Shown here piece after piece: positions 1-34,642 of a stretch of DNA of 34,642 nt. Source of the stretch: Acidimicrobiia bacterium (GTDB lineage: Bacteria; Actinomycetota; Acidimicrobiia; IMCC26256; JAENVU01); NCBI GenBank assembly GCA_025357995.1, contig JANYLF010000192.1, positions 1 through 34,642 of the forward strand, read 5' to 3'. Made by a program: the position numbers and the translations under genes. Below the pieces are notes generated by a model that was not told the origin of the DNA, made no database searches, and saw only the letters and a program-made list of their open reading frames with translations. Within the stretch, counting starts at the first letter, position 1; every line of letters begins with the position of its first letter.

Positions 1-14
1 TCAGATGCTGCCGA

Positions 15-728
15 TCAGAACAACGGGGACCAGGCGACGGTGCGCAACATGCGACTCTCCCAGTCGTCGCGTACGCGCAGTGCATCGTGCATCCAGGTTC
101 CGGGCGCTCGGTGCTCCTCCGGTACCTCGGACGTGAGCAGCCCGAGCAGGCCCGACGGGCGGGTGACCTTCTGCCACAGAATCACTTCACGATGCTTCGC
201 GGCCGCACCCCAGGCCGGGGTGAAGACCGCCTGAAGTTCGAGGAGGGAGCGGCCACCATGGCGGCCTTCCGCGAGACTCGGCGCGTAGTTGTCGCGCGCG
301 GCCTCGAGGTACTCCTCGAGCATGCCCGCGTGCGGCCATGCGGTGTCTTCCATGAACAGCGTGAGATCGTGTTCGCCACCGTCCGTGGGAACGTGCGCGA
401 AGTCGACTTCTTGAAGCGGCGACCACTCGGCCGGCACGACTGCCTTCGCAGTCACGTCCCAGCGCAGCTGGTCGAATTTGCGGGCAGTAGCGCGGAGATC
501 TCCGCGTTGGAGTCTCCAGACCAGGTCTTCCCACGCGGCGCCGTTGCGTACCGCGGTGAGCGTGACGAAGTTGTAGGCCCGACCGGTTCCGTGGGTAAGG
601 CGCATGAAGTAGAGCAGCCGCGCGTCGTCCGTCTGGGCCAGCTTGGGCATCAACTCGTCGCGGAAGCTGGCTTCGAACTCGTCTTCGTGCGCACCCATCA
701 CGCGGTGAACTTCGTGAATGAAGAGCAT
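15..728 (-). CDS. NIPSNAP-like / tandem alpha-beta-barrel domain protein, function unknown
   Basis: 237-aa ORF with an ATG start and G/C-rich third positions. It has two internally similar halves (MLFIHEVHRV...WEDL and LTLFMEDTAW...WESR). Its start lies 9 nt downstream of the stop of the selenoprotein gene on the same strand, so co-transcription is likely. The family call is from memory, not searched. Confidence 0.6.
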   Translation of the reverse strand: MLFIHEVHRVMGAHEDEFEASFRDELMPKLAQTDDARLLYFMRLTHGTGRAYNFVTLTAVRNGAAWEDLVWRLQRGDLRATARKFDQLRWDVTAKAVVPAEWSPLQEVDFAHVPTDGGEHDLTLFMEDTAWPHAGMLEEYLEAARDNYAPSLAEGRHGGRSLLELQAVFTPAWGAAAKHREVILWQKVTRPSGLLGLLTSEVPEEHRAPGTWMHDALRVRDDWESRMLRTVAWSPLF

Positions 729-737
729 GGGCGGACG

Positions 738-1265
738 CTATCGCTCGGCGACGGGCTCCGTGATCGCGGCGAGGATTGCTTCGAGCGCGACGTCGGCGAG
801 CGCGCGCAATTCCTCATCCGTCCGGTCCTGAATGGGGTGGGGGACAAAGACCACGGCTGGGTCCGCACCCAGCGCGGCGGACTGCGCCGCGGCCGCGTCG
901 ATGAACTCGGTGGACGCGAGGAACACACCGGGCGTTCCGGCGGCTTCGAGGTTCACGATGTCGTGCACACTGCACGACGTGCACGAGCCTCAATCGGCGA
1001 GGGCCTCGATCACCACATCGCACTTGGTGGAGATCTCGTGGCGCAGGTCGATCGGGGCCGGCTTGGTGAAGGTGGGCTTCGCGAACCGCAAGACGGTGTG
1101 ACCGCGCGTTTCGAGTTGTTCCGCGAGACGATCGAGGAAGACGTCTCCGCGTGCCTTCGTGATATCGAGCAAGCCGATCGTCGCGCCGTCGAGCGTGGCC
1201 GGTCGTTTCGCGCGCTCGCGGGTGCCGGGCGCGCGTTCGCTGGTCGGGTCGAGCACTGTGGTCAT
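738..1265 (-). CDS. UGSC-family selenoprotein (175 aa) with in-frame TGA = selenocysteine at 990..992
   Basis: ORFs 990..1517 and 738..968 are in the same frame and are separated only by the TGA at 990..992. Read-through gives ...KCDVVIEALAD-U-GSCTSCSVHDIVNLEAAG.... The ATG at 1263..1265 overlaps the upstream gene's stop (ATGA). The downstream fragment has no ATG or SD of its own. A perfect hairpin lies 11 nt after the UGA. Confidence 0.75.
960..978 (-). promoter_or_regulatory. candidate bacterial SECIS hairpin
   Basis: The mRNA sense reads UGA-GGCUCGUGCAC-GUCGUGCA-GUG-UGCACGAC. This is an 8-bp perfect stem (or 7 bp with an AGUGU loop) starting exactly 11 nt after the UGA, with G/U in the apical loop. 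Flanking GGCU...AGCC could extend a lower stem. Confidence 0.5.
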
Positions 1266-2695
1266 GAACGCAGCTCTCTGGTCACCGGTTCGGACCCCAT
1301 CTTCCCACTTGCCCACCCGCCGATGATGCCGGAGAACAAACCGGCGCCTCCGCCGGCATGGGCGATGAGCATTCCGCCATCGCGGAACTTGGGCAAGGTG
1401 AGTTCGGCCAGCGATTCCGGGATCCCCTCCTCGATGCCACTCGCGCCTCGCACCATCTCCCGGCCGTCGATCTGGAGCAGTGCGCCGATCTCCTCGCGAA
1501 AGCGCGCCTTCGACCATCCCGCCTCTTCGTAGACACGGAGGTGATCGGGGGTGATGACCAACATCGCGTCGAACGCGAGTGGCAGCTTCGGATGTGCGGT
1601 CGTGCGCAGGCAGGCGGCGAAGCTCCGGGTGAGTGATTCGGGCGTGCGCGAGATCTGGTCGACGATGCCACGTACGCCCTCACCCGCGAAGAGGGTCACC
1701 GTGTTCTGGCTCGCCTGGTACCCGCGCTCCACGTGCATGGGTTCCCAGAACGCATCTTCGTGCTCGGCGAAGCAGCACGTGTACTTGCCGGGCTGGCCGA
1801 GGGTGGCGCGATCGACTTCGCCGGGTCGACCGCCGCCCACGTTGCGAATCACGAGTTGAAGCGCGCGGCCGATCGTTGCGTTGGCGCGGTTGCCAGGGCC
1901 GAGCGCGTTGATGCCGCTGTTCATGCCGATGGCGCGCGTGATCGGCCCGTTGACGACGATGACGGGCCCACTGAACCAAGTGGTAGCGAGGAGGCCGTGC
2001 ATGTTGAAATCGTCGGTGCACGCGGCCTCCACCGCGGCGAGGACCACCGGGAGATACTCCGGAAGACACCCCGCCATGACCGCGTTGATCGCCACTTTCT
2101 CGACAGTGCACTCGACGAGGTCGGGCGGAATCACCGCCACGATGTCCTGCGCACCGCGCGTCGTTCCGGCCAGCATCCGCACGACTCGCGCGGGTGTAGG
2201 TGGGACGACCGGCAGGCCGTCTGACCAGCCGCGGGCGAACATGGCCTCGGCGTCGTCCTCTTCGTCGCCCAGATCGACGCGACGGGCGCGGAGATCACGC
2301 TCGCCTTCGCGAGTGGCGCGCGCAGCCGCGATCGCCGGGTCCTGAGTGCGAGAACCACATCCCGGCCGGTAGGGCGGCAGGTTCGCGCCGAGCGCGTCGA
2401 CGCCGGTGAACTCGATCCATTCGGGCTGACTCCATCCGACGATGCGCGCCACTTCCTTGCCGTCTTCGACGCGAAGGAGTGTGGGGACGGTGTCGAGTTC
2501 GAGCGCGAAACTCACCTCCAGCTCGCGGTCGTCCAGCGCACCGCCGATGGACTCGGGGAAGCTCGGATCGTCCTGCGAGTAGACGGTGACCGCACCGGGA
2601 TACGACGCGCGCAGCTCGGCGAGGACGGGCGCCAGGAGGGTGCACGTGGGACAATCGCGCTTGACGATCGCCACAATGCCGTCCGTCAGCTGCAT
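1262..2695 (-). CDS. thioredoxin-fold (CPTC) domain fused to a large uncharacterised C-terminal domain
   Basis: 477-aa ORF. The N-terminal ~100 aa look Trx-like, with a redox motif (KRDCPTCTLLAP) and a VPTLL strand. An acidic linker follows, then a ~350-aa domain (GWSDGLPVVPPT...NAVMAGC...GPGNRANATIGRA) that I cannot assign. Its stop overlaps the selenoprotein ATG. Confidence 0.8.
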   Translation of the reverse strand: MQLTDGIVAIVKRDCPTCTLLAPVLAELRASYPGAVTVYSQDDPSFPESIGGALDDRELEVSFALELDTVPTLLRVEDGKEVARIVGWSQPEWIEFTGVDALGANLPPYRPGCGSRTQDPAIAAARATREGERDLRARRVDLGDEEDDAEAMFARGWSDGLPVVPPTPARVVRMLAGTTRGAQDIVAVIPPDLVECTVEKVAINAVMAGCLPEYLPVVLAAVEAACTDDFNMHGLLATTWFSGPVIVVNGPITRAIGMNSGINALGPGNRANATIGRALQLVIRNVGGGRPGEVDRATLGQPGKYTCCFAEHEDAFWEPMHVERGYQASQNTVTLFAGEGVRGIVDQISRTPESLTRSFAACLRTTAHPKLPLAFDAMLVITPDHLRVYEEAGWSKARFREEIGALLQIDGREMVRGASGIEEGIPESLAELTLPKFRDGGMLIAHAGGGAGLFSGIIGGWASGKMGSEPVTRELRS

Positions 2696-2743
2696 CCCTT
2701 CAGCCTGACGGCCGCACGGCGTGCTCGCAAGTGTTCTCGTGCC

Positions 2744-4545
<1,802 letters not shown>

Positions 4546-4559
<14 letters not shown>

Positions 4560-5283
4560 CGTTGCGTCCGTTCGATTGGCCGACAAACGCATCGATGTCA
4601 TAGCCGCGGTCTTCCCAGTAGCCGGGGACGACCTTGTCGACGACTTCGATTCCGTCGAGCCACTTGATCGACTTGTAGCCGTACATCGGTGCGACGTACA
4701 GCCGGACTGGTCCGCCGTGATCACTCGAGATCGGCTTGCCGTCGAGTTGGTACGCAACGATGACGTCGTCGAGTCGGGCTTGGCTCATCGTGAGGCTCTC
4801 GGTATACGTGCCGTCGAAGCTGGTGAGCCGGAGCGCCTTGCCGGCGCTCTGGACGCCGGCACGGTCGAGGAGATCGGCGAGTCGCACGCCGCGCCATTTC
4901 ACGCCGGTCACGCGCCACCCGGTCACGCACTGAAAGTCGCGGTCGAGCAACTTTGGGGGCAGGGCCGTGAGTTGGTCGTAGGTGAGTGTGAACGGCCGGT
5001 CGACGAGACCACTGACGCGCAGTGAATAGTCGGCGGTGGCGCGGCTCGGGTAGTCGCCGGTCACGGTGTAGTAGCGCCAGCCGCCACCACCTGGGAGCAG
5101 CGCGGTCAGACCAGTGGGGTCGTCCTTGGCGAGTTGCTGATACCAGTTCGATACGGAGGACCCGGTGAGCACGCCGACGGCGCCGAGTCCGAGCAGTCCG
5201 AGAAACAGGCGACGGCCGACCGGAGTCCCGCGTGCATCGTCAGGGGTTTCACTCCCCATCTCGATTGCGCTCGGCTCATCCAT
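4546..5283 (-). CDS. molybdopterin-dependent oxidoreductase (sulfite-oxidase / MsrP-YedY-like) with Tat signal
   Basis: There is a twin-arginine signal (GRRLFLGLLGLGAVG). FQCVTGW, GVRLADLL, GGPVRLYVP-like and YGYKSIKWL motifs are typical of the oxidoreductase molybdopterin-binding domain. Confidence 0.85.
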
Positions 5284-5358
5284 CAGGACACCAGGCTACG
5301 GGTCGGCCCGGCCTGATGGACGTCGGATCCCCTTACGATCCTCGGAACTCGACGCTGG

Positions 5359-6765
5359 TTACTCCTGGCCCAGGGTGATGACGTCGGCGAAGGACTGCTC
5401 CAGGCAGCTCATGAACACATCGCGGTCGGGGATGGCCACGGCATCGAGGTTCACGCCGATACAGCACGTGCCGCAGTGCGAGAGGAGCGTGACGTTGAGT
5501 GCGGATCCCGAGAGCGGGCTGAATGCGTACATCCGCTCGAGTTCCGCGCCGCCCGCGAAGATCGGGAATGGGGCCCCGGGGACGTTGGATGTCACGAAGT
5601 CGGCACCCTTCAGCATCGAACCGAAGATCGCGGTCGTGACCGTGGTGGGCAGTTGGTTGAGGACCCCGGCGAGCGCGTCGGTCAGCGCGACCGCGGGCTC
5701 GTCTCGTATCAGGCGCGTGAGGCGACCGATCTCGACGATTCGTTCCGCCGGATCTTTGATTCCCATCGGTACGAGAAACCGAGCCGGAGTGAAATGGTTC
5801 CCGCCGAGACTCGCCGAGTTCTCGCGCAGGTTGATCGGCATCACCATGCGGAGATCGTCGACGTGTTCGCCGTGGAACTCGTGGTACTTCGCCAATCCGC
5901 CGATGACCGCCGCGACGAAGGCATCGTTCAACGACCCGCCGGCCGCCTTGCCCGCGCGTTTGAGGTCGTCGAGTGAGATATCGGTCATGCCGAGCGATCG
6001 TGCCAACGTGCGCGCACGCATGATCGGCGAGTGGGGCACAGTGGCCGGAGCGAGGTACCGCGCGATCGAGCTACTCACCTCGACGGCGTGCGTCACGGTT
6101 TCGCGCGGGTGGCGCGCGACCGCGTTCGAACCAGTCCACACGTCGATCGCCGCGCGCCGGGCCATGCCGAAGAGGCGACGTCGGCGATGACTCAACGACT
6201 TGAGCACGAGGTCGGTAGGGCCGAACGTGGGGATCGCCTCGACCTGGTCGAGCGGTCCGACGTCGGCCGGCTCGCGTTCGAAGTCGAACAGCATCAGCAG
6301 CAGCTTCATGCCGCCCACACCGTCGGTCATCGAGTGATGCACCTTCATGATGAACGCGGCGCGACCACCTTCAAGCCCCTCGACGAGGGTGTACTCCCAC
6401 AGCGGCCGCGAGCGATCGAACCCGGCCATGGCCGCGGTGCGCGCGAGGTCGAGGACTGCTTCGTCGGTCGGCTCGCAGACCCGCACTCGCCGCAAGTGGT
6501 ACATCAGGTCGAAGTGCTCGTCACCGGACCAATGCGGTGGGCCCATCCGGAGCAGGGGAGTGGCGACGCGTTGGCGCATACGCGGGATGAGCCAGGCGCC
6601 GCGGTCGATGCGTGCCACCAGCCGGTTCCAATCGGGCGCGCGGTCGAAGAACAGCACCGTCACGATCGTGGATCGGAGCAGCGGGTCTTTCTCGATGTTC
6701 CACATCAGCGCATCCGAGTCGCTCATGTGCGCCTCGAAACGCTCGACGTCCTGCGGTCCGGGCAT
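5359..6765 (-). CDS. wax ester synthase / diacylglycerol acyltransferase (WS/DGAT) family
   Basis: It has the catalytic HHSMTDGVGG (HHxxxDG) motif and a C-terminal NVPGP motif. The ATG at 6765 is preceded by GGGGAGAG 5-6 nt upstream. The ORF-track ATG at 6795 is an alternative start. Confidence 0.9.
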   Translation of the reverse strand: MPGPQDVERFEAHMSDSDALMWNIEKDPLLRSTIVTVLFFDRAPDWNRLVARIDRGAWLIPRMRQRVATPLLRMGPPHWSGDEHFDLMYHLRRVRVCEPTDEAVLDLARTAAMAGFDRSRPLWEYTLVEGLEGGRAAFIMKVHHSMTDGVGGMKLLLMLFDFEREPADVGPLDQVEAIPTFGPTDLVLKSLSHRRRRLFGMARRAAIDVWTGSNAVARHPRETVTHAVEVSSSIARYLAPATVPHSPIMRARTLARSLGMTDISLDDLKRAGKAAGGSLNDAFVAAVIGGLAKYHEFHGEHVDDLRMVMPINLRENSASLGGNHFTPARFLVPMGIKDPAERIVEIGRLTRLIRDEPAVALTDALAGVLNQLPTTVTTAIFGSMLKGADFVTSNVPGAPFPIFAGGAELERMYAFSPLSGSALNVTLLSHCGTCCIGVNLDAVAIPDRDVFMSCLEQSFADVITLGQE

Positions 6766-6843
6766 CGTTCTCTCCCCACGTGCTCGAGCCCGCATCCTAC
6801 GAGATCGGCGCCCGAAGGCCAGCTGGCGCCGCGACTCGGTTCG

Positions 6844-7569
6844 CTACCGGATCTCGTAGACGACCTTCACGTGGATCTGGAGGTCTTGGGTGCCGGCGGA
6901 GACCGGGATCGCCGGCGCCGCGTCGGCACTCAACCGTGCAAACCCGGCTTGCAGCACCCCGTTCGGCTGGTCTTGCTGCTCGACGATGGTGCGAACCGCG
7001 CCGAGACCCACGTGCGCCGCCTTCGCGAGTTGCGCGGCCTGATCGTGCGCGGCGACCACTGCCCGGCTGCGCGCCGCGCGCACGACCGGGCCGGTGTCTT
7101 CGATCGAGAGGCTGATCGAATCCACGCGCAGATCGTCGCCCGCGAGCTTCGCCGCGGCGTCGATCACCTTGCCCGCGTTGGGGACATCGTGGGTCTTGGC
7201 GCTCATTCGGGTCGAGACCGTGTAGCCCGTGATGCGACCGCGGTTGTCGAAGGTGGGGTACATCGAGATGTTCGTGGTATGGATGTCCTTCTCGGCGACG
7301 CCGACGAACCGCATTGCCGCGATCACGCCTTCGACGCGCTTCGCGTTGGTCGTGAGCGCTTCGGTGGCGCTGGCGCCGCGGGAGTCCGCCCCCAGGGCGA
7401 TCGTCGCGGTGTCGGGAACTCCGGTCGCGGTGCCCGTGGCGGTCCCGGTGATTGTGCCGACGGTGTGATCGGTCGCCGCGCCCGCGTTGGCATTCGTGCA
7501 GCCGGTCATCGCGAGGAGGAGCACGGCTGCTCCGACGGTTGTCAGCGTGGCGGGTGAGGGATGGCGCAT
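6844..7569 (-). CDS. SIMPL/DUF541-domain lipoprotein
   Basis: It reads MRHPSPATLTTVGAAVLLLAMTGC (signal peptide plus lipobox), followed by a SIMPL-like body (GYTVSTRM...DSISLSIED...). The 159-aa extension in the ORF track is Arg/His/Pro-rich and judged spurious. Confidence 0.8.
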   Translation of the reverse strand: MRHPSPATLTTVGAAVLLLAMTGCTNANAGAATDHTVGTITGTATGTATGVPDTATIALGADSRGASATEALTTNAKRVEGVIAAMRFVGVAEKDIHTTNISMYPTFDNRGRITGYTVSTRMSAKTHDVPNAGKVIDAAAKLAGDDLRVDSISLSIEDTGPVVRAARSRAVVAAHDQAAQLAKAAHVGLGAVRTIVEQQDQPNGVLQAGFARLSADAAPAIPVSAGTQDLQIHVKVVYEIR

Positions 7570-7707
7570 GGCACTGCTCCGGCTCGGGATCGGGACCTCG
7601 GTTCGACGTCCGGAAACGGCCTCCGGTTCCTGAACTTCTTGCACATGCCGTGCTGATTGGTGTTTGCGGTTGCGGTCTCGACCCCCGACCCCCACAATGG
7701 CGGGGCA

Positions 7708-8244
7708 ATGCCAGACGTGCACTCCGATTCCACGATCGAAGGTGCTCCGGACGGCGGTGGGGACGAAGGAGTGGTTGGTGGTCCGACGTTGACCCTTCGG
7801 CCGGGCCTGGTTTTTCGGGTGCTCGGACCCGTCCTGGTGACGGTCGGGTTGCTCGGTGCCGCGGCGGGCGTGCTTCCGGCGCTGGTCCTTGCGGTGATCG
7901 GGATCGCGCTCCTGGCCACCTGGTTCCCGCAGATCACCGTGAACGACCACGAGATCGTCATTCGGCGAGTCATCTCGAGGGAAGTGGTGCGGTTCGACGC
8001 GATGGACGAGGTTCGTCTGCGCCGCGTTCCCTTCGGGCCGAAGCATGCGCTGCGACGAACGTACCGGTTCGGCCGGTTTTCCACCACGCCGATTCGCCTG
8101 CGCCTCATGCGGAATGACGACACGATTGCGCAGGTCACGGTGGTGTTCTGGGAAGGCTGGCCCGGACTGGTCCGCTACCTGCTCTCGATCCCGACGATCA
8201 CGTCGGATAGCCGCACGCGCGGTCGCCTCGATCGCTACAGCTGA
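7708..8244 (+). CDS. membrane protein with C-terminal PH-like domain, hypothetical
   Basis: Start is taken at ATG 7708. Two hydrophobic helices (VLGPVLVTVGLLGAAAGVLPALVLAVIGIALLA) are followed by a soluble domain (ITVNDHEIVIRRVISREVVRFD...). Codon bias is consistent with coding. Confidence 0.6.
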   Translation: MPDVHSDSTIEGAPDGGGDEGVVGGPTLTLRPGLVFRVLGPVLVTVGLLGAAAGVLPALVLAVIGIALLATWFPQITVNDHEIVIRRVISREVVRFDAMDEVRLRRVPFGPKHALRRTYRFGRFSTTPIRLRLMRNDDTIAQVTVVFWEGWPGLVRYLLSIPTITSDSRTRGRLDRYS

Positions 8245-8292
8245 TTTCCGCCTCCCGGCGGATTTGGCGGATTCGTCGGTTGACTTTCCTAG

Positions 8293-8314
8293 ATCCGGAT
8301 GTTTATTATCCGGA
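8293..8314. promoter_or_regulatory. candidate operator: repeated ATCCGGA(T) in a local AT-rich patch at the Rrf2 gene start
   Basis: The sequence reads agATCCGGATgtttattATCCGGAgtATG. The palindromic 8-mer ATCCGGAT is repeated 15 nt later. This is the only markedly AT-rich spot in the region. Confidence 0.35.
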
Positions 8315-8316
8315 GT

Positions 8317-8805
8317 ATGAAGCTCTCAGATGGGATCGAGTGGGGCATCCACGTGACCACCCTGCTTGCGGTCCTCCCGCCTGAAGGCGCGCTCCCGGCC
8401 GCTCGGCTCGCCGAGTTCCACGGTGTGCCCGCGGCCTACCTGGCCAAACACCTCCAGGCGTTGAGTCGGGCGGGGATCTTGGCCTCGATCCACGGGCCGC
8501 GTGGTGGCTACCGGCTGGCGAAGCCCGCCACGGAGATCACCGTGCTCGACGTGGTGGAAGCAATCGACGGGACCGAGCCCGCGTTCCGCTGCAACGAGAT
8601 CCGACGGCGCGGCCCGACCGCACAACCGGCCGCGGCGTATCCGCTCCCCTGCGGAATCCACCGCGTCATGGTGAGCGCCGACCTGGTGTGGCGCGCGTCG
8701 TTGCGCTCGGTGACCGTCGCCGACCTGGTGACAACGGTGGCGAACGACGGCGACCCCGCGGGACTCGTCGCCGGCGCGAAATGGATCAGGGATGCACTCG
8801 CATGA
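8317..8805 (+). CDS. Rrf2-family transcriptional regulator
   Basis: It reads MKLSDGIEWGIHVTTLLA...LAEFHGVPAAYLAKHLQALSRAGILASIHGPRGGYRLAK, the canonical Rrf2 wHTH. Only two Cys (FRC, LPC) are present, so there is no obvious three-Cys cluster site. Confidence 0.85.
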   Translation: MKLSDGIEWGIHVTTLLAVLPPEGALPAARLAEFHGVPAAYLAKHLQALSRAGILASIHGPRGGYRLAKPATEITVLDVVEAIDGTEPAFRCNEIRRRGPTAQPAAAYPLPCGIHRVMVSADLVWRASLRSVTVADLVTTVANDGDPAGLVAGAKWIRDALA

Positions 8806-8827
8806 ACGTCACGATTGAGGAGAAGGT

Positions 8828-10048
8828 ATGAACCAGCGCGTGGTGGTGGTCGGTGGCGGATTGGCCGGGCTCACGAGTGCGGTGACCGCCGCGGATTTGG
8901 GTGCCGATGTGTTGTTACTCGAAGCGCGCGAGAGCATCGGCGGGCGGGCGCGTACGAACGTGGTCGACGGTTTCTCGTTCAACCAAGGTCCGCACGCGCT
9001 GTACGCCAAGTCGAGTGGCATGCAAGTCCTGAAGGAGTTCGGAATCACTCCGAAGGGCAAGCTCGCACCGACGGTGGGTGGGTTCGGCCTCTACCGGGGT
9101 GAACTCGCGTTGCTGCCGGGTACGTCACCGCGCGCGCTCCAGACGTCGCTTCTCGGATTGCGAGCGAAGGCGCAACTCGCGCGGGTGCTCGCACGGCCCG
9201 CGAAAACGTTGCGGACGCCCACCGAAGGGCGTTCGATGGCGCAGTGGATCTCCGAGCGGGTCACCGATCCCGGTGCTATCGCCGCGCTCGCGGGATTGGC
9301 GCGCCTGACGACGTACGTCGGCGATCTCGACGATCTCGCGGCCGACGCCGCGGTTTCCCAACTCGTCAGCGGTTTGCTCGACGGCGTGGTCTACCTCGAC
9401 GGTGGATGGGCGCAACTCGTCGACGCGTTGCGCGAGAAAGCCGTCGCGGTGGGTGTCAAGATCGATACCGAAGCCAAGATCACGTCGGTGTCTGAGATCG
9501 AAGACGCCGAAGCGATCGTCCTCGCCGTCGGCGGCCCGGAACAGACCGCGCGCCTGATCGGCAACGCCAGCGCGGCGGCCCCGAGGTGGGCGGCGGAGGC
9601 TCGGCCGGTGACCGCAGCGTGCCTGGATCTCGGGCTGTCCCACCTCCCGTTCCCGGACCGGCGGTTCTGTCTCGGTCTCGACGATCCACTGTATTTCTCG
9701 GTGCACTCGGCCTCTGCGGTGCTCGCGCCCGAGGGCAAGGAAATGCTGCACGTCATGAAGCTCGGCGACCCGACGGAGGACCCTCGCGGTGACATCGAGG
9801 CGTACCTCGATGTGGTGCAGCCGGGGTGGCGCGAGTGCGTCGTGACCGAGCAATACGGGCGTCGCTTGGTGGTGAGTCACGATCGTCCCCGCCCGAGCGT
9901 GGGGATCGGCGGACGGCCCGGACCCGTGATCGAGGATTGTCCGGGCGTGTTCGTGGCCGGCGATTGGGTCGGCCCGGTGGGGATGCTCGCCGACGCATCG
10001 TTCGCGAGCGGCTCGGCTGCAGGGCGAGCCGCCGTTGTGGCAACCTGA
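8828..10048 (+). CDS. NAD(P)/FAD-dependent oxidoreductase (amine-oxidase / phytoene-desaturase-like)
   Basis: The N-terminal dinucleotide fold is VVVVGGGLAGLTSAVTAADLGADVLLLEARESIGGR. A strong SD (GAGGAGAAGG) precedes the ATG, and the gene starts 22 nt after the Rrf2 stop. Confidence 0.85.
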   Translation: MNQRVVVVGGGLAGLTSAVTAADLGADVLLLEARESIGGRARTNVVDGFSFNQGPHALYAKSSGMQVLKEFGITPKGKLAPTVGGFGLYRGELALLPGTSPRALQTSLLGLRAKAQLARVLARPAKTLRTPTEGRSMAQWISERVTDPGAIAALAGLARLTTYVGDLDDLAADAAVSQLVSGLLDGVVYLDGGWAQLVDALREKAVAVGVKIDTEAKITSVSEIEDAEAIVLAVGGPEQTARLIGNASAAAPRWAAEARPVTAACLDLGLSHLPFPDRRFCLGLDDPLYFSVHSASAVLAPEGKEMLHVMKLGDPTEDPRGDIEAYLDVVQPGWRECVVTEQYGRRLVVSHDRPRPSVGIGGRPGPVIEDCPGVFVAGDWVGPVGMLADASFASGSAAGRAAVVAT

Positions 10049-10089
10049 CCGGGCGCGCGACGCGGCATCTCAGGCGAGGGGAACGGTTG

Positions 10090-10515
10090 ATGCGACACCG
10101 CACGTTGCGCGTCGGACTGCTCTACGAGGCGGCGAACTTCGCGCTCGTCGGTTTCTGGGCCGCGTTCGCGCCGCGTTCGTTCTACGTCGACTTCCCCGGC
10201 ACGGGCCGCCACTGGATCTCCGCCGATGGCCCGTACAACGAACACCTCGTGCGCGACGTCGGCGAGTTGAACCTCGCGTTGCTCGCAGTGCTCGTCGCCG
10301 CGTTGATCACGATGTCGATGCCGGTCGTTCGAGCCGCGCTCGTCGCGGTGATCGTGAACGGTGTGCTGCACGTCGTGTACCACGCGCGGCATCTCGACCT
10401 GTTCTCGTCGAGCGATGGTGCGGCAGTGATCGGGAGCCTCGTGCTCGCGCCCGCACTCGCCGTCGTGCTCTTGGTGCTGACGCGCGCACGGCCGTCGAAC
10501 GCGGCCTCGCCGTGA
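10090..10515 (+). CDS. small integral membrane protein, hypothetical
   Basis: ATG at 10090. The 141-aa product has 4 predicted TM helices (ANFALVGFWAAF, LALLAVLVAALI, AALVAVIVNGVL, VIGSLVLAPALAVVLLVL). It lies just downstream of the oxidoreductase on the same strand. Confidence 0.6.
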   Translation: MRHRTLRVGLLYEAANFALVGFWAAFAPRSFYVDFPGTGRHWISADGPYNEHLVRDVGELNLALLAVLVAALITMSMPVVRAALVAVIVNGVLHVVYHARHLDLFSSSDGAAVIGSLVLAPALAVVLLVLTRARPSNAASP

Positions 10516-10516
10516 C

Positions 10517-10978
10517 TCAGTCCGCGTGCGCGATCCAACGCGCCAGTCGACGAACCTCGGCCAAATCCGTGGCGACGATCCAGTAGGTCACATCGCCGAT
10601 CGTGGTGCGGGGACCGAGCTGGTCGATCGAGATGGTGAGCAGATCCCAGCTTCCACGTTGGATCAACGCGTGCGGTATCCAACGCCCCGGGATCTGGCCG
10701 CAGCGAAGCAGGAGGAGTCCGTCGTCGACCACCGCGCACAGCACCCGACGGCGAAGCGCGGCGATGCCGACGAGGACCGCCGCCGCCAGCACGACACCGA
10801 TGAGCAGGGTGGGAACGATGGCGGCGGGGGAGAACGCCAACAGCGGAACGTTGACGACGAGGGCAAGTGCTTCGGAGCCGGGTCGGGGGCCGCGCGTGGC
10901 ACAGAACGTGCCGACGACGGTTTCGCCGGGTTCGGCGAACGGGGCGATGTGTGCGATCAGCTCGGGGTCGGGGACCAC
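10517..10978 (-). CDS. membrane-anchored hypothetical protein
   Basis: 153-aa ORF with a GTG start, strong GC3 bias and a central TM segment (IVPTLLIGVVLAAAVLVGIAAL). It lies downstream of the bL37-like gene on the same strand. The start is uncertain. Confidence 0.5.
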   Translation of the reverse strand: MVPDPELIAHIAPFAEPGETVVGTFCATRGPRPGSEALALVVNVPLLAFSPAAIVPTLLIGVVLAAAVLVGIAALRRRVLCAVVDDGLLLLRCGQIPGRWIPHALIQRGSWDLLTISIDQLGPRTTIGDVTYWIVATDLAEVRRLARWIAHAD

Positions 10979-11012
10979 GGTCTCGGGCGCCGGAGTTTGG
11001 CGCCGCGTCGGC

Positions 11013-11099
11013 TCAGCGCCGGCCGACGTTGGGGCGTTTGCCGTGGTTGGCCTTGTTGCGGCGGGCCCGCAGCTTGCGTTTCTTGGTCTTCTTGCTCAC
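11013..11099 (-). CDS. 50S ribosomal protein bL37-like micro-protein (28 aa)
   Basis: The GTG at 11097..11099 is preceded by GGAGGA 8 nt upstream. The product is (M)SKKTKKRKLRARRNKANHGKRPNVGRR. The ...ANHGKRPN tail matches my recollection of actinobacterial bL37. In the ORF track it is buried in the tail of a spurious 124-aa ORF. Confidence 0.7.
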   Translation of the reverse strand: MSKKTKKRKLRARRNKANHGKRPNVGRR

Positions 11100-11249
11100 G
11101 ACTGATCCTCCGAGGCGAAGGCGACACGGTAGCCGACCTGTACCGGCCCAAGCCTGCCGGGCCGGCCCTATAGACCGAAGGGGTGTGTCCCACTGCGCCG
11201 CAACTCGCGTGTGACGTCTGAGCGGTGAGTTCATAGGATCCCCGACGCG

Positions 11250-12998
11250 ATGACCGCGCTGCAGGCAACGGCTGACCCGTCGAATCTCCAGACCGTCTCC
11301 GCTGATCCGCACCGACTTCGGCGGCGAGTGCTGCTCACGCTCACGTTCATCGGCCTCATCCTGTTGATGTTGCGACCGTCGTGGCACTCACTCACGACGA
11401 AGGTTCCCGATCTCGGTGACCCGGTGCTCTACGGCTGGGGTTGGAACTGGACTCGTCACGCGTTGTTCACGAATCCGGGCCGGCTCTTCGACGGCAACAT
11501 CTTCTGGCGTCACCCGCTCACGGTTGCCTACACGGACAACATGTTGGTGCTCTTGGTGCCGTTCTCACTGTTGCGCGCCGTCGGCGCGGGTTGGGCGTTG
11601 CAACTCAACGCGCTCGGGCTGGGCATGATCTTCTTTTCACTGGCGGCCACCTTCTCGTTGGCGCGCCGGACCACCGGCAGGACGGATGTTTCGATCTTCG
11701 CGGCGATCGCGTACACGTTCGGCGCGTTCACGTTCGCACATCTCGGCCATCTTCAGCTGCTGCTCCTCGGACAGTTCCCGCTCGGCTTCCTCTTGATGTT
11801 CCGCTGGTTCGAACGGCGTCGGGCGCGGGATGCAGTGTGGTTCGGCCTGCTGAATGCGTCGTTCTTTCTCGGCGCGCTCTACTACGCGGCGATCTGGATG
11901 GTGTGTGTCGCGGTGGTGCTGATCGGCTATCTCGTGATGACTCGGTTCCGGCCGGGTCCGCGATTCGCGCGCGGCCTTGCCATCGCGGCGGTGTGCAGCG
12001 CGACCGCTCTCCCGTTCGTGATCCCGTATGTGCATCTCGGACAGGAGCGACCACTCGTTCCGGAGTGGGGCCTCCAACCTCGCGATTTGGTGAACGTCGC
12101 GCCGGGCAGCTTCCTATATCCCGGTATCGACTCGTGGGCCAACGCGAGCGTGGACCGAATCGAACACTCCTTCTTCCCGGGCTTCAGCACGGAGTTGCTC
12201 GCTGCCATCGGACTCGGCGCGCTGGTGTGGTCGAGTCGAACGGCTCGGGCGCGGGCCCGCATCGACCTGTCCCGCGATCGCCGACGCGAACTGTGGTTGA
12301 TGATCCTCGCCGGCAGCGCGGCGATGGTGCTGAGTCTCGGACCCGAAGTCCGCGGCCACACCCTCCCGTTCACGTGGTTCCACGACCACGTTCCGGGATT
12401 CTCCGGCATTCGGGTGGCTGCTCGCCTTGCGGTTCCCGGGTTACTCGCCGCGGCGCTCCTCGCGGCGGTGGGGATCTCCGCAATCGTCCGCCGGGCTCGC
12501 GCTCGCAGGTCGCGCGTCATCGTGCTCGGGCTCTGCGGATTTCTGCTGCTCGAGCTGGCGGCACCCCTGACTCAGGTATCACTTCCCGTCGGCGCCAGCA
12601 CGCTTGCGGTCTACCGGGCGCTCGACCACAAGCCGACGGGAGCGGTCGTGGAACTGCCGATGGGGAATCCTGTGTTGGGCGCCGAATGGGCTCGGCTCGA
12701 GGCGCCGCGGATGCTGTACTCCACGCTCGACCTTCACCCGCGCATCAACGGATACTCGGGAAGCTTCCCGCCCGACTACATCGAGCGGCGGACCACCTTC
12801 AATCGATTTCCCGCGCCGGCGTCGCTGCGTGCCGCTCGGGGCCTGGGGGTGCGGTATGTGGTCCTGCACGTCGGCGGGTACGGGGGGTACCCGCAATACA
12901 CCGACCCGCAGATTCGGACGATCGTTGCCGGTCTCCCGCCCGGGGCCACCACGCATCGCTACGGCGACGCGTGGCTCGTCGATTTAGGGCGAACGTAA
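11250..12998 (+). CDS. large polytopic membrane protein, possibly a GT-C-type glycosyltransferase
   Basis: 582 aa with about 10 or more TM helices in the N-terminal 430 aa and a C-terminal soluble domain (YRALDHKPTGAVVELPMG...GVRYVVLHV). The architecture resembles lipid-linked-sugar transferases, but no diagnostic motif was recognised. Confidence 0.7.
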   Translation: MTALQATADPSNLQTVSADPHRLRRRVLLTLTFIGLILLMLRPSWHSLTTKVPDLGDPVLYGWGWNWTRHALFTNPGRLFDGNIFWRHPLTVAYTDNMLVLLVPFSLLRAVGAGWALQLNALGLGMIFFSLAATFSLARRTTGRTDVSIFAAIAYTFGAFTFAHLGHLQLLLLGQFPLGFLLMFRWFERRRARDAVWFGLLNASFFLGALYYAAIWMVCVAVVLIGYLVMTRFRPGPRFARGLAIAAVCSATALPFVIPYVHLGQERPLVPEWGLQPRDLVNVAPGSFLYPGIDSWANASVDRIEHSFFPGFSTELLAAIGLGALVWSSRTARARARIDLSRDRRRELWLMILAGSAAMVLSLGPEVRGHTLPFTWFHDHVPGFSGIRVAARLAVPGLLAAALLAAVGISAIVRRARARRSRVIVLGLCGFLLLELAAPLTQVSLPVGASTLAVYRALDHKPTGAVVELPMGNPVLGAEWARLEAPRMLYSTLDLHPRINGYSGSFPPDYIERRTTFNRFPAPASLRAARGLGVRYVVLHVGGYGGYPQYTDPQIRTIVAGLPPGATTHRYGDAWLVDLGRT

Positions 12999-13004
12999 CG
13001 CCGG

Positions 13005-13793
13005 CTACCAGGTCATGCCGATGGTGGCGCGCATCGCAGCTTCGAACTTGTCGTCGGGCAGCTTGGCGCGCGTCGCCAGGACCATTTCCGCGTCGGCGCC
13101 GACCGGCACGCGCAATGGGGTGGTGGGATCTTCGATCGCGTCGCCGATCGCCCGGGCGACCAGCTCGGGTCCGGGACGACCGTCCGGTCCCGTGAGCTTG
13201 GAATCGGTACCGGTCCACTGTTCCCAGAGCTCGTCGTAGGCGGCCGGACCGCGGAAGTCGTCGCTGTGCTTCATGCCGGGCGCGATGTAGCCGGGCTCGA
13301 TGATGACTGTGCGGATGCCGAAGTGACCAACTTCGTAGTGCAGCGTCTCGGAGAACGCTTCGAGCGCGTACTTCGAGGCCGCATACGGACCTTCGAGTGG
13401 TGTCGCCACCCGACCCTGCACGCTCGACACGTTCACGATCACTCCCGAACCGCGCCCCCGCCAGTTCGGCAGCACGGCTTGGATCATGCGCAACGGGCCG
13501 ATGGTGTTCGTCTCGAAGACTCGTTGGAGCTGGTCGAGGGGATAGCCGTCGAGCGGGCCGGTCCCCACGAGGGCCGCGTTGTTCACGATCGCGTCGAGTT
13601 CGCCGGCTTCCGCGATGCACGCGGTCACCGACGCGTCGCTCGTGACATCGAGCGCGTGCACGCGCGCACCTTCGAGATCTGCCAACAGATCGACGTTGCG
13701 GGCGGTGGCGACGACGTCGTGACCGCGTGCAATGAGCTCGACGGCGCTGGCGCGTCCGATCGCTCGTCCGGCACCGGTGATGAGAATTCGCAT
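13005..13793 (-). CDS. SDR-family oxidoreductase
   Basis: It reads MRILITGAGRAIGRA (TGxxxxxG) and has NNAA and the YAASK catalytic motif. Start is taken at ATG 13793; the ORF-track extension is Arg/Pro-rich. Confidence 0.9.
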   Translation of the reverse strand: MRILITGAGRAIGRASAVELIARGHDVVATARNVDLLADLEGARVHALDVTSDASVTACIAEAGELDAIVNNAALVGTGPLDGYPLDQLQRVFETNTIGPLRMIQAVLPNWRGRGSGVIVNVSSVQGRVATPLEGPYAASKYALEAFSETLHYEVGHFGIRTVIIEPGYIAPGMKHSDDFRGPAAYDELWEQWTGTDSKLTGPDGRPGPELVARAIGDAIEDPTTPLRVPVGADAEMVLATRAKLPDDKFEAAMRATIGMTW

Positions 13794-13869
13794 TGGTGCA
13801 ATGTAGGGCCGGACGCGACCGAGCGCCGGACCGCGAGGATCCGGCGCTCGGGCGAGAGTGATACGTGCG

Positions 13870-14391
13870 TTACACAGCTTTCCTGATCGTGAACGGGACC
13901 GCGGCCGGGTTGGCACCCGATGCGCCGACGTACACGTGGGCCGCGCTGACGGTCACGCCGTCGCGCTTCACGTTGACCGTGACCGTGGTCGAGCACCTGG
14001 TCACGAAGTTCAGGCCGTCGACTCCGCCGTGGTTGACGAACCGGAAGTCGACGACGCCCTTGCCGCGGTTGAGCACGCCTTCGCCGCCGCGCTCGAGATG
14101 GCGACCCACCGCGACGATCGCACCGTCGACCCTCACCGAACCGGTGAAGACCGCGCGGTCCACGTGCGGGTCGTTGACGCGCAAGCGCCAGCCGGTGCTG
14201 GTGTGCCAGAGGTAGACGCTCGCGGCGTCGGCGTGTGCGGCGGGACGGCCGTCCGCGGATGCGGGCCAATGTTCGCCGGTGGCGCACGTGCGCGCCGAGG
14301 TGGCGGCGCCGGCCGATGGGGCCAGCGCAAACGCTCCGACGGTGACGAGCGCCGCGGCGGCGACGCTGGCGGTGATGCGGCTCATGGTCAT
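13870..14391 (-). CDS. secreted hypothetical protein
   Basis: The ATG is preceded by AGGAG 6 nt upstream. The signal peptide is MTMSRITASVAAAALVTVGAFALAPSAGA-A. The mature part looks beta-rich, with two Cys. It is divergent from the two-component operon. Confidence 0.65.
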   Translation of the reverse strand: MTMSRITASVAAAALVTVGAFALAPSAGAATSARTCATGEHWPASADGRPAAHADAASVYLWHTSTGWRLRVNDPHVDRAVFTGSVRVDGAIVAVGRHLERGGEGVLNRGKGVVDFRFVNHGGVDGLNFVTRCSTTVTVNVKRDGVTVSAAHVYVGASGANPAAVPFTIRKAV

Positions 14392-14582
14392 GGTCTGCTC
14401 CTGATGTGGGGGTTGGTGGTGCGGTCATCACCACCTTCGGGCCGGAACATTCGGGACACATCTGGCGAATGTCATGACTTCGTCAAGTCGCGGCGGCGAG
14501 CGTCGAAGCATCAGGCGAGGCCCGGAACGAGACCCGGACCGAGACCTCAGTCGACAACATGGTCGACATCACACAACCCTCA

Positions 14583-14606
14583 CATAGGCATCGCGGTTTG
14601 CCTATG
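14583..14606. promoter_or_regulatory. perfect 8-bp inverted repeat in the divergent promoter region
   Basis: CATAGGCA-tcgcggtt-TGCCTATG ends 22 nt upstream of the response-regulator ATG and lies in a locally lower-GC stretch. Confidence 0.35.
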
Positions 14607-14628
14607 GATCTCATGGGAGCATTCGGAG

Positions 14629-15306
14629 ATGGACAAGGGCACCGTGCTCGTCGTCGAGGACGAGCCCAACATCGCCGACCTCGTCGACTTGTATCTCAGC
14701 CGTGAGGGTTTTCGTGTCTTGAAGAAGGCCACCGGCGAGGATGGCCTCGCGGCCATTCGTGATCAACGGCCGCGGCTCGTCGTGCTCGACGTTGGGCTTC
14801 CGGACATCGATGGCCTAGAAGTGTGTCGACGGATCCGGGCGACGAGCGCGCTTCCGGTGATCTTCCTTACCGCGCGCGCTGACGAGATCGATCGCGTGCT
14901 CGGCCTCGAGCTCGGTGCCGACGACTACCTCACGAAACCGTTCGCGCCGGCCGAGCTCGTGGCGCGCGTGAAGGCCGTGTTGCGCAGGACCGACGGCCCG
15001 CAGACCGCGGAGATTCTCCAAGCCGGCCACGCGGTCGTCGACGTCGGCCGGCGCGAGATCCGCGTGGAAGATGCCGCGGTGGACTTCACCACGAAGGAGT
15101 TCGATTTGCTTCGGTTCCTTGCGGAACGTGCCGGTCTCGCGATGAGCCGCCAGCAGATCCTCGATCACGTGTGGGGTCACGACTGGTATGGCGACGAGCG
15201 GACCGTCGACGTTCACATCGCGCAGGTGCGCAAGAAGCTTGGCGCCTCGTGCACGATCGCCACGGTGCGCGGTCTCGGATACCGGTTGGAGCCGGCATCG
15301 CGGTGA
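14629..15306 (+). CDS. OmpR/PhoB-family response regulator
   Basis: The receiver domain has VLVVEDEP, LVVLDVGLPDIDG and TKPF. The winged-helix output has TKEFDLLRFLA and VRGLGYRL. GGGAG lies 9 nt upstream of the ATG. Confidence 0.92.
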   Translation: MDKGTVLVVEDEPNIADLVDLYLSREGFRVLKKATGEDGLAAIRDQRPRLVVLDVGLPDIDGLEVCRRIRATSALPVIFLTARADEIDRVLGLELGADDYLTKPFAPAELVARVKAVLRRTDGPQTAEILQAGHAVVDVGRREIRVEDAAVDFTTKEFDLLRFLAERAGLAMSRQQILDHVWGHDWYGDERTVDVHIAQVRKKLGASCTIATVRGLGYRLEPASR

Positions 15307-16901
15307 AGCGGCCGCGTCGGAGTTTGCGCGGGCGGCTGCTTGTGGCCATGGCCGCGATCGCGGTTGGTGTGCTCGTCGTGACCGGCGCGACCACGATTGC
15401 ACTCGCGCGTCGTAGCGCCCAACGCACCGCGATCGCGCATCTCCAGCAGCAATCGCCGCAAGTGGCGAATCAACTGCGCGCCTTGGGTCGAACCTTGCGG
15501 AGTCGGGAGTTCACCGGTCGCCCGACGACCGGCATCGACCGGCTCGTCGCGTCGGTGTTGCGCGTCACCGGGGGAACGCTCGTCACGGTGAACCCCGACG
15601 GCACGATCACGGAAGGCGGAGCCGGTCTCGTCGGTGCGGCCGATGCCGGTGCGGCCGCGGGATCCGGATCGGGAACCGGCGCGGGATCGGGGCTGACGCT
15701 GCGCCAACAGCGCCTGAACCGGCGTCGCCAGCAGCTCGGCCTCGCACCCACCACGAGTCCGCCGACCGTGCTCGCACCGGCGACGGCATCGGCCAGTCAA
15801 CTGCCCGACGGCATGACTGTCTCGGACCTCGACGCGGCGGGCCTTATGGCTGGGACCCGCCAGACCGGGAAGGTCAATGGACTGGTGTTCGTCGCCGAGC
15901 CGCTCAAGGTCACGGCCTCCGGCACGCCTGTGTTGGTCCTGACGGAGAAGATCGATTCCGGCGCGGTGTCACGCGCGCGCGGATTCTTCTTGATCGGTGG
16001 CGCGCTCGCATTGGCCACCGCGTTCGTCGTGTCGTTCTTCCTGGCGCGGCGATTGACGCGACCGCTCGCGGCGATGGGGGTGGCCGCGAGCGCGATCGCG
16101 GGCGGCGACTTGGCGGCGCGCGTCGATCTCGGTGCACACGCCGACGACGAGCTGGCGGATCTCGCGCGCACCTTGAACGGTATGGCGATCCAACTCGACG
16201 GCGCGCGCTCGGCCGAGCGTTCGTTCCTCCTGTCGGTGTCCCATGACCTGCGTACGCCCCTCACGTCGATTCGCGGGTTTGCCGAGGCACTCACCGACGG
16301 CACCATTCCCGCGTCGGCGGAGCAGCAACGAGCGGGCGAGGTCATCGCGGCCGAAGCGAATCGACTCGAGCGGCTCGTGGCGGACCTGCTGGATCTGGCT
16401 CGGCTCGACGCGCGTCAGTTCTCGTTGACCACGCGTTCGTTCGACGCGGCGGCCACAGTCCGCACGGCGGTCGCGGCCTTTGCGCCGCCCGCGACCGAGT
16501 TGGGGATCGAGCTCCACGTGGACGGTCCGGACGCATTGGCGGCCACCGGCGATCCAGAGCGGGTGGCACAGATCGTGGCGAATCTCGTGGAGAACGCGCT
16601 GAAGTATGCACGCGCCCGCATCGACGTACGGGTGGCGACGGTGGGGAGTCAGGGAGCGGAAATCCGCGTGGTGGACGACGGTCCCGGGGTGGACTCGAGT
16701 GAGGTGCACCGGGTCTTTGAGCGACTCTTCGTGTCGCGCGCGGTGCCGGGCCGGAGTGTGGGGACCGGCCTCGGACTCGCGATCGTCGGCGAACTCGCCC
16801 ACGCCATGGGCGGTACCGCGACGGTGGACACGAGTTCGCCCGGTGGCGCGGCGTTCGTGGTGTCGCTGCCGGTCGTCGGCGTGAATCCTGCGGCCGAGTA
16901 G
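15303..16901 (+). CDS. sensor histidine kinase (2 TM, HAMP, HisKA, HATPase_c)
   Basis: Its GTG overlaps the RR stop (GTGA). It has the H-box SVSHDLRTPLTSIRGF, an N-box VENALKYA, and G-boxes DDGPGV and GTGLGLAI. Confidence 0.9.
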   Translation: MKRPRRSLRGRLLVAMAAIAVGVLVVTGATTIALARRSAQRTAIAHLQQQSPQVANQLRALGRTLRSREFTGRPTTGIDRLVASVLRVTGGTLVTVNPDGTITEGGAGLVGAADAGAAAGSGSGTGAGSGLTLRQQRLNRRRQQLGLAPTTSPPTVLAPATASASQLPDGMTVSDLDAAGLMAGTRQTGKVNGLVFVAEPLKVTASGTPVLVLTEKIDSGAVSRARGFFLIGGALALATAFVVSFFLARRLTRPLAAMGVAASAIAGGDLAARVDLGAHADDELADLARTLNGMAIQLDGARSAERSFLLSVSHDLRTPLTSIRGFAEALTDGTIPASAEQQRAGEVIAAEANRLERLVADLLDLARLDARQFSLTTRSFDAAATVRTAVAAFAPPATELGIELHVDGPDALAATGDPERVAQIVANLVENALKYARARIDVRVATVGSQGAEIRVVDDGPGVDSSEVHRVFERLFVSRAVPGRSVGTGLGLAIVGELAHAMGGTATVDTSSPGGAAFVVSLPVVGVNPAAE

Positions 16902-16932
16902 TTGGCGAGCAGCATCCGGCCCACCTCGATCG

Positions 16933-18873
16933 TTACGCCCCGCAGGCGGTCGGATCCTTCCAACAGGCGAGCACGGCGTCGGTGAGTCGTGTCCCCACGT
17001 AGCGAGCGCCGTCGACGCCGAAGTGCGAGCCGTCGGGACGGAGCTCGATGCCGCCGACGTGCGCCGGACAGCGCCCGCCGGGACACACGATTGTGCTCAG
17101 GTCGAACACGCTGACGCGTCCGTCGCGCGTTGGACCGAAACGGCGGTACAGGTCGTTGAGTTGGCGCACCCGTGCGGCCTCGTCGAGCCCCGGGAGCACG
17201 GCGGCGCCGCCCGGCACCGGTGGCGGGACGGTGAGAATGATGAGGCGGGCGCCGTGCGCAGTGAGGAGCGCAGCGGCGCGTCGCACCTCCTTGCCCAACG
17301 CGACGCGTCCGGTCTGCGTGCTGATCTCGACGCGGTGGCCGCCCAGGTCGCGATCGACCGCGTCCCAGGTATCGAGCCAGAGCACGAGGTCGGGCCGCGG
17401 TCTGGTGTTCATGATCGTGCGCAGCGCAGGTTGGATCGCCGAGTTGCAGGCGCGCGACCACGGGTAGGGCCTGCCGTCCTTCTGGACGGTGACCCCGCGC
17501 AGGATCGAACAACCCGGGGTCGCCGCGGCATCGAACCGAATTCCGTGAACCGCCATCGCGTCGTCGATGCCACCGCCGAGGGACGCCGCGAGCGAATCGC
17601 CCACGAACTCGACGCGGGTCGGGTTCCCGGCCTGTGGTGGTCCGAGGGTGGTGCTCGTCGTGCTGGGGAGGGGGCCGCCGCCGAAGAATCCGGGCGCGGC
17701 CGTCGCACCTGTAGTGCCCAAGACGATCGCGACGACGCCCGCGGCGAGTCCGGCGGGCGCGGCGATCCATGTAGCGCGTGCCTTGAACCCGCGCCGGATC
17801 GGTCGCTCCACCAGCAGGTACGACGTGATGGCCAACGCGATGGTGCACCCGATACGGAACCCGTCGAGTGTCATCCCGGACAAGCCCACGCGCGCTTCGG
17901 TGGCGTACACGATGACGGGCCAGTGCCAGAGGTAGATGCCGTACGAGATCAGTCCGATGAGCACGAAGGGACGGAAGGCCAGGATCCGCGCCACGACTCC
18001 ACGCGGCGCCCGAGTGATGGACGCGATGAGCACCGCGGCCGCGAGCGCGAACACCAACGACCCGCCGCGATAGAGCCACGCGCTGGTGGAGTGTGCGAAC
18101 GCGAACGCGGCGAGGACTGCCGCGAGCGCGAGCACGCCCGCGCCGTCGAGCCACCGTCGGGCGCGTGCGCTCACGCTCGCGACCGGCCAGTTCACGCACA
18201 CCAGCGCGAGCAACGCGCCGATGAGGATGGGATGCGCGTGCGCGTCGGTGCCGTAGTACGCGCGCGACGGGTCGTCGGCGTTGTAGAGCGCGGCCATGAC
18301 GACCACCGAGATCGCGGCACCGATACCGGTGACCGCCGCGAGGACGCGGAGTCGACCTCGGGCGAGTCGGAGGCAGCCGATCGTGACGAGCGGCCATACG
18401 AGATAGAACTGTTCCTCGATCGCGAGTGACCAGAGGTGGCGGAACGGCGACGCCGCGCTGAAGAGCTCGAAGTACGACTGCTTCGACGCCACGAAACGCC
18501 AGTTGGCCACGTAGAAGAGCCCGGCGATCCCGTCCCAGCGGATGCGGTGAAACTCGGTGCTCGGCACTTCGAGCTTCGCGTAGATCGCTACTGCGACGAC
18601 CAGCAGGATCAGGGCGGGAAGGAGCCGCCGCGCGCGGCGGGCCCAGAACGCGAGGACTTCGATGCCCGAGTGGCGGCGCCACTCCAGGACGAGGAGGGTC
18701 GTGATGAGGAAACCACTCAGGACGAAGAACGTGTCGACGCCGAGGAATCCACCGGTCAGCCCGGTCTCATGGAGGTGGAACACCACCACGGCCGCCACCG
18801 CCAGCGCCCGGAGCCCATCGAGGCTGGGCTGGTAGGCGAGTTGGTTCGGGGCGTCGGCATCGGTCGACGTCAC
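16933..18873 (-). CDS. acyltransferase-3 family membrane O-acyltransferase with C-terminal SGNH-like domain
   Basis: The N-terminus (LDGLRALAVAAVVVFH...GFLGVDTFFVLSGFLIT) plus ~10 TM helices is typical of OafA/OatA-type acyltransferases. The C-terminal ~250 aa is extracytoplasmic and includes GDSLA. Confidence 0.9.
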   Translation of the reverse strand: MTSTDADAPNQLAYQPSLDGLRALAVAAVVVFHLHETGLTGGFLGVDTFFVLSGFLITTLLVLEWRRHSGIEVLAFWARRARRLLPALILLVVAVAIYAKLEVPSTEFHRIRWDGIAGLFYVANWRFVASKQSYFELFSAASPFRHLWSLAIEEQFYLVWPLVTIGCLRLARGRLRVLAAVTGIGAAISVVVMAALYNADDPSRAYYGTDAHAHPILIGALLALVCVNWPVASVSARARRWLDGAGVLALAAVLAAFAFAHSTSAWLYRGGSLVFALAAAVLIASITRAPRGVVARILAFRPFVLIGLISYGIYLWHWPVIVYATEARVGLSGMTLDGFRIGCTIALAITSYLLVERPIRRGFKARATWIAAPAGLAAGVVAIVLGTTGATAAPGFFGGGPLPSTTSTTLGPPQAGNPTRVEFVGDSLAASLGGGIDDAMAVHGIRFDAAATPGCSILRGVTVQKDGRPYPWSRACNSAIQPALRTIMNTRPRPDLVLWLDTWDAVDRDLGGHRVEISTQTGRVALGKEVRRAAALLTAHGARLIILTVPPPVPGGAAVLPGLDEAARVRQLNDLYRRFGPTRDGRVSVFDLSTIVCPGGRCPAHVGGIELRPDGSHFGVDGARYVGTRLTDAVLACWKDPTACGA

Positions 18874-18966
18874 CCGAGAATCGTACCGGGCGACCGGTGG
18901 ACCGACGGGTCGCGTCGAGTGCCGGGTACCGTCGACCTATGACGAAACGGGGCGGTGGCGGGCGCG

Positions 18967-19293
18967 ATGTGGCTGGTCCGTGACGGCCAGGTGCTGGCGG
19001 CGGCCGAGGAGCCGAGTGGTGTGCGCGGGCGCACCCGCGGGCTCCTGGGGCGCGACGGAATCGACGGCGTGCTGGTGCTCCGCCCGTGTCGGAACGTGCA
19101 CACGTTCGGGATGCGCTTCGCGATCGACGTCGCGTTTTGCGATCGCGAGGGTGTGGTGCTGCGCACCGCCACGTTGGCCCCGCGGCGGATCTCACCGTTC
19201 GTGATGCGGTCTGCGATAACGCTCGAAGCCGAGGCCGGCGCGCTCGCCCGTTGGAATGTGAAGCTCGGCGACCGACTCGAGCTCCGCGAATGA
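18967..19293 (+). CDS. DUF192-domain protein
   Basis: It reads MWLVRDGQVL...RGLLGR...GVLVL.PCRNVHTFGMRFAIDVAF.D..G.V, the DUF192 pattern. A GTG at 18955 is an alternative start. Confidence 0.75.
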   Translation: MWLVRDGQVLAAAEEPSGVRGRTRGLLGRDGIDGVLVLRPCRNVHTFGMRFAIDVAFCDREGVVLRTATLAPRRISPFVMRSAITLEAEAGALARWNVKLGDRLELRE

Positions 19294-19386
19294 CGCCATG
19301 AGCGGAGTGCGTAAGCGACGCCACACGACAATCGCGGTCCCTCGGCCGCGGCGGAGCGGGGCCGGAGCGGCCCGGCCCGCAGGGCC

Positions 19387-20229
19387 ATGAGCGGAGTACT
19401 CATCTTGGTCGGGACGCCGATTGGCAACCTTGGTGACCTGAGCGATCGCGTTCTCGAAACTTTGCGCGATGCTGACGTGCTCGCGTGTGAAGACACCCGC
19501 CGCACGCGCGCGTTGCTGAGTCACGCGGGGATCGCGGCCAGCGGCCGACTCCGTGCCGTGCCTGCGCACGACGAGTCCCACAGCGTGAGCTGGGTCGTCG
19601 ACGCCGTCACCGCCGGACAGCGCGTCGCAGTCGTGACGGACGCGGGCATGCCGGGGATCAGTGATCCCGGAGCGCGCCTGGTGCGGGCGTGCCTCGACGC
19701 CGGGCTCGCGGTCGAGGCCGTCCCCGGCCCGTCGGCCGTTACCACCGCGTTGGTGCTCTCCGGCCTTCCTACTGATCGGTTCGTCTTCGAAGGCTTCTTG
19801 CCGCGGAAGGGCTCGACCCGGACCGAGCGGCTTCAGGCATTGCGCACCGAAGCGCGTACGACGGTGATCTTCGAGTCGCCGCGCCGCGTCGCCGCCACGC
19901 TGGCCGAGCTCGGGACACATCTTGGCGACGATCGGCCCGCGGCCTTGGCTCGCGAACTCACGAAGCTGCACGAAGAGGTACGGCGCGGAACGCTGGCCGA
20001 GCTGGCGGCGGGGGTGGAGGTCGAAGCACCGCGCGGTGAGTGTGTGATCGTGATCGGCGGCGCGGGCGAAGCTCCGACCGTCGCGTCCGATGCGGATATC
20101 GATGCGGCGCTGGCCGCGGAGCTGGCCTCTGGCTCGTCGACACGCGATGCCGCGGCGATCGTGAGCGCTCGACTCGGCGTGGCGCGCCGGGAGGTCTACG
20201 CCCGCGCGGTGCGGCTCAACTCGCGGTGA
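19387..20229 (+). CDS. rsmI: 16S rRNA (cytidine1402-2'-O)-methyltransferase
   Basis: It has LVGTPIGNLGDLS, ACEDTRRT, DAGMPGISDPG and FEGFLPRK, the tetrapyrrole-methylase-fold RsmI signature. Confidence 0.92.
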   Translation: MSGVLILVGTPIGNLGDLSDRVLETLRDADVLACEDTRRTRALLSHAGIAASGRLRAVPAHDESHSVSWVVDAVTAGQRVAVVTDAGMPGISDPGARLVRACLDAGLAVEAVPGPSAVTTALVLSGLPTDRFVFEGFLPRKGSTRTERLQALRTEARTTVIFESPRRVAATLAELGTHLGDDRPAALARELTKLHEEVRRGTLAELAAGVEVEAPRGECVIVIGGAGEAPTVASDADIDAALAAELASGSSTRDAAAIVSARLGVARREVYARAVRLNSR

Positions 20230-20455
20230 GCCGTTCCACACACGCGGCACAGACGACCTTGCGGCTGAAGTCGCGGAGCTGATCGACCGAACCGCAGAAC
20301 ACGCAGCGCTGCTCCACTTTCTCGAGCACGATGCGGTCCTGTTCGGCGGACATCATCACGAGATCACCCACATCGATACGCAATGCCTTGCGCATCTCGA
20401 CGGGGATCACGACGCGCCCGAGCTGGTCGACCTTGCGGGCCACGCCGTTCGCCAT
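20216..20455 (-). CDS. AbrB/MazE/SpoVT-type DNA-binding protein with C-terminal 4-Cys motif
   Basis: It reads MANGVARKVDQLGRVVIPVEMRKALRIDVGDLV (SpoVT/AbrB swapped-hairpin motif), followed by CVFCGS...VVCAACV (CxxC...CxxC). Its 3' end overlaps the rsmI 3' end by 14 nt (convergent). Confidence 0.75.
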   Translation of the reverse strand: MANGVARKVDQLGRVVIPVEMRKALRIDVGDLVMMSAEQDRIVLEKVEQRCVFCGSVDQLRDFSRKVVCAACVERLTAS

Positions 20456-20515
20456 GTGTGTGACCCCCGCGAATGAAGACTCGGAACCGCCCGGACCGTC
20501 GGTACTGTAGAGCGC

Positions 20516-22039
20516 GTGTCCGGATCCTTCTATGTGACGACGCCGATCTACTACGTGAACGACGCGCCGCACATCGGGCACGCCTACACCACGGTCCATG
20601 CCGACGTGCTCGCGCGCTGGCGGCGCCTACACGGCGACGACGTCCTCTTCCTCACCGGCACCGACGAGCACGGCCTCAAGATCCAACGCGCGGCCGAGGA
20701 GCGCGGGCTCACTCCGTTGGAGTGGGCCGACACCACGAGCGCCCGCTTTCGCGAGGCGTGGGCGCTGATCGACATCAGCAACGACGACTTTATTCGCACC
20801 ACCGAGCCGCGCCATCGCGTGGCGGTGCAGGCGTTCCTCCAGCAGGTCTACGACAACGGTTTCATCGAGCTCGCGACGTACGAGGGTCTGTACTGCGTCG
20901 CGTGCGAGGCTTATTACGTCGACGATGATCTGGTCGACGGGCTGTGTCCGATCCATCAGCGGCCGGTCGAGAGCGTCTCGGAAGAGAACTACTTCTTCCA
21001 ACTCTCGAAGTTCGAGCAACCACTCATCGAGCACTACGAAGCCAATCCCGAGGCGGTGCAGCCGGAGAGCAAGCGCAACGAGGTGCTCGGGTTCCTGCGC
21101 CAGGGTCTGCGCGATTTCTCGATGAGTCGAACGTCGATCTCGTGGGGTATCCCGCTGCCGTGGGACCCCGCGCACGTCACCTACGTTTGGTACGACGCGC
21201 TCATCAACTACGCGACCGCAGTCGGCTTCGGCGCCGATCCGGACCAGTTCGAGTACCGCTGGCCGGTGCAATATCACGTGCTGGCCAAAGACATCCTGCG
21301 GTTCCACGCGGTGTACTGGCCCGCGATGTTGATGGCCGCCGGACTCCCGTTGCCTGAGCACGTCTTCGCTCACGGCTACCTGCTCGTGGGTGGCGAAAAG
21401 ATGAGCAAGACCAGCCTGAACAACATCGCGCCGGCCGATCTCGTTCCCGAATTCGGGAGCGACGGGTTCCGCTACCACTTCGTGACCGACCTGCATTTCG
21501 GACAGGACGGCGACTTCAGCTACGAAGGCATGGTGGCGCGGTATAACGCGGATCTCGCGAACAACTTCGGCAATCTCGCGAGCCGCGTGTTGAACATGGC
21601 GGTCACGTATTGCGGAGGGGTGGTGCCCGACGCTCGCGCCGAGGGACCGTTGGTGGCGCACGCCGCGATCGCGCTCGACGCGTACGAGTCCGCGCTCGGT
21701 GAGTTGAAGTTCGACGACGGGTTCGGCGCGGTGTGGCAACTCATCCGCGATGCCAACGGGTACATCGAAGACTCACAACCGTGGAAGACACACAAGGCGG
21801 GTGACGCCGCGGTGACGGCGGCGGTACTCGGCGATTGTCTGGAAGCGCTGCGAATCGTCGCGCTGCTCGCGTCACCACTCATTCCCCGCGCTGCTTCCGC
21901 GCTCTGGACGCGACTCGGACTCACCGGCGCGCCGGAAGACGCGCGACTTCCCGACGCCGCGGTGTGGGGTGCGGTCGCGACGACGGGCAATGCAGTGGAA
22001 AAGGGTGAGTCCCTGTTCCCCCGCATCGACGTCCCGTGA
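20516..22039 (+). CDS. metG: methionine--tRNA ligase (short form, no C-terminal tRNA-binding domain)
   Basis: It has PIYYVNDAPHIGHAYT (HIGH) and KMSKT (KMSKS), with a GTG start. Confidence 0.95.
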   Translation: MSGSFYVTTPIYYVNDAPHIGHAYTTVHADVLARWRRLHGDDVLFLTGTDEHGLKIQRAAEERGLTPLEWADTTSARFREAWALIDISNDDFIRTTEPRHRVAVQAFLQQVYDNGFIELATYEGLYCVACEAYYVDDDLVDGLCPIHQRPVESVSEENYFFQLSKFEQPLIEHYEANPEAVQPESKRNEVLGFLRQGLRDFSMSRTSISWGIPLPWDPAHVTYVWYDALINYATAVGFGADPDQFEYRWPVQYHVLAKDILRFHAVYWPAMLMAAGLPLPEHVFAHGYLLVGGEKMSKTSLNNIAPADLVPEFGSDGFRYHFVTDLHFGQDGDFSYEGMVARYNADLANNFGNLASRVLNMAVTYCGGVVPDARAEGPLVAHAAIALDAYESALGELKFDDGFGAVWQLIRDANGYIEDSQPWKTHKAGDAAVTAAVLGDCLEALRIVALLASPLIPRAASALWTRLGLTGAPEDARLPDAAVWGAVATTGNAVEKGESLFPRIDVP

Positions 22040-22830
22040 CCGACGATCGCGACGCGAGCGAGGCCTCGACGCCCACGTGGGTGGATAGCCATTGCCATCT
22101 GCCGGTGGACGTGGCCGACGCGGATGTGATCGTCGACCGAGCCCGTGGCGCGGGGGTGGAGTGGATGGTCTGTGTCGGGACGGATCTCCCGACGTCCCTG
22201 GCCGCAGTCGCGTTGGCCCACCATCGTGACGATGTGTTCGCCACGGTGGGCCTCCATCCCCACGACGCGGTGCATCTGGCCGACCAGTGGCCGGACCTGA
22301 GGGCGCTCGCGACCGACTCCCGAGTGGTGGCGATCGGTGAAGCCGGGCTCGATCACCACTACGAGCACTCGCCCGCGCTCGACCAGGCCGAGGCCTTTCG
22401 TGCCCACATAGGACTCGCGCACGAGCTCGACCGCGCGCTCGTGATCCACACCCGTGAGGCATGGGAAGAGACCTTCACGATTCTCGATGCCGAGGGGGTC
22501 CCTCGGCGCACGATCTTCCATTGCTTCACCGGCGGGCCCGACGAAGCGGGGGAGTGTGTGGCGCGCGGCGCGTACCTCTCGTTCAGCGGAATCGTGACCT
22601 TCAAGAACGCCGCCGATGTCCGTGCCGCCGCGGTCGCGGCACCTCCCGATCGGGTCCTCGTGGAAACCGACAGCCCGTTCCTCGCGCCCGTGCCCTACCG
22701 GGGTCAGACCAATGAGCCGGCCTGGGTCGTCGAGGTCGGATTTGCGGTCGCGGCGGTACGTGACCAACCCGTCGAGCACGTGGCTCGGATCACTACCGAA
22801 GCCGCTGACCTGCTCTTTCGCGCGAAATAG
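22036..22830 (+). CDS. tatD: TatD-family metal-dependent hydrolase
   Basis: It has WVDSHCHL, AIGEAGLDHHY, LVIHTREA, FHCFTG and ETDSPFLAP. Its GTG overlaps the metG stop (GTGA). Confidence 0.9.
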   Translation: MTDDRDASEASTPTWVDSHCHLPVDVADADVIVDRARGAGVEWMVCVGTDLPTSLAAVALAHHRDDVFATVGLHPHDAVHLADQWPDLRALATDSRVVAIGEAGLDHHYEHSPALDQAEAFRAHIGLAHELDRALVIHTREAWEETFTILDAEGVPRRTIFHCFTGGPDEAGECVARGAYLSFSGIVTFKNAADVRAAAVAAPPDRVLVETDSPFLAPVPYRGQTNEPAWVVEVGFAVAAVRDQPVEHVARITTEAADLLFRAK

Positions 22831-22840
22831 CCGGCTAGCG

Positions 22841-22995
22841 CCGCGCGTCTGAGCTGACAGATTCTGGAATCTGGATTGACCGCACGGGGGGTGCTCGTTA
22901 GCTTCGCCGGGTCCTGAACGGCCGCCGCGGAGTGCGGCCGACCCGACCGGGAGGCGGACCCGATCAGCGAGCAGATCACTCGTCGCAGCGCGCGG
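22841..22995 (+). ncRNA. candidate ydaO/yuaA-class (c-di-AMP) riboswitch leader
   Basis: The 210-nt intergenic leader is closed by a long-range helix, CCGCGCG(U)CUG at 22841..22851 pairing with CAGCGCGCGG at 22986..22995. The internal hairpin is CAGAUUCUGGAAUCUG. ACGGGGGG, GGAGUG and ACCCGA are present. CCCGAUCAGCGAGCAGAUCACUCGUCGCAGCG resembles the consensus ...CCGUCAGCUAACCUCGUAAGCG. The downstream gene is a cell-wall hydrolase, a typical context for this class in Actinobacteria. The comparison was made by eye only. Confidence 0.45.
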
Positions 22996-23040
22996 ACGAA
23001 CGGTGTCGACGCGCGGGCGCGCCGCTACGCGTTACGCGTC

Positions 23041-24579
23041 GTGCGGCCGTCGCCGGCGCGCCTCGAAGCTCCCGAACCCGACGTCTGGCTTCCGATTTTC
23101 GACCTCACGGAGGAACTCGAGACCCTCGACATCACCGGTGAGTTGGAGTTGCTCGCGCTGGAAGAGGGCCGGGTCGATCTCGAGCGCGAGCTCGCGGAAC
23201 TCGAAGCCGATTTCTGGCGGACGGCCGAGGCCGAGTACCCGTTCCTGACTGGAGAGACGCCCGCCGTCTTGGTGACGCCGGTCGTGGCCGGCGCGGCCGT
23301 GGCGGCGTCCGACCTTGCGGCCGTGACCACCGAACCGATCATCGCGGCCGAGCCGAACCTGAAACCTGCGCCCGAGCCGCTCCCGATTCCCGAGGAGTAC
23401 GCGGCGCTCCGACCCAATCGCCCGGCGATTGCCCAACGCCGCCGTGCGCTCCGGCTCCGTCGCCGCCTCATCGTGACTGCGCTGGTCGTGGCCGTGACCG
23501 CGGCGTGTGTCGGCGTGACGGCCCAGGTCATCGGAGGCTCGCATCCCCGTCGCGATGTCACGGTGTCGGTCGACGGGCAAGCCAACACGATCGTGACCCG
23601 CGCCGGGACCGTCGGCGATCTCCTCGCGGCGCGCGGAGTGGTGATTCACGACGGCGACCGGGTGGTGCCATCGCTTTCCACCCAACTTCGTCAAGGCATG
23701 CCGATCCACATCGTGCGCGCCTTCCCGATCGTGCTCGACGTCGATGGCGTGGTGACGCATCACCTCACGACCAACCACGATCTTCGTCGGCTGCGTCGCG
23801 AGTTCCGATTGTCGAAAGCGCTCGTGGCGGTGGGTGCGGTCGGTCGATTGACGCATGGCTCGCACATCATGATGCGCACGCCGCACAACGTGACGGTCGT
23901 CGCCGACGGTGTCACGACTTCGGTCGCCGGTGTGACCGCGTTGACCGTTGGGGAGCTGATGGTAAGTCGCCATCTCACCCTGGGCGCGACCGACGAGTTG
24001 ACGCCCGTCGCGGGTACCCGCCTCACGAGCGGGATGACGGTGCGCATCTTCCGCGTCGCTCCCGACGAAGTGATCGAGAACCAGATCGTTCCATTCCCCA
24101 TTCAATATCGCGATGACCCGACGCTGGCCCGCGGCCACCTCTCCACGATCCAGGCGGGGAAGAACGGGACCGCGCGCGTCGTCTCGAGGGTCGTGCGCCG
24201 AGACGGCACGATCAGCCAGTGGACCGTCGTGAGCAGCACCGTGGTGGTTCCGCCGGTCACCGAGATCCTCGCCCGCGGCACCAAGGTGTCGGGGAGCAAC
24301 CAGGCGCCGCCGTCACCTACGGCCGGGGGACAGCCCATCGGCGAGGGGTACGCCACCTGGTATCAGAGCCACGCCGGCCCCGGCACCTGCGCACACCGGA
24401 CGCTCCCGTTCGGGACGATCGTGACGCTGGTCGCCGACAATGGACGTACTGCCCAGTGTCGGGTCGCCGATCGTGGCCCCGAGGCGTGGACCGGGAACGT
24501 CATCGACCTGAACCCCGATGTCTTCGCGCAGTTGGCCCCACTTGGAACGGGTCGCATCCACGTGACGATGTCCAAGTGA
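23041..24579 (+). CDS. YabE/RpfB-family cell-wall protein: acidic N-term, TM, DUF348 repeats, G5 domain, C-terminal 3D / RlpA-like DPBB domain
   Basis: The TM segment is LIVTALVVAVTAACVGV. Repeated DUF348-like units are VTVSVDGQANTIVTRAGTVGDLL, IVLDVDGVVTHH and VTVVADGVTTSVAGVTALTVGELM. The G5 domain is PFPIQYRDDPTLARGHLSTIQAGKNGTARV. The C-terminus reads GYATWYQ...CRVADRGPEAWTGNVIDLNPDVF. The start (GTG 23041) is uncertain. Confidence 0.85.
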   Translation: MRPSPARLEAPEPDVWLPIFDLTEELETLDITGELELLALEEGRVDLERELAELEADFWRTAEAEYPFLTGETPAVLVTPVVAGAAVAASDLAAVTTEPIIAAEPNLKPAPEPLPIPEEYAALRPNRPAIAQRRRALRLRRRLIVTALVVAVTAACVGVTAQVIGGSHPRRDVTVSVDGQANTIVTRAGTVGDLLAARGVVIHDGDRVVPSLSTQLRQGMPIHIVRAFPIVLDVDGVVTHHLTTNHDLRRLRREFRLSKALVAVGAVGRLTHGSHIMMRTPHNVTVVADGVTTSVAGVTALTVGELMVSRHLTLGATDELTPVAGTRLTSGMTVRIFRVAPDEVIENQIVPFPIQYRDDPTLARGHLSTIQAGKNGTARVVSRVVRRDGTISQWTVVSSTVVVPPVTEILARGTKVSGSNQAPPSPTAGGQPIGEGYATWYQSHAGPGTCAHRTLPFGTIVTLVADNGRTAQCRVADRGPEAWTGNVIDLNPDVFAQLAPLGTGRIHVTMSK

Positions 24580-24615
24580 GGATGTACCGCGCGAGCTGAC
24601 AAGCTGCACGCGCTC

Positions 24616-25461
24616 ATGGCGCTCACCCCTTCCACCATCCCCGCGTTACTCGCGCGCCACGGCCTGCGCCCGAGTCGCGCACTGGGCCAGAACTTCCTCG
24701 CCGACGCCAACACCGCGCGTCGAATCGCTCGGCTTGCGGGGATCCACGACGGTGATCGCGTGTTGGAGATCGGCCCCGGCATCGGCTCGTTGACGGTTGC
24801 ACTGCTCGAAGCCGGTGCGCGCGTCACCGCGTTGGAACTCGACCGGCACGTGATTCCCGCGCTGGAGGAGACGGTCGGAGCCGACGCGATCCGAATCCTG
24901 GTGGGCGATGCGCTGCGCATCGACCTCGACGAGCTGCTCGGCACCGACACCATCGACCATGACGCGCGCCCGTGGTCGATGGTTTCGAACCTTCCGTACA
25001 ACGTGGCGACACCGATCGTGATGCGTTTGCTCGAAACGGCACCGACGGTGACGTCGATGCTGGTGATGGTGCAGCGTGAGGTGGGCGAACGCATCGCGTC
25101 GGGCCCGGGCACAAAGGCGTACGGCGCGGTGTCGGTGAAGGTCGCGTACTACGCGCGTGCCGAGGTCGTCGGCCTCGTACCGCCGACGGTCTTCATCCCC
25201 GCACCCAAGGTGGATTCCGCGTTGGTGCGGATCGTGCGCCATGCCCAGCCACCGGTTTCCGTGCCGTCGCCCGACCGCTTGTTCGCGCTCGTGCGCGCCG
25301 GTTTCGCGCAACGGCGCAAGATGTTGCGGGGCGCGTTGCGCGCGGAGCTCGGCACCAACGTGGAGTCGGTGTTGGCATCGGCAGGGATCGACGGTCGCGC
25401 CCGCGCCGAAACATTGACCCTCGATCAGTGGGCCGCGTTGGCCTGCGTGGTGGGCGCGTGA
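24616..25461 (+). CDS. rsmA: 16S rRNA (adenine1518/1519-N6)-dimethyltransferase
   Basis: It has LGQNFL, VLEIGPGIGSLT, SNLPYNV and FAQRRK motifs. Confidence 0.95.
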   Translation: MALTPSTIPALLARHGLRPSRALGQNFLADANTARRIARLAGIHDGDRVLEIGPGIGSLTVALLEAGARVTALELDRHVIPALEETVGADAIRILVGDALRIDLDELLGTDTIDHDARPWSMVSNLPYNVATPIVMRLLETAPTVTSMLVMVQREVGERIASGPGTKAYGAVSVKVAYYARAEVVGLVPPTVFIPAPKVDSALVRIVRHAQPPVSVPSPDRLFALVRAGFAQRRKMLRGALRAELGTNVESVLASAGIDGRARAETLTLDQWAALACVVGA

Positions 25462-26315
25462 GTTCCGCGCGCACTCGCGCGTTGGCGCCCGCGAAGCTCA
25501 CGCTGAGTCTGCGCGTGATGGGAACACGGCCCGATGGGTTCCACGACCTGGAGGCGCTGACGGTGATGATCTCGTCGCCGTGCGACACGGTGCGTCTGGA
25601 TGCTGCTCCGGCCGGTGTGGTCGAACTCACCGTGGTCGGAGGGGGGCTCGACGTTCCTGACGACGACACGAATCTGGTGGTGCGAGCCGCGCGCGCGGTA
25701 CTGCCCGAGCATGTCGGTGCCGCGATCGAACTGACAAAAGTGGTGCCGACCGGTGCGGGGCTCGGTGGTGGCTCGGCCGATGCGGCCGCGGTGCTCCGCA
25801 TGCTGCGCGCGCGCTACGGCCTCGACGCCGGCGTTGTCGGGGCCGCGGCCATCGAGCTGGGGTCCGACGTTCCCGTGTGCCTCATGGGCGAGCCGGTCAT
25901 GATGCGCGGCCGCGGCGAGATTCTGGAACCCGTCGAGTTAGCGGGCGATCTCCACGTGGTCGTGGCGTCTCCCGGGTTCGGACTGTCGACGCCGGCAGTG
26001 TTCCGGGCCTGGGATGAGATGGGCGGTCCGCGCGGCAGTCGGACGGTTGCGCCGCCCCGAGCCGTCGCTCACCTCGCGCGCGAGCTGGGCAACGACCTCG
26101 AGGATGCGGCGGAGCGGGTCGATCCCCAGGTCCGAGCGTTCCGCGAGGCCATCGAGTCTGTTGCGGGGTTGCCTGCCTGCCTGGCCGGGAGTGGCTCAGC
26201 CTTTTGGTTTTCCGTCGAGGATGCGATCGCGGCCGCCGACGTTGCGGCGCGACTCAGTGCGGAGCTCGAGATCGAGACGTTTGCCGGGTACGCGCTCCGG
26301 AAACCGGTGGCGTGA
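25458..26315 (+). CDS. ispE: 4-(cytidine 5'-diphospho)-2-C-methyl-D-erythritol kinase
   Basis: It has APAKLTLSLRV, the GHMP kinase motif PTGAGLGGGSADAAA, and GSDVP. I prefer the GTG at 25458, which overlaps the rsmA stop (GTGA); the ORF-track start is 25428. Confidence 0.9.
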   Translation: MSSARTRALAPAKLTLSLRVMGTRPDGFHDLEALTVMISSPCDTVRLDAAPAGVVELTVVGGGLDVPDDDTNLVVRAARAVLPEHVGAAIELTKVVPTGAGLGGGSADAAAVLRMLRARYGLDAGVVGAAAIELGSDVPVCLMGEPVMMRGRGEILEPVELAGDLHVVVASPGFGLSTPAVFRAWDEMGGPRGSRTVAPPRAVAHLARELGNDLEDAAERVDPQVRAFREAIESVAGLPACLAGSGSAFWFSVEDAIAAADVAARLSAELEIETFAGYALRKPVA

Positions 26316-26332
26316 TCCTCGCCTGATCGATG

Positions 26333-26352
26333 TCCGCGGCCGGGGCCGCGGA
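26333..26352. terminator. GC hairpin between convergent ispE and the bS22-like gene (possible bidirectional terminator)
   Basis: UCCGCGGCC-GG-GGCCGCGGA has perfect 9-nt arms. There is no clear U-tract on either side, so intrinsic-terminator function is uncertain. Confidence 0.35.
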
Positions 26353-26366
26353 GGCACACGGGTCGG

Positions 26367-26468
26367 TTAGCGACCCTGCTGCCGACGCTGCCAGCGCGTC
26401 TTCTTCAACAGCTTCTTGTGCTTCTTCTTGCGCATGCGCTTGCGGCGCTTCTTGATCAGGGATCCCAT
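26367..26468 (-). CDS. 30S ribosomal protein bS22-like micro-protein (33 aa)
   Basis: ATG at 26466..26468 and TAA at 26367..26369. The product [33 protein letters not shown] closely matches my recollection of mycobacterial bS22 ([25 protein letters not shown]...). It is hidden in the tail of a spurious 155-aa ORF. Confidence 0.8.
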   Translation of the reverse strand: [33 protein letters not shown]

Positions 26469-26569
26469 GGCGGCCGGGAGACTAGTGGGCCCCACCCGCG
26501 GCGGCACATTGGCCGCGCCCATTGCGAACGGAGTGACGCGACCCGCGGGGTAAGGTCGGGAGCGGTCCT

Positions 26570-26640
26570 TCGGGGGTGGTGTAACGGCAGCACGGGGTCC
26601 TTTGGAGTCCCAAGTCGAGGTTCGAAACCTCGCCCCCGAG
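26570..26640 (+). tRNA. tRNA-Gln (anticodon UUG)
   Basis: Hand-folded cloverleaf. Acceptor UCGGGGG pairs with CCCCCGA (U1-A72). D arm is GUGU-AACGGCA-GCAC. Anticodon arm is GGGUC-CUUUGGA-GUCCC, with one U-U mismatch. The variable loop is 4 nt. T arm is CGAGG-UUCGAAA-CCUCG. The discriminator is G73. No CCA is encoded. Confidence 0.85.
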
Positions 26641-26689
26641 CTGATGAAATCGCCAAGATGGGAAGAGACGTGAGCGAGGCGTACGACCG

Positions 26690-28129
26690 ATGAGCGGGTA
26701 CCGGCCGCTGGCGGCGGTGGTATTGGCCGCGGGTGAGGGAACGCGTATGCGTTCGTCGTTCCCGAAGGTGCTCCACCCGCTCTGTGGCCGTCCGATGTTG
26801 CTCCATGTGGTGGACGCGCTGGGTGCGCTGCCACTCGAGCGGATCGTCGTCGTCGTCGGTCACGGCGCGGAACGGGTCACCAAGACGCTCCAGGAGCAGG
26901 TCACCACCGAGGTGCCGGTGATCTTCGTGGACCAGAAGGTGCAGCGCGGGACGGGAGACGCCGCGAGTGTGGCGCTCACGGCGTTCGCCGACGATCCCGA
27001 CCTCGAGGGCGATGTGATCATCATGCCGGGCGATGCGCCGCTGGTCCGCTCGGAAGTGCTGGCCCGGCTGGCGACCGTGCACCGTGAGGCCGACGCCGCA
27101 GTCACGCTGCTGACCGCGGATCTCGAACCGTGGACGTGGAGCTTCGGCCGCATCGTGCGTGATTCTCAAGGCCGCGTCGAGCGCATCGTCGAGCGCACCG
27201 ACGCTACGGCCGAGGAGTTGGAACTCCCCGAAGTGAACACCTCGATCTACTGCTTCCGCCGCAGCTTGCTGGCGCCCGCGCTCCGGCGGCTCAGCCCCGA
27301 GAACGCGCAGGGCGAGTACTACCTGACCGACGCCGTCGCCGTTCTGCGGGAGGCCGGCCACCTCGTGGTCGCGGTCGCGGCCGACGATCCCGCGGCAGCC
27401 CGCCACGTGAACGATCGCGCGCAGCTCGCCACCGCAGAGGCGATACTGCGTGAACGGATCAACGAACGCTGGATGCTGGCCGGAGTGTCGATGGTGGACC
27501 CGAGTGCCACCTACATCGACGCGACCGTGCAGCTCGCGCCCGACGTTCGGCTCCTTCCCGGAACGATTCTCGAAGGTCACACCACGATCGCGACGGGCGC
27601 CGTGATCGGTCCCGACACGCGGTTGATCGACACGGTGGTGCACGAGCGCGCCGTCGTGCAGAACGCGGTCGCTCGCGACTCGGTGATCGGCGAAGATTGC
27701 TCCGTGGGTCCGTACGTGTCGCTGCGCGCGGGTACGCACCTCGGCGCGGGCGCGCACGTCGGCACCTTTGTCGAGACGAAGAACGCCGAGATCGGCGACG
27801 GTGCGAAAGTGCCGCACCTTTCGTACATGGGCGACGTGGAGATCGGACCGCGCGCCAATGTGGGCGCAGGCGCGATCACCGCCAACTACGACGGCACCAA
27901 TAAGCATCCAAGCAAGATCGGTGCCGACGCGCGGATCGGATCGAACTCGGTGTTGGTGGCGCCCGTCGTCGTGGGCGACGGCGCGTACACCGGCGCGGGG
28001 GCCGTGGTGACCCGTGACGTGGAGCCGGACACCCTCGTGAAGGGTGTTCCGGCGCAGCGAGACGAAGGTTGGACACCACGGCGCAAGGCTGAGGACTCGG
28101 AGCGCGAAGGCGCGGAGGACGACGACTGA
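26690..28129 (+). CDS. glmU: bifunctional UDP-N-acetylglucosamine pyrophosphorylase / glucosamine-1-phosphate N-acetyltransferase
   Basis: It has VVLAAGEGTRMRS..PKVLHPLCGRPML and C-terminal left-handed beta-helix hexapeptide repeats. The length (479 aa) is typical. Confidence 0.95.
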   Translation: MSGYRPLAAVVLAAGEGTRMRSSFPKVLHPLCGRPMLLHVVDALGALPLERIVVVVGHGAERVTKTLQEQVTTEVPVIFVDQKVQRGTGDAASVALTAFADDPDLEGDVIIMPGDAPLVRSEVLARLATVHREADAAVTLLTADLEPWTWSFGRIVRDSQGRVERIVERTDATAEELELPEVNTSIYCFRRSLLAPALRRLSPENAQGEYYLTDAVAVLREAGHLVVAVAADDPAAARHVNDRAQLATAEAILRERINERWMLAGVSMVDPSATYIDATVQLAPDVRLLPGTILEGHTTIATGAVIGPDTRLIDTVVHERAVVQNAVARDSVIGEDCSVGPYVSLRAGTHLGAGAHVGTFVETKNAEIGDGAKVPHLSYMGDVEIGPRANVGAGAITANYDGTNKHPSKIGADARIGSNSVLVAPVVVGDGAYTGAGAVVTRDVEPDTLVKGVPAQRDEGWTPRRKAEDSEREGAEDDD

Positions 28130-29118
28130 TGGAACTCACTCCCACCAAGACGCTGCAACTGTTTGCGGGCTCGGGCAACGCGGGCTTGTCGCAGGAAATC
28201 GCGGCGAGCATGGGCGTACCACTCGGCGATGTCACGCTGTCGCGCTTCGCGAACGGTGAGCTGTACTGCCGGCTCGGCGAGAACGTGCGCGGCGCGGATG
28301 TGTTCGTGCTCCAGGGTCACTGCGACCCGATCAACGATCACATCATGGAACAGCTGATCATGATCGACGCGCTGAAGCGCGCGTCGGCGCGTCGGATCAC
28401 CGCGGTGTGTCCGTTCTACGCGTACGCGCGGCAGGATCGGAAAGCCGAAGGGCGCGAGCCGATTACCGCGCGGTTGCTCGCCGACCTCTTCACTGTCGCC
28501 GGGGCCGACCGGGTGGTGGTGGTCGACCTGCACACCGGTCAGATCCAAGGCTTCTTCGACTTCCCCGTCGATCACCTCACCGCCGTGCCGCTCCTCGCGG
28601 ATCACCTCGTGGGCGTGCTGGACCGCAACACCGACGTCACCGTCGTGTCGCCCGACGCCGGCGGCGGCAAGTTGGCGCGCCGCTTCGCGAACTGCCTCGA
28701 TGGTCACGGGGTGAATGCCGACCTCGCGTTCATCGACAAGCGCCGCCCGAAGGGGACGCACAACGTCGCGGTCGCGACCGAGGTGGTCGGTCTCGTCGAC
28801 GGTCGTCAGTGCATCCTGATCGACGACATGATCGATACTGCCGGCACCGTCGTGAGCGCCGCCGAGCTGCTGATGAGCCGCGGCGCGTCCTCCGTCTCGA
28901 TTCTCGCGACGCACGGACTGCTGTCGGGCCCGGCCGTCGATCGATTGAAGAACGGTCCGATCCGCGACGTGGTGGTCACGAACTCGCTCCCCGTGCCTTC
29001 GGAGAAACACTTCGACGCGCTGACCGTGCTCTCCATCGCCCCGATCGTCGCCGAAGCACTGACCGCGGTCTTCCAAGAACGCAGCGTCTCCGAACTCTTC
29101 TCCGGCGACAACCAGTAA
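28129..29118 (+). CDS. prs: ribose-phosphate diphosphokinase
   Basis: It has YARQDRK, VVVVDLH and the PRPP loop ILIDDMIDTAGT. Its ATG shares one base with the glmU TGA. Confidence 0.95.
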   Translation: MELTPTKTLQLFAGSGNAGLSQEIAASMGVPLGDVTLSRFANGELYCRLGENVRGADVFVLQGHCDPINDHIMEQLIMIDALKRASARRITAVCPFYAYARQDRKAEGREPITARLLADLFTVAGADRVVVVDLHTGQIQGFFDFPVDHLTAVPLLADHLVGVLDRNTDVTVVSPDAGGGKLARRFANCLDGHGVNADLAFIDKRRPKGTHNVAVATEVVGLVDGRQCILIDDMIDTAGTVVSAAELLMSRGASSVSILATHGLLSGPAVDRLKNGPIRDVVVTNSLPVPSEKHFDALTVLSIAPIVAEALTAVFQERSVSELFSGDNQ

Positions 29119-29204
29119 CACCCCGGCGTTCGTAGTGACGTGAGCTTGGGCGGCAGGCGACCGACCCTGTCTGGCCGTGAACGTCCCGGACCTACGCTGC
29201 GGAA

Positions 29205-29630
29205 ATGACCAAGAACAGTCTGCGTCCCGTCTCAGTGGATGAGTCGATCGCGGCCCTTACCTTCCTCGCTGATCGGTTGCCGACCACCACTGCCGACGAA
29301 TCGGCTCTCGCATTCAACGAACTCTGCAAGTACCGCGACGGCGGAGTCTTTGTGGGGCACTGGGCCGGGACGAGCGAGTGGGAACGCCACCCCATCGGCG
29401 ATGAGATTGTGATGGTGATGGGCGGCGAAACGACGCTCTTCGTTTGGGCGGAGAGCGGCGAGCAACCGAACCGTCTCGGGGCCGGTGACCTTGTCGTCGT
29501 TCCACAAGGGACTTGGCACCGGTTCGAAACTCCACTCGGCGTCAAGGTGCTCAGCGTGACGCCCCAGCCGACGGATCATCGGACGGATCCGCCGAGCGAG
29601 AACTCGCGGAGGCCTCAGCCCGACCAGTGA
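29205..29630 (+). CDS. cupin-domain protein
   Basis: It has GTSEWERHPIGDEIVMVMGGE and GDLVVVPQGTWHRFE, the two cupin motifs. Confidence 0.75.
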   Translation: MTKNSLRPVSVDESIAALTFLADRLPTTTADESALAFNELCKYRDGGVFVGHWAGTSEWERHPIGDEIVMVMGGETTLFVWAESGEQPNRLGAGDLVVVPQGTWHRFETPLGVKVLSVTPQPTDHRTDPPSENSRRPQPDQ

Positions 29631-29794
29631 GGCGCGGGGCTCGCGTGTCGGGATTCAGAGATCGACAGCATGAACAGGGTCTCGTCGGCCCATTGATCGA
29701 GGAACGTCTCGGGCACACCGTCGCTGAAGAGGACGTCGGCCGCAGCCACGAGAACCTGTCGTACCTCATCGCGCGTGTGATTCGACGTGTCCAT
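29615..29794 (-). CDS. possible 59-aa small ORF (hypothetical)
   Basis: It is not in the ORF track because it is under 60 aa. ATG at 29792..29794 has a G-run 9 nt upstream. The product is MDTSNHTRDEVRQVLVAAADVLFSDGVPETFLDQWADETLFMLSISESRHASPAPHWSG. Third positions are mostly G/C. It is convergent with the cupin gene and overlaps its 3' end by 16 nt. I recognise no homology. Confidence 0.25.
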   Translation of the reverse strand: MDTSNHTRDEVRQVLVAAADVLFSDGVPETFLDQWADETLFMLSISESRHASPAPHWSG

Positions 29795-29946
29795 CTCGGG
29801 AACCCCCCTGCCGAGTGAAGGCTAAACCTGGTCCACCGAAAAGTGGTGGATTTGCAGGGAACCGCAGATCGTGGTTTGGTCTGGGAGGCTCCGTTCGGCC
29901 AGAATGGCCGGTCTCCCTTGCACCTCTTGAAGGAACCTCACGCGCC

Positions 29947-30615
29947 ATGTCTGATGTCATGCTCAAAGTCGAGCCTCGTGCCGAACTCGGTTCGGGACCC
30001 GCCGGTCGCTACCGCCGAGAAGGCAAAGTGCCCGCCACGGTGTACGGCCTGGAGGCCGACGCGCAGTCGGTGCTCGTGGGTGCCCGTGAGCTCGAGCGCA
30101 TTCTCCACGGCGCTAGTGGCGCGAACACGCTGATCACGCTCAACCTCGGCGAAGGCGACGCGCTTGCGCTGGCCCGCCAGATTCAGCGTCACCCGACGCG
30201 GGGCGATCTCGTCCACGTCGACTTCGTACGCATCCGCCGCGACATCGCGGTGACGGCCGACATCCCGCTCCACGTGGAAGGCGAAGCTCCGGGCGCACGC
30301 CAGGGCGGAATGGTCGAGCAGCTGCTGTTCTCGGTCACGATCGAAGCGATGCCGGGAAGCATCCCGAACTCGTTGACGGTCGACATTTCCGGCTTGGAGC
30401 TGGGCGACCAGATCCACGTCTCGGATCTCCCGGTCCCGGCTGGCGTCACGTTGCAACACGAGCCGGAGGAACTTGTCGTCCAGGTTGCGATTCCGCGCGG
30501 CCTTGACGAAGGGGAAGAGGGCGAAGGCGAAGGCGAAGAGGGCGGCGACGCGACTGGCGCCGCGGCCGACGGCGACGAATCCGGCAGCAGCGACTCCGGC
30601 GGCGGCGAGGAATAG
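29947..30615 (+). CDS. rplY: 50S ribosomal protein L25 / general stress protein Ctc (long form with acidic tail)
   Basis: It reads MSDVMLKVEPRAELGSGPAGRYRREGKVPATVYG...LARQIQRHPTRGDLVHVDF. GAAGGA lies upstream of the ATG at 29947. The C-terminal tail is rich in Glu and Gly. Confidence 0.9.
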   Translation: MSDVMLKVEPRAELGSGPAGRYRREGKVPATVYGLEADAQSVLVGARELERILHGASGANTLITLNLGEGDALALARQIQRHPTRGDLVHVDFVRIRRDIAVTADIPLHVEGEAPGARQGGMVEQLLFSVTIEAMPGSIPNSLTVDISGLELGDQIHVSDLPVPAGVTLQHEPEELVVQVAIPRGLDEGEEGEGEGEEGGDATGAAADGDESGSSDSGGGEE

Positions 30616-30621
30616 CCCGCA

Positions 30622-31218
30622 GTGCTCCGGCGCGATCGCGAACGCCGAGGCACCCCCGCCGACTTCCTCGTGGTGGGGCTCGGGAACCCGGGCTCGGAGT
30701 ACGCGAAGACGCGCCACAACGTGGGTGCGGAGGTCGTCGAACTCCTGGCGCGCCGCCACAATGCCAAGCTGCGCAAGGGCAAAGAACGCGCGCTCGTCGA
30801 CGAACGGAATATTGAAGGCAAACGAGTCGCACTGGCGATTCCGCTCACCTACATGAACGACTCCGGCGACGCGGTGCGTTTGCTCGCCCATCGATACGGG
30901 GTGGCGCCCGAGCAGATTGTGGTCGTGCAGGACGAGCTCGATCTTCCGGTCGCAGTCTTGAAGCTCAAGGCGGGCGGTGGGCTGGCCGGACACAACGGCC
31001 TGCGTTCGATCAAGGCGCATCTGCACAGTGACGCGTTCGTGCGCGTGCGGATCGGGGTGAGTAAGCCCGAGAGTAAGGAGCGCGGCGTTGATCATGTGCT
31101 CAACAAGTTCGGGAAGCGCGAGCGCACCGAGATCGATGTGACGGTCGAGCAAGCCGCGGATGCCGTCGAGGCGATCGTGCGCGACGGCATCGAAACCGCG
31201 ATGAACCGCTTCAACTGA
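30622..31218 (+). CDS. pth: aminoacyl-tRNA (peptidyl-tRNA) hydrolase
   Basis: It has LVVGLGNPGSEYAKTRHNVG, MNDSG, DELDL and GHNGLRS motifs. The GTG start at 30622 is uncertain. Confidence 0.9.
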   Translation: MLRRDRERRGTPADFLVVGLGNPGSEYAKTRHNVGAEVVELLARRHNAKLRKGKERALVDERNIEGKRVALAIPLTYMNDSGDAVRLLAHRYGVAPEQIVVVQDELDLPVAVLKLKAGGGLAGHNGLRSIKAHLHSDAFVRVRIGVSKPESKERGVDHVLNKFGKRERTEIDVTVEQAADAVEAIVRDGIETAMNRFN

Positions 31219-31239
31219 ACGGACCGCGAGCGGGAGCTG

Positions 31240-31830
31240 TCAGCGGTCCGTCAGCGCGTGCGCGAACGCGGCGAGGTCGTCCCAACACGGAACGTCGGGG
31301 TACTCGGTCGCGGTCGCCGCACCCTTTCCTGTCCGAACGAGCGCCGGCCGACACCCGAAGCGGCGCGCGGCTTCGATGTCGCGCCCGGCGTCGACCACGA
31401 ACCACGTGTCGGCCGGAGTGAAACCGAGCTCCGCGTGGGCCTGCTCCAACAACAAGGTGTCGGGTTTGCGACACCGACATCCGGCCTCGGGCGCGTGGTC
31501 GCAGACGTACCAGTGGTCGATCACGCCTCCGAGCCGGTGGTTGAGTTCGGCGTTGACGGCATCGAGCGTGGGCCGGTCCATGAGACCGCGGCCGACGGCC
31601 GACTGGTTCGTGACCACTGCCAATCCGTAGCCCGCATGCGCCAGTGCCGAACAACCCACCAGTGCTTGTGGCTCGACTTCGAGCTCGTCGAGGCGTTTGA
31701 CCGAATCCGGAAAGTCGACATTGAGGACGCCGTCCCTATCGAGAAGGATCACCCGGTTGCTACCCTCAAGCACTGTCCCTGCCCCGTCGAGAGACTCCGC
31801 GTGAACTTCGAAGAGGGTATTCGCGAACAT
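31240..31830 (-). CDS. gmhB: D-glycero-D-manno-heptose 1,7-bisphosphate phosphatase (HAD-IIIA)
   Basis: It has LLDRDGVLN (DxDGT/V-type nucleophile motif), VVTNQS, and the Zn-site pattern C.H......C.CRKP (YVCDHAPEAGCRCRKP). The start is either ATG 31830 or the GTG at 31773 (VLEGSNRVILLDRDG), which gives a more typical N-terminus. Confidence 0.8.
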   Translation of the reverse strand: MFANTLFEVHAESLDGAGTVLEGSNRVILLDRDGVLNVDFPDSVKRLDELEVEPQALVGCSALAHAGYGLAVVTNQSAVGRGLMDRPTLDAVNAELNHRLGGVIDHWYVCDHAPEAGCRCRKPDTLLLEQAHAELGFTPADTWFVVDAGRDIEAARRFGCRPALVRTGKGAATATEYPDVPCWDDLAAFAHALTDR

Positions 31831-31836
31831 CAATCG

Positions 31837-32382
31837 ATGATGACGGGGCTGGCCTCGTTGGGTCCAGTGCTGCGAGAAACGGCCGCGGCCATGATCGATC
31901 GCGTCGATGCGGGCGGGACGGTCTTCTGGTTCGGTAACGGTGGGAGCGCCACCCAGGCATTGCATTTCGCGACCGAGTTGGTCGGACGATTCGAGCGAAA
32001 CCGGCGCGGAATCCCCTCATATGCGCTGGTCGCGGACACGTCCTTGATTACTGCGGTCGCCAACGACTACTCCTTTGATGTGGTCTTCGCCCGCCAGATC
32101 GAGTCACTCTGCCGTCAGGGAGACGTCGCGGTCGGACTATCGACGTCGGGAAACAGTCCGAATGTGCTGCAAGCTATCGACGCCGCAGCATCCATCGGTG
32201 CACTCACCGTGGGATTGACCGGCGGCGACGGCGGCAAGCTCGCGCGCACGGTGGACCTCCCAATCGTGGTCGAGAACGATCGCACGTGCCGGATCCAAGA
32301 AGCGCATCTGTTCTTGGGTCACACGCTGTGCGAGATCATCGAGGCCGCGGTCGCTGAGAGTGACGATGTTCGACCGTCCTGA
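31837..32382 (+). CDS. gmhA: D-sedoheptulose-7-phosphate isomerase (SIS domain)
   Basis: It has FGNGGSATQALHFATELVGRF, TAVANDYSFDVVFARQ, LSTSGNSPNV and IQEAH. A GTG at 31801 (VNFEEGIREHQ...) would give a more typical N-terminal helix, so the start is uncertain. Confidence 0.85.
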   Translation: MMTGLASLGPVLRETAAAMIDRVDAGGTVFWFGNGGSATQALHFATELVGRFERNRRGIPSYALVADTSLITAVANDYSFDVVFARQIESLCRQGDVAVGLSTSGNSPNVLQAIDAAASIGALTVGLTGGDGGKLARTVDLPIVVENDRTCRIQEAHLFLGHTLCEIIEAAVAESDDVRPS

Positions 32383-33871
32383 CATCGTGCACGCCGCGGT
32401 GCGCGGTGGCTTCGCCGGAGTTCGCATGTTGGTCGTGGGTGACCTCATGCTCGACCGGTATCTGATCGGCGACGTGGTGCGCATCTCACCCGAAGCACCG
32501 GTCCCCGTCGTGCGGCTCGGGCGCGAAAGCGTCTCGGTCGGCGGCGCGGGCAATGTAGCGCTCAACCTGGCCGGCCTCGGCGTGCACGCCGACGTCGCGG
32601 GGTGGACGGGCGACGACGAGGCCGGGGCGCGGCTGCGTGAGCTCTTGGGCCTCGCGGGGGTGCGGGTCCAGGGCGTCGACGTGATCCGCGGCCGTCCCAC
32701 CACCACGAAGACTCGGGTGCTGTCCGGTCAGCAGCAGCTCGTGAGGATCGACGACGAAGATGCATCACCTCGATCGAGTGTGGAACGGCGCGCGTGGGAC
32801 GATCGAGTGATCGCGCTGTTGGACGACGGCTACGACGCGGTGGTGATCTCGGACTACGCGAAGGGTGTGCTGGCCGACGAGCTGTGCCGGCGCCTTATCA
32901 AACACTCGCGGCATCGCGGGATTCCGGTTCTCGTCGATCCGAAGGGTCTCGACTACGGCAAGTACCGCGGGGCCACGACGGTCACGCCGAACGAGACCGA
33001 GCTGGCGGCGACAACGCAGGTCTCGGCGTCGAACGCGTTCGAGCTCACCGAGGCCGCGGCGCGCTTGCGCGAGCTCCTGGACCTGGATTTCGTCACACTC
33101 ACCCGCGGTGAGGCCGGCATCTCGCTCGTGGAAGCAAGCGGGACGCGGCACGTGCCGGCGCGGGCGCGAGAGGTATTCGACGTTTCGGGCGCCGGAGATA
33201 CCGCGATCGCGACGCTCGCGGCGGGCATCGCGGTCGGCCTCGACGCCCACGACGCCGCGGTGCTCGCCAACCTCGCGGCCGGCATCATCGTCGGCAAGAC
33301 CGGCACCGTTCCGATTCGTCAAGACGAGCTGTTGGCCGCGCTCGGACCCGCAGTGGACGCGCCCCCACCGCTCGACGAAAAGGTCGTCACACTCGAGTCT
33401 GCCGTCGCGCTCGTCACCCGTTGGCGCAACGAAGGTCATGAGATCGGGTTCACGAATGGTTGCTTCGACCTCGTGCACGCAGGTCACGTCATCTATCTCG
33501 ACTGGGCGCGCCGCAACTGCGACCGGCTGATCCTCGGGCTCAATACCGATGTGTCGGTGCGAGCGCTCAAGGGCACCGGGCGTCCCGTCAACCACGAAGC
33601 CGCGCGTGCCCAGGTGCTCGCCGGGATGGCCGCGGTCGACGCGGTGGTGCTGTTCGCCGAACCCACGCCGCTCGCGGTCATCGAAGCAATTCGGCCCGAC
33701 GTGCTCATCAAGGGCGAGGACTACGCCGACGAAGACATCACCGGCGCGACCGAAGTCCGGTCGTGGGGCGGTCGCGTCCTACGCGCGCCTCTCACCGAAG
33801 GTCACAGCACGTCCGCGATGCTCGATCGCCTCGCGGCCCAGCCGATGACCGAATCTTACCGGCTCAGCTGA
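32366..33871 (+). CDS. hldE: bifunctional D-beta-D-heptose 7-phosphate kinase / D-beta-D-heptose 1-phosphate adenylyltransferase
   Basis: The N-terminal pfkB-type kinase has MLVVGDLMLDRY, PEAPVPVV, GGAGNVALNL and DVSGAGDT. The C-terminal cytidylyltransferase fold has GFTNGCFDLVHAGHVIYL. It overlaps the gmhA 3' end. A GTG at 32360 is an alternative start. Confidence 0.9.
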   Translation: MFDRPDIVHAAVRGGFAGVRMLVVGDLMLDRYLIGDVVRISPEAPVPVVRLGRESVSVGGAGNVALNLAGLGVHADVAGWTGDDEAGARLRELLGLAGVRVQGVDVIRGRPTTTKTRVLSGQQQLVRIDDEDASPRSSVERRAWDDRVIALLDDGYDAVVISDYAKGVLADELCRRLIKHSRHRGIPVLVDPKGLDYGKYRGATTVTPNETELAATTQVSASNAFELTEAAARLRELLDLDFVTLTRGEAGISLVEASGTRHVPARAREVFDVSGAGDTAIATLAAGIAVGLDAHDAAVLANLAAGIIVGKTGTVPIRQDELLAALGPAVDAPPPLDEKVVTLESAVALVTRWRNEGHEIGFTNGCFDLVHAGHVIYLDWARRNCDRLILGLNTDVSVRALKGTGRPVNHEAARAQVLAGMAAVDAVVLFAEPTPLAVIEAIRPDVLIKGEDYADEDITGATEVRSWGGRVLRAPLTEGHSTSAMLDRLAAQPMTESYRLS

Positions 33872-33912
33872 GGCGTTCGCCCGGCGGGGTCGTCGTCGGT
33901 CAGAGTGTCGGG

Positions 33913-34642
33913 ATGTCCGAACCGGCGCTGAGCGCGCTGCCGCGCCTGCTCGCCGAGGACGATGCCGTCGTCTCGGTCGCATCCGGACGCGCGGAGGTCG
34001 TCGCGGTCCCGGAAGCGGCCCGGCCGATCTTCGCGGCGGCCGTCCATCGACTGGCCGGGATCCGTCCGGTGTTGGTGGCAGTGCCGACGGCGGCCGAGGC
34101 GGAGCGCATCGCCGGTGATCTCGTGCCGATGCTCGGCGCCGATCAGGTCGAGCTGTTCCCGGCGTGGGAGACGCTTCCCTTCGAACGGGTATCACCCGCG
34201 CTGGAGACGATGGGGCGCCGTCTGCGCGTGATGTGGCGACTCCGCGAGGGTGGAGACACCGCGCCCGCGGTGGTGGTCGCGCCGGTGCGAGCCCTCGTGC
34301 AACGGCTCGGCCCACACGTGGAAGACATCGAGCCGGTGCAGCTGCGCGCCGGCGACACGGTCGAGCGCGACGAGCTCGTGGCGCGGCTCGTGTCGATGGG
34401 GTACCGACGCGAATACCAAGTGGAGGGTCGCGGCGAGGTTGCCGTGCGCGGTTCGATAGTCGACGTTTTCCCCGCGACCGCCGAACACCCGGTGCGGATC
34501 GACCAATGGGGCGACGAGGTCGAGCGACTCTCGAACTTCGCGGTCACGGATCAGCGCAGTACCCACACGGTTGAAACGGTCACGATCTTTCCGTGTCGGG
34601 AGTTGCTCCCGACCGACGAGGTCCGCGCCCGCGCGCGGGCGC
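33913..34642 (+). CDS. mfd: transcription-repair coupling factor, N-terminal part (runs off the window)
   Basis: This frame is absent from the ORF track because it has no stop inside the window. From the ATG at 33913 it reads MSEPALSALPRLLAED...LFPAWETLPFERVSP...YRREYQVEGRGEVAVRGSIVDVFPA...HPVRIDQWGDEVE, the UvrB-homology N-terminus of Mfd. Confidence 0.9.
   Translation, partial: MSEPALSALPRLLAEDDAVVSVASGRAEVVAVPEAARPIFAAAVHRLAGIRPVLVAVPTAAEAERIAGDLVPMLGADQVELFPAWETLPFERVSPALETMGRRLRVMWRLREGGDTAPAVVVAPVRALVQRLGPHVEDIEPVQLRAGDTVERDELVARLVSMGYRREYQVEGRGEVAVRGSIVDVFPATAEHPVRIDQWGDEVERLSNFAVTDQRSTHTVETVTIFPCRELLPTDEVRARARA

Follow-up and report, generated by a model that had tools for sequence, protein, structure and literature searches.

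A conserved two-gene unit of a thioredoxin-domain fusion protein and a UGSC-family selenoprotein in an Acidimicrobiia bacterium

Three closely spaced genes (g1, g2 and g3) at one end of the 34,642-nt stretch of Acidimicrobiia DNA analysed here (the window) raise the question of how many of them belong to a selenium-dependent redox system, and what such a system might do. An earlier note, made from the sequence alone, had proposed a single, undescribed module of a thioredoxin-fold (Trx) fusion protein, a selenocysteine (Sec) protein and a NIPSNAP-like protein. The three genes and the elements of g2 are as follows.

1262..2695, minus strand: g1 (ORF), 477 aa, N-terminal thioredoxin domain and C-terminal domain X
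738..1265, minus strand: g2, UGSC-family selenoprotein of 175 codons (translation; NF041046 and PF24696 scores)
15..728, minus strand: g3 (ORF), 237 aa, Cys-free, two homologous halves of ~115 aa
990..992, minus strand: Sec codon TGA, g2 residue 92, in the context ALAD-TGA-GSCTSCSVHD
Within g2, minus strand: Cys95 and Cys98, which complete UGSCTSC (translation)
948..991, minus strand: SECIS element, MFE hairpin whose less regular lower stem extends to the UGA
960..978, minus strand: SECIS apical stem GUCGUGCA/UGCACGAC with a GUG loop (pairing and covariation)

The in-frame UGA codon of g2

The gene layout was found to be as claimed before: all of the ORFs lie on the minus strand, the stop codon of g1 and the start codon of g2 share an ATGA overlap (1262..1265), and g2 is separated from g3 by a 9-nt gap (729..737). 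Promoter and terminator scans returned matches at chance level only. An MsrP/MsrQ-like gene pair adjoins g1-g2 within the window. Neither selB nor a tRNA-Sec was found in the 34.6-kb window; a 95-nt 'tRNA-Arg' was weighed as an unusual tRNA-Sec and rejected. In related loci, selB is present within 6 kb in 8 out of 80 cases, and in an annotated Paracoccus locus it lies ~3.3 kb downstream of X.

The protein encoded by g2 scores above the cut-offs of the UGSC family (NF041046, 154.4 bits versus 125; PF24696, 151.8 bits versus 25). The position of its Sec residue is occupied by a stop codon in all of the 77 loci in which X is fused to a thioredoxin domain (75 TGA, 2 TAG), as well as in 58/58 loci with unfused X; thus, 135 out of 135 bacterial relatives carry TGA or TAG there, and a Cys codon was seen in none. 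Residues D91, U92, S94, C95 and H143-P144 are invariant in the UGSC family. The potential U-G-S-C-T-S-C relay pointed out earlier stands in part: Sec92 and Cys95 are invariant, and the window and each of the 77 relatives linked to Trx-X have the complete UGSCTSC, but other UGSC subfamilies carry W or G instead of the third Cys. The codon of this residue (Cys98) falls inside the SECIS stem.

The SECIS stem starts 11 nt past the UGA, and the hairpin sits in the codons for T-S-C-S-V-H-D. Across 76 distinct sequences, pairing in its apical stem reaches 97.9%, and compensatory changes were observed in five of the eight pairs in a wider sequence set. The covariation score amounts to 0.281 versus 0.095 in shuffles, none of which (0/500) reached the observed value, and slid controls also gave covariation below that of the SECIS stem. 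In the lower stem, the register differs from lineage to lineage and covariation is weak; the SECIS claim is limited to the apical stem.

Automatic gene callers split g2 into products of ~91 and ~72 aa, as would be expected if the TGA were an ordinary stop and g2 either a pseudogene or a pair of small ORFs unrelated to each other. This reading is refuted by the comparative data, since protein similarity continues past the stop in the 135 relatives, the hairpin downstream of the TGA shows compensatory changes, and Cys is found at the stop position in archaea and in fusion proteins. Moreover, the TAG codons of two lineages are in line with the known UAG-Sec recoding in Geodermatophilaceae. Based on the retention of the stop codon and the covariation of the SECIS element, g2 is indeed a Sec protein with an in-frame TGA, as had been proposed: it belongs to the UGSC family, and comparison with its relatives shows that the UGA is read as selenocysteine with the aid of the SECIS element.

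Conservation of the gene pair and the place of g3

In 78 of the 80 species-level loci examined, g2 lies directly downstream of g1, and the remaining two loci are contig ends. The genes for Trx-X and UGSC are thus adjacent in 78/78 assessable loci, which span Actinomycetota, Chloroflexota, Myxococcota, Nitrospirota, Alpha-, Beta- and Gammaproteobacteria, Spirochaetota and Acidobacteriota, and the view of g1-g2 as a tightly coupled unit is well founded. The partnership extends to X without the thioredoxin domain: unfused X (identity of 36–50%) adjoins UGSC in 60 out of 80 loci, in either gene order, and X also adjoins UGSC in haloarchaea, where Cys takes the place of Sec. Single-chain UGSC-X fusions (P0369, P0382) were identified, and one X subfamily, located beside mreB, has no adjacent UGSC. 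All-against-all ORF clustering of 160 loci revealed no conserved third gene around either Trx-X or unfused X, and left only shadow ORFs and sporadic neighbours. The latter include acyl-CoA dehydrogenase, MutY-like proteins, selB and ABC ATPases.

The third gene was found in 4 of the 80 g1-g2 loci and is absent from the other 76, including all of those outside Acidimicrobiia. Homologues of g3 (64–72% identity) also occur without g1-g2 on three contigs (L081, L166 and P0208), downstream of serC either directly or with an ABC transporter pair inserted, and these homologues share the downstream neighbours PIG-L, MarR and MFS. Of the description of g3 as a tandem small alpha-beta-barrel protein, the tandem part holds because its two halves are homologous (hhalign probability, 88.5%; E-value, 2.7 × 10−6; 90 columns). 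The NIPSNAP-like label does not: the window protein has no NIPSNAP (PF07978) match, and only one of its 26 homologues matches this family, with an E-value of 0.16. Searches of g3 against Pfam, NCBIfam and PDB sequences gave no match.

A three-component selenium-dependent redox system that includes g3 would be consistent with the location of g2 and g3 on the same strand, 9 nt apart, and with the persistence of g1-g2-g3 contiguity despite changed upstream genes. The three genes are contiguous in the window and in L001, L009, L056, L162/163 and L164/165, and the upstream contexts of these arrangements are of three kinds: serC, adh_short or NmrA. Such a system is nevertheless unlikely, given the 76/80 g1-g2 loci that lack g3, the homologues that retain the same downstream neighbours where g1-g2 are missing, and the lack of any cysteine in g3. 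Because g3 is present in 4/80 loci and also occurs beside serC without g1-g2, the trio is clade-specific rather than a three-component system, and the three-gene module of the earlier note is not upheld. Its expected co-occurrence in other genomes was confirmed for the g1-g2 pair and failed for g3. Gene-neighbourhood comparison shows g3 to be a neighbour inherited in one Acidimicrobiia clade, outside the core machine. In the window it may be co-transcribed with g1-g2, and its contiguity with them across three upstream contexts would be compatible with an accessory role restricted to this clade. As judged from these comparisons, the Sec-dependent, putatively thioredoxin-coupled redox module is real, and the conserved unit comprises two genes rather than three.

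The thioredoxin-like domain and domain X of g1

The features of g1 that are relevant to its possible function are given below.

2381..2695, minus strand: thioredoxin-fold domain, g1 residues ~1–105, with a TVPT cis-Pro-like motif
2642..2653, minus strand: CPTC active site, g1 residues 15–18
1265..2338, minus strand: domain X, g1 residues ~120–477, ~350 aa, no family model
Within X, minus strand: D159 and P162 (GWxDGLP); A208-G209-C210 (C210 codon, 2066..2068), family conservation
Within X, minus strand: R270, N272 and R277 (GNRANATIGRA); C308 and E311 (CFAE; Cys codon, 1772..1774), family conservation
Within X, minus strand: G449 (AGG), family conservation

As had been noticed, g1 consists of a thioredoxin-like domain with a CPTC motif fused to a domain of ~350 aa. 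Both cysteines of the motif, C15 and C18, are invariant. Foldseek matched the domain to many thioredoxin structures with a probability of 1.0 and target TM scores of ~0.6, and weak sequence matches to PDB thioredoxins were obtained for the same part of the protein. The scores against curated models are below the cut-offs (Thioredoxin_2, PF13098, 19.1 bits versus 27; TIGR01068, 23.7 bits versus 96.8). Residues 1–105 of g1 are a divergent Trx-fold domain and not a canonical TrxA.

The larger domain could not be placed by the earlier note, and it maps to no characterised family in Pfam, NCBIfam or PDB. Per-member scans of X against Pfam and NCBIfam gave no match even at E ≤ 5 and revealed no nucleotide- or flavin-binding family, the X profile matched none of the PDB sequences, and hhalign detected no relationship between X and UGSC. 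The two Cys motifs described before, NAVMAGC and YTCCF, are both present in g1. The Cys of AGC is invariant and that of CFAE nearly so, while the whole A-G-C210 motif is invariant across all of the X subfamilies. Homologues of g1 form more than 8000 clusters at 90%, with a length of ~477 aa and 'thioredoxin family protein' as their best name, and X itself is represented by 5400 clusters (50% identity) at E ≤ 1 × 10−3. Thus, X is an enzyme-like domain that defines a large protein family without a Pfam or NCBIfam model, identified here.

An AlphaFold2 (AF2) model of g1 built from an alignment of homologues of at least 69% identity reached a pLDDT of 66.9; a diverse alignment was used instead, and gave a pLDDT of 95.6 and a pTM of 0.90. 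The whole-chain pTM suggests that the thioredoxin domain docks on X. When the full-length model was compared by Foldseek with PDB and BFVD, only thioredoxins were present among the top 50 matches listed, and the listed PDB matches, among which thioredoxins crowd out the rest, included no non-Trx match at E ≤ 1 × 10−3. Accordingly, the structure prediction and Foldseek check brought up no characterised family for X among the matches listed.

Putative chemistry and comparison with known systems

The suggestion that the pair acts as a Trx-coupled reductase gains independent backing from two sides, the fusions of X and its gene neighbours. Whenever X carries an N-terminal fusion, the partner is a redox module of the thiol or selenol type, namely Trx, AhpC/Redoxin, UGSC or FeThRed_B (FTR-B). 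In Arthrobacter, the operon has the order trxB-trxA-X-UGSC, in Roseovarius the order is X-UGSC-trxB, and in Variovorax trxB is found within the X-UGSC cluster; in the metagenomic and GTDB set, trxB/trxA are adjacent in only 1 out of 160 loci. Taken together, these arrangements make a thioredoxin-driven reductase the probable role of the pair. In cultured organisms, X-UGSC is embedded in catabolic clusters that also encode CoA transferase, CoA ester lyase and TRAP/TTT carboxylate transporters, and SDR genes are likewise among the neighbours. Cultured carriers include Roseovarius sp. THAF8, Variovorax sp. SRS16, Arthrobacter sp. ERGS1:01, Paracoccus ferrooxidans, Hyphomonas neptunium and Blastococcus.

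A remote similarity links UGSC to the Sec region of the selenoprotein B of glycine and D-proline reductases. Out of 19 UGSC members, 12 matched TIGR01917 (best E-value, 7 × 10−5) and 10 matched GrdF, while others matched GrdH, PrdB or TIGR01918. The matches of the window g2 to selenoprotein B models cover positions ~333–429, the Sec-bearing C-terminal part, and its scores are far below the cut-offs (TIGR01917, 16.8 bits versus 602.2; TIGR01918, 13 bits versus 65.45). UxxCxxC is the motif of GrdB/F/H (PMC6778437, PMC13188914), and it is present in the UGSC subfamily of g2.

The reading favoured here, to which we assign a probability of roughly 0.6, is that g1 and g2 make up a two-protein oxidoreductase in which X and UGSC act as a complex, the fused thioredoxin domain recharges it, and the chemistry is GrdB/PrdB-like. 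X would bind a small substrate, and Sec92/Cys95 of UGSC would perform a reductive step that ends in a selenenylsulfide, possibly exchanging with the cysteines of X. The oxidised centre would then be re-reduced by the thioredoxin domain, itself recharged via thioredoxin reductase and NADPH. Such chemistry would resemble that of selenoprotein B of glycine/D-proline reductase, but with a different, new partner subunit.

The roles could also be reversed, with UGSC itself as the enzyme (e.g., a Sec peroxidase or thiol-disulfide oxidoreductase in oxidative-stress defence) and X as a dedicated reductase or scaffold that passes on thioredoxin electrons. Reviews place UGSC among Trx-fold-like antioxidant selenoproteins, some X members are fused to peroxiredoxin-like AhpC/Redoxin domains, and the MsrP/MsrQ-like genes lie beside g1-g2. 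However, of the two proteins it is X that is larger and better conserved between phyla (57–72% identity), the polar residues that never vary in it (D, R, N, E) resemble a substrate site, and it matches none of the nucleotide- or flavin-binding families that the reductase role would need. In addition, the catabolic clusters of cultured organisms are not stress regulons, and this assignment of roles appears rather improbable.

In GrdE and PrdA, a pyruvoyl group is made from a Cys. The invariance of A-G-C210 in every X subfamily, together with the likeness of UGSC to the Sec region of GrdB/PrdB and its UxxCxxC motif, would fit X as a GrdE/PrdA analogue that cleaves itself at Gly209-Cys210 to form a pyruvoyl group, and the pair as an aerobic counterpart of glycine/proline reductase protein B. 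This is very unlikely: no similarity to Gly_reductase, GrdE or PrdA was detected in 59 X members even at E ≤ 5, AGC lies between two helices in the AF2 model and not in a strand-turn, where self-processing sites are typically found, and GrdA/GrdC homologues are not conserved nearby.

Extending the favoured two-protein oxidoreductase to the whole family is tentative. In this wider form, X and UGSC would constitute undescribed, widespread Trx-driven, Sec-dependent reductases of aerobic bacteria (with Cys forms in haloarchaea) that reductively cleave a small substrate (organic acid, amine or CoA ester) in the manner of GrdB/PrdB, and X would be a catalytic subunit with no detectable relative among the modelled families and solved structures searched. 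If true, an orphan selenoprotein that ranks among the most abundant in aquatic metagenomes would gain a function. The partner domain, the thioredoxin links and the likeness to Grd/Prd make this orphan concretely testable, and carboxylate, amine and CoA-ester substrates are suggested by the catabolic gene clusters of Roseovarius, Variovorax, Arthrobacter and haloarchaea. The retention of Sec in 135/135 bacterial relatives suggests chemistry that is poorly done by Cys, and bears on why aerobes maintain selenium.

With respect to known systems, the UGSC selenoprotein was first catalogued, with no function assigned, in 2007–2008, when a fusion with a domain named 'Unknown_1' was also reported (PMC1976440, PMC2398784), and it has recurrently been ranked among the most abundant prokaryotic selenoproteins of ocean and freshwater metagenomes. 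The claim of an undescribed system therefore does not hold for the selenoprotein; X has no family model. The g2 product shares D-U-G-S-C, a TGA-encoded Sec and a SECIS element with the UGSC family (NF041046/PF24696; the 'UGSC-containing protein' of Zhang and Gladyshev), comes from the same kind of host as a family abundant in aquatic and soil Actinomycetota and Proteobacteria, and in itself does not differ from it. In the UGSC literature found, only the UGSC/Unknown_1 fusion, whose Unknown_1 may correspond to X, is described; X as an obligate partner, the connection to thioredoxin and the similarity to GrdB/PrdB go beyond it.

Similar to UGSC, GrdB/F/H and PrdB carry Sec in UxxC(xxC) on a small or C-terminal module, and their pairing with GrdE/G/I and PrdA, respectively, combines a Sec module with a larger second subunit, as UGSC is combined with X. 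Glycine reductase also receives electrons from the thioredoxin system, as proposed for X-UGSC. Unlike in the Grd/Prd systems, g1 joins the thioredoxin and the partner subunit in one chain, most of the hosts are aerobes and not anaerobes that ferment amino acids, and no GrdA or GrdC accompanies X-UGSC. X shows no detectable similarity to GrdE/PrdA or to other families, and therefore the analogy may be superficial. Trx-fused or Trx-dependent thiol reductases (e.g., Trx-fused Msr, or the AhpC/AhpF-type division of labour) differ from g1 in their catalytic domain, as X has no relationship to Msr, Prx, ArsC or any other modelled family, and in that X needs a separate selenoprotein. They resemble g1 in having a CxxC domain attached to the domain that it presumably recycles, and X also has alternative fusions with peroxiredoxin-like and FTR-B domains.

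Gene layout and the third gene

The three minus-strand genes that the earlier note had read as a candidate selenium-dependent redox module are arranged in the window as it described. An ATGA at 1262..1265 is common to the stop of g1 (a gene fusing thioredoxin to a ~350-aa C-terminal domain, here X) and the start of g2 (a UGSC-family selenoprotein gene), and 9 nt separate g2 from the third gene, g3. The g2 translation contains a single in-frame TGA (990..992, context ALAD-U-GSCTSCSVHD), while g1 carries CPTC at its N-terminal start, followed by NAVMAGC and YTCCF.

Features of the window
15..728, minus: g3, ORF of 237 aa
738..1265, minus: g2, ORF read through the in-frame TGA, 175 codons
1262..2695, minus: g1, ORF of 477 aa
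3906..5283, minus: Oxidored_molyb and cytochrome b561 gene pair (MsrP/MsrQ-like), upstream of serC
11250..12998, plus: 582-aa ORF with high GC3, no Pfam match at E<=1e-5
25428..26315: IspE-like (GHMP kinase) ORF with a plus-strand tRNA call inside

The window, part of an Acidimicrobiia chromosome with 67% GC, carries the housekeeping genes metG, tatD, rpf-like, ksgA, ispE, glmU and prs, and no Sec machinery was found within it. The 95-nt "tRNA-Arg(CCG)" called by ARAGORN (25573..25667, +) lies inside the IspE-like ORF, is matched by none of the Rfam tRNA models at a threshold as loose as E<=1, and is most likely a false positive rather than an unusual long-arm tRNA.

The gene order is MsrP-like, cytochrome b561, serC, g1, g2, g3, which places g1–g2 between serC and the backbone gene g3. 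The order molybdoenzyme, cytochrome b, serC is also kept in related loci L001, L002, L009, L056 and L081. Homologues of g3 come after serC, with no g1–g2, in L081, L166 and the P0208 contig, where the downstream genes are unchanged; in L162–L165 g3 is also found 3' of g1–g2. The g3 product has no cysteines and no match in Pfam, NCBIfam or PDB sequence searches; it consists of two homologous halves, in agreement with its earlier description as a tandem protein. Among the best 80 g1–g2 loci, g3 is adjacent in three and 4 kb away in one, all from the closest Acidimicrobiia relatives. Thus, the proposed trio held up as a g1–g2 pair (78/80 loci) but not with respect to g3 (4/80). A full three-gene system including g3 would suit the window itself, where g3 may be co-transcribed with g1–g2, and is improbable against this distribution; g3 does not belong to the conserved module.

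The UGSC selenoprotein and its Sec codon

The g2 product is a true selenoprotein and falls in an established family, scoring 154.4 bits against NCBIfam NF041046 ("UGSC family (seleno)protein"; curated threshold, 125) and 151.8 bits against Pfam PF24696 (curated threshold, 25). The family has been listed in selenoproteome catalogues since 2007–2008 with function unknown (PMC1976440, PMC2398784), and is among the most abundant GOS-metagenome selenoproteins, above all in non-marine samples. Of the 77 relatives encoded beside g1 homologues, 75 have TGA as the U codon, two have TAG and none has Cys; all 58 more distant relatives have TGA. A hairpin, GUCGUGCA-GUG-UGCACGAC (window 960..978, minus), begins 11 nt 3' of the UGA, and its stem pairing is 97.9% among close relatives. 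In the wider alignment, five of the eight pairs show compensatory double changes, with 39 compensatory cells against 9.2 ± 2.5 in shuffles; the observed covariation was reached by none of 500 shuffles, and slid controls were lower. That the TGA is an ordinary stop is scarcely conceivable against this codon usage and covariation.

The SECIS stem itself encodes the residues T-S-C-S-V-H-D; where other subfamilies keep its pairing by compensatory changes, the protein is altered as well (C98 becoming W or G, and H becoming L), so the apparent conservation of the post-Sec motif is partly RNA-driven. Since the family-wide invariants comprise only D91, U92, S94, C95 and the HP motif, the third Cys of UGSCTSC is subfamily-specific; the U-G-S-C-T-S-C motif pointed out earlier is present in g2, but its last Cys is replaced by W or G elsewhere.

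TAG stands at the Sec position, with the SECIS hairpin intact, at L006:7668-7670 (Candidatus Blastococcus massiliensis) and L067:7665-7667. This fits the published UAG-Sec recoding by tRNA-Sec(CUA) in Geodermatophilaceae, in which UGSC-motif proteins were explicitly included (PMC5330540), and L067, labelled only "Actinomycetota", may be a further case. In ~10% of loci (L016, L019, L031, L032 (7986-9932), L041, L046, L077, L079; L168:10437-12212), selB is no more than a few kb from the X–UGSC pair, in some of them just 3' of UGSC; in all these genomes UGSC may be a principal reason to keep the Sec machinery.

Domain X and its pairing with UGSC

Residues 1 to ~105 of g1 form a divergent thioredoxin fold, with sequence matches weak and under cut-off and a Foldseek probability of 1.0 to many thioredoxins. 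Domain X, which the first reading could not place, is matched by no Pfam or NCBIfam model, either in the window protein or, at E<=5, in a diverse set of 59 relatives, and no PDB sequence was matched by the window protein or the family profile. X nonetheless forms a very large family: full-length g1 is similar to more than 8000 90% clusters, and X is matched by 5400 50% representatives at E<=1e-3. The AlphaFold2 model of g1 (diverse alignment) is a confident single body (pLDDT, 95.6; pTM, 0.90), for which Foldseek against PDB and BFVD (E<=1e-3) returned only thioredoxins among the matches listed, thioredoxins filling the listing, so that a weak relative of X may lie hidden behind them. All X subfamilies share D159/P162 (GWxDGLP), A208-G209-C210, R270/N272/R277 (GNRANATIGRA), C308/E311 (CFAE), W317 and an AGG motif close to the C terminus. 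A conserved set of this kind, two cysteines included, resembles an active site. The shared G209-C210 would also suit a pyruvoyl-type X self-cleaving at that bond, which we regard as very unlikely beside a redox role for C210 and C308.

Relatives of g1 were sought in one genome per GTDB species; at least 594 were found and the best 80 (57–72% identity) examined. These include Acidimicrobiia, other Actinomycetota, Chloroflexota, Myxococcota, Nitrospirota, Alpha-, Beta- and Gammaproteobacteria, Spirochaetota and Acidobacteriota. A UGSC gene lies directly 3' in 78 of the 80 loci, the other two ending at a contig end. In 60 of 80 loci with unfused X from metagenomes (36–50% identical), UGSC also adjoins X, either upstream or downstream of it; the remaining 20 are mostly truncated contigs or a distinct UGSC-less X subfamily beside mreB. 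Haloarchaeal replicons carry the pair with UGSC in Cys form (DCGSCTSW), single-chain UGSC (Cys form)–X fusion polypeptides occur, and no conserved further gene was found around either set of 80 loci. No description of X, a domain without a family model, or of its role as obligate partner was met in the literature searched.

Members of the UGSC-less subfamily (~47% identical to window X) next to mreB/mreC (L113:3656-4879, L121:4887-6017) may work with another partner or none. Paralogous X pairs are frequent (L085, L098, L153; L175:4983-7645; proteins P0296 and P0299, ~713-741 aa), as UGSC(..TSW)-X-X'-UGSC(..SSG) tandems, X-UGSC-X' in Halorientalis and single-chain X–X fusions, which suggests that X acts as a homo- or heterodimer.

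Probable thioredoxin coupling and relation to known Sec-dependent reductases

Whatever is fused N-terminally to X is always a thiol/selenol redox module: thioredoxin, AhpC/Redoxin, UGSC or, in one case, the ferredoxin:thioredoxin reductase catalytic chain. The homologue with this last fusion is also hit by the NCBIfam model "FtrB family double-selenoprotein", which suggests that the system has ferredoxin-driven variants. The clusters read trxB-trxA-X-UGSC in Arthrobacter sp. ERGS1:01 and LysR-X-UGSC-trxB in Roseovarius sp. THAF8; trxB lies within the X–UGSC cluster of Variovorax sp. SRS16, and Paracoccus ferrooxidans has UGSC(TGA)-X with selB ~3.3 kb downstream of X. trxB is adjacent in only 1 of the 160 loci (both sets), as expected wherever thioredoxin is fused to X and housekeeping TrxB can serve.

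Annotated-replicon and haloarchaeal clusters also hold CoA transferases, CoA ester lyase, SDRs and TRAP/TTT carboxylate transporters, a hint that those subfamilies act on a small organic acid or CoA ester. Recurrent haloarchaeal neighbours (L169:7029-8745, L175:859-2750, L176:757-2654) are DUF6282, an LLM-class flavin oxidoreductase or NAD(P)-binding protein, CoA transferase and CoA ester lyase, a neighbourhood that could be a catabolic pathway pointing to the substrate.

The explanation best supported, at a probability of roughly 0.6, is a complex of X and UGSC in which X would bind the substrate and the Sec92/Cys95 pair would carry out the reduction. The bond so formed, a selenenylsulfide or else a disulfide involving C210/C308, would be resolved by the CPTC thioredoxin domain fused to X, itself recharged by TrxB and NADPH. 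Sec decoding, the X–UGSC partnership, the fusion patterns and the trx operons are observations; the complex, the direction of electron flow, a direct catalytic part for Sec and the kind of substrate are inferred from them. In a rival reading, UGSC would be the actual enzyme and X its reductase or scaffold; given the active-site-like residues of X, we consider this unlikely. X–UGSC would count among the Sec-dependent, thioredoxin-coupled reductases.

UGSC proteins match GrdB weakly in 12 of 19 members (best E, 7e-5) and GrdF in 10 of 19, with further weak matches to GrdH, PrdB and the umbrella model TIGR01918; in window g2, the matched stretches fall in the C-terminal part of the model that bears the Sec, at positions ~333-429. 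The GrdB/F/H signature UxxCxxC (PMC6778437, PMC13188914) is also present in window g2. UGSC scores far under the thresholds of the GrdB/PrdB families, X is unrelated by sequence to GrdE/PrdA, and GrdA and GrdC are absent. While the UGSC family is already known, neither its thioredoxin coupling nor its GrdB/PrdB-like Sec module is described in the literature searched; the likeness of UGSC–X to GrdB/PrdB is one of working principle, not of family membership.
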